Assembly: GCA_964016885.1 (NCBI GenBank)
Contig: OZ024742.1
Coordinates: 223,944,001 to 224,008,000, forward strand
Origin: Eledone cirrhosa
Taxonomy: Eukaryota
Length of the DNA: 64,000 nucleotides
Reading direction: 5' to 3'
The position numbers were made by a program, and so were the translations under genes. The notes under the pieces were generated by a model. That model did not search any database. It saw nothing but the letters and a program-made list of their open reading frames with translations, and had not been told where the DNA came from. This document shows positions 1 to 64,000 of the stretch, piece after piece (positions within the stretch are counted from its first letter, which is position 1; every line of letters starts with the position of its first letter).

Positions 1-798
1 TAACAGAGGAGTTCAAGACAGGCTGCCCATGGGAACTCCTATACGCAGACGACCTGACACTCATAGCGGAATCAATGGCCGAGCTAGAGAAGAAATTCCA
101 AACATGGAAGCACGGCCTAGAGTCAAAAGGACTTAAAATTAACCTGGCTAAGACCAAAGTACTAGTTTGTAGGAAAGAAAACAAGGCGGCGGTCCCTTCT
201 GGGAAATGGTCGTGCTCGGTGTGTAGGAAAGGCGTAGGTAGAAACTCCATTTTATGTCCTAAATGCAAAGTATGGGTGCATAAAAGATGTAGTGGGATCA
301 CAGGTAAGCTAACTAAGAACATAGATTTTACATGTGGCCGGTGCTCTGGTGCAATAAGTAGCAGCAAGTGCCCACAAACTACTAGCTCTTTCAATTGCGC
401 AGAGGGTTCTATAGAAATAGTGGACAGCTTCCGTTACCTGGGCGATAAAATCAGCAGTGGGGGAGGGTGCTCTGAAAGTACTGTAGCTAGAGTCAGAACT
501 GGTTGGAAAAAGTTCAGAGAGCTTATACCACTATTAGCTGCTAAAGGGTTCTCACTAAAAATGAAAGGCAGGTTGTACGATGCCTGCATACGAACAGCAA
601 TGCTGCATGGCAGTGAGACCTGGGCATTGTGTGCAGAGGATATACGCAGACTAGAGAGGAACGAAGCTTGCATGCTCCGCTGGATGTGTAACAGTAATAT
701 ACGTGAACGGCAAAGCATAAACGAACTAAGGAAAAAATTAGAGATAAGAGGGATCAGATGTTGTTTACTCGAGAGAAGGCTACGTTGGTATGGACACG
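1..798 (+). mobile_element. RTE-clade-like LINE fragment (RT C-terminal half with Cys-rich insert), cut by window start and gap
   Basis: LYADDL motif at about 39-56, upstream of and in frame with ORF 75..; GLKINLAKTK, a CxxC..CxxC..HxxC..CxxC insert, FRYLG, GSETW and RRLRWYGH are typical RTE-type ORF2 motifs. Confidence 0.9.
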
Positions 799-998
799 NN
801 NNNNNNNNNNNNNNNNNNNNNNNNNNNNNNNNNNNNNNNNNNNNNNNNNNNNNNNNNNNNNNNNNNNNNNNNNNNNNNNNNNNNNNNNNNNNNNNNNNNN
901 NNNNNNNNNNNNNNNNNNNNNNNNNNNNNNNNNNNNNNNNNNNNNNNNNNNNNNNNNNNNNNNNNNNNNNNNNNNNNNNNNNNNNNNNNNNNNNNNNN
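799..998. other. Assembly gap (200 N)
   Basis: Run of n. Confidence 1.
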
Positions 999-1015
999 GA
1001 TTGAACCCGGTATAA

Positions 1016-1109
<94 letters not shown>

Positions 1110-1112
<3 letters not shown>

Positions 1113-1205
1113 GTAGAACACTGGAAGGTAGTATCCGCTGAGGATTCGCTAAGGTGAAACAATTGTTCTCGGTATGGTGAACTAACTGTTGTGTAACCAC
1201 TTCTA
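1110..1205 (+). mobile_element. Short insertion in (TA)n with degenerate hammerhead-like motif (1135-1172)
   Basis: ccg-CTGAGGA-ttcgctaaggt-GAAAC-aatt-GTT..cgg, with (TA)n on both sides. Confidence 0.45.
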
Positions 1206-1219
1206 TATATATATACATA

Positions 1220-1294
<75 letters not shown>

Positions 1295-1355
1295 ATTTCT
1301 ATATATATATTAATTCAAAATATTAACAAAATAGATATTCTTGTGATCAAGTATA

Positions 1356-1418
1356 TTTTATTATACATATTTCAGAGGTACTGAGTTAAGTTCAACAGTA
1401 CGTCCTCATCAGATAAAA
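1356..1418 (-). ncRNA. Type I hammerhead ribozyme candidate
   Basis: Sense: tttat-CTGATGA-gg.gtactg..cagtac.ctct-GAAA-T-atgt-A-TA-ataaa; stem I tttat/ataaa, AUA site. Confidence 0.7.
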
Positions 1419-1973
1419 AAAAGATGATGCATGACATACCCTGATATAGTAGATGGTTAAGATTCAGACATCGAAACACGAGAAAGAAAATATATAATTC
1501 TTTTATACCCTCACGAAGGTAATCTTTACCAAAATTATTTATAATATTGACAACAGTTTATATAATATAATTTATAAAATAATTATAGTTATAATTATTA
1601 AAGAATTTATGGTTAAATAGTTTGAGTGCCTAAAGGATCAACCGGCCTTATAACTAAACTTAAAGAAGTCTGAATTTTTAATTATATATATGTGTTAATC
1701 AAAACATATACAAGGATTATAATGTCTAAAGACTTAAGTTGATACCTTTCCAATATATATAATATAATACAATAATATAATAATACAATATATTAAATAA
1801 GTTACTGAAAATATTGTTAAAAAAATATATATAGTTAAAATATATTGTTAAAAAATATATTGTTAAAAAATTAATGTTTTATATCAATTATTTTCATTTA
1901 GTTGATATATACTATAAACCAATAAGTCAACACTACATGAGTCCTAATGATAGGGGCTAGATACAACATAAGT

Positions 1974-2384
1974 ATAAAAATAAAAATAAAAATAAAAATA
2001 AAAATAAAAATAAAAATAAAAATAAAAATAAAAATAAAAATAAAAATAAAAATAAAAATAAAAATAAAAATAAAAATAAAAATAAAAATAAAAATAAAAA
2101 TAAAAATAAAAATAAAAATAAAAATAAAAATAAAAATAAAAATAAAAATAAAAATAAAAATAAAAATAAAAATGAAAATGAAAATGAAAATGAAAATGAA
2201 AATGAAAATGAAAATGAAAATGAAAATAAAAATAAAAATAAAAATAAAAATAAAAATAAAAATAAAAATAAAAATAAAAATAAAAATAAAAATAAAAATA
2301 AAAATAAAAATAAAAATAAAAATAAAAATAAAAATAAAAATAAAAATAAAAATAAAAATAAAAATAAAAATAAAAATAAAAATA
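1974..2384. repeat. (AAAATA)n/(AAAATG)n hexamer microsatellite
   Basis: Direct reading. Confidence 0.98.
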
Positions 2385-3191
2385 ATGAATTGTTTGCGAA
2401 ACTTAAAAATGCCCAATATTAAAAATATATTATAAATGTAATAGGGTTTTAATATATAGTAGACAAAAGATACATCTAAAATATTTTAGCGAATGTGATA
2501 GAAAGAAGAGCTAAATATTTGAAAAAGCCGAAGGTAATCTAAATTTAATTAAAATAAATTAAATTAAATTAAATTATATTATATTAAGTAAAAATCACTA
2601 TATAAATTCGAACTTCCAGGGAATATCAAACACTTATATAGAGTCATTTGAGTATCCAAATTATTTATAAATGTAACTACGAGTATGTTATTACACTAGA
2701 TAAACTTATTTGTACAACTATATAGAGATATTATTATAGGTATTAATGAAACGGTATACATTTGATAAATAAATAATTATAATCATTATTAGTAATGCTA
2801 TAATTGTAGTTTTACCTCCAGTTCAGTGGAGAGAGAGACCAATATTTGTCGACTATTATGGTTTGTTATATTTATACCTAGATATATATAAAAAATAAAT
2901 AAATGCAAATCTAACTTTCTGAGTCCCCAAAACATGCTCAAAATTAGTAAAATATGCAAACGCATGAATGATCTACAGTTCAATTATAATCGGTAAATTT
3001 ACAAGTTAAATATCCAAATTATATATTTAAAACAGAGACAGATAAATAAAGTTCTGAATCAAAAATTATAAATATCTAAAAAAATCCTAAGGTGTGCATA
3101 TTTGTCAAGTAAACAAGTTATCAAAAGAGTATCCTTCATTCTAACATTAATTCTATCATAAATGATTAGAAGATAAAGCATTATTAAAGTT

Positions 3192-3625
3192 TTATAAACC
3201 GTTATGACTTTTTAGGCCCAACAGTTGATAAGAGACGTCAAAAATTAAGGCCTGATTGTTTAATGTTTTTTTCCTGACTTTTTGCGAGGCTTGGAATGTA
3301 GACAAAGCTTTATGAAGGCAGTTTGAGAATAATTCACTTTTTTTGTTAATTAAGTTTTCATAATTAGTAATTATTAATAGGGTCTCCTTTGTACAGAGGT
3401 TGCAGTTAGTTGATATAGAGAGGTTCGTATATATTTTACTATTACAAAGCTTCATCCAAAAGATCGAATATTTTAAATTTTTGTCTTTTAATGACCATAT
3501 AACTTGTGATAAAGAAGTCGAAGACTTCCTATTAAAATTCGATAATGAGCATTTGTGATTCGCAAATCTCGATTTAAATGTCGAAGAAGTTGCTCCTATG
3601 TAGTTGTATGTGTTGTTATTTGTTG

Positions 3626-3627
<2 letters not shown>
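3192..3627 (-). pseudogene. PLE GIY-YIG endonuclease C-terminal remnant
   Basis: YIG motif, R..NH, CNLCxxE and LINKKSEL motifs; homologous to the remnant at 13224-13660. Confidence 0.8.
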
Positions 3628-3661
<34 letters not shown>

Positions 3662-3662
3662 G

Positions 3663-3708
<46 letters not shown>

Positions 3709-3713
<5 letters not shown>

Positions 3714-3930
3714 ATATTAAAGAAATGTAAACTATATTTATAAAACCATATTTATTCTATTATATATATTTCAAGGGTACCAAAAATTTTGTACGCTATC
3801 ATCAGATAAAATACAAAATGTTTTATAAATATTTGACATGACCAAGGATAATATACCTTAACGGTTCAAGTGATCCCTGGGTATCACAGGGTTAAAGACA
3901 TCTGTCAAATCAATTAGGGTGAAGGTGGAG
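3709..3930 (-). mobile_element. PLE-type 3'-end fragment in (TA)n with hammerhead (3756-3810)
   Basis: Sense tat-CTGATGA-tagcgtac..gtaccctt-GAAA-tatata-TA-ata; homologous to 27500-27620. Confidence 0.65.
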
Positions 3931-4216
3931 TATATATATATATATATATATATATATAGGTACACACGCGCACACACACACACATATATTGAGTGAGTGT
4001 GAAAGACCAAGGGTCATTATTGAAAGTCAATGGATTTCGCAAAATACATACTTTTTATTGGAGAAGGTAAGATATTTTTCCGCAATAATTTGATTGCACT
4101 GTTTTGTTTCCATTTTTTGAAAATGTTAATTATTCATTATAAAAATTAAATGATAGCATTCTATATGTAGGTGGGCCTCCTTCATCTGGCAACCAATATT
4201 TTTAGACAGTCCGCCA

Positions 4217-4286
<70 letters not shown>

Positions 4287-4290
<4 letters not shown>

Positions 4291-5533
4291 AAGTAAGTCC
4301 TTCATCAGTGACCCTCCAACCGTCCCAGGCATTTCATCGCTTTAAGGGCCATATACCTCAGGTTGGTGCGAACAACGGCTAAAAAAAGTCGTTGGGACAC
4401 GTAAATAAAGGGGACGTTAGGGTAACAAACAAAATGGTTTAAGCAGCGGAAAGTGAGAAGAAAGAGACAAGTCCCAGATTTCTATGAATATAAACTCGGT
4501 GAAATCGTGAACAAGAGACAAAAGACCATCAAACCTGGTTGAAATGTGAGCAAGGAAGGAATTTCGCACAGGTCTAATGGGGGGAAGAAGAAGAAGGGGT
4601 CTGGTCTACGAATTCGGTAAACATAAGTTTTGTGAAGTCGCAGACGAAAGAGAGAGAGAGAAAAAAAATTTCATACCGGCTTGAGCAAGAACGCGCGAGA
4701 AAAGAATTACACGCAGGTCAAACGGGAAGAAAGAGGAGGAAAGAGGAGGAGGAGGAGGAGAGGTAGTGACAGAGAATGAGTGAGTGAAAGTTGAGGAGGA
4801 GGCTAACAGAGAGAGAGACTGCTAGAAAGGGTAAATATACAAAGAACGAAAGTACCCCATTTGCAACGCGCAGCTCATCATTATTATCATATTTACACAT
4901 ATTTTTTCTTCTGCTGCCACCCGTCTGTTTCGTTCTTTGTATCTTTACCCTTTCTAGCAGTCTCTCTCTCTGTTAGCCTCCTCCTCAACTTTCACTCACT
5001 CATTCTCTGTCACTACCTCTCCTCCTCCTCCCCCTCCTCCTCTTTCCTCCTCTTTCTTCCCGTTTGACCTGCGTGTAATTCTTTTCTCGCGCGTTCTTGG
5101 TCAAGCCGGTATGAAATTTTTTTTCTCTCTCTCTCTTTCGTCTGCGACTTCACAAAACTTATGTTTACCGAATTCGTAGACCAGACCCCTTCTTCTTCCC
5201 CCCGTTAGACCTGTGCGAAATTCCTTCCTTGCTCACATTTCAACCAGGTTTGATGGTCTTTTGTCTCTTGTTCACGATTTCACCGAGTTTATATTCATAG
5301 AAATCTGGGACTTGTCTCTTTCTTCTCACTTTCCGCTGCTTAAACCATTTTGTTTGTTACCCTAACGTCCCCTTTATTTACGTGTCCCAACGACTTTTTT
5401 TAGCCGTTGTTCGCACCAACCTGAGGTATATGGCCCTTAAAGCGATGAAATGCCTGGGACGGTTGGAGGGTCACTGATGAAGGACTTACTTTTTCATATG
5501 TACCCCATTTGCAACGCGCAGCTCATCATTATT

Positions 5534-5540
<7 letters not shown>
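4287..5540. mobile_element. Foldback insertion in (TA)n built from a 648-bp circularly permuted unit
   Basis: 4287-4851 is the near-perfect reverse complement of about 4928-5499; 4852-4892 is repeated directly at 5500-5540; CTGATGA at 5474. Confidence 0.85.
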
Positions 5541-5620
<80 letters not shown>

Positions 5621-5636
5621 AAGTAATATATATGTA

Positions 5637-6810
5637 TATATATTTAAAAGAAACCAAAGAACGCTTACATACTCAAACAGTTTTTATTTGCTTACAATGT
5701 TTCATCCATACCTTTTGGTAGGAATCCTCAGAGCTTAATAAACACAGTGTTGAGTATAAGCGCCACAGAAAATTTAACCCCTAGACATTCGTGAAACATG
5801 TAACCAATTGGTCTAGCCTATATGGTTAATATATATGTGTAATAACTTTGCCAGTTGGTTTTACAGTAACTAATATAATAAGATTGCTACAGCTCTTTCT
5901 TACTATAACTCCGATTGCTTGTGCATAGCTTGCTTTTTATGTCATGCCTGTCTATATACTTGTTAAACTCAGCTCTATCCTGTAATAACCATATTTTGCT
6001 TGTGTATGACTTGTACTTATGTGATACCCACCTATATGCTTGTGGAGCACCGATTGGCTACGTAATTCGGGTACCTACCAGTATACTTTGTGTATGTATA
6101 ACATAGCGGGGATTCTGATTACTGTGGTCTTTCTGGATGTACTGCAAGGACCTCCTAAAGCTTATATAATTATAAGTTACGGGGATCCTATCCACTCGTT
6201 TTGGTAGGAACCAGCGCTTAAATTCCTCTGGCTTCTTTATGTGCTTATAACATTTTTCTTCTTTCTGTTTTTATTTCTTTTTTGAAAACTTAAAAAAAAA
6301 ATGTTTACTTTTCTAATCTTTTACCTTTTTACTCTTTATATTATCTTCCTTTTATTTTATTTTTTTAATTATTATTTTTTTAAAATTATTTTATTATTAT
6401 TTTCTATTATTTTTTATTATATTTTAACCATTGTCTGTATCTTTTGCTTTTGCTTTTGTGTGCCATCAATTGTATCTGCATCTTGTGGAATCCGCTTGTG
6501 CCCTGGCATTTAGCTGTGGTGATTAACAACCCCAACATGAACCCCTCCTTGTTAGCCATCTCCGATCTCCCTATCTTTACCCTCTTTTGCAGTCTGATTG
6601 TTCGAGTGACTAGGCTTTGTGGAGCTTATACTCAGCACTGTGTTTATTAAACTCTGAGGATTCCTACCAAAAGGTATGGATGAAACATTGTAAGCAAATA
6701 AAAACTGTTTGAGTATGTAAGCGTTCTTTGGTTTCTTTTAAATATATCGGCTCTGTTCTTGTACATTGAGCTAACACAATACTGTCATAATACAACACGG
6801 TACATGTGTG
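5637..6810. mobile_element. Foldback PLE-type insertion with terminal hammerheads (- 5690-5734; + 6651-6695)
   Basis: About 130-bp inverted repeat 5640-5768 / 6616-6746; sense gct-CTGAGGA-ttcctacc-aaaa-ggtatggat-GAAAC-att-GTA-agc. Confidence 0.8.
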
Positions 6811-6894
6811 TTTATGCACATATGCTCCGTGCTATACGTAAATAAATATATGTATATATATATATATACTTATATATATATATATACATACACA

Positions 6895-6941
<47 letters not shown>

Positions 6942-6960
6942 GTATATATGTATATATATG

Positions 6961-7051
<91 letters not shown>

Positions 7052-7261
7052 ATATATAACGTGCGTATGTATGAGTGGATAGACGTGCGTGTGTGTTTGT
7101 GTGTGGGTGTCAAACATATGTAGAACATAGGAGGAGGAAATAGCTAAGTAAACGCTACATGGGGGCTGGTTGGTTACGAAATGAGGTGTATCACCGAGGA
7201 AAAATGAATAAATTGACACATAGTAATTATAATGTGAAGGTTGCAGTGAGCAGGGTTTTCT

Positions 7262-8628
7262 TGGCGGTAGTAGTGGTGGTGGTGGTGGTAGTGGGGGTGG
7301 TGGTGGTGGGGATGATTGTGGTGATAGTGGTGATGATGGTGGTGGTGACGGTTGTGGCGGTGGTGGCGGTGGCGTTTGTGGTGATCGTGGTGATGGTGAT
7401 GGTGGTGGTGATGGTGACGGTGGTGGTGGTCGTGGTGATTGTGGTGATGGTGGTGGTAGTGGTGGTGGTGATTGTGGTGATGGTGGTGGTGGTGGTGATG
7501 TTTGTGGTGGTGGTGATGGTTGTGGTGATAGTGGTGGTGGTGGTGATGTTTGTAGTGATACTGGTGGTGGTGGTGGTGATGATAGTGGTGTTTGTGGTGA
7601 TAACGTTGGTGGTGATGGTTGTGGTGGTGGTGGTGGTGATGTTTGTGGTGGTGGTGGTGGTAGTGGTAGTGGTGGTGGTGATGTTTGTAGTGATACTGGT
7701 GGTGGTGGTGGTGGTGATGATAGTGGTGTTTGTGGTGATAACGGTGGTGGTGATGGTGGTGGTGATGGTGATGGTGGTGGTGGTGGTGGTGTTGTTTGTG
7801 GTGATAGTGGTGATAGTGGTGGGTGGTGGTGGTGATGGCGGCAGTGGCGTTCATGGTGGCGGCGGTGACGGTGGTGGTGTTTGGGGGTGATAGTGGTGGT
7901 GGTGGTCAGGGTTGTAGTGATTGTGGTGATGGTGAGACTGACGTTGATGGTGGTGGTTGTGGTGGTAGTGGTGTTGGTGGTAGTGATGCTGATGGTAGTA
8001 GTGGTGGTGATGCAGGCGGTGGAGGTGGTGGCGGCGATGGTGGTGAAGTTGGTGACAATGGTGGTAGTGGTGGCGGTGGCGATGATGGTGAAGCTGGTGA
8101 GAGTGGTGGGGGTGGAAGCGATTGTGGTGAAGCTGGTGACAGTGGTGGTAGTGGTGGTGGTGGTGGCGATGGCGGTGAAGCAGCGACAGTGGTGGTAGTG
8201 GTGGTGGTGGTGGCGATGGCGGTGTGAAGCTGGCGACAGTGGTGGTGGTGGTGGTGGCGATGGCGGTGAAGCTGGCGACAGTGGTGGTAGTGGTGGTGGT
8301 GGTGGCGATGGCGGTGAAGCTGGCGACAGTGGTGGTAGTGGTGGTGGTGGTGGCGATGGCGGTGAAGCAGCGACAGTGGTGGTAGTGGTGGTGGTGGTGG
8401 CGATGGCGGTGAAGCAGCGACAGTGGTGGTAGTGGTGGTGGTGGTGGCGATGGCGGTGGAGCAGCGACAGTGGTGGTGGTGGTGGTGGCGATGGCGGTGA
8501 ATCTGGTGACAGTGATGGTAGTGGTGGTGGTGGTGGCGATGGCGGTGAATCTGGTGACAGTGATGGTAGTGGTGGTGGTGGTGGCGATGGTGGTGAATCT
8601 GGCGACAGTGGTGGTAGTGGTGGTGGCA
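7262..8628. repeat. Degenerate (GGT)n-based low-complexity repeat with 33-39-bp higher-order units
   Basis: Direct reading; produces stop-poor Pro-, His- and Val-rich ORFs in several frames. Confidence 0.9.
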
Positions 8629-8826
8629 AGGAACCCTTGGTAGTCAATGGAAGGTGTTTAGTGGTGTGGTGTTTCTAAGTAGAGAAAGAGAAACTGTGCT
8701 CCGTGTTAATATGTGTATTTAACCTTTGGTGTGTGATATATCTTGTTGATACGGAGTAGCTATACTATATGATATGCACGTACCGGGAGTGAGAGGAGAT
8801 CTATTCAGACTTACATTCACACACAC

Positions 8827-8939
<113 letters not shown>

Positions 8940-9121
8940 TTCTCCACCCAATTCTTTTTATCCCAATAACTTATTTTAGTTCTTGTACCTGCTGGCCGGA
9001 GGTATCTGGTCTTTAATGCGAAGAAATACCTATGATGGGTAGTAGACCACTGATGATGGATAGTCCTGACTTCTATTTCTAATTCTTCATTTAATTTGTA
9101 TATATATATATATATATATAA

Positions 9122-9196
<75 letters not shown>

Positions 9197-9238
9197 TGTA
9201 ATGAAAATTTGATACCGCGTCCATATTTTTAATATATG

Positions 9239-9318
<80 letters not shown>

Positions 9319-9372
9319 TTATATATATATATATATGTATATATATATACATACACACATACATATATATAT

Positions 9373-11152
9373 ATAACTTTGATAACTTTGATAGGTTTCG
9401 GCCAGTATTGGCCCAGGCCATGTCTAACTTAATAGCACCACCTGGCGAAGTCTTACAAATCAGAGTTTGGGCACCATGGCCCACTCGAGCAGAGAGTTAT
9501 TGTTTACGGAGGCATATCCGAGTGTAGGAGGCTTATCCGGGATTTCTTGAAGGAATTTATCCAAAGACTTCTTGAACTTGATGGGGTCTGTCTCTGCTTT
9601 GATGAGTTTTGGTGTAATATTAAAGAGTGCAGGGCCAATTGAGGTGAAATAATTGTGCCGTATTGTGATGCGAGTGGGATTTTTGTCGTGGGCGGATAGC
9701 ACGAGGCTCAAGCCTTGGGTGTACATTAAAGGTGATGCCAACATCATTTGGGCTAAGCTGATGGAATATTTTCCACATCATACAGATAATGTAGCGCTTA
9801 CGGCGACGTTGAAGAGAATAAAGTTTGAGCTTTTCCAATCGACCCCAATAGTCAAGGCCTGTCATGCCATCTATCCTTTTTGTAATTGATCTTTGGGGTA
9901 CTTCAACTTTCATGATACTTTGTTTCGTGTGGGGTGACCACAGTGAACAACAGTATTCAAGGTGGGGTCGGGAAAAAGTGGAGAAGAGAAGGACAACAGT
10001 GTGGATATCTCTCGACTGAAAAGTTCTGAGAATCCAGGAACACATTCTGCGGGCCCTATCAACTTTGCTGTTTATATGAGTGGCCCAGCTTATATTGTTG
10101 TCCACAATTACTCCCAGGTATCTGATGTTATTGGAGGCCACTAGAGTTTCACCCGAAGGAAGAGAGTATGGTAGTTTCAGGGCATCCTTTTTTCCAAGGT
10201 GGATTAGTTCAAATTTATCCTCATTCAACAGCATATTATTCATTTCTGCCCATTGGATAACAGCCAGTAGGTCTGACTGAAGGCAAGTCCGGTCACCCAC
10301 CTCATTGATGACCCCTTGGAGCTTGGAATCATCTGCGAAGATTCTGATGTTGCTGTGTTTGATGATGTCAGTAATGTCATTAATGTAGATGATGAAAAGA
10401 AGTGGGCCCAACACAGTGCCTTGTGGGACGCCACTGCTGACTTTGGCAGGACTTGATTTTACTCCTTCGACTACAACATGCTGGGTTCTGCCTGTCAGGA
10501 AACATTTGATCCACTGTAGTAGCCTTCCAGAGACACCAACATTGGATAGTTTTTTCAGTAGAATCTTATGATCAACCCTGTCGAAGGCCTTGCTGAAATC
10601 AAGGTAGATGACATCAGTGTTGGAGCCCTCTCCCAAGGCTCTCAAAACATCGTCAAAGTGATGCAGGAGCTGCGTTAGGCAGTCCCTCCCATTATGCAAT
10701 CCATGTTGGTTGGAGTTCAGCAGGCCGTTGCTTTCAAGAAAGTGGGTTATTCGTGATCTCACCACCCTCTCAAATACCTTGATAATATGAGAGGTGAGTG
10801 AGATCAGACGGTAGTTCACTGCAAGGGATTTATTTCCCTTTTTGAAGACTGGGACAACGGACTGGGACAGAAAGTTTTCAGGAATATAGCCAGTGTCCAG
10901 TGAGTTCCTCCACAGATTAGCAAGAGAAGATGCAAGTTGGCGTCGACACACCTTCAGGACACAAGCAGGAAACCTGTCGGGGCCTACTGCTGAATTGTGT
11001 TTAATTTCGTTTATTGCCGCTAAGACATCAGGGGCACCAAACGTTATGTCTGATATAGTGTGTTGGGGATTAACATCACTGATACGGCCCAGATCGGCGA
11101 TATTAGGATTGCTGAAAACAGAGCAGTATTGTTTCTGCAGTATCTCGACCAT
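9373..11152 (-). mobile_element. 5'-truncated CR1/L2-group LINE with largely intact RT
   Basis: ORF 9620..11290: GPDR, YRLISL, QHG, YLDFSKAFDRVDH, GVPQGTVLGP, FADD, YLGV, RPHLEYC; 3' tail of short TATCAAAGT repeats next to (TA)n. Confidence 0.92.
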
Positions 11153-11535
11153 GGTTTTGGCAATGTCCTGGAGTGTGATATTTTCATCAACTAGGGGGCC
11201 AACAGTGGGGTTGAGTTTGGGGTTGAGGTTGATTTTCTCAATGGTCCACCTCTCTTCAGCTATTCTCTGGTTATTGATGATGGTCATCATGCATTGCTGG
11301 ATGTTATATTTTTTTTACTCAAGCAGGGTGATAGCCATTGAATGTGTGTGTTGCTGTTGGCAGTGTTTTAATGTGTTAATTTTTTTGTTTGTTCTTTTTA
11401 TTTTTCTGATAATTGTTTTTCTGTTTTGGGGGATACTGCACTTGGTTTTGTTCACAGGTTTTGGTGGGGTGTGTTTTGTACATATATTTGTGACAGTGTC
11501 TACAAAGATCTGCCAAGATGTTTTGATGTTGGTGG

Positions 11536-11897
<362 letters not shown>

Positions 11898-11910
11898 CAT
11901 ATATATATAA

Positions 11911-11943
<33 letters not shown>

Positions 11944-11950
11944 GATATAC

Positions 11951-12015
<65 letters not shown>

Positions 12016-12141
12016 GTAGGAGGTGAGTTTTATTGTAGTACAATAAAGCAATGCAGATATCGGATAAGTACCACTCTACAGTTTGTAGGACTGGAGTATA
12101 CATAATATAAGATCAAAAGATGGTTAAAAGAGTTCCATGTA

Positions 12142-12208
12142 TTTTATTATGCGCATTTCAAAAACAAATATCATCATGCGATGGCATTTGCGTTTTCGTC
12201 AGATAAAA
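12142..12208 (-). ncRNA. Type I hammerhead ribozyme candidate
   Basis: ttttat-CTGACGA-aaacgcaaatg..tatttgttttt-GAAA-TGCGCA-TA-ataaaa; palindromic stem III. Confidence 0.75.
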
Positions 12209-13223
12209 TAGGGATAAAGATATGAAGGTTAAAAAACACTTGTGAATAGTGCAGTTTTAAATCAACATATGAAAAGTAATTTAAGATTGATGTGTGATAT
12301 TGGGAAAAATAATAAGGGGGGTTGGAAAGGATGAAAAAGAGGAGGAGATGAGAGTAAAAAATGGTGGGGGGGGAGGAGTATAATAAGGAAGGATGAGATA
12401 GGAGGAGAGATGGGTGATAGAAAGAGAGAGATAGCCTTTATAACTGAGAAAAATATATATTGTTTTACAGAGAGAGGTTAAAAAGCCGTTGGAAGATAAT
12501 ATATAATTTAAAAGAATTTCAAAATTAATGAAGAGAAAAAAAATTAAGAATAATGTTAAATTAAGGTTTGTATATTGAAGGGTTTAATAATATGTGCGTA
12601 ATATATGTAAATAGTTTGTTTACAAATGAGCGCAGAAGGCAAAGAAGGAGATAGTGTTTAAGGAAGAGAAGACTCTAACATGAAAATATGTATGTTTATG
12701 AAGTATTTCCTAATAGTAATAATATAATGTAATAAAGGAGATTAGTTAGGGTTTAAGTTTGTTTTTGTGATGTGTAATATGTAAAAGTTAGACGAGCATG
12801 AAAGGGAAATTAAAATAATGAATTGAGGATGAATAATCTAACGTAAAAAAAATGTTTATGTTTACGAAGGATTTTTAAGGGTGATACTATAAAGTATTTA
12901 AAAGGGTAATAGTAAGTTTTATGGCCAGTGATATGATGGAAGAAGGAAGAGTGGATATATTGTGGTGAGTAATAATGAGAATTGAGAAGTATCTAAGAAG
13001 AAAAGGTACAGATTAGAGGTTAGAAATTAAAAGAAAAAAGGAAAAAAGGAAGAAAGGGAAGTGATAAATAGGAATGATATAGAATGATATAGAATGAGTA
13101 ACTAGTATTATATAATGTATAATAAATAACATTGAAATAAGGTAGAAAGATGGGTATATTTTTAAAGAAATATATATATATGCCTTTGAGAAAAAGGATT
13201 TTAAATTGGTAAAGTATTAGATA

Positions 13224-13660
13224 TTAGCTGTATACTTTATGGAATGTTCTGTGGAATTTATGCAAGAAGAGAGAAAATAAGTCAGTGCGTCTATTTATTA
13301 TAGAATCTAAATTAGATATAATGGTAAATTTCTCACATAAACAAATATTACATATTTTGGATAGAGAGGCATTCAAGTATGGAAAGACAGAACAAACTTT
13401 CCTCCAAGAGATGTTATAGTTAATATTTTTGTCTTTCAAGGACCATATGAGTTCTGAGAGTGCCGTGTTGGTTCTTTTAAGTTAGTATTTAAAAGAAGAA
13501 TGATGATTATAAAGACGAGCTTTAAAGGAGGTGGAAGTGGAGCCAAAATAGGTAAAGGAATTGGTGTCAGTTATAACATTACATTCATAGACTAAGTTCT
13601 TTTCAAGACAATGGTTGTTGAGAGGACATTTATTTTTAACAGGGCAATTACAATTGCGAT
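13224..13660 (-). pseudogene. PLE GIY-YIG endonuclease remnant (frameshifted)
   Basis: Cys-rich linker, LVY..YFG, R..NH and CxxCxxEK motifs read across frames. Confidence 0.82.
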
Positions 13661-14610
13661 TAGAGAAATTAACAGAGTTATTAACAAGTGACCTAGTGTT
13701 ATCTATAGGAGGAATTGGATTGGAGAAGTTATTTACGAATAATAGTTTCTTGATTTAGAATGGTATTAAGAACATTTAACGAAGTTGCGTTTAACGTCGT
13801 ATTGGGGTTTGCAGAAATTAGCCTAGAGTTAACAATGACGTCGGGAGTACTACTGCTATTATTATGATATTCAGTGTTGGAAGGAAGAGATTTAGTATTT
13901 AGTATTTTATTGTTGTGTTTAGAGATAATGTTGGAGATGTTGGAGGAGGTGGAATAGGAAAATGTTATAGTATGTTTGTTTCTCTTCATTAATTTTCAAA
14001 TTCTTTTAAATTATATATTATCTTCCAACGGCTTTTTAACCTCTCTCTGTAAAACAATATATATTTTTCTCAGTTATAAAGGCTCTCTCTCTCTTTCTAT
14101 CACCCATCTCTCCTCCTATCTCATCCTTCCTTATTATACTCCTCCCCCACCATTTTTTACTCTCATCTCCTCCTCTTTTTCATCCTTTCCACCCCCCCCC
14201 CCCTCATTTTTTTCCCAATATCACACATCAATCTTAAATTACTTTTCATATGTTGATTTAAAACTGCACTATTCACAAGTGTTTTTTAACCTTCATATCT
14301 TTATCCCTATTTTATCTGACGGAAACGCAAATGTCATCGCATGATGATATTTGTTTTTGAAATGCGCATAATAAAATACATGGAACTCTTTTAACCATCT
14401 TTTGATCTTATATTATATATATATATATAGTAATAATAATAAATGTGAGGACTAAAATCCAAAGAGGGCTCGATAAGGATAAATATATATCAAATATATA
14501 AGAACCCTAGAGCAAATATTTATTAAAATAACAGATTAAAGTTTAAGCAAAGAATCCCTGCCTTCACCCTTAAGCAGCGATTCTTTGCTTAAACTGTAAT
14601 CTGTTATTTT

Positions 14611-14850
14611 CAGCACCAACAGTTTTGCAAGAGATATCAACATGAATGGACCTACTATTTTTATGTAAAGACATTTTTTCCAATTCCATCCCGCCCGTCC
14701 CCTCAATCTTTCTTATTTCTCATTCTTTCTTCTGATGAAGGACTGGCGTCCGAAACGTTAAGACCCTCTTCCTGCTATATCAGGCGTTAACCTAATATAT
14801 ACCTTCCATATACTGTACCGATTGTGTTGTTATTTCTGTTTACCTTTTAC
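14611..14850 (+). mobile_element. PLE 3'-end fragment with minimal hammerhead (14728-14763); same family as 38770-39015
   Basis: tctt-CTGATGA-aggac-tggc-gtcc-GAAA-CG-TT-aaga; near-identical to the sequence downstream of the GIY-YIG remnant at 38.0-38.3 kb. Confidence 0.8.
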
Positions 14851-15172
14851 ACACACACACACACACACATGTATATATATATATAATGGAAAAATTTGAA
14901 CAGGAACAAAACAGAGAGGCAGTACAACGAATGTTTATTAATTTCACGCTCTGTATATATATATATGTATATATATATATACATGCTTGTATACGTGTAT
15001 ATATATAAGTGTGAGTATCTATTTGTACATGTTTGTATGTATGTATGTGTGTGTGTGTGTGTGTCAGAAACATTAAAGCTCTTTTCTTTTTAGCTTTAAA
15101 CTAATACACTATTATTGTAATGTGTTGTTCTCTGATGTTTATTATATTTTTTTAATACAGGAACCTCTCTCT

Positions 15173-15239
<67 letters not shown>

Positions 15240-15295
15240 AGTGCGTGTGTATGTGGATGTGTGTATGTGTATACATATGTTTATATATGTATATG

Positions 15296-15372
<77 letters not shown>

Positions 15373-15566
15373 GCGTGTGCATATGTGTGTGCGTATGGAA
15401 GTCATATGTGATATGCTTAGTAGTCATATGTTTAATCTCACAGTGAATACATATATATCCCGTGGATAAACCACCGGAACTACGGCAGTAGTTGGAAGTA
15501 AAGATCATTTGACTAATTTTATCTTTCGTTAAAGATTCGTCAAGGGTCGACTACTTAATATACATC

Positions 15567-15650
<84 letters not shown>

Positions 15651-16289
15651 ATAGATAGATGTGACTCAACGTATAATATGCTACCATTCTTTCACAAAAA
15701 TAGATTTCACCTTGTTTTGATGAGATATTCATATTAACACAACATTGATTTCGAACAATGTTATAAGTCGTACCTTAATTAGGAAAAATATTAGTATATT
15801 ATGTCATATATATATATATATATGTGTGTGTGTATATATATAAGGACAACACAAAAGGGCACATGCCACATGCCTATAGACGTGTGTTCGTATGTGTGAA
15901 ACATTTCCTGAAACAATACAGCACATGGCGTTAGGATGTTCTATGCCAGTCCCTACAGAATATATTTGGAGACATTATATCATAGCCAAACCAGTTTACA
16001 TACACCCTACCAACTGAATTTCAGCTTCTGTAAGAAAATGTAATCTGCTACTCATATGGACTACTGTCTCTCCACCGAACCTTAAACATACCAAGAAAAT
16101 ATCCAATGAACCTGCGTTTTATATGGTACAGAATATTAAGAGTTAACCGAGAGCACCTTTGTTAAACTTGAACGATACTAGGTATGTTCGCCAAGCTCTA
16201 ACTTATTCTTCTTCCAAGGAAAGGAAACGTCTGATATAAAACATGGTTAACAACAGCAGCATCAACAACAACAACAATAATGAATTCTA

Positions 16290-16640
16290 ATTGAGGCACA
16301 CGGCCAGCAATTTGAAGGGGAGGGGAAAGTCGATTAAATCGACCTCAGTGCATTACTGGTCCCTTATTTTATCGATACGGTAAGGATGAAAGGCAAAGTT
16401 AACCTCGGCGGGATTTGAACTCAGACCGTAAAGGGCCGTAACTCTATGCTGCAAAGCATGGCGTCCGAACCTCTACCGATACTGCCAATCCACCATAGGC
16501 ACATAACATAATAATAGGCATACGGCCGCCAGCAATTTGGAAGAGGGGCAAGTCGATTAAGCCGACCCTAGTACCGATACTTTATTTTATCGACCCCGGA
16601 AGGATTCAAGTTTGAAAAGTTGACCTTGGTGGGATTTGTA
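16290..16640 (-). mobile_element. Two tRNA-derived SINE copies (one full, one partial)
   Basis: Minus-strand A-box-like TGGCAGTATCGG and B-box-like GAGTTCAAATCC; shared core ttattttatcgacccc..aaggatgaaaggcaaag. Confidence 0.85.
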
Positions 16641-17380
16641 CAATCCCCGTAGCCGCCACCGCCACCGCCACCACCGCCTCCGCCTCCGCGACCGCCGCCG
16701 CCGCCACTGCCGTGAAAAAAAAAAAATCAACACTATAATATATGATGTTAGCTACATGAATGTTGTTCCTCCTCATCCCCCCCTCACCTCCACATCTTAC
16801 CCCCCACAAGCCAACAAGATCCCGCACCTCCACCTCGTCCTATGCCCCCCCCTTTCTGAATCAACAAGGCAACCCCCTCCTCTCCTCCACCTCTCTCCCA
16901 TCCCTAAGCCAACAAGTCACCGCACCTCCACCACCACTTCCACCTCCTCCCCCTGCCCCCCTCTGAATCAACTCCCCTCTCTCCATCCGCCTCTCCCCCA
17001 TCTCTAAGCCCCCCATCCACCTCACCTCCTCCTCTTCCCCCATACCCCCCTCTGAATCAACCCCCTCTCTGCTCCGCCTCTCCCCCATCTCTAAGCCAAC
17101 AAGTCACCGCACCCATCAACTAAATAAACATATCACATTAAAAAAAAACGGCAGGGGTGGCGTAACCAAAATTCTCCTGACAAGCAATAATAACAGCCAG
17201 GGATGGAGGGGGGGGGGGGTGGAGGGAGAAGAAGGGATGGGGGAGGAGGGAAAGTGGAGAGATGGGAAAGTGGAGAAGGTGTGTCTGACAGAGAGGTGGA
17301 AGTGGGGGGGGGGGGGGGGCAGCTAAACAAACATAAGATCATCATCAAGTTAGTGCCAGCGGAACGAAGAGAGGAAAGTG

Positions 17381-17477
17381 AGAAGAAGAAGAAGAAGAAG
17401 AAGAAGAAGAAGAAGAAGAAGAAGAAGAAGAAGAAGAAGAAGAAGAAGAAGAAGAAGAAGAAGAAGAAGAAGAAGAA
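17381..17477. repeat. (GAA)n microsatellite
   Basis: Direct reading. Confidence 0.98.
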
Positions 17478-17847
17478 ATGGTGGTTGACATATTTACCAC
17501 CTCAAAAACATTTTTTATTATTGATAAGCAGCAGTGTCTGTGCATATATATATATATATATATATATTATAAAACACATGAACCATATGACAACCACTTT
17601 GTGTTAAATTTGTCTGGTAGTTTTCATCATGTATGTGCTTTCATATTTTTCTCCCTATCTCTCTCTCTCTCTTACACAGTGTTGACAAGATGGTCAGTAG
17701 TAGAACACCTGCTATTTATAGCTGCCTACGTATGTATCTATCGTAAAAAAAACATCCATCAATTTATCTACATATCATCTAGCTGCTTATCTACCTACCT
17801 GTGCCTCTACATAACTTATATCTATCTATCTATCTATCTGAGATAAA

Positions 17848-20800
17848 TCACACCAAAACAAAAGTATGGAAACACATACGGCACAAAAAATAGAGAACAA
17901 GAAAAAAACACAACTTCACAAATGAATTCCACAACCACAAATCAAGCAATTGAGAACAACAAAAACAACAACAACGACAACAATGACAACAACAACAACA
18001 GCAACAATGATGACAACAACACCAACAAGAATAACTCCACAAACAAGGAAAAAAAGGTTTCGTTCGCACAAACTGTCCAAAAGACGGAACTATATACACA
18101 AATTGACATCTCTAATGCCGGAGAATTGCTAAGAGATGCCAAGCAATATATAACTTTTGGGAAGAATGGCGCTTTTAGCATCACTTCTCCCCAAGAATTG
18201 CGTAGAGAAACTGTCCTGAAAACTATAGTTTTCAGGACAGTTTCAAACACCACTAGAAAACCAGCTCAATTAACTTAAAACGAAATTGAGCTGGTTCTAA
18301 GAAACTCCATGAAGGACATTACCTTCATACAGAAGGGAAAACTCTTCGGGAGTTTATCAATAATAATGAAAGACCAATTGACAGTACAGAAATATTCTGT
18401 GTCACCAATTGTGTCCCCCCTCTACACCTTTTCCCCCACATATATGGGAAAAAGAACCCCAAAAATAAGGGTAACAAGCATCACAGCAAATGTAAATATC
18501 TGGCGGATATTGAGTGACTTTATCAACTTTGATGAAAACACAATAATTTCGGTAGGAAAGTCCTCCAGGAGTATATTCAACGGTACTAGCTTATAAGTTC
18601 TGGTCCAAATGAGGCCAGAACGAATAGCTAGAATCCCATAACGTGTGCCTCTGGATGAAGTTTCCTACATAAACATTTCTGTTGAGGGTAGGCGGCCTTC
18701 ATGTTACCACTCTTTAAGCAGTGGTCACCTGAGGGCTTCCTGTCCTCAATTAACTGCATTTAAAAAAAAGGCACTACTGTTGACACCCAACACAACAACA
18801 CAACCACCACCACCACAACAACAACAACACACAAAAATAACCAAAACAAACCAAACTGCAAACACAGTCCCACCCAAACCCTCTCCACCTAAAACAACTC
18901 CAAAAACACCCACAAGCACAACAGCTCCCCAAAACGTACCCCCCCCCAATCAAACAGACACCACAACGGACGAAGCCCCCTCGTCATCACTCAGTGATGA
19001 TGAGGGAGAACCCCTCCGCTCCAAAAAGAAAAAGAAAAAAAGACATAACACGAACAAAAAGGCAACAAACACACAACCACCAACACAAACAACACAAACA
19101 TTACAAACAAAAATCCCCCCTCCCGAAAACAAACAACGACAACACTCCAAACACAAATACACAAAACAAAACAAAAACACACACAAGAACAACAGACAAA
19201 AACTAACACAACACAACAAAAATATTATACATACATAAACACTGACAATAAAACCTTGATGGAGGTATCTCCAAAAACCCTTCCGTGGAAACCGAAGGAA
19301 AATATTTTACCAAATGTAAAGACAAACATAATTTAAGGATGATTAGGGTCCCTACGGACACCTATAAGTCCTTAAAGGAAAACTTTGTCGAGGATGTGGA
19401 GAATATGTGTGTTAAACCAACGAACCGCGTCCCTTTGAAACGTTTCCCCACCCCCACCCAGACACCGCCACCCCACCAGACACCCCTCCCCACCAAACAT
19501 CTCCGTCCCCAACCCGCCAGGAACCACCACCCTACCAAACAACCCCTCCAACACCCCCATGGACATTGTGCAGTCTGGTCTCCAGGAAGCGACGAGGTAG
19601 GTGAATTCTTTCCTCTTCTTTTCTAACTCTTCCTCACCAACATGGCCGATATAAAAGTCGGATGTGTGAATGTGCGCGGCCTGGGATGCCCTGGAAACAG
19701 GGCAAACTCTTAAACGACCTCAGGCCGCACAGTATTGATGTAATTTCTATCTGCGAGTCCAGGATCCACAGCGAGCGACAGCTGGCTCCCATCTTCGATG
19801 ACTATGAGATCTACGCATCTCTATGTCAGCCGGGAGGTGGGTGCGGGGTTGCCGTTTTGCTGAGGAAACACCTGGGCCTTGTAACACGGAGGGTCGACTG
19901 GTGGTCCTAGACGTTGACCGTAGTGAAGGTGGAGCCTTCAGGCTGGTAGTCGCATATGCCCCATCCGGTACTCCGCGGCCAGACTTCTTCAAACGTCTAG
20001 AGACTTTTCTGGGAACTTTTAGAGGGGTACTGGAATAGAATCCTAGATGCACGTTGGGACTATGTGGGAACATGTCCCGATAAAGGGGGGTGTAACAGCC
20101 TCAAACAGTTAATCGGCCGATTTGACCTGGCCGATAGATATCGACTAGATTTTCCGACTGTGCCACTGTGGACGTGGACTAATCGCAGTGGAACATCTAG
20201 ATCGTACCTAGATAGGGTTCTAGTTAGAAATAAGGATAGCGACATGTTAAGCTGTCCACAAATGTTCATGGTTGCCTATTCAGATCACAAACTAGTGACC
20301 TGCATGGTCAACCTTGATAGAACCCATAGACAAGGCCCCGGCTACTGGAAGCTGAACTTGTCGTTACCGACATGCAAAGCCTACAGTAGACGGATTAGCA
20401 CTTTAGTTAAACAGCACTTGACAGGGGCCATTGTCAACAACAGATGGTGGTACTTTCTCAAGAGGGCAGTTAGATTAGACTCGTTAGTTTTTAGTAAAGA
20501 ATTCGCGTTAGATAGAAATAGGACCGAGAAGAAACTGGTAGTTAAAGTAGAAGAGGAAATTAGAAGTGGCAACGTAGCCAGCGCGCTAGCAACGAGAACG
20601 GCCTTGGACCAGTTCTTCAACCCAAAGCACGAGAGCTGCGTTGTCAGAAGCAAAATACGTGCTCTGGGTAACGAGGGAGCCAAAGCTGTTAGCTGGGCCC
20701 GGGTGACGGAGGCGAAAAGTGGCAACAAGTCCACGATTCGGTGTTTGCAGGACCAAGACGGACGCGTGATACGTGAGTCGAAGCAGATGTGCGCGGCCTT

Positions 20801-23205
20801 TCAGCGGCACTTTGCTCAGCTGTTCGGGCAGGGCGGCGCGCCTGGAGGGGCTATGGATTTCGGTCCATACCTCGACGGCCTGCCGCTACTCTCGGACAGC
20901 GTGGCGAAGTTCTGCGAAAGGGCGATTTCATCCGCTGAGATAGGGGACACGCTGAGCCAATGCGGCAAACGCAAATCTCCAGGTCTCGACGGTCTACCCT
21001 ACGAATTTTACGTACCAATGCCGGACTTGTTCTCTGTTCTCCTGGAAGCGGTCTAGTGCAACTGGCAGTAGAACGGGAGAATTTCCAGTTCTGTGACCAG
21101 GGGCGTAGTCACGCTAGTCAGGAAGGATGAGAATAAGGGGGATGACATAGGCAACTTCCGGCCCATAACTCTGCTAAACACAGAGTTACAGATTTTGGCC
21201 AAGGTGTTGGCAAAGAGGCTGGCACTTGTCGTCAAAAACCTGGTGGGAGAAGCGCAGACATACGCAATCCCAACCAGGTCCATACACGACAACCTCCACC
21301 TCATGCGATACATCGTAGAGAGGGTTGGGTGTAAACCCGGCTTCGGTGGGGCCCTGATCAACTTGGATCAGTCTAAGGCTTTCGATAGGGTTGACCATCG
21401 TTACCTGGATGCGGTGCTCGAGGCGGCAGGCTTCGGACCCAATCAGGGGCTGAATTGCTGCAATGCACAGCATCAACATCTGCTCAAGAATCAAGGTGAA
21501 TAGCTACCTCTCGGAGCCGTTCCATATCACGCGATCCATCCGACAGGGATGCCCTCTCTCCTCCCTTCTGTACGTACTGACTCTCGAGCCACTACTGCGG
21601 AAGTTGGAGTTATTGTAGGGCATCCCTCTGGAACCGGGACTGCGGAAAGCGGCGTCGGCCTACGCCGACGACGTAACAGTAATGGTGTCGAGCACGTCGC
21701 AAATCGAGGAAGTCGGCACCTTACTGCAGGAATACGAAAGATTCACAGGAGCGAAGCTGAACCGGGACAAGTCCATCGGTTTGCAACTCGGATCGTGGAG
21801 AGGCAAACCGATACCCTCCGATGGCGTCGTCGGACGCTGGACGGAAGGACCGGTGAAGCTGCTCGGGGTCTGGTTTGGTCCGGACCTCCAGGTGGAGAAG
21901 AACTGGAACGAGGTGACGGCCAAGGTGTTTGAACTCACCCAGAAGTGGGCCGAGTGCAAACTATCCTTGAAAGGTCGAGCGGAGGTGGCGAACTCTTTTA
22001 TAGCGTCCGTCATCTACTACCGCTTGACCGTCGTGCCTTGTCCAACCAAAATGCTCACCAAAATGGAGCGCGCGCTCTTCCAATTCCTTTGGAAGAAGCG
22101 GGCTCCTTTGGTGAGGAGATCCATCTGCTGCCAACACCCTTCCAACGGAGGGCTGGGGTTGCCGTGGCTAACGATGTGCAAACACGCGCTCAGGCCGCGG
22201 CATCTCCACGTATTCCTCACCGGACAACCGGTGTGGGCCCCGTTCGTGAGGCGAGCCTTCCCACGACTCGTCTCGCTGACTGAGCTGCAGTCCTGGGTCA
22301 AGCAAAGACCGAGGAAAATGGGCGACTGGCACATCGAATATGCTCAGGCGCTCACAGCCCTCTGGCAGGCGGACTTCGTCATACTATAGAGGGTTGGTCC
22401 GCAGCAAGTGCGACGACGCGCTCGGAGAAACTCTAGGCGTAGAGGAAGACGAACTGTCCAGTCTGTTCGGTAGGACTTTTTGCCCGGGACCGATGGACAA
22501 CTTCCAAAAGTCCCTGGCCTGGCAGTGCTACCGAGGAGCTCTATCACTTCGAGACAAGCTCTACAGACATGGGTGCCCGGGCAGGGACCCTTCGAAAAAG
22601 ATCTGTCCGAGATACGTGCGAGACGAAGAAACCGTCGCGCACGCATTCGTGCACTTCCCGGGCGTTACCGACCTGTGGGGCTATGTAGAACGACTATTGT
22701 CGCGGGTGGGAACAATCCGGTTGACCACCGAGTCCATTGTCATGATCAAACCGCCACCCTCCTTCAAAAACGAAAGAGAGGCGGTTTTCCTTTGTGTGAT
22801 AGCTATGGCGAAAGAGGTTGTATGGTGGACAAGGTTGAAAGGGCTGAGGTCAGACACCTTTCTCTCCGGCCAACAACCTTCTTTTTTCAAATACCACTTT
22901 GGAAGAAGTATCAGGATGGAGAGAGAGGTGCTGTACCCCAGCAAGTTTTATGAAACGTAGGTGAAAGTGGCGAGAATGGCCCGAGTGAATGAGTCTTCTC
23001 TCTATATCAGCCTGTAGGTTGAGGAAAAAGAGGAAGAGAGGAAGGGGGTACTCACTCTTCATACTCCTGGAGATGAGGGTTGCACATTTTTTCGGGGGTA
23101 TGTGTTACCCATATGTAATGTCTCCCTCTATCGGGGAAAACCGATTAATTTTTAAATTGTTTTTGTGGTAGTATTTTACACGTTTTTATTGTATGTATAC
23201 ACACT
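17848..23205 (+). mobile_element. Near full-length, decayed Tx1/L1-clade LINE (ORF1 plus APE-RT ORF2)
   Basis: ORF1 remnants with a degenerate zinc knuckle CYHSLSSGHLRASC; ORF2 from ATG 19642 (NVRGL, WTW..SYLDRV, SDH, GYWKLN, SPGLDGLP, RPITLLN, LDQSKAFDRVDH, QGCPLS, YADD at 21661, GGLG, ET..H); many stops and frameshifts. Confidence 0.92.
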
Positions 23206-23699
23206 GTATTCGCTTTTTACACGTAGATGAGTTCGTGAACGCGGCGCGTAAAGCAGATTAACACAATTCAAGTCTAGTATTTCTGATAAATAAAAAAATT
23301 ATAAACCAAACGCATTATAGCGCATTACTCGCGTAAAGTAAATATTCATTAACATTTTTTAAAGACGCGTTAAAGCGAATTTGCAGACTTCAAGTTCGCG
23401 TAAAAAGCGACAAACTGTATTTATTATTATTAGCGAGATTACACTCTGTTACTTCCTTTGAGTTTCGTGGATTGTCGAGGATCACGAAATTGGGAATGGT
23501 TTTTATATATAAAATGGTTTTTACGATGGTTGCTGGACACTACGGCTTAATACGGGATGTTTGTTTACAAACACACCGAGCATTATAATAAATGTTCGGT
23601 GAATCCATACGTGCATATATATATATATGTGTGCATGTATGTATATATATATACATACTACTGTACGTCTGTATACATATATCTATGTACGTGTACATA

Positions 23700-23771
<72 letters not shown>

Positions 23772-23773
<2 letters not shown>

Positions 23774-24223
23774 AGGATTGGAGTTCTGAAATAACGATGT
23801 ATACATGAATGTATGTATAGTATATTTGGCAATATACCGTATGTTTAATTAAAAACATTTAGAAGACCATACGCTATCAGTTTTAAAGTAGTGACTTTGT
23901 CACTTACTTCTTTTCAGCGAAAGAAGGGAGAGAAGCTGACAGTCTGTTTCACGCTGGTTGGTGTTCATCAGAGCCACGTACTCCCCTGCTTTTGCCGAAA
24001 ATTATAGAAGTTGGATTCTTATAGAATTCCAGTAATAATCAGGAGCTGATTATGCGGAGCGATTGCCGGTCCAGCAAAAAATAGGTATTAGGATTGGAGC
24101 TCTGAAATAGCGATGTATACATGAATGTATGTATAGTATATTTGGCAATATACCGTTAAGTGACATATTCACTACTTTAAAACTGATAGCGTATGGTCTT
24201 CTAAATGTTTTTAATTAAACATA
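23772..24223 (-). mobile_element. Hammerhead-bearing 316-bp unit (1.2 tandem copies) plus short inverted arm, in (TA)n
   Basis: Direct repeat 23772-23840 / 24088-24155; inverted repeat 23840-23894 / 24169-24223; hammerhead - 23935-23974 gct-CTGATGA-acac..gcgt-GAAA-CAG-a-CTG-TC-agc. Confidence 0.8.
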
Positions 24224-24229
24224 TTTATG

Positions 24230-24336
<107 letters not shown>

Positions 24337-24472
24337 GAATAATCGAGTATCGGAAAATCAGCTCACGAATTAACCATATATATATATATATATATAAATG
24401 AAAGGTATATAAAACATATATATATATATATATATATAAATGAAAGGTATATAAAACATATCTATATATATA

Positions 24473-24510
<38 letters not shown>

Positions 24511-24513
24511 TAT

Positions 24514-25140
24514 AGTTGAAAATGAACGAACAAAACACAGGAGGCAATTGTACACAGTTATATTAGGTTCATGCTTGGTGGAAGTGGAGGAGGTTTCAAC
24601 GTTTCGGGCTTAAGTTCTTCATCAAGAAAGTTCGGATAGGGGGAGAACAGGAACTCAGAGAAGGAGTAAGGAGGGAAGTTACAAAGTAAAAAAATACAAT
24701 ATAATAAAAATAAAAATAGAAGGGGTAGAGGGTGGGGGGTGGGGTGACATGGGTGTGGTAGTGTGTGTGTGAGTGGGTTGAGGGGGAGAAGGAGGAGAGA
24801 GGGGGGATAGAGGGGGCTGTAAAAATACTCAGAGTTGAGGAAAAGACGGCGGAGAGTAAAGTGTGTGCGTGTGTGTGTAGATGTAAATATGTGTGTCTAA
24901 AAAGAAGTGTGTGTGTGTGTGTATGAACATTTGTTAACTAGTAAGTACAGACCCGTGAGTGGTATGTATATGGGTGATGTGGGAATGGTGTACATGTCTG
25001 TGTGTGTGTCTATGTTCTTGTATGGGTGTTGGTATGTGTGTGTGTGTGTGTGTGTGTATGTGTGTGGGTGGATGGTTAGAATCCGGACGTCGATGGACAA
25101 GATAAGAACGTGTAGTCAAATCCGAGGATAGTGGCGAAGA
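24514..25140 (-). mobile_element. PLE-type 3' end with degenerate minimal hammerhead (24594-24629)
   Basis: Sense tttc-TTGATGA-agaac-ttaa-gccc-GAAA-CG-TT-gaaa; terminus related to 27007-27160 and 14890-14945; inner boundary uncertain. Confidence 0.55.
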
Positions 25141-25861
25141 ACGTGGAAAGTGGGTATATATATACCACGTGACTACTAGCAGTGTTTACTACTAGTTCTT
25201 GCAACCGGCGGAGGCAGAACGAAAACTTGTTGACGAAGTAAATTCCACTGTTCTATCTTCCAAAGCTCAATTAACTTGCAGGCCCCAGCAAATAGATTTT
25301 GTTGATTTCGGATTTACAGAAACCTAGTGGAGATGTTATATAATATTATGTAATATGTCCACGATGGTCCAGGTAACAGTCAAACTTTTCCCTGAGTCGG
25401 TTTTTTCGTTGTTCTGGTCCTAGCGGCTCGCTTTTCGGTCGCTGGCTTCAATTTGCATAGCTGTCTAAACGTAATGTTATAACTCTAAGGTAAAATTCCT
25501 TATTGAGTGCTTTTGGCTGCACTTCCCGACAGCATTCGTTAGCTTGCCCGCAGCCAGAGCTTCGATTATGCTGTACTACCACCTTCTTGTACATACCTAC
25601 ATACATATAGATTGAGTAGGCGAAGAAAGACAGAGAAACGCAGACGACGTAAGATAAAATTTGAAAAAAGAGTCCCGCTTGGCTAAAATCATACAAAATT
25701 GATAAAAAAAAATGTTTGATTTATACGTTAAGACCTCAAATTTACAGCAAACAGATTTTAGACTTACCCTCGCTTATATACACATATATACACCAGGTCT
25801 GAACACAAAAGGACCAAGCTCCCACTGACACTGCTTCCGTCTCTCCCGCTCTCCACATCTC

Positions 25862-25990
25862 TCACTATTGTGAGCAATTGGGGTCCCACGCGCTGGCCGC
25901 CCCAACTGTCCCAGCGGACAGAACGGCGTTTCCCCGGAGGATGGCGAGGGAGATGAGGCGGAAGAAGCGTTCCAGTTCGCGAGGCTCACA
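25862..25990 (-). pseudogene. C-terminal remnant of a CRE-like (restriction-like endonuclease) non-LTR element
   Basis: EPRELERFFRLISLAILRGNA, matching the QRxSLAIxRGNA motif. Confidence 0.65.
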
Positions 25991-26497
25991 AATTATGTGA
26001 TACGCCCACGCCCACGCACACACACCCCCCCCCCACGATACACACACACACACGACCCCCCCCCCCCCCCCCCCCACAACCCCCCACACGACACACACAC
26101 ACATACACCCCCCACACACACGACACACACACACACACACGACCTCCCCCCCACACGCACACACACACGACACACACGCACACACACGCACACACACGCA
26201 CACACACAAACTCTCTCTCTTTCTCACGCACACATATATATTCATATGCATAGACACACAAAAATGTTGATACCACGAATAAATGTTCAATGTAAAGTGA
26301 ACTGAATAGATTCATGTTAATTTATTTATTCATTTATTTATTTCTTTATTACAGTAGAGCTGTCAGTGACCAGTTTACAGAGAGCGCGACGAAAAAGTTG
26401 AGAGCACGAAAATATAATATATGATTGACTTTTTTAGTTTCAGAAGATCCCGTTAAGGGTGAAAGCAGTGATTCTTTGCTTAAACTTTAATCTGTTA

Positions 26498-26535
<38 letters not shown>

Positions 26536-26536
<1 letters not shown>

Positions 26537-26740
26537 GTTATTCCGGGTTGAATCGGAGGTAACCACAGTAAGTAAGGTACTCAATACATAGCAGAGTATA
26601 ACAGTTTTAATATAGATGAGATTCTACAGGACTAGAACTGTTTCATTCATTAGAAATCATCAGGAATCTCAGAGATTCCTGATGATTTCTAATGAATGAA
26701 ACAGTTCTAGTCCTGTAGAATCTCATCTATATTAAAACTA
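26536..26740. mobile_element. Miniature foldback: two hammerheads head-to-head (- 26618-26670; + 26672-26724)
   Basis: Perfect palindrome 26603-26739 centred on 26671; gagattc-CTGATGA-tttc-taat-gaat-GAAA-CAG..CTG-TA-gaatctc. Confidence 0.85.
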
Positions 26741-26759
26741 TATATATATATATATATAT

Positions 26760-26992
26760 ATATTGTTATACTTAGGGAGGGTCATGTTGCCAATAAGAAA
26801 CACACACGCACCAGTTGCTTTCACTTCAATTTATTATAATAAATTTATAAATTTATAACTTTCTGGTTGGTTGGTTGGTTCCACAACCAGATAGTTGTTT
26901 ATATATTGTCATAGTTCTTTCGTATAACAATATCGGTTTCAACACACGATTTCAGATAAAGAATCTTGCTAAACAAATTCAGAAACGAAATA
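26760..26992. mobile_element. Miniature foldback of the PLE 3' terminus shared with 47901-48840 and 55610-57146
   Basis: attgttatactt.gggagggtcatg terminus and gaatcttgctaaacaaattcagaaacgaaa match those elements. Confidence 0.7.
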
Positions 26993-27006
26993 TATATATA
27001 TATATA

Positions 27007-27163
27007 GTCAAAAATTGAACGGGAACAAAACAGAGAGGCAGTGCGAACAAAGGTTTATTAGTTTCAAAGGTTTATTAGTGGTGGGGAACGACGTTTCGGG
27101 CATAAGCCTTTCTTCAGGTGAAAAGTGTGTGGGAAGAGAGTTCCAAGGGTGTGTAGGGGAGTG
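27007..27163 (-). mobile_element. PLE-type 3'-end fragment with minimal hammerhead (27088-27119)
   Basis: Sense ac-CTGAAGA-aaggc-ttat-gccc-GAAA-CG-TC-gt. Confidence 0.6.
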
Positions 27164-27293
27164 ATATATATATATATATATATATATATGTAGAGGTTAT
27201 ATTTAATTTGTTGGGATTCAACAAGCTTAAACATTTTTATAACTGATATAAAGCACTCAACAAGTTAGTGGAGTAAATACACAATATATTAAT

Positions 27294-27479
27294 TGTTTCT
27301 ACTTTTGGCACAAGGCCAGCAATTACCCAGTGCATTACTGGTACTTTATTTTATCGACCCCGTAAGGATGAAAGACAAAGTTAACATCGGCGGGATTTGA
27401 ACTCAGAATGGCAAGGACCGTAACTCTATGCGTCAAGCATGACGTCCGACCCTCTACCGATACTGGCAATCCACCGCCC
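27294..27479 (-). mobile_element. tRNA-derived SINE with 19-bp TSD, nested in a hammerhead element (27190-27622; hammerhead - 27531-27591)
   Basis: TSD aaatacacaatatattaat at 27275 and 27480; A- and B-box-like motifs. Confidence 0.88.
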
Positions 27480-27619
27480 AAATACACAATATATTAATAA
27501 ATGGAAACTATATTTATAAAACCATATTTATTTTATTATACATATTTCAAGGGCAATCAAGGCAAATTATGGTGCGCTTTCATCAGATAAAATACAGATT
27601 TGTTTTATAAATAAATATT

Positions 27620-27680
<61 letters not shown>

Positions 27681-27983
27681 TAGTATATGTTGGTTGTTTA
27701 CCGACACCTCAGTATGCAGATTGGAGCACTCGACGAAGAACGCAGGTTGGTTACTCCGGAGTAATGTAAAAATATATGATTCCAGTTCCTCAGAGAAGTA
27801 ACAACCCAACCAGGAGCTGGACACATCGGCGTATTGACGGAGTAAAACACTTTAACAATATGTGTACTTGTCTCTACCACACCAATTTGGACTGCCTGAA
27901 GAGGTCACAGCCATATATAGCAGTACATCTTTAATAAACGAAGCCAAATTTTAAATATTTGACTTAATTATTTTATTTTATTT

Positions 27984-28022
<39 letters not shown>

Positions 28023-28189
28023 ATACAATAACAGAGAAAGCTTTAATCTAAACTTTGACTGGTAACCATCTCACTCAACAAACATTAGGGTATACGTTAG
28101 TATAATCCCAATTTTGTGTTTGGGGTGCTAACTATATGTATTTTGTGGAAAGCCAGTTGTATTATTTTATATGAGATATAATTAAAAAT

Positions 28190-29666
<1,477 letters not shown>

Positions 29667-29668
<2 letters not shown>

Positions 29669-29860
29669 AACCAGTAAGACCCCGACGGCTGAGCTCAAGC
29701 CGTTTCGACGGCTAATTCTGGACATAATTAGCCGTCGAAACGGCTTGAGCTCAGCCGTCGGGGACTTACTGGTTCCTATTACCCACTCTACTACCCTAAG
29801 TATTGAGTACTTTGGTGCGTTATGGTCCACCTGGTTCCTTACCACATTTCCTTCGTTTTT
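29667..29860 (+). mobile_element. Hairpin-headed about 190-bp element in (TA)n (family: 49635-49815 +, 53910-54090 -, 54124-54320 -)
   Basis: About 110-bp hairpin containing GAAA-cggct-tgagctc-agccg-TC-gggg (3' half of a hammerhead) plus a conserved tail. Confidence 0.8.
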
Positions 29861-29865
29861 ATATA

Positions 29866-29955
<90 letters not shown>

Positions 29956-30141
29956 AAGATTTATATATATGTATGTATATATAAGGTGAACTTATCATTT
30001 CGCTGTTGTACCTGTTTGGCAATCGACTTAAATTTAATAGTTTTCTTTGGATGTGATGTAGTGGTAGTTTTGCAGTTGGACGAACTGTATCGGTGACCAG
30101 GTCATAAAAAGAGCGACACTATGTAAAAAAAAAAAAAAATG

Positions 30142-30336
30142 ATTGTTTCTACGTTAGGCACAAGGCCAGCAATTACCCAGTGCATTACTGGTACTTTATT
30201 TTATCGACCCCGTAAGGATGAAAGGCAAAGTTAACCAAAGTTAACTAAAAAAAAAAAAAATAATAATAATTGTTTCTACTTTTGGCACAAGGCTAGCAAT
30301 TATCCCAGTGTATTACTGGTACTTTATTTTATCGAT
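30142..30336 (-). mobile_element. Two truncated SINE 3' fragments
   Basis: Match to the SINE body at 27294-27400. Confidence 0.8.
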
Positions 30337-30397
30337 AATAATGAACGTCAAGTGAAGTTAATAGTTTTTTTTCTATTTTATTTCTTTTTGTTTTTGC

Positions 30398-30459
<62 letters not shown>

Positions 30460-30766
30460 TTAATTCTCAGTTTGAGTGGCTGAAATGACTGTTTCACGAT
30501 GTAATATATCAATTATAATCTCTTTTTCTCGAGATAAGTGATGTAAAAACTGCATTATCAACGAGAGAGGCGACATATGCCATGTGATAATTACAGGTTC
30601 ATTAGTGATGTTTCCAAGCGTTAAAGTTTCCTCCTTAACTGGTTTATCGAGCTGTTATGTCTGCCTCTTCTAGTACGGCTATCATTGACAACATCATTGA
30701 CATCGTTTCTTGTTGGTTTGCTTTCTGTATCAGATGATGTTGATTCTCTCTCTATCTGTTTCTGTG

Positions 30767-30909
<143 letters not shown>

Positions 30910-31077
30910 AACTACCTATGTATGTATTTATGTATGTATGTATATATATATAAGCACACACATATTTATGTATATATATATAAATATATGTATACACATA
31001 CAAACATAGATACACACACACACACACACTCGTATATACACACACACATATATAAACATATATTATTCCTATTACGT

Positions 31078-31111
<34 letters not shown>

Positions 31112-31165
31112 CTTCTCATTAGCTCTGGTTCCCTTACCCCTTCTTTTTTTCTTTCTTTCTTTTTT

Positions 31166-31205
<40 letters not shown>

Positions 31206-31231
31206 TTTTTTCTTTTTTCTTTTTTCTTTTT

Positions 31232-31285
<54 letters not shown>

Positions 31286-31704
31286 TATGTGTCTTCTTTT
31301 CCCCACCTCGTCTTGTTTGTTAAAGATATGAATTGTTGAAAAGATTGCAAACTATATTTGGATAATATTGCAGAGTGGAAGAGGCAAGACTGATGGAGTA
31401 AATATAGAGACAAACGTAAGGAAGAAATATATAGTAAAGTATGTAAAGTGACTAAAGAGAGGAGAGTGAGAGGAGGGGGGGGGGGGAGATGTTGAGATAT
31501 ATGAGAGTGGGCGAGAGAGGGGGAGAATGATGGCGAGAGGGGGGGGGGGGGTGAGAGATGGGGAAGGGTAGAGAGGGGGAAGAGGACGGGAGAGAGATGT
31601 GGGAGGGAGGGAGAATATGAAAGAAGGACTGAGAATAGGAGATAGACAGTAAAAAAATCAGAAAGAGAGAGAATGGAGAAAAAGAAAAAAAATTTAAAAC
31701 TTAT

Positions 31705-31741
<37 letters not shown>

Positions 31742-31743
<2 letters not shown>

Positions 31744-31816
31744 AGGTGTTACCCAAAAATGTATACACACTTCAACAGCATTCTAATCAACATGTGCATA
31801 CTTTTTGGGGACGCCC

Positions 31817-31910
<94 letters not shown>

Positions 31911-31941
31911 CACACACATACAAGGTGTCCCCAAAAAGTAT

Positions 31942-31986
<45 letters not shown>

Positions 31987-32209
31987 CACACACATACAAT
32001 GTGTCTCCAAAAATGTATACACACACACATATATATATAAAGGGTGTCCCAAAAACATGTATATACACACACACACGCACGCACACACACACACACACAT
32101 ATATATATACATATATATATATTTACACACATATACAGGGTGTCCCCAAAAATGTATACACACACACACATATATATATATATATAAAGGGTGTCCCCAA
32201 AACATGTAT

Positions 32210-32246
<37 letters not shown>

Positions 32247-32247
32247 G

Positions 32248-32278
<31 letters not shown>

Positions 32279-32355
32279 CAGAATGAGTTAAGGGAGAGAA
32301 GAGATAATGTATACACACACATATATATAAAGGGTGTCCCCAAAACATGTATACA
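31742..32355. repeat. Degenerate mariner-type MITE followed by tandem TIR half-sites embedded in (CA)/(TA) repeats
   Basis: Repeated agggtgtccccaaaa..tgtatacac, matching the TIR of 35078-35172. Confidence 0.7.
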
Positions 32356-32406
<51 letters not shown>

Positions 32407-32463
32407 ACACACACACCCACACACACAAACACACACACACACACACCCCACACACATATATAT

Positions 32464-32494
<31 letters not shown>

Positions 32495-32574
32495 CAGAGT
32501 GAGTTGAGGGAGAGAAGAGATAACATAAGAGAAGAGAGGAGAGAGGAGAGAGAAGTTCTGTGTTCTCTTTTCTT

Positions 32575-32810
32575 CGTGTAAATATAAGAAAGATGGCCAG
32601 GTCAATAGATGGTGCTGAAGTAGCCAATTCCCTTGATTGTCTCTCTCTCTCTTAACGGCAGGGGTCACATTTGAAGGGGACATTAAGATAGCTGTGTTGA
32701 TATAGGGTGATATAGAGCAGAAGATCGTTGATATAGGGGCGAAAATCAAATAGGAAAAACTACATAATACGTGTCAACAAACAGAACAGCATATTGCACT
32801 CTTAATATAA
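32575..32810 (+). pseudogene. Possible highly decayed GIY-YIG C-terminal remnant
   Basis: Fragments GAEVANS..(H)TFEGDIKIAVL..YII..TLN upstream of a C/T-rich tail and a hammerhead-like motif at 33707; weak. Confidence 0.3.
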
Positions 32811-32899
32811 CACCTCCTACTCCCTTTCTATCTCATCTCTCAATATATCCTCCACCCACTTCCACTCTTTCTCATCTCTTAATATTATTCCCTCTTCTT

Positions 32900-33420
32900 C
32901 CTACTCTTTCTCTTCACTTAATATATCCCCCTCTCCCTCCTACTCTTTCTCTTCACTTAATATATCCCCCTCTTCCTCCTACTCTTTCTCTTCACTTAAT
33001 ATATCCCCCTCTCCCTCCTACTCTTTCTCTTCACTTAATATATCCCCCTCTCCCTCCTACTCTTTCTCTTCACTTAATATATCCCCCTCTCCCTCCTACT
33101 CTTTCTCTTCACTTAATATATCCCCCTCTCCCTCCCACTCTCTCTTCACTTAATATATCCTCCTCTCCCTCCCACTCTTTCTCTTCACTTAATATATCCT
33201 CCTCTCCCTCCCACTCTTTCTCTTCACTTACTATATCCCCCTCTCCCTCCCACTCTTTCTCTTCACTTAATATATCCTCCTCTCCCTCCCACTCTTTCTC
33301 TTCACTTAATATATCCTCCTCTCCCTCCCACTCTTTGTATATCCTCCTCTCCCTCCCACTCTTTGTATACCCTCCTCTCCCTCCCACGCTTTATCTCTTA
33401 ATATATCCTCCTCTCTCTCA
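32900..33420. repeat. 39-bp minisatellite (ctctttctcttcacttaatatatccccctctccctccta)
   Basis: About 11 tandem copies, degenerating rightwards. Confidence 0.95.
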
Positions 33421-33754
33421 CACTCTTTCTCTCCTCTTAATATATATTACCCTCTCTCTCCCACCTTTTCTTTTCTCTTAACATATCCTCCTCTCCCTCT
33501 CACTCTTCCTCCCACTCACTCTCCTCCTACCACTTCACCACCTCTTTTAAAATATCTTCCTCCCACACGCTCACTCTTCTCTATTAATATTATGTTCTCC
33601 TCCTCCCCCATATCATCTCTTAATATATCATTCTCTTTCTCCCACTCCCTATCACCTATTACTATATCTTTCTCTTTCTACCATTCCCTATCCTCTCTTA
33701 TTCCTCTTCATCTGATGATGAGGCTGTGAAAGTCTCGAAACGTATATACACATA

Positions 33755-33928
33755 CCGTATTTACCGGCGTCAAAGACGCTACTTTTTTCTCTCCCTAAAA
33801 TAAGTCTCAAAAATCTACCCTGCGTCCTGGAGGACGAAGGTTGTTTATTATCATTTTTTTAAATTTTTGGTTGTCAAAATTAGGGTGCGTCCTCGTAGAC
33901 GAAGCGTCTTCGGCGCCGGGAAATACGG
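33755..33928. mobile_element. 174-bp Tc2/pogo-like MITE
   Basis: TIRs CCGTATTTaCCGGCG..AAGACGC / GCGTCTT..CGCCGGgAAATACGG, with TA on both sides. Confidence 0.85.
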
Positions 33929-33989
33929 TATATGTATTTTATGAATTTAAATGACTGAGACAATATTTTATTTATGGAATATATCATGA

Positions 33990-34195
33990 AAAGGAACGAT
34001 CGACTTTCGTCAAATCGGACCGAGGGAACAATGTTTCCGTTGATCTTTCCAATTGCTAATACTATCTATCGGTCGCAACTCCAGGTAGATGGAGCAACGT
34101 GAAATAAAGTGTCTTGCTCAAGGACATAACGCATCGCTTGGTCCAAGAATCGAACTCACAACCTTACGATTGTGAATCCAATTCTCTAACCACTC
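33990..34195 (-). mobile_element. Second tRNA-derived SINE family (homolog at 53169-53450 +)
   Basis: Minus strand agtggttaga..gtgagttcgattc, followed by ccttgagcaagacactttatttcacgttgctcca. Confidence 0.75.
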
Positions 34196-34339
34196 AGAAA
34201 AAAAAAAAAAGACTATTTAGATTGGGAAGAAAGAATGGAATGTAAAATAGGAAAATCTAAAGAAATAAAGAAAAAAAAACGGAAAAGGGGGGTGGGTGGC
34301 AAGGACTCTAGTGTCACAGAAGAATGGGGGAAGGGGAGG

Positions 34340-34650
34340 GCTCTGGGCTCTGGGCCTAGGGCGCGGCGGTAAAGGGGCTGCTCTCTGAGGACAAGACCAC
34401 AAAAGCATTCCCGCGGACAATGGCCAGCGACATCCGCTGCAACAGCCATCCCACCTCGCGGGGCTTCTTCCTCAGACGGGCTGCCGACGTTCCGATCTTG
34501 CGGAGGAGCTCGACTGTACGGGGTCCTATACTTGTGGAAACGAATTGAAACGACTGAGCCCGCTGGTGGGACTCTACCTCTTTAATATACCCCCTCATCA
34601 TGCATCAAATACTACCCTGATCTGTGGCCGTCTCGGTCATCACGCCGTAG
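34340..34650 (-). pseudogene. CRE-like non-LTR element 3' remnant
   Basis: ..IGP..LLRKIG..PREVGWLLQRMSLAIVRGNAFVVL. Confidence 0.75.
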
Positions 34651-35077
34651 ACACTACACTCACATAGACACATACATACACAGACATATACGTACACAGA
34701 CACATACGTACAGACACACACATACACAGTGTCAAACCAGTAATTGAAGTGTGTTGTAGTTATATATTAACTATAGAATTACTATTAAAACATGTATTAT
34801 TAGGATGAATACAACTTGTAACAATTGGTATGACTGCAGTTTCATTTTTTAATATTTATTGAGTGTGTTTCTCTCTCTCTCTCCCGTCCCCCTCTCTCCA
34901 TCTCCCTCTCTCTCCTGTCCCCCTCTATGTGACTGTGTGTGTGTATGTGTGTGTGCAGCGCTAGCGTTACTATTAAAGTCAACTGAGCAACCATCTAGGG
35001 AGCTGGCCGCAACGAGGTACATTACAAAACTTTAAATAATCAGTTTTATACAAATTTGCATAATTAAATTGAATATA

Positions 35078-35172
35078 CAGAGTGTCCCCAAAACTGTATA
35101 CGCACTTTGATTACCTGTACAGGCAATATTTATTAGAATTCTGTTGAAGTATACATTTTTGGGGACACCCTG
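35078..35172. mobile_element. 95-bp Tc1/mariner-type MITE
   Basis: TIRs CAGaGTGTCCCCAAAA.TGTATAC / GTATACATTTTTGGGGACACCCTG with TA TSD. Confidence 0.85.
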
Positions 35173-35367
35173 TATAATAATTCCTTGCAATCAATAAATT
35201 AATCACTTATCGACTTTGTCAGGTAAACGCATCGTGGGAATATCCAAAGTGGCGGAGAGGGTTGTATGGTGTTATGACCTGGCACTTGATTTATCGTAGG
35301 AGAGTGTTGTTGCTTAGTGGAAAATGCAGGTCTAGGGATTTTCTTAATGAGGTCAGGGCCTTCCTTC

Positions 35368-35592
35368 TCATTTCATCCTTATTTCTGAGGGTCGGGGGTC
35401 AGTCATGGTCTGCTGGACCAGCACTCTCCATCTTTTCCTGTCTCTTGCCATTGCCGTACATTCCGACAAACTCCTTCCTGTCCATTCCTTAATATCATCT
35501 GTCCATCTCCTTTTCTCCCGTACCCTGGCCCTTTTCCCAAGGATGTGGGTAGTCAAATTTTCGGCCCTGGTCACATGACCAAAATACTGAGG
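35368..35592 (-). mobile_element. RTE-type LINE 3' fragment
   Basis: QYFGHVTR..GKR.R..KRRWTDDIKEWTG..ARDRKRWR. Confidence 0.8.
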
Positions 35593-36204
35593 TCAGAGCA
35601 AGAAGTGTTAGAAGCTAGGTTTGTCAGTTTACCAAACTGTAAGTTGAGAGAATGGAGTGTATAAATAGGAAGAAAAGACACACACATTGTATAGCTAACC
35701 TTGGGTGTCAAATACCCAGGTGTGTGAGTATGCATGTGCGACTGTGTGAGGGTATGAGTGTTTGTGTGTATGTGAGTGCGTGAGTGTGTGCGCGTATGTG
35801 TATGTGAGTGTGTGCGAGAGTGAATGTGTGTATATGTGAGTGAGAGTGTATGTGTGTGTGTGTGTTTGCATGGAAGACTATAACGGTTGTATCATATTAT
35901 CATCAAACACACAGCTCTATAAGGCATGTCATCACTAAGACTTTAATTGGAACAGCAATGACGACGACAGTAACAACAACAACCACGACAACAACACCAA
36001 CGATAACGACGGGAACAACAACGAAAACAAGAAATCATGACCGACGCCTATAGTTCGACAACCGACAATTGTCACAGTAAATTTAGTTTTCAAGGTGTAA
36101 ACATCTTAATGCATTCTTTAAGGAGTATACATATATACATACATATATACGAACATACTTACATAGATACATACATACATTCATACATACATTTGTACGA
36201 CTAT

Positions 36205-37230
36205 ACATGATGGCAGAAAACTCTGCCAAGAGTATTGCAATCGCTTGTCAGATTCAGATGTGTGACGCGCGGATATGGCTTTTCAAGCCTGCTAGAGACT
36301 TGTACTCCCTCGCACACTGACGACAAGTATGGATGTCCCTGGCCTGAAGTCTTGCATCAGGTTGTCTGTGAACCCCCACAATACCGTGGAGATCATAGTT
36401 CAGTGGTTCTCTTTGAACATGGCTGCGATTGTGGCTCCTGAGACCAGATTTGATCAAGCAAATGTTTCCACATTCAGGGCACACCAATTCAATGGAGACA
36501 CCTATCGTTTCGAGAGATACACCAGGGCATTTCTTACGCACGTCCCGTTTGATCTTCTCGTGCTCTATGCGTCTGTCCTCAAAATTATGGACCCCATCAT
36601 TCACCATTCCACGCCAAGTTTCTCTTTCAAGAGCTTCTATCTCCCAGTCAGCCATCATCAAACCAGTTTTTTTCAATGAGTCCTTTACACAATCCTTGAA
36701 TCAGAGCCTTGGCTTGTGAGGTGGTTTCTTACCCTCACAAAGTTTGCCATTCAAGAGTTGTTTTGGTATTCGATCATCCTCCATTCTGCAGAGGTGTCCG
36801 GTCCATCGCAAACGCCGTTGGTGGATGATACTCTCAATGCTCCGACACTCACTTCTCTCAAGGACCTCAACATCACTCACTTGCATCTGCCACTTGATAC
36901 CGAGCATCTTTCTAAGACACTGCTGGTGAAACCGTTCCAGTCTAGGGATATGCTGTTTGTAGGCAACCCATGTCTCACACACATACAGCAAAGCTGACAG
37001 TACACATGCAGCACACACTCTCACCTTGGTCCTCATTGTGATTCCTCGCCTGCACCAAAGACGGTCGCTGAGCCTTCCAAATGACTCACTTGCCTTACTA
37101 TCACGTAGACCAACTTCTGCATCCAGAGAGCAGGTCACACTCATAGTACTCCCCACATACACAAATGTGTCAGCAGCCTTCAGCTTTTGACCGTATACGT
37201 ATATGGAGGGTTCATTGAAAACTTTATCCG
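36205..37230 (-). mobile_element. RTE/BovB-like LINE 3' portion with C-terminal C2H2 fingers
   Basis: FVYVGS, LLYVCETW, RFHQQCLRK, RRLRWTGH, RIPKQLL; CPECG..LRSH..H and CRQC..LKSH..H. Confidence 0.88.
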
Positions 37231-37614
37231 ACTATACATACATACATATGTTTGTACGTACATGCATACATAAATACATACACACATGAATACGTATTGC
37301 GTAACTTGGATTGTTGATTTAGAATTCACAGAAACCAATCGAAGATATTTTATAATATCTATCGACTAGGGCCTGGTTCGTATTAACCTGTTTGTATTTT
37401 CGTTATTGTAGTGGCTGTTGTGACATTCTTTTACCTAGCCACAGTTTTCAATTTGTCACACCTTTAACGTATATTTATTACTCTAAGATTTAATTTATCG
37501 ATTTATCGATATCATCTTATCGAGTGCTTGTGCAATCTTCTGAGGATTGTTCTTTCGAGAGATGCTGTATTAGCTGTAACTTCGATTTTACTCACTATCG
37601 TTATACATATATAC

Positions 37615-37772
<158 letters not shown>

Positions 37773-37989
37773 ATATATATATATATATTCAAAAGTATTT
37801 GAAGAAAATTAACCAACTTTCATTAAAAACTGTTTAATCACTAACAATTGTTTCTAGTGCATTGTGAAATAAATCTGTGTGTTTGTACAACGGAAAAATC
37901 CAAACCCGTAAAGAATTATTTCAATTGTTTTTCAGTTAATTCAAACTATGATATAATTTTGTTGATCTCTGTTACTTGATGTGAGTTAA

Positions 37990-39054
<1,065 letters not shown>

Positions 39055-39055
<1 letters not shown>

Positions 39056-39750
39056 TGAATAAGAAAATGCGAAGTGGTTGTAGATGTTAAGTCCTTTATT
39101 GTTAAGGCTGTGATACATATTTCAGTGACGACAGTGGTCACGTGATTTCACGGAACCAGTGTCGTGAACTCATCAGACAGCTTCATTACATAATAAGATT
39201 ACTTTGCGGGCAACGGTCAATTCTATTGTCCAAACATAAATTAGAGGTAGTAGTGAAACATATACCCTACCACAGAGTTCTGGTCGGCTGTTGCAGGACG
39301 TGGGACTAGCAGTAAACTATAACTTATTGGCTGACTTGAACTTTGTGACCATGTCACCTCTCCGGTTGGGACGGGGGAGATTGGTTGTGGGAGAGGATTG
39401 CCTGGGTAGTAATTAGATTGTCAACTTCCTTCACATTTGCGCCTGCACAAAGCTGTGGAGAGGAATTAGGGCTCACAAGGGAACGGGCAAAGGCTTCAAA
39501 AACATCATCTTTGTCCGTTTTCTTACCGTTTTATTTTGGATTGCCTTGAGAACGTAACCTTATTATGTAATGAAGCTGTCCGATGAGATCACGACACTGG
39601 TTCCGTGAAATCACGTGGTCACTGTCGCCATTGAAATACGTATCATAAAATCTACAACTTTGCATTTTCTTATTCTAAATATACCCCGTCATTCCTATTT
39701 GGAAAAAGCACGTAGAGTGGTTGAATTGAATTGCATCAATATTTACCGTA
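39055..39750. mobile_element. Foldback insertion with long-stem-II hammerheads (- 39107-39181; degenerate + 39575-39647)
   Basis: Inverted arms 39055-39197 / 39559-39677; gctgt-CTGATGA-[about 50-nt hairpin]-GAAA-T-atgt-A-TC-acagc. Confidence 0.82.
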
Positions 39751-39774
39751 AGTATACATACATACATACATACA

Positions 39775-39808
<34 letters not shown>

Positions 39809-39809
39809 C

Positions 39810-39868
<59 letters not shown>

Positions 39869-39870
<2 letters not shown>

Positions 39871-41235
39871 CGAATCAGTGGAGGATCAGTAACATCGTCC
39901 CAGTGCCAAAGAAGGGAGATCTCTCTAACACCAACAACTACCGGGGGATCTCACTGACGTCACTTGTGGCAAAGACCCTCAACAGGATGATTCTTAACAG
40001 GATCCAGCCTGAGATGGAGAAGAAGCTCAGGGACAACCAGAACGGCTTCAGAGAGGGTAGATCAACCACCAGTCACATCCTGATGCTGAGGAGGATATTA
40101 GAGGGAGCTAGAGCAAAGAGCCTTCCTGCGGTCATGGTTTTCATTGACTTTAGGAAGGCCTTTGATTCTGTGGACCGTTACTGCCTGATGAAGATCTTAC
40201 AGGCTTATGGAATCCCCAAGAGGATAGTGGACCTGATATCACTGCTCTACACCAACACCAAAGCCCAAGTCATTACACCTGATGGGATGACAGAGTTCTT
40301 TGAGATACTGGCTGGAGTGCTCCAGGGAGATACATTAGCTCCCTACCTTTTTATCATCGTAGTGGACTATTGTATGCGCCTTGCACTGGAGAAATACCAG
40401 GACACTGGCTTTACTGTAGCACCGGCTCAGAGCAGGAGAGTTGGGGCGAAAAAGGTATCGGATGCTGAATTTGCCGACGACATAGTTTTGGTGACAAATA
40501 TAGTGAAGGAGGCAGAGGATTTGATGCGGGAGGTTGAGACTGTGTCGATGAGTGTGGGGCTGAGAATGAATGAGACTAAAACAAAATATCTGGTAGAGAA
40601 TGTTGAGAAGCCAGAGGGGATCACTAATGTAGGCGGGAAGCCGCTGGAATTGGTTGAGGACTTCCTGTATTTGGGAGCAAAGATTGGGAATACGGAAGAT
40701 GATGTGGTTGAGAGGAAGAGCAAGGCCTGGGCGGCGTGTCACAGCTTGAGATCGGTGTGGAAGTCGGACCTTCGTAGAGACCTGAAGGTCCGCCTCTTCA
40801 TTGCTGTAGTGGAGTCTGTGCTGCTGTATGGGTCTGAGACTTGGACACTGACCAAGAGACTCACTCAGATGGTGGATGGGTGCTACACGAGAATGCTGAG
40901 GATGGCTCTGAACATTAATCAGTATACACTGAGGATGAAAAACTCAGAGCTGTATGGGAGCATCCCAAAAGTCAGCTCAAAAGTGACACAGAGGAGACTG
41001 AGGTTGGCTGGACATGCTCACCGACATCCAGAGTTGACATTGCACTCAGTGCTCCTTTGGGAGCCCCTACATGGTCACACTAGAAGAGGAAGACCAAGGT
41101 TAACATATGTTGATGCCCTAAGGACAGACACTGGTCTGTTGGAGATGCAGGATATGGCAGCGATAATGAGGGACAGAGACCGCTGGAGAGAACTCGTCCA
41201 TGGATCTCGGGAATTTTACCCGCCTTAGATAGATA
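39869..41235 (+). mobile_element. 5'-truncated RTE/RTEX-like LINE with uninterrupted RT, within (TA)n
   Basis: PKKGD..NYRGISL, QNGFR, FIDFRKAFDSV, GVLQGD.LAP, FADD, FLYLG, YGSETW, RRLRLAGH; the first about 85 aa of ORF 39615 are spurious. Confidence 0.93.
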
Positions 41236-41246
41236 TATATATATAT

Positions 41247-41930
41247 ACAAGTATATTACACAAATAGAAGTGTGTTAAACAGTGAAATGTGTGTAAAGGA
41301 TTATTACAAGTGATTTTTACCGTTACTGTATAGAAAACAATATCTACAGGTTTAGCAATTAAATGCAAAAAACCTAAGTCAGAATCCAATTACTGAAGTA
41401 GAGTTTTAAATTACTAACCTTATAACTATAAGTTTGCTGATACGAATTAATTTTGTTTCGCCACAGAAATATGCAGTCTAACAGCCACAGGTTCATCAGT
41501 CAGCAAATGTGGATTCTATTTACTACACATCTAGCCTCATGGATAGAGAGAAAGCTAATATACACGCTGCCCAGGGTAGGGCGAAATCACGTGTTATTTG
41601 CATCAAATAACGGTTCTCATGGATTGGGGAAAATGCTAGAGAGAGCAGCCCAACCATTCGAATTTATTAGCTCAACAATTTGGAGCTCGTTAAGTATACT
41701 AGGATCGGAATTAAGAGTATCCGCAGTTCACAGTAAAAATAATAATAATAATAATATTAGCTCAAAGAAGAATACAGTAACGGTAAAAATCACTTGTAAT
41801 AATCCTTTACACACATTTCACTGTGTAACACACTTCTATTTGTGTAATATACTTGTATCCGAGCTCAGAAGAAAATTCTCTATTCTTCTTTGAGCTAATA
41901 TTGTTATTATTATTACTGTGAACTGCGGAA

Positions 41931-41933
<3 letters not shown>
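41247..41933. mobile_element. Head-to-head insertion of an about 552-nt circularly permuted unit with hammerhead (- 41433-41507)
   Basis: 41247-41330 inverted at 41773-41856; 41718-41774 inverted at 41881-41932; tttgctga-CTGATGA..GAAAC..GTA-tcagcaaa (stem II weak). Confidence 0.75.
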
Positions 41934-41966
<33 letters not shown>

Positions 41967-41972
<6 letters not shown>

Positions 41973-44900
41973 TATGAAGAGAGAAGAAACATTTAGATAT
42001 AATTAGTAATAAAATGTATCATACCTAAACTGTTCCTAAATTCCTCGACTACGTAGTTTCGTGGCATAAACAAAAACAATATATCAAAGATATAGAGTCC
42101 TTGCGAGGTCTGCCGACTTATCAAGAGGATACCTCATTTGACTAGTCTCAAGAACGCGTCTACACGACGTGAGAAAGAATCCCAAAAGGCGGAGGGGGAG
42201 ATAGTCACGCGATATAACGGTCGAGAAACAGAGCTAAGCCTCTTATAACCACGAAGAAAATACCACGGAGGCGGAGGGGGTATTCATATCGAGGCCGTAG
42301 AAGAGGTAGTGAAGAAGGCGAGAAGTATGAGTAATGGAAGCTTTCCAGTTGTCCCCACACTTCAAAGATTGCTCGACCAGAGGGAGTTATTAATATATTT
42401 AGAAACACACAGATACATGCGGACACTCACATATATACATGAATGCATCCGCACCCAACTGTGAGTTAAGGGTGCCAACTTCACCGATGTTGCTCAATGA
42501 ATGACTGGGACAGACACAATTCAGTTTGAACCAGACTGAACCAGTATCAGAGTTAAAAATACATTATGAAGAGAGAAGAAACATTTAGATATAATTAGTA
42601 ATAAAATGTATCATACCTAAACTGTTCCTAAATTCCTCGACTACGTAGTTTCGTGGCATAAACAAAAACAATATATCAAAGATATAGAGTCCTTGCGAGG
42701 TCTGCCGACTTATCAAGAGGATACCTCATTTGACTAGTCTCAAGAACGCGTCTACACGACGTGAGAAAGAATCCCAAAAGGCGGAGGGGGAGATAGTCAC
42801 GCGATATAACGGTCGAGAAACAGAGCTAAGCCTCTTATAACCACGAAGAAAATACCACGGAGGCGGAGGGGGTATTCATATCGAGGCCGTAGAAGAGGTA
42901 GTGAAGAAGGCGAGAAGTATGAGTAATGGAAGCTTTCCAGTTGTCCCCACACTTCAAAGATTGCTCGACCAGAGGGAGTTATTAATATATTTAGAAACAC
43001 ACAGATACATGCGGACACTCACATATATACATGAATGCATCCGCACCCAACTGTGAGTTAAGGGTGCCAACTTCACCGATGTTGCTCAATGAATGACTGG
43101 GACAGACACAATTCAGTTTGAACCAGACTGAACCAGTATCAGAGTTAAAAATACATTATGAAGAGAGAAGAAACATTTAGATATAATTAGTAATAAAATG
43201 TATCATACCTAAACTGTTCCTAAATTCCTCGACTACGTAGTTTCGTGGCATAAACAAAAACAATATATCAAAGATATAGAGTCCTTGCGAGGTCTGCCGA
43301 CTTATCAAGAGGATACCTCATTTGACTAGTCTCAAGAACGCGTCTACACGACGTGAGAAAGAATCCCAAAAGGCGGAGGGGGAGATAGTCACGCGATATA
43401 ACGGTCGAGAAACAGAGCTAAGCCTCTTATAACCACGAAGAAAATACCACGGAGGCGGAGGGGGTATTCATATCGAGGCCGTAGAAGAGGTAGTGAAGAA
43501 GGCGAGAAGTATGAGTAATGGAAGCTTTCCAGTTGTCCCCACACTTCAAAGATTGCTCGACCAGAGGGAGTTATTAATATATTTAGAAACACACAGATAC
43601 ATGCGGACACTCACATATATACATGAATGCATCCGCACCCAACTGTGAGTTAAGGGTGCCAACTTCACCGATGTTGCTCAATGAATGACTGGGACAGACA
43701 CAATTCAGTTTGAACCAGACTGAACCAGTATCAGAGTTAAAAATACATTATGAAGAGAGAAGAAACATTTAGATATAATTAGTAATAAAATGTATCATAC
43801 CTAAACTGTTCCTAAATTCCTCGACTACGTAGTTTCGTGGCATAAACAAAAACAATATATCAAAGATATAGAGTCCTTGCGAGGTCTGCCGACTTATCAA
43901 GAGGATACCTCATTTGACTAGTCTCAAGAACGCGTCTACACGACGTGAGAAAGAATCCCAAAAGGCGGAGGGGGAGATAGTCACGCGATATAACGGTCGA
44001 GAAACAGAGCTAAGCCTCTTATAACCACGAAGAAAATACCACGGAGGCGGAGGGGGTATTCATATCGAGGCCGTAGAAGAGGTAGTGAAGAAGGCGAGAA
44101 GTATGAGTAATGGAAGCTTTCCAGTTGTCCCCACACTTCAAAGATTGCTCGACCAGAGGGAGTTATTAATATATTTAGAAACACACAGATACATGCGGAC
44201 ACTCACATATATACATGAATGCATCCGCACCCAACTGTGAGTTAAGGGTGCCAACTTCACCGATGTTGCTCAATGAATGACTGGGACAGACACAATTCAG
44301 TTTGAACCAGACTGAACCAGTATCAGAGTTAAAAATACATTATGAAGAGAGAAGAAACATTTAGATATAATTAGTAATAAAATGTATCATACCTAAACTG
44401 TTCCTAAATTCCTCGACTACGTAGTTTCGTGGCATAAACAAAAACAATATATCAAAGATATAGAGTCCTTGCGAGGTCTGCCGACTTATCAAGAGGATAC
44501 CTCATTTGACTAGTCTCAAGAACGCGTCTACACGACGTGAGAAAGAATCCCAAAAGGCGGAGGGGGAGATAGTCACGCGATATAACGGTCGAGAAACAGA
44601 GCTAAGCCTCTTATAACCACGAAGAAAATACTACGGAGGCGGAGGGGGTATTCATATCGAGGCCGTAGAAGAGGTAGTGAAGAAGGCGAGAAGTATGAGT
44701 AATGGAAGCTTTCCAGTTGTCCCCACACTTCAAAGATTGCTCGACCAGAGGGAGTTATTAATATATTTAGAAACACACAGATACATGCGGACACTCACAT
44801 ATATACATGAATGCATCCGCACCCAACTGTGAGTTAAGGGTGCCAACTTCACCGATGTTGCTCAATGAATGACTGGGACAGACACAATTCAGTTTGAACC

Positions 44901-45040
44901 AGACTGAACCAGTATCAGAGTTAAAAATACATTATGAAGAGAGAAGAAACATTTAGATATAATTAGTAATAAAATGTATCATACCTAAACTGTTCCTAAA
45001 TTCCTCGACTACGTAGTTTCGTGGCATAAACAAAAACAAT
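41967..45040 (-). mobile_element. Retrozyme-like tandem array, about 5.2 copies of a 592-bp unit (left arm)
   Basis: Exact 592-bp period; hammerheads at 42042-42129, 42634-42721, 43226-43313, 43818-43905, 44410-44497 and a partial one at 45002-45040. Confidence 0.9.
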
Positions 45041-47884
45041 TCCGCCTCCGTGGTATTTTCTTCGTGGTTATAAGAGGCTTAGCTCTGTTTCTCGACCGTT
45101 ATATCGCGTGACTATCTCCCCCTCCGCCTTTTGGGATTCTTTCTCACGTCGTGTAGACGCGTTCTTGAGACTAGTCAAATGAGGTATCCTCTTGATAAGT
45201 CGGCAGACCTCGCAAGGACTCTATATCTTTGATATATTGTTTTTGTTTATGCCACGAAACTACGTAGTCGAGGAATTTAGGAACAGTTTAGGTATGATAC
45301 ATTTTATTACTAATTATATCTAAATGTTTCTTCTCTCTTCATAATGTATTTTTAACTCTGATACTGGTTCAGTCTGGTTCAAACTGAATTGTGTCTGTCC
45401 CAGTCATTCATTGAGCAACATCGGTGAAGTTGGCACCCTTAACTCACAGTTGGGTGCGGATGCATTCATGTATATATGTGAGTGTCCGCATGTATCTGTG
45501 TGTTTCTAAATATATTAATAACTCCCTCTGGTCGAGCAATCTTTGAAGTGTGGGGACAACTGGAAAGCTTCCATTACTCATACTTCTCGCCTTCTTCACT
45601 ACCTCTTCTACGGCCTCGATATGAATACCCCCTCCGCCTCCGTGGTATTTTCTTCGTGGTTATAAGAGGCTTAGCTCTGTTTCTCGACCGTTATATCGCG
45701 TGACTATCTCCCCCTCCGCCTTTTGGGATTCTTTCTCACGTCGTGTAGACGCGTTCTTGAGACTAGTCAAATGAGGTATCCTCTTGATAAGTCGGCAGAC
45801 CTCGCAAGGACTCTATATCTTTGATATATTGTTTTTGTTTATGCCACGAAACTACGTAGTCGAGGAATTTAGGAACAGTTTAGGTATGATACATTTTATT
45901 ACTAATTATATCTAAATGTTTCTTCTCTCTTCATAATGTATTTTTAACTCTGATACTGGTTCAGTCTGGTTCAAACTGAATTGTGTCTGTCCCAGTCATT
46001 CATTGAGCAACATCGGTGAAGTTGGCACCCTTAACTCACAGTTGGGTGCGGATGCATTCATGTATATATGTGAGTGTCCGCATGTATCTGTGTGTTTCTA
46101 AATATATTAATAACTCCCTCTGGTCGAGCAATCTTTGAAGTGTGGGGACAACTGGAAAGCTTCCATTACTCATACTTCTCGCCTTCTTCACTACCTCTTC
46201 TACGGCCTCGATATGAATACCCCCTCCGCCTCCGTGGTATTTTCTTCGTGGTTATAAGAGGCTTAGCTCTGTTTCTCGACCGTTATATCGCGTGACTATC
46301 TCCCCCTCCGCCTTTTGGGATTCTTTCTCACGTCGTGTAGACGCGTTCTTGAGACTAGTCAAATGAGGTATCCTCTTGATAAGTCGGCAGACCTCGCAAG
46401 GACTCTATATCTTTGATATATTGTTTTTGTTTATGCCACGAAACTACGTAGTCGAGGAATTTAGGAACAGTTTAGGTATGATACATTTTATTACTAATTA
46501 TATCTAAATGTTTCTTCTCTCTTCATAATGTATTTTTAACTCTGATACTGGTTCAGTCTGGTTCAAACTGAATTGTGTCTGTCCCAGTCATTCATTGAGC
46601 AACATCGGTGAAGTTGGCACCCTTAACTCACAGTTGGGTGCGGATGCATTCATGTATATATGTGAGTGTCCGCATGTATCTGTGTGTTTCTAAATATATT
46701 AATAACTCCCTCTGGTCGAGCAATCTTTGAAGTGTGGGGACAACTGGAAAGCTTCCATTACTCATACTTCTCGCCTTCTTCACTACCTCTTCTACGGCCT
46801 CGATATGAATACCCCCTCCGCCTCCGTGGTATTTTCTTCGTGGTTATAAGAGGCTTAGCTCTGTTTCTCGACCGTTATATCGCGTGACTATCTCCCCCTC
46901 CGCCTTTTGGGATTCTTTCTCACGTCGTGTAGACGCGTTCTTGAGACTAGTCAAATGAGGTATCCTCTTGATAAGTCGGCAGACCTCGCAAGGACTCTAT
47001 ATCTTTGATATATTGTTTTTGTTTATGCCACGAAACTACGTAGTCGAGGAATTTAGGAACAGTTTAGGTATGATACATTTTATTACTAATTATATCTAAA
47101 TGTTTCTTCTCTCTTCATAATGTATTTTTAACTCTGATACTGGTTCAGTCTGGTTCAAACTGAATTGTGTCTGTCCCAGTCATTCATTGAGCAACATCGG
47201 TGAAGTTGGCACCCTTAACTCACAGTTGGGTGCGGATGCATTCATGTATATATGTGAGTGTCCGCATGTATCTGTGTGTTTCTAAATATATTAATAACTC
47301 CCTCTGGTCGAGCAATCTTTGAAGTGTGGGGACAACTGGAAAGCTTCCATTACTCATACTTCTCGCCTTCTTCACTACCTCTTCTACGGCCTCGATATGA
47401 ATACCCCCTCCGCCTCCGTGGTATTTTCTTCGTGGTTATAAGAGGCTTAGCTCTGTTTCTCGACCGTTATATCGCGTGACTATCTCCCCCTCCGCCTTTT
47501 GAGATTCTTTCTCACGTCGTGTAGACGCGTTCTTGAGACTAGTCAAATGAGGTATCCTCTTGATAAGTCGGCAGACCTCGCAAGGACTCTATATCTTTGA
47601 TATATTGTTTTTGTTTATGCCACGAAACTACGTAGTCGAGGAATTTAGGAACAGTTTAGGTATGATACATTTTATTACTAATTATATCTAAATGTTTCTT
47701 CTCTCTTCATAATGTATTTTTAACTCTGATACTGGTTCAGTCTGGTTCAAACTGAATTGTGTCTGTCCCAGTCATTCATTGAGCAACATCGGTGAAGTTG
47801 GCACCCTTAACTCACAGTTGGGTGCGGATGCATTCATGTATATATGTGAGTGTCCGCATGTATCTGTGTGTTTCTAAATATATA
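45041..47884 (+). mobile_element. Retrozyme-like tandem array, about 4.8 copies of the same 592-bp unit (right arm, inverted)
   Basis: Hammerheads at 45187-45274, 45779-45866, 46371-46458, 46963-47050, 47555-47642; ends in (TA)n. Confidence 0.9.
45187..45274 (+). ncRNA. Variant type I hammerhead ribozyme (representative of 10 full copies)
   Basis: tcctc(I)-TTGATAA-gtcggca(II)..44-nt loop..tgccac-GAAA-C-tacgta-G-TC^-gagga(I); predicted cleavage after 45269. Confidence 0.75.
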
Positions 47885-47900
47885 TATATATATATATATA

Positions 47901-48833
47901 TTTCGTTTCTGAATTTGTTTAGCAAGATTCTTTATCTGAAAACGTGTGTTGAAACCGATATTGTTATACTTTGGGAGGGTCATGTTGCCAATAAGAAACA
48001 CACGCACCAGTTGCTTTCACTTCAATTTATTATAATAAATTTAGGAATTTATAAATTTCCGGAATTTATAAATTTCCTGTATAGATAAGAAATGTATAAT
48101 CTGTAAATTAAGCCCCCATATTAACTGTAAAACTAGAAATGTAGTATATAGCATAAGATGTACTGAAGGACAATGTAGAGATAAAAAATATAGTGTACAT
48201 AGGTGAGACAGCTCGTAGTATAGGGGAACGGATAAATGAACACTGGCGAGACCTTCAAGATAGTAAATAATCATCTGTACTCTACCAACATGCTAAAATA
48301 AAACATAAGGGTAAATTAGAGAACATAGAAATAAAAATAGAATCTACACACAGAAAAGACGCAATGTTTAGACAAATCACAGAGGCAATAAACATAAATG
48401 AATTACAACCAAAATTAAATAGAAAACATGAGTGGAACAGCAACATCACAACTTACAATTAAGGACAAAATGAAAGCACACACGCACATAGAACAAACAA
48501 CCAACCAGTAACATGTAAATAAACAAATAAATAAACGAATATAAACACACACAGACACCCGGATGTAACACATGCGCAAACTAAGCACACAACACACACA
48601 AAAAAACAAGATGGCGTAGGACAGAACAAAGGAGAGGCACAAAAAACAAAGAAAAGAACCCCCAGTCACTGAAAAGGTCACAGAATGTGTGACGAAAGAA
48701 CTTTGATAATATATAAACAACCATCTGGTTGTGGAACCAACCAACCGGAAATTTATAAATTTATTATAATAAATTGAAGTGAACACAACTGGTGCGTGTG
48801 TTTCTTATTGGCAACATGACCCTCCCAAAGTAT

Positions 48834-48840
<7 letters not shown>
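47901..48840 (+). mobile_element. PLE 3' portion (frameshifted GIY-YIG) with inverted 3'-end arm
   Basis: CIICK..INCKTRNVVYSIRC..LYQHA..H..RQITEA..LNRK (48090-48440), homologous to ORF 56166; arms 47958-48040 / 48755-48840; hammerhead-like 48666-48706 (CTGAAAA, gtcaca/tgtgac, GAAAGAACTT). Confidence 0.85.
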
Positions 48841-48908
<68 letters not shown>

Positions 48909-49167
48909 GGCTGCTGCTGCTGCTGCTGCCTTTGTTTCTGCTACAGTCGGTACTGTTACTAAGAAGACATGCAAAACTATGACGAAGACAAAGAGGAAGA
49001 GGAGAGGAGAAGATGATGAAGAAAAAAGAACAACAACGCAGATTGAGGTTTATGGAGGTCAAGGAAAACTTGTAGATTCAAGCGTTTTCACATATAATGT
49101 AAGCAAAGAATGATTTAATTAAATATTGTTTTATATCTACACTCCGTCATTTTTAACGGGTACTATG

Positions 49168-49253
<86 letters not shown>

Positions 49254-49331
49254 TTGACTTTGTTATTTTCAGAAGATCCCGTTAAGGGTGAAAGCAGCGA
49301 TTCTTTGCTTAAACTTTAATCTGTTATTTTA

Positions 49332-49377
<46 letters not shown>

Positions 49378-49397
49378 TGTGTGTGTGTATATATATA

Positions 49398-49588
49398 ATT
49401 GTTTCTCCTATTGGCACAAGGCCAGCAATTACCCAGTACATTACTGGTACTTTATTTTATCGACCCCCGTAAGGATGAAAGGCAAAGTTAACCTCGGCGG
49501 GATTTGAACTCAGAATGGCAAGGGCCGTAACTCTATGCGTCAAAGCATGGCGTCCGACCCTCTACCGATACTGCCAATTCACCGCCCT
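49398..49588 (-). mobile_element. tRNA-derived SINE
   Basis: Same family as 27294-27479. Confidence 0.88.
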
Positions 49589-49634
49589 ATATATATTATA
49601 TCTATCCCTCTCACTCTCTCTCTATATATAGATA

Positions 49635-49815
49635 TAGGAACAAGTAAGACCCCGACGGCTGAGCTCAAGCCGTTTCGACGGCTAATTAGCCGTCGAAACG
49701 GCTTGAGCTCAGCCGTCGGGGTCTTACTTGTTCCTATTACCCACTCTACTACCCTAAGTATTGAGTACTTTGGTGCGTTATGGTCCACCTGGTTCCTTAC
49801 CACATTTCCTTCGTT
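49635..49815 (+). mobile_element. Hairpin-headed element (29667 family)
   Basis: Perfect palindrome centred on ctaattag (49682-49689) plus conserved tail. Confidence 0.82.
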
Positions 49816-49839
49816 ATATAGATATATATATATAATATA

Positions 49840-49874
<35 letters not shown>

Positions 49875-50064
49875 TCATGCGCTCATAATATTAGTTTGTT
49901 TAACAGCATGACAGTTCAAGAGTTAAGTATAAAAATCTGTAATATAAAGTATAAGGTTTCTCTGGTTTCCTGGGGTACAAAAGATGGATTATTTACCACA
50001 AACTTTTTAATCTAAAAATGTTGTCAACGCTTTTTAAAGTCGCATATATTTTTTTCTAAAACAC

Positions 50065-50132
<68 letters not shown>

Positions 50133-50411
50133 GTATGTATGTATGTATGTATGTATGTATGTATATAAATATATATATTCCTTTGAGTGCGAAAATATCT
50201 ATAAAATGAAATTTAAGTTTGAATCAGCAGGGGGGTATTTTTATTTAGAGGTATATATATTTATTTTTACTGTGCTTGGAGGAAGAGGCTGGGCCCATGA
50301 CGTTTGCAGGCCCTCCGGGACTGTTGATATTAATGCTGCAACCGTTCAGTTTAAATTGTTGCAGAAAGGGGTCATTCCCATGACTTTTGCAATCCTTCCG
50401 CGATTAATAAT

Positions 50412-50587
50412 TGTTTCTACTTTTCGCACAAGGCCAGCAATTACCCATTACTGGTACTTTATTTTATCGACCCCGTAAGGATGAAAGGCAAAGTTAACCT
50501 CGGTGGGATTTGAACTCAGAATGGAAAAAGCCGTAACTCTATGCTGCAAAGCATGACGTCCGACCCTCTACCGATACTGCCAATCCA
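50412..50587 (-). mobile_element. tRNA-derived SINE with TSD
   Basis: cgattaataat duplicated at 50401 and 50588. Confidence 0.85.
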
Positions 50588-50619
50588 CGATTAATAATAT
50601 TGATCCAATTGATGTTTAG

Positions 50620-51140
50620 TTTAAAAATTGTTGCAGATCGACTCCAGCGGTAAAGAATTCGGGAGAATTGATGTTCTGGGGAGGATGAACTGGGCGTAGT
50701 GGTTAGTGCAGGACCCAAATGTTGGTTGGAGGGCTGGAAAACAATACTGGTGACTTGGGGAGGAGATAGGTGTGAGCCCCGACTGCCTGAGTGAATGTGG
50801 TATCAGTTCAGCCAGCTCTGAGGAGAGACGCCATTGTTGTAGTGCTAGGAAAGGCAAGAAAGGAAACAGGTTTGTGGACCAGAGGCTGGAAGATGTCTCT
50901 TAATAACTATGCCAATCAGACACGTGACTTTTTTCTGGATGTGGTCTAGTGTTTGTGTGTGTGGTAACAGCGCTGTCCCAGATGTGGAAGTAATACGCAA
51001 TTGTGAGTCTTACCTGAACTTTGTAGAGTTGTTGGGGTGGGTTGGCGAAGTAAATATATGAATTACTGAGGTGGCCACCACTACTGTTTGGGGCGTTTCT
51101 ATGGATATGATTGTATCAATTCAAGGCGGTGTTCCACCAT
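50620..51140 (-). mobile_element. Decayed CR1/Jockey-group LINE 3' remnant
   Basis: LYKVQVR.TIAYYFHIWD..QPL..SSELAELIP..FILPRTS.L.NSLP. Confidence 0.6.
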
Positions 51141-53130
51141 GACCGAAACCACTAAAAGAATAAAAGAATACTATGTCTGAGAAACAAAAGCTGGGATTAT
51201 CTCGACTGGAAAACTTCTGATGATAGAGGACTGTATGGTTAGAACTGACCTACAGTATTCCGTCAACAATAACAACATATAAAATGTCTCGCTATGGGTA
51301 TAGTCACAGCTTAAAATACCCATAGCATGATTTATGTATGTTTATTACATATAAACATATTGACTATGCTTTTATATACGCCTCTATTAAAAACCACGCT
51401 GTATTAGTGCTACGGTTAATTTTTTTTATTAATATCTACTTTGATCGAATTTTTCATTTTTTCCTATTGATTTTGACAGTTTATAGTTCGATCAGTTGTG
51501 TTGGTTTATATGTTCTCTTAGCAGTCCATGACTGGATTCTCTCTTCAATTCGGACTTTTATTGCTAGGTTAAATTACAAACCCATTCGTGTTATTTTCTT
51601 CTTATGATACCGACATAGGAAGGTAAGGTACGTTTGATGTGTACAGCCAATTTTTTTTTTTATATACTTCTTCGAATACAGCCGATATAGGAATGTAAGT
51701 GGTTTGATGTATATAGCCAGCTTTCTTATACTCCTCATACTGCCGTCATAGTTTACAACATTCGGATTCATACTAATAGATGATTAAATGTCTGAATAAG
51801 TTATTAATAAGGTAATTTTTCGGACTATTAACTTTATCTTGAAAGATGAAAACACATTTATTATATTTCATCTCCAAAAGATGATTAAGTTATTAATCTG
51901 AAGACTTAATAATCTTGTTAAACTGCAACCTATCCCTGACATTTTAGACAGTTACTCAGTAGCATAAGGTCAACTTCGCCTTTCATTCATACAAGCGCCG
52001 ATAAATAACGTATGAGTTCAGGAGGAATAGCGGTGTCTGATACGGTTCTGTACGCTCTGAGTTTAAATCCTAATGAGGCCAATTTTACTGCTGTATGCGT
52101 TCTGAGTTCAAATACAACCTCCTTCTGTCAGCCGTTGTAACCGACTAAGTGTCAGCAATTGAAAGACCAATGGAAACATTGTTTCCTTGGTCCGATCTGA
52201 CGATTGGCTTTTTTTCCTCTTTCTATTTTCCTTTCATAATAACACTATCAGAAAAACTACCCTTCGGGTGGTTTTCTGCTAGCATGTGTAGTGTGCATAT
52301 TGATATTATACGCAAATATATATGCATGTATCATAGATATGATATGTCAAATAAAATCGTAATTGAGAATATCCACAGAAATTGAAGAGCGACTGTGTTA
52401 CACTCTCTTCTGTAATCAGTAAAGTAATCCATGATACATTTAAAAAAGACGATATTATATATAAACTGCATTAAGAGAAAATTAGCGACGTAAATATATG
52501 AGATGTTTTTATAAGTGTTGTAATAAGTGTTATAATATAACGGGTGCTAACCGGGAGTGTTGACGTTTGAACACTTTAAAGAAGTGAATCTTTAAATAAG
52601 CAATAAAATTATTTATATTTAATCAAGTGTTACGAAATTTAGTACATAAACTATGTAATATTCATTCATTATTTATTCAAAGTAATCCAACTTATTTTAC
52701 AAACGGGATAACAAAAATATACTCCCACTCGAGGGAGGGAGGATCTTCAAAATGGAGATTTATAATGCAATATATTAGATTAACATTACGGGGTCGATAA
52801 AATAAAGTACCAGTAATGCACTGGGTAATTTATGGCCTTGTGCCAAAAGTAGAAACAATTAATATTAATAGCGTGATTCATAATATAGGTGAATACGGAG
52901 ACATATACGATATGTCCATGCATAAAGACACATATTGTATATGACTCCATGTACATCTCCGATGTAATAGGTATACACCTACACACTGGTGTGTGTGTAT
53001 GTACGTGAGTGTGTATATGTGCGTATGTGCATATGTGTGTGTATGTATGTGAGTGCATATATATGCGTGTGTGTATGTATGCATGTATGTATGTATATAT
53101 GTATGTATGTATATATATATATATATATGT

Positions 53131-53168
<38 letters not shown>

Positions 53169-53560
53169 GGCACGTGGCTTAGCGGTTACACCGTTAGTCT
53201 CATAATCGTGAGGCTGTGTGTTAAATTTCCGGACCGAGCGGTGTGTCGTGTCATTAAGTAAGACACTTTATTTCATGTTGCTCCAGTTCACTTAGCTGGA
53301 GAGAATGACTTGCCACGTCACTGATGCGGACTTTGATTTTCCATTGGACAACAGCGATGGCTTGGAGATGAGAAACTCATATGGATGGGCAACAGCTGGT
53401 CTTCCACAAAGACACATTGCCCGGGTATTTGCTTCGGAGAGGAACTTTCTAAGTGTCGTTGAGGTTGACTTTGCCTTTCATCCTTACGGGGTCGATAGAA
53501 TAAAGTACCAGTAATGTACTGGGTAATTGCTGGCCTTGTGCCTAAAGTAGAAACAGTTAT
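53169..53560 (+). mobile_element. tRNA-derived SINE followed by the 3' part of the other SINE family (another fragment at 52788-52862)
   Basis: ggcacgtggcttagcggtta head; match to 33990-34195 and to the reverse complement of 27294-27390. Confidence 0.75.
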
Positions 53561-53638
53561 ACAAATAAACGTTAAGACAGGTTTGTGTATATATAATTGT
53601 TTTATTTATACAGAACTGGTTAACATCTATTCGTACAT

Positions 53639-53727
<89 letters not shown>

Positions 53728-53909
53728 CGAGCGTAGGCAGAAGATTTCATAGGCTGCCTAAGAGGGAATGATGCTAGTGTTGTGAAATCTCGCATGCATT
53801 AATTTCAACTGTTGAAAAATAAACCCTATTTGGTCATTCCATGAGAGTATCTTGATAAGCCTGTGAACTGTTCAGCCGACCTTCGTACACACACCCAGAC
53901 ACACTCACA

Positions 53910-54085
53910 CACGAAGGAGGTGTGGTAAGGAACCAGGTGGACCATAACGCACCTGAGTACTCGATACTTAGGGTAGAAGAGTGGGTAATAGGAAAAGCGT
54001 CAGAACCCTGAGCTCTGGCCGTTTCGACAGCTAGATCTAGCTGTAGAAACGGCCGGAGCTCTGCCGTCGGGGTCCTGACTCTTTT

Positions 54086-54124
<39 letters not shown>

Positions 54125-54315
54125 CGAAGGAGGTGTGGTAAGGAACCAGATGGACCATAACGCACCAAAGTACTCAATACTTAGGGTAGTAGAGTGGGTA
54201 ATAGGAAAATGATGTTTGACCCCGACGGCAGAACTCAAGCCGTTTCGACGGCTATTTCAGTCTAGAAATAGACGTCGAAACGGCTTGAGCTCTGCCGTCG
54301 GGGTCAAACATTTTC

Positions 54316-54320
<5 letters not shown>
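53910..54320 (-). mobile_element. Two tandem copies of the hairpin-headed element separated by (TA)n
   Basis: Reverse-complement match to the 29667/49635 family. Confidence 0.8.
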
Positions 54321-54366
<46 letters not shown>

Positions 54367-54856
54367 AAATGATATATATATATGTGGATATATCAACTGA
54401 GAAACAAAATAGTATTTTGTATATATATATAGAGAGCAAATGATATGTTGATTTAAATACAAATTTAAATACATACTCTTAGGTGTTAAAATTGTGCTGT
54501 ACTTGTATAGACTGATCTGTTTCTGAGAACCAGAAATTCGAATGTTTACCTCCGATCACAGTAATTAGTATCGATCAACAATTATCGATTTTACATATAT
54601 ATAAAATTTTGTCTATTCTATTTCTTAGCTCGGTAAGCTTTTACTGAGAAACATCATAGCTATGTTATAAGAAACTTAATAAATATTATCATATATTCTC
54701 AATATTGTGTTATTCAGTTCTAACCTCCCTTTGTCGACTACCAAGATCACTAGATCTGAATACACATATACACACATACACACACATACACACACACATA
54801 CACACACATGTATGTATGCATGTATGTATGTATGTATATATATATGTATGTGTGTA

Positions 54857-54933
<77 letters not shown>

Positions 54934-55093
54934 ATTGCTTGTGTGGCCGGCCGTAGCCTAAAAGTGCACCAAACTCTATAATCTGACAAGCAATTAGAGT
55001 ACTCTTGGCAGAGTTTGCAGCCATCATGTATGTATGTATAGGTAGGAGTTAGCACGTGTGTTACTAGTTGAATAACTAAAACATAAGGAGAGA

Positions 55094-55159
<66 letters not shown>

Positions 55160-55254
55160 GGGAAAGAAACAAATGCGGAAACCATGGTGTAGGATACGAA
55201 GTTTGAAGGGGGAGAGGTGGGATGAATAGAGAAAAATGTGGGATATATATATAT

Positions 55255-55545
55255 ATAATGTATAATAAACAATACACTATAATGACCTCATTACCCGAGG
55301 TTTCTCGAATAGGACGAACACAAGATACGTCCGCATTCGTTCGTCAGATATATTCGTTCGTCAGGCAATATTGCCTTATCTGCCGAACGAATGCGGACGT
55401 CTCTTGTGTTCGTCCTGTTCGAGAAACCTCGTGTAATGAGGTAATTATAGTGTGTTGTTTATTATACATTAAATATTTAGCTCTGTTACTTACATAGAGC
55501 ATTCTTCATTCCTTTTACTTTTTTCACGGAAACTTCAACATTTAT
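55255..55545. mobile_element. Foldback with paired hammerheads (- 55282-55349; + 55378-55445)
   Basis: Sense at-CTGACGA-acgaat.cggacg..cgtcc.attcga-GAAA-CCTC..GAGG-TC-at; (TA)n flanks. Confidence 0.78.
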
Positions 55546-55609
55546 ATATATATATATATATATATATAAACAGACTAAATAAAGATGAAATATATATATA
55601 TATATATAT

Positions 55610-57345
<1,736 letters not shown>

Positions 57346-57516
57346 AAAAAAAAAAAATATATATATATTTATATATATATATATATAGAGAGAGAGAGAA
57401 GTGGAAAGAAACAAAAGCGGGTGACGTGGTGTACGAAATTTTGGGGTGAGGCGTGTGGTGAAGAGAGAGAGAGGGAGAGAGAGAGCAGGGGGAAACAGAA
57501 GGAGAGAGAGTGAGTG

Positions 57517-57569
<53 letters not shown>

Positions 57570-57647
57570 AGAGAGAGAGAGAGAGAGAGTAGGCGAGAGA
57601 GAGAAGGGGAAAAAGAAAGAGAGAGAGGGAGAGAGAAAGAGAGGGAT

Positions 57648-57722
<75 letters not shown>

Positions 57723-57899
57723 GAGAGAGAGAGAGAGAGAGTGAGGTGGGGTTTGTAGTGAGAATTATAAACACTTGTAAAGAAAAACTGATTTACAAAA
57801 TGAATTGTCTAACAAAAAGCATTTCAGAAGTGTTACGGGGTAGCGGGGTGAGTATGTGTTGTGGTGGTAGGAGGTGACGTATTGATGTAGTGGGAGGCA

Positions 57900-60800
57900 A
57901 TGTGTTGGAGTAGTGGGAGTTGTATGAAGGGGTGGTACAGGTGGAGAAGGTGGTGGTGATGATGATAGTGGCTGTGATGATAGTGGTGGTGACGTTGGGG
58001 GTATTGCTATTGTCGTTGTGAAGATGGTGGTGATGATAGTGACTGTGATGATGGTGCAGATGGTAATGGCGGTGGTGGTGGCGGTGGTGGTGGTGGCGTT
58101 GGGTGTATTGTTCTTGTTGCTGTTGTGAAGATGGTGTTGATAGTGATGGTGATGGTGGGGATGATGGTGGTGGTGGTGACGGTGTTGCTGGTGGTAGTGG
58201 TGGCGTTGGGGGGGGGGGGGTATTGTTATTGTTGTTGTGAAGATGGTGATGATAGTGATTGTGATGATGGCGGTGGTGGCGTTGAAGATGTTAATGGTGG
58301 TGTTGGTGATGGTGGAGGTGGTAGTGATGGTGGAGGTGATGGGGATGGTGGAGGTGATGGTGGAGGTGATGGTGGAGGTGATGGTGATGGTGGAGGTGGT
58401 AGTCATGGTGGAGGTGATGGTGATGGTGGAGGTGATGGTGATGGTGGATGTGGTAGTGATGGTGGAGGTGATGGTGGAGGTGATGGTGATGGTGGAGGTG
58501 ATGGTGATGGTGGAGGTGGCAGTGATGGTGGAGGTGATGGTGATGGTGGAGGTGATGGTGATTGTGGAGGTGATGGTGGAGGTGATGGTGATGGTGGAGG
58601 TGATGGTGATTGTGGAGGTGATGGTGATGGTGGAGGTGATGGTGATTGTGGAGGTGATGGTGATGGTGATGGTGGAGGTGATGGTGATGGTGGAGGTGAT
58701 GGTGATTGTGGAGGTGATGGTGGAGGTGATGGTGATGGTGGAGGTGATGGTGATGGTGGAGGTGATGGTGATGGTGGAGGTGATGGTGATGGTGGAGGTG
58801 GAGGTGATGGTGATGGTGGAGGTGGTAATGATGGTGGATGTGGTAGTGATGGTGGAGGTGATGGTGATGGTGGAGGTGATGGTGATGGTGGAGGTGGAGG
58901 TGATGGTGATGGTGGAGGTGGTAATGATGGTGGATGTGGTAGTGATGGTGGAGGTGATGGTGATGGTGGAGGTGATGGTGATGGTGGAGGTGGAGGTGAT
59001 GGTGATGGTGGAGGTGGTAATGATGGTGGATGTGGTAGTGATGGTGGAGGTGATGGTGATGGTGGAGGTGATGGTGATGGTGGAGGTGGAGGTGATGGTG
59101 ATGGTGGAGGTGGCAGTGATGGTGGAGGTGATGGTGATGATGGAGGTGATGGTGATGGTGGAGGTGATGGTGATGGTGGAGGTGGTAGTGATGGTGGAGG
59201 TGGTTGTGATGGTGGAGGTGGTAGTGATAGTGGAGGTGGTAGTGATGGTTGAGGTGATAGTGATGGTGGAGGTGGTAGTGATGGAGGAGGTGGTAGTGAT
59301 GGTGGAGGTGGTTGTGATGGTGGAGGTGGTAGTGATTGTGGAGGTGATGTTTATAGTGGAGGTGATGGTGGAGGTGGTAGTGATGGTGGAGGTGGTAGTG
59401 ATGGTGGAGGTGATAGTGATGGTGGAGGTGGTAGTGATGGTTGAGGTGATAGTGATGGTGGAGGTGGTAGTGATGGAGGAGGTGGTAGTGATGGTGGAGG
59501 TGTTGGTGGAGGTGTTGGTGATGGTGGAGGTGGTAGTGATGGTGGAGGTGGTAGTGATGGAGGAGGTGGTAGTGATGGTGGAGGTGAAGGTGTTGGTGGA
59601 GGTGGTAGTGATGGTGGAGGTGGTAGTGATGGAGGAGGTGGTAGTGATGGTGGAGGTGATGGTGATGGTGGAGGTGGTAGTGATGGTGGAGGTGAAGGTG
59701 ATGGTGGAGGTGGTAGTGATTGAGGAGGTGGTAGTGATGGTGGAGGTGATGGTGATGGTGGAGGTGATGGTGGAAGTGGAGGTGATGTTTATGGTGGAGG
59801 TGATGGTGATGATGGAGGTGATAGTGATGGTGGAAGTGGTAGTGATGGTGGAGGTGGTAGTGATGGTGGAGGTGGTAGTGATGGTGGAAGTGGTAGTGAT
59901 GGTGGAGGTGGTAGTGATGGTGGAGGTGATGGTGATGGTGGAGGTGGTAGTGATGGAGGAGGTGGTAGTGATGGTGGAGGTGATGTTTATGGTGGAGGTG
60001 ATGGTGGAGGTGATTGTGGAGGTGGAGGTGATGGTGATGGTGGAGGTGATGGTGATGGTGGAGGTGGTAGTGATGGAGGTGGTAGTGATGGTGGAGGTGA
60101 TGTTTATGGTGGAGGTGATGGTGATGGTGATGGTGGAGGTGGTAGTGATTGTGGAGGTGGTAGTGATGGTGGAGGTGGTAGTGATGGTGGAGGTGGTAGT
60201 GATGGTGGAGGTGGTAGTGATGGTGGAGGTGATGTTTATGGTGGAGGTGATGAAGGAGGTGGTAGTGATGGAGCAGGTGGTGGTGATGGTGGAGGTGAAG
60301 GTGATGGTGGAGGTGGTAGTGATGGTGGAGGTGGTAGTGATTGAGGAGGTGGTAGTGATGGTGGAGGTGATGGTGATGGTGGAGGTGATGGTGGAAGTGG
60401 AGGTGATGTTTATGGTGGAGGTGATGGTGATGATGGTGATAGTGATGGTGGAAGTGGTAGTGATGGTGGAGGTGGTAGTGATGGTGGAGGTGGTAGTGAT
60501 GGTGGAAGTGGTAGTGATGGTGGAGGTGGTAGTGATGGTGGAGGTGGTAGTGATGGAGGAGGTGGTAGTGATGGTGGAGGTGGTAGTGATTGTGGAGGTG
60601 ATGGTGGAGGTGGTAGTGATGAAGGAGGTGGTAGTGATGGAGGAGGTGGTAGTGATGGTGGAGGTGGTGGTGATGGTGGAGGTGATGGTGGAGGTGGTAG
60701 TGATGGTGGAGGTGGTAGTGATGGAGGAGGTGGTAGTGATGATGGAGGCGGTAGTGATGGTGGAGGTGATGGTGATGGTGGAGGTGATGGTGGAGGTGGT

Positions 60801-61720
60801 AGTGATGGAGGAGGTGGTGGTGATGGAGGAGGTGATGGTGATGGTGGAGGTGATGGTGGAGGTGGTAGTGATGGAGGAGGTGGTAGTGATGGAGGAGGTG
60901 GTGGTGATGGAGGAGGAGGTGGTGATAGAGGAGGTGGTAGTGATGAAGGAGGTGGTAGTGATGGTGGAGGTGGTAGTGATAGTGGAGGTGGTAGTGATGG
61001 AGGAGGTGGTAGTGATGGTGGAGGTGGTAGTGATGGTGGAGGTGGTAGTGATGGTGGAGGTGATGGTGATGGTGGAGGTGGTAGTGATGAAGGAGGTGGT
61101 AGTGATGGTGGTAGTGATGGTGGATGTGATAGTGATGGTGGAGGTGATTGTGATGGTGGAGGTGATGGTGGAGGTGGTAGTGATGGTGGAGGTGGTAATG
61201 ATGGTGGATGTGGTAGTGATGGTGGAGGTGATTGTGATGGTGGAGGTGATGTTTATGGTGGAGGTGATTGTGATGGTGGAGGTGATGGTGGAGGTGGTAG
61301 TGATGGTGGAGGTGGTAATGATGGTGGATGTGGTAGTGATGGTGGAGGTGATTGTGATGGTGGAGGTGATGTTTATGGTGGAGGTGATTGTGATTGTGGA
61401 GGTGATGGTGGAGGTGGTAGTGATGGTGCAGATGATGGTGATAGTGGAGGTGATGGTGATGGTTGTGATGCTGGTGATAGTGGAGGTGATGGTTACGGTG
61501 GTGGTGCTGGTGGTAGTTATAATATTCTTGGTGGTGCTGTTGGCAATGGTAGTGACGATGGTGGTGATGACGGTGATATTGTTGATGAGGTTGCTGACAG
61601 TAGTGGTTGTGATTATGGTTATGATGATAATGGTGGTGGTGATGCTGGTAGTGGTTGTGATGACGGTTGTGAATATAATAGTGGTGCTGGTGTTGGAGGT
61701 GTTAATGGTGATTGAAAGTG
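57900..61720. repeat. About 3.8-kb GGT/GAT/GGA triplet-based minisatellite (18-bp core gtggaggtggtagtgatg)
   Basis: Direct reading; stop-free in several frames on both strands. Confidence 0.93.
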
Positions 61721-62291
61721 TTAATGAAATGAAATTAATGAAAACCAGAAAAGACGAGGAACAAGAGTCAAATATATAAAAGGAAAACGTAGAACGAGAG
61801 AGAGAGTAAGAGAAGTTGAGAGCGTAAAAGAGAATAAGAGGGAGAGAGAGAGAGAAATGTGTGTGTGTGGGGGGGGGGGGGATCAAGTATTCATGATGAG
61901 CGGCTTGACTGCCTAGCAAAAACCACAATGGTGGCAAATGTCAGAAAAAGCCTTAACGGAATATAATGAAATTTTTCAAGTGATGGCTTTTTGGGAAGCG
62001 AATGAGAGCTATGATGATGACGATGATGATGATGGTGATGATGGAAAGAGAGGCGAAGACAAAAGGTCGATGGAGAAGCGGAAAAACAAAAGCACAATGG
62101 CGAAAAATTTTAAGTAGTTTGACAGACCGGAAGGCGCGATTCAGCCGCATGTGACTTCCTGTCCATTCAATCAATATGGCAGAGAGTTTATAGTGTGGTG
62201 AGTAACTGAGAGGTTGAATTAAAGGATTGGGAAGGAGTGACTGTGAATGTGACTCTGCTGTGTTGCTCTACCGTGCTCTGGCTGCACCGTG

Positions 62292-62404
62292 CTTTTATAC
62301 TAAAAGTGATTATTGAGTGATGACGGGTAGGTAGGCAGTCAGGCAGGCAGGCGATCAGTCGTTTGAGCGAGCGACGTAGCGTATTTGCATACGTCATCTA
62401 TTGG
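62292..62404 (-). promoter_or_regulatory. Candidate Pol II promoter: CCAAT, CRE half-site, octamer, TATA
   Basis: Minus strand CCAAT (62400-62404), TGACGT (62391-62396), ATGCAAAT (62383-62390), TATAAAAG (62292-62299), in a non-repetitive island. Confidence 0.4.
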
Positions 62405-62699
62405 TTTGTGTTTATAAGCCATTTGTTCGCAGGCATCGCTTCGCTAACGACTTGAATAGGTAACACGAAAAGTACATTAGTAGGAAAGAACAGAGAAAAC
62501 TAGATTGAGAAGAAGGAGAAGGAAAGGGCCAGCGAAGGTATTGACATGTATTGAAATGTAACTAACATCTTACTTGTCGTAGTAACACGTGCTAATTGCC
62601 CAACTGATTACGTTTCTTTTCAACCAATCACGATGCTTCATTGCTTTAATTGACTTGATCACATTTCATTCAAGGCTTCCCATTCAACTTCATGCATTT

Positions 62700-64000
62700 T
62701 GTTTGTTGTTGCAATTTCTCTTCTTGTCATTGTCGTCATTATTGTTGTTGTTGTTGTTGTTGTTGTTATTTTTTTGACGGCGGTGCTTAGCAGTGATGGA
62801 GATGGTGATGGGGGTGGTGTTACTGTTGTTGTGTCGCTGTGCTACTAAATGGTGATTGTTTGTTTCAATGTTTGTTGTCGTCATTTTTGTTATTGCTGTT
62901 GTTGTTGTTGTTATTGTTACAATTTTGTTGTTGTTGTTCTTATTGTTGTGGCAGTGGTACTTAGTGGCGATGGTGGAGGTCTTACGATGTTTGTTGTTGT
63001 TGCTTTATTGTTGATGTTTCTGTTGGTGCATTTTGTTGTTATATTGATGGTAATGGTGATGATGGATTTGTTGCTGTTGTTAGGGGTGATGATGGTTTTG
63101 TTGTTGTGTTACTATGGTGGTTAGTAGTAATTTTGTTGTTGTTGTTGTTGGTGTTGGCAGTGGTGTTAGTGTGGCGGTTAGTAGTGATGGGGGTTTTATT
63201 GTTGTTACTTTGGTGGTTTGTGGTCATGGTGGATGCAATGCTGTTGTTGCTCGTATTAGTGGTGATGATGGTTTTGTTGTTGTTGTTGTTGTTTGTGGTA
63301 GTATTACTGTGATCGTGGTTTTGTTGTTGTTGTTGTTGTTGTTTGTGGTAGTGTTACTGTGATGGTGGTTTTGTTGTTGTTGTTGTTGTTTGTGGTAGTG
63401 TTACTGTGATGGTGGTTTTGTTGTTGTTGTTGTTGTTGTTTGTGGTAGTGTTACTGTGATGGTGGTTTTGTTGTTGTTGTTGTTGTTTGTGGTAGTGTTA
63501 CTGTGATGGTGGTTTTGTTGTTGTTGTTGTTGTTGTTGTTTGTGGTAGTGTTACTGTGATGGTGGTTTTGTTGTTGTTGTAATTGCGGAGGTTTGTGGTG
63601 TTGGTGTTTGTGTTAGTCTGGTGGTTAATGGCGACAGAGGTTTTGTTGATGTTGATTTTGTTGTTGTTGTTAGTGTGATGGTTAATGGTGGTGGTAGTCT
63701 TAGTGTGGTGGTGGTAGTTTTGTTGTTGTTGTTGTGGTGGTGGTGGTAGTCTTAGTGTGGTGGTGGTTAGTGGTGGTGGTGGTGGTAGTTTCGTTGTTGA
63801 TTTTGTTGTTGTTGCTGTTAGTATTTTCGTGGTTTTGTTGTTTTTGTTGTTGTTAGTAGTCTTAGTGTGATGGTTAGTGCTAATGGAGATTTTGTAGTAG
63901 TAGTAGTAGTAGTTGCTGTTGTTGTGTTTCTCTTGCTGTTGTTACTGTTGTTGTTGTTGTTGTTGGTGTTGGTGTTAATGCAGTTGTATTTCAGTAACGA
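62700..64000. repeat. (GTT)/(GGT) low-complexity region with an about 45-bp tandem unit at 63270-63580
   Basis: Direct reading. Confidence 0.9.

Follow-up and report, generated by a model that had tools for sequence, protein, structure and literature searches.

Two-armed, head-to-head insertions of a hammerhead retrozyme in Eledone cirrhosa pair two different fixed sites at (TA)n tracts

In the analysed window, a 64,000-nucleotide stretch of the Eledone cirrhosa assembly GCA_964016885.1 (contig OZ024742.1), positions 41967..47883 are occupied by two head-to-head arrays of one 592-nt hammerhead unit (5.19 and 4.80 copies). Two-armed insertions of this unit pair two fixed and different sites, named A and B, at the outer 3' ends of their arms: one A and one B were found in 79 of the 80 two-armed insertions that have both ends at a site (pooled samples). 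It is quite probable that the unit is a non-autonomous hammerhead retrozyme whose insertion, via these two defined RNA sites, is carried out by a Penelope-like element (PLE) protein that targets (TA)n. The retrozyme kind and the inverted layout of PLE insertions are known; the two-armed organization with a fixed pairing of two sites appears to be new in a retrozyme.

The double array and its hammerhead unit

The preliminary description had counted about 5.2 minus-strand and 4.8 plus-strand copies, a head-to-head join at 45040/45041 lacking obvious microhomology, and substitutions near 44632 and 47502, all of which hold on measurement: gap and overlap at the junction, as read from the assembled sequence, are both 0, and the whole double array contains exactly these two substitutions (Table 1). 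Self-comparison at offset 592 gives 2399 matches in 2400 positions, and offsets 585-599 give 567-760. Tandem Repeats Finder missed the array because of its period limit of 500. With unit position 1 set at window position 45270, the first base after the predicted cut, the left arm ends at unit 80 and the right arm at 246, i.e., 166 nt apart, and both 3' ends enter (TA)n. No target-site duplication is visible in the flanks, which are (TA)n on both sides and would mask one, and the sole N run of the window (799-998) lies far from the array. This insertion is very young and, for its family, unusually long: it ranks second in length among 40 measured, and nothing beyond youth and length rank sets it apart.

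Table 1. Coordinates of the double array, its functional sites and its neighbours in the window
Feature	Position	Strand	Details
Non-LTR RT frame	39873-41225		ends in the same microsatellite cluster
Left neighbour, second, unrelated retrozyme-like family	41245..41933		~529-nt unit; CUGAUGA core at 41499 (-)
(TA)n target, left part	41934..41966		TRF run 41934-41969, overlapping the last bases of the element
Left arm	41967..45040	-	3074 nt, 5.19 units; 3' end site A (unit 80) at 41967; 5' end unit 559
Private substitution	44632	-	G>A on the ribozyme-sense strand
Junction of two 5'-truncated arms, head-to-head	45040..45041		blunt, non-palindromic; unit positions 559 and 364
Right arm	45041..47883	+	2843 nt, 4.80 units; 5' end unit 364; 3' end site B (246) at 47883
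Type I hammerhead, one of 10 complete copies	45187..45274	+	motif scan, covariation
Hairpin, then start site A	45270..45349	+	site A = 45349 in this unit (unit 80)
Predicted monomer, cut to cut	45270..45861	+	592 nt, strongly self-paired
Hairpin, then start site B	45440..45515	+	site B = 45515 in this unit (unit 246)
Private substitution	47502	+	G>A on the ribozyme-sense strand
(TA)n target, right part	47884..47901		
Right neighbour, 5'-truncated PLE	47901..48841		GIY-YIG remnant ~48080-48460; minimal hammerhead ~48660-48710

Each arm carries five type I hammerheads, and the motif is intact in all 10 complete copies. In the copy listed in Table 1, helix I is formed by 45187-45191 paired with 45270-45274, followed by the core UUGAUAA (45192-45198), in which U3-A8 replaces C3-G8, a long helix II, GAAA at 45256-45259 and a palindromic helix III (45259-45268), and the predicted cut falls after 45269; the other motifs start at 45780, 46372, 46964 and 47556 (+) and at 44496, 43904, 43312, 42720 and 42128 (-). 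With its long helix II and U3-A8 core, the predicted ribozyme is not of the minimal type. Rfam gave 0 matches at the gathering score in the window, and its hammerhead families gave none at E<=10 on 45041-46300; the hammerhead call therefore rests on the motif scan and on covariation. In helices I, II and III, 27 cells are changed on both sides versus 12.7 after shuffling (0/500), and three different palindromes occur in helix III. The monomer folds better than shuffled sequences (z = -5.8 linear; z = -5.1 as a circle, with 30 shuffles); the ribozyme region folded alone and unconstrained is no better than shuffles (z = -1.1).

Read as a circle, the unit has ATG-started frames of at most 28 aa (sense) and 45 aa (antisense), and it lacks the RT and GIY-YIG open frame required of an autonomous EN+ PLE. 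No LTR-like layout was seen, and the GC content is 0.41-0.44. The unit is thus a few-hundred-base, non-coding tandem repeat with GC < 50%, a type I hammerhead throughout and dispersed copies, so that its earlier recognition as a retrozyme-type unit, with one hammerhead per unit and no credible ORF, is supported. Its length had been taken to exceed that of known metazoan retrozymes; this is not supported, since units of 51-972 bp are reported for animals in the accessible text of bioRxiv 10.64898/2026.07.22.740005.

Pairing of two fixed sites across the genome

Copies across the genome, whose tabulation the preliminary description had proposed, were read for orientation, endpoints and (TA)n junctions in samples of loci. 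The hammerhead pattern has 7,649 matches in the 3-Gb genome versus 6 for the control, and exact junctions with (TA)n number 1,861 at site A and 967 at site B (control 0 for each), which bears out the suspected (TA)n targeting. Dispersed copies differ in flanks and junctions; of 47 positionally sampled loci, 26 have two arms. In the young set of 77 loci, for which only arms of at least 84% identity were counted, locus L126 (B+A) was dropped, the duplicated L135 was counted once and L131, L150 and L159 were set aside, there are 43 head-to-head pairs: 40 A+B, no A+A or B+B, and three with an end off-site (p = 9e-13). An older, 70%-identical subfamily yielded 24 A+B and one B+B (L115) among 40 loci read by eye. 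Because the query used for ranking these loci had its end at B, the set is biased to hold a B end; its 16 loci that are not A+B comprise the B+B locus, three that are probably A+B but short or interrupted (L079, L099 and L116), and a remainder of single, cut or complex loci. In an alignment-free scan, outward-facing pairs were A+B in 19 of 19 cases, 15 of them new, with no A+A among 100 A ends and no B+B among 100 B ends. Besides L115, the exceptions are a few ends near unit position 495-503. The predicted hairpins preceding A and B show mostly one-sided changes, both sides being changed in 1 of 17 and 1 of 25 pairs, respectively.

The inner ends of the arms show no such fixed positions. None of the 80 5' ends lies within 5 nt of the cut site, 42 of the 80 arms exceed one unit, and the 5' ends do not cluster (KS p = 0.26); junctions at other loci mostly have 1-6 nt of overlap. 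Arm length is not biased between A-arms and B-arms (Wilcoxon p = 0.89), and the arm lengths of a locus are not significantly correlated (rho 0.30, p = 0.06), which gives no support for two enzymes moving together. The data support the earlier proposal that a break was extended by a cDNA at each of its ends and that the two products were later joined.

Neighbouring elements and comparison with known systems

The left-neighbour retrozyme is likewise two-armed with two different ends, and its family follows the two-different-ends rule in 8 of 8 cases. The PLE on the right includes an inverted copy and, at one of its ends, a 57-nt tail; its hammerhead, being minimal, differs from that of the unit; the rule holds in 6 of 6 cases in its family and in 13 of 13 in a second PLE family, in which 15 of 28 loci lack two readable ends and some inter-arm stretches lie outside the reference used. 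Altogether, two different ends occur in 27 of 27 insertions of this second retrozyme and the two autonomous PLE families. At one locus, a PLE arm that stops at its short site meets, head-to-head, a retrozyme arm whose end is B; the locus could instead represent a deletion between two adjacent insertions. This is the only such chimera among 40 single-armed loci checked, a second arm from five reference elements being absent in the other 39. At the loci tested, no PLE frame preceded a unit in line with it, and none was attached to the hammerhead at four loci of other U3-A8 families; in the neighbour and second PLE families, no element was found with the 592-nt unit as its terminal repeat; across the 28 loci of the second family the unit is present only as separate insertions or in the one chimera.

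Mobilization of animal retrozymes by PLEs has been proposed from co-occurrence and terminal-repeat similarity (PMC7229834, PMC7761336, bioRxiv 10.64898/2026.07.22.740005, as far as their accessible text goes), and the last of these models the retrozyme as a derivative of the PLE terminal repeat (pLTR). The unit resembles the metazoan non-LTR retrozymes of these sources in its non-coding tandem organization, single type I hammerhead, GC < 50%, high dispersed copy number, self-paired monomer and coexisting PLEs. Unlike the retrozymes described there, approximately half of its loci are head-to-head double arrays, with two fixed internal ends, one of each, strict (TA)n targeting, no visible duplication, and a U3-A8 core with a long helix II. 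Searches of the open-access literature turned up no retrozyme arrays described as inverted or two-site; supplements of the cited papers may hold such loci. A U3-A8 core is reported in Schistosoma PLEs in the accessible part of PMC4209133.

Insertions of EN+ PLEs, as outlined in the available sections of PMC8557442 and PMC3846280, have partial tandem copies, an inverted 5'-truncated copy, a tail at one end, a (TA)n bias and a hammerhead whose helix III is palindromic. The preliminary description had considered the bidirectional geometry undescribed; this is not supported, since an inverted 5'-truncated copy with one tail is textbook for PLEs, though none was found reported for retrozymes. The 592-nt retrozyme shows this full signature (inverted 5'-truncated copy, one tail, microsatellite target) together with partial tandem copies and a palindromic helix III. 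It differs from EN+ PLEs in having no RT/GIY-YIG frame, a tail of 166 nt versus 30-40 bp, both arms of up to many units, and mostly non-palindromic junctions. The signature, along with the same layout in two GIY-YIG PLE families, agrees with the earlier attribution to PLE machinery. The purified PLE protein Poseidon PAc, according to the parts of PMC11167929 available to us, cuts and extends both strands in vitro at an AT-rich target from two internal start sites bounding the tail, and is predicted to form a dimer. Our loci share the extension of both strands, the two internal sites bounding the tail and the AT-rich target; unlike in that system, the two ends use different sites in 79/80, and those parts of the paper do not compare the ends of one target. 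They also report no start-site difference between strands and uncut RNA as the main substrate, and both results are counted against the scheme proposed below.

Mechanism, alternatives and significance

We propose the following scheme. By analogy with known retrozymes, a tandem locus would be transcribed, and its hammerheads, dimerized via the palindromic helix III, would cut the transcript into 592-nt monomers that are ligated to circles. A PLE RT/GIY-YIG protein, probably a dimer, would bind the RNA at the hairpin-adjacent sites A and B and cut both strands of a (TA)n tract, the target seen in the loci. Both DNA 3' ends would then prime reverse transcription in a single coordinated event, with site A serving one end and site B its counterpart, normally on templates of the same haplotype; site pairing and shared haplotype are both observed. 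As the arms show, reverse transcription continues beyond both the ribozyme site and the opposite start site, for as much as several units; the template is likely a circle but may be an uncut multimer, and rolling-circle copying on circular RNA is plausible. The loci also show the outcome, in which the two cDNAs end at random positions and are fused bluntly or via 1-6 nt of microhomology into head-to-head arms; a DNA end left unextended would leave a single arm.

Among the alternatives, priming of both ends independently at TA-like microhomologies, as the preliminary description had it, could account for the short TA-like stretches in which A and B end and for the shift of the exact B end over ~246-254 among subfamilies. 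It predicts A+A or B+B in about half of the insertions versus 1 observed in 80; the unit's best TA run, whose end is at 208, is the outer end in 0 of 40 A+B loci, and site A is absent from the 25 best TA-like positions, yet forms one end in all 40. Moreover, the arms of one locus agree in 754 of 760 diagnostic comparisons versus 25% discordance between loci. Provided that the sampled loci are representative, the near-universal A+B pairing argues against independent priming of the arms, a reading we regard as extremely improbable, and of the earlier account of the 3' ends the entry into (TA)n about 160 nt apart stands while microhomology as their determinant does not. Fold-back or self-priming on the antisense template, part of a PLE model (PMC3846280, in its accessible part), would make the inverted arm directly, and 5' ends at most 15 nt apart in 4 of 40 junctions, one of them exactly palindromic, as well as the palindromic junction of the excluded L159, are what it expects. 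Since 2.1 such junctions are expected by chance, the spacing is consistent with a uniform distribution (KS p = 0.28), most junctions are non-palindromic, the window junction lies 195 nt off a palindrome and the different fixed arm ends would be left unexplained, this origin is very unlikely. In L1 twin priming the first primer acts at the poly(A) tail and the second at a variable internal site, and the arms barely overlap. It gives inverted, truncated L1 copies (PMC2837659, in the portion accessible). Twin priming resembles our loci in its two primers, inverted 5'-truncated arms and short microhomology join, and a non-LTR RT frame lies nearby (39873-41225); but here each end is a fixed site inside the unit and lacks a 3' tail, the same sequence recurs many times along the arms, two GIY-YIG PLE families have an identical layout and the sole chimera found pairs with a PLE, so that mobilization by a LINE is similarly improbable. 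An assembly artefact (fold-back chimera or collapsed repeat) deserves mention for near-identical arrays, which are prone to copy-number misassembly; it has hardly any likelihood given dozens of loci whose junctions and flanks differ, all of them following the A+B rule and some diverged by 30%, arms that are not mirror images, and contigs from another public run ending in (TA)n at A (7) and at B (5).

The form of the template and the origin of the arm length leave more room. The same two-site PLE mechanism might copy an uncut linear multimer from a long tandem locus, which is possible, if on balance unlikely. Uncut RNA dominated in vitro and ribozyme mutants were without effect on insertion (PMC11167929, accessible part), and the 8-kb locus C12 (L063/L064) contains a linked block of three unit-private changes, once per arm and two units out of register, a pattern that hints at a linear multimer or at later conversion or expansion. 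Against it, other private changes of C12 do not line up between the arms, and all units of a locus carry one fixed haplotype. Copying of a linear array can only yield shorter ones, yet young loci with zero mutations are already multi-unit; in addition, the fold of the monomer is far better than that of shuffled sequences and the ribozyme covaries. Satellite-type expansion of short two-armed insertions by unequal exchange or slippage would suit the conversion-like sharing at C12, a change confined to four inner units of L042 and the older-subfamily arms of at most ~1.6 units (a selected set). It is unlikely, as 2-5 units are already present at loci that have zero or two changes, in both arms in the case of the window. 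In one sequencing run the unit appears as a single self-closing contig of 621 nt, and another run also has the unit-to-unit joint; neither is evidence of a circle, because a tandem DNA array looks the same and the kinds of run are unknown.

How PLEs make tandem and inverted insertions has been described as undefined (PMC8557442, in the sections available). Thousands of young, ORF-free retrozyme copies offer a clean statistical read-out of insertion, and a retrozyme with the full PLE insertion signature ties these repeats to PLEs. At a single break the start site differs between the two ends, and the junctions are not accounted for by fold-back; the one-of-each rule matches the published PLE pattern of an inverted copy with a tail at one end, as well as the two start sites in vitro. 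An open PLE mechanism is thereby turned into a sharp prediction for the existing in vitro system. More tentatively, a PLE dimer may be obligately asymmetric, loading both start sites of one RNA, one per DNA end, an idea that is possible but less likely than not. If true, the retrozyme circle would become a double rolling circle, in which two chromosome-anchored reverse transcriptases on one 592-nt RNA chase each other round the circle and each displaces the cDNA of the other. The chimera would then prove directly, from the genome, that a PLE moves a retrozyme, and the inverted copy with a tail at one end in PLEs would generally be caused by the one-of-each rule.

Organization of the window array and its hammerhead unit

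The coordinates of the array and of other features in the window are collected in the table below. The tandem array proposed in the preliminary description repeats with a period of 592 nt at 2399 of 2400 positions; its arms join head-to-head with neither gap nor overlap, differ from a perfect array by the two substitutions already noted (44632 and 47502), and run out into (TA)n at site A (unit position 80) and site B (unit position 246), counting the base after the predicted ribozyme cut, window position 45270, as 1. The predicted single ribozyme per unit was likewise recovered by motif scan, as a type I hammerhead occurring five times per arm, and a strict hammerhead descriptor had no match in the window outside the two arms. 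The unit had been called unusually long; however, unit lengths published in a 2026 preprint span 51-972 bp, which makes 592 nt ordinary. By every sequence test run, this locus, the second longest of 40 measured, is a real, young and long non-LTR retrozyme insertion.

Features of the window, in window positions
Feature	Position	Strand	Description
GIY-YIG remnant	3291-3599	minus	
GIY-YIG remnant	13242-13730	minus	
Microsatellite cluster	39600-48880		four stacked insertions (the non-LTR RT frame, two retrozyme families, the right-neighbour PLE), (TA)n between each
Non-LTR RT frame	in 39600-48880 cluster		Pfam RVT_1; presumably RTE-like
Left neighbour	41245-41933		second retrozyme-like family; ~529-nt unit, canonical CUGAUGA core, 8-bp helix I
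Left arm	41967-45040	minus	5.19 units
Right arm	45041-47883	plus	4.80 units
Truncated Penelope-like element (PLE)	56232-57145		beside long (TA)n; protein 57% identical to right neighbour's family
G-rich array	58295-61506		3.2 kb, 18-nt unit, extreme GC skew

The hammerhead core, UUGAUAA, carries a U3-A8 swap known from Schistosoma PLEs, and helix III is a 10-nt palindrome, a build said to act as a dimer (PMC4209133). Three different palindromes occupy helix III within the family, the monomer folds with z = -5.8, and the Rfam search misses the unit's hammerhead; its cut site is a predicted one. Among 19 chosen diverse copies, pairing is kept in 91.8% of cells and two-sided changes occupy 27 cells vs 12.7 in shuffles (0/500), far over slid controls; two measures counting pairs or pair types were not above shuffles. 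Since these two measures stayed at shuffle level and the copies are related, the covariation is counted as support for the hammerhead, not as proof. Other hammerhead families (loci L117-L120) keep the U3-A8 core with a different palindromic helix III, and one of them (L117, period ~560) also ends in (TA)n.

Family distribution and pairing of the two ends

A tight ribozyme pattern has 7,649 matches in the 3.0-Gb genome, vs 6 for the control. A sample taken from the first 100 matches, all in the first 53 Mb of contig C1, comprises 47 loci of the family: 26 are head-to-head pairs and 20 have one arm only, 9 of these with the end at A and 11 with the end at B, mostly flanked by (TA)n on both sides. 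Genome-wide, exact junctions with (TA)n were counted 1,861 times at A and 967 times at B, vs 0 in both controls; site B varies more between subfamilies. Contigs from a public run (X2), which may be of the same species, likewise pass into (TA)n at each of the two sites and support the two ends alone, from outside this assembly. A near-identical unit (query 44644-45235) occurs in public sequencing runs from 16 studies with numerous organism codes, which may reflect related species, mixed samples or transfer; the three runs yielding contigs carry a 591-nt variant that this genome has as well.

The preliminary description had the two ends primed independently, which predicts A+B (one arm of each) in about half of two-armed loci; instead, A+B was observed in 79 of the 80 whose two ends both lie at a site, over three counts. 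Seventy-seven loci gave 43 head-to-head pairs past filter, comprising 40 A+B, 0 A+A, 0 B+B and 3 with an off-site end (p = 9e-13). An older subfamily (~70% identical) gave 24 A+B and 1 B+B in 40 loci, read by eye in a set biased to hold a B end, and an alignment-free search among the listed exact A and B junctions found 19/19 outward-facing pairs to be A+B, 15 of them new. Nor are the sites picked by TA-like microhomology, as had been proposed: the unit's strongest TA run ends at 208, a position left unused. Both sites lie ~10 nt behind predicted hairpins with little two-sided covariation, and by our reading share, in the older subfamily, a 16-nt motif agreeing at 13 positions. At three loci (L034, L107, L112) a few ends map around unit position 495-503 instead, which may mark a third, minor start site.

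Origin of the arms and their template

The two arms of a locus appear, from their variants, to be one event on one haplotype: 754 of 760 diagnostic comparisons between arms agree, vs a between-locus discordance of 25%; young loci have identical pairs in 15/17 cases within a locus vs 55/356 between loci; and at four loci both arms share variants that are absent from every other sampled locus. Junctions (n = 40, BLAST ends) show 1-6 nt overlap in 27 cases, blunt joins in 5, longer overlap in 2 and inserts in 6. Antisense self-priming (PMC3846280) and fold-back artefacts are both disfavoured because the junctions are not palindromic, near-palindromic ones (5' ends within 15 nt) numbering 4/40 vs 2.1 expected.

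The template would be a circle or an uncut multimer, given that none of the 80 5' ends checked lies at the ribozyme cut and that 42 of the 80 arms exceed one unit; 36 of 40 B arms extend past 256 nt, i.e., through site A. Some observations speak against a simple picture. The lengths of the two arms show only a weak relation (rho 0.30, p = 0.06). A larger two-armed locus, with 6.0 + 7.6 units of the 591-nt variant (L063/L064, G000 C12:14090584-14098602), has a block of three private changes once per arm, offset by two units, whereas its other private changes are not aligned between arms, and at L042 one change is confined to four inner units. Both patterns suggest a linear multimer as template, conversion at a later stage or misassembly. 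For a PLE protein in vitro, uncut RNA is reported as the main substrate, with a start site lacking strand bias (PMC11167929).

Relation to Penelope-like elements

PLE insertions are described as leaving an inverted 5'-truncated copy, often with a tail at one end only (PMC8557442), and a PLE protein studied in vitro cleaves both strands and extends them, starting from two sites bounding the tail (PMC11167929). The same published signature is seen in the window retrozyme, both its neighbours and a second PLE family. In the left-neighbour family (1,082 candidates) ~77 nt separate the two ends, and 8/8 two-armed loci combine one with the other. The right neighbour is a truncated PLE (3,213 candidates), a longer copy of which matches RT and GIY-YIG, both below Pfam cut-offs; its two ends are separated by 57 nt and are likewise combined in 6/6 two-armed loci. 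The second PLE family (4,931 candidates), which we take to be Neptune-like from its cysteine linker, has one of each end in 13/13.

One of 40 loci checked is a chimera (L060:1-2490, also L185; G000 C2 near 1,176,000-1,178,500) in which a truncated second-PLE arm, whose end is that element's short site, stands head-to-head with a retrozyme arm of the old subfamily that has its end at B; (TA)n adjoins both ends. This arrangement fits the one-of-each rule in trans, but could also be a deletion between neighbouring insertions. For the young subfamily, a PLE partner is putative. On the sequence evidence, the window insertion would behave like a PLE insertion while not itself being an autonomous PLE.

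Retrozymes as such, the inverted copies and tails of PLEs, and the use of two start sites are already known. The preliminary description knew of no account of the bidirectional geometry; inverted copies are in print for PLEs, but in the open-access literature searched we found no published case of the signature on a retrozyme, of a one-of-each rule holding strictly in a count of many insertions, or of multi-unit arms on both sides. The value of the finding lies in making the mechanism testable, more than in the window locus itself.
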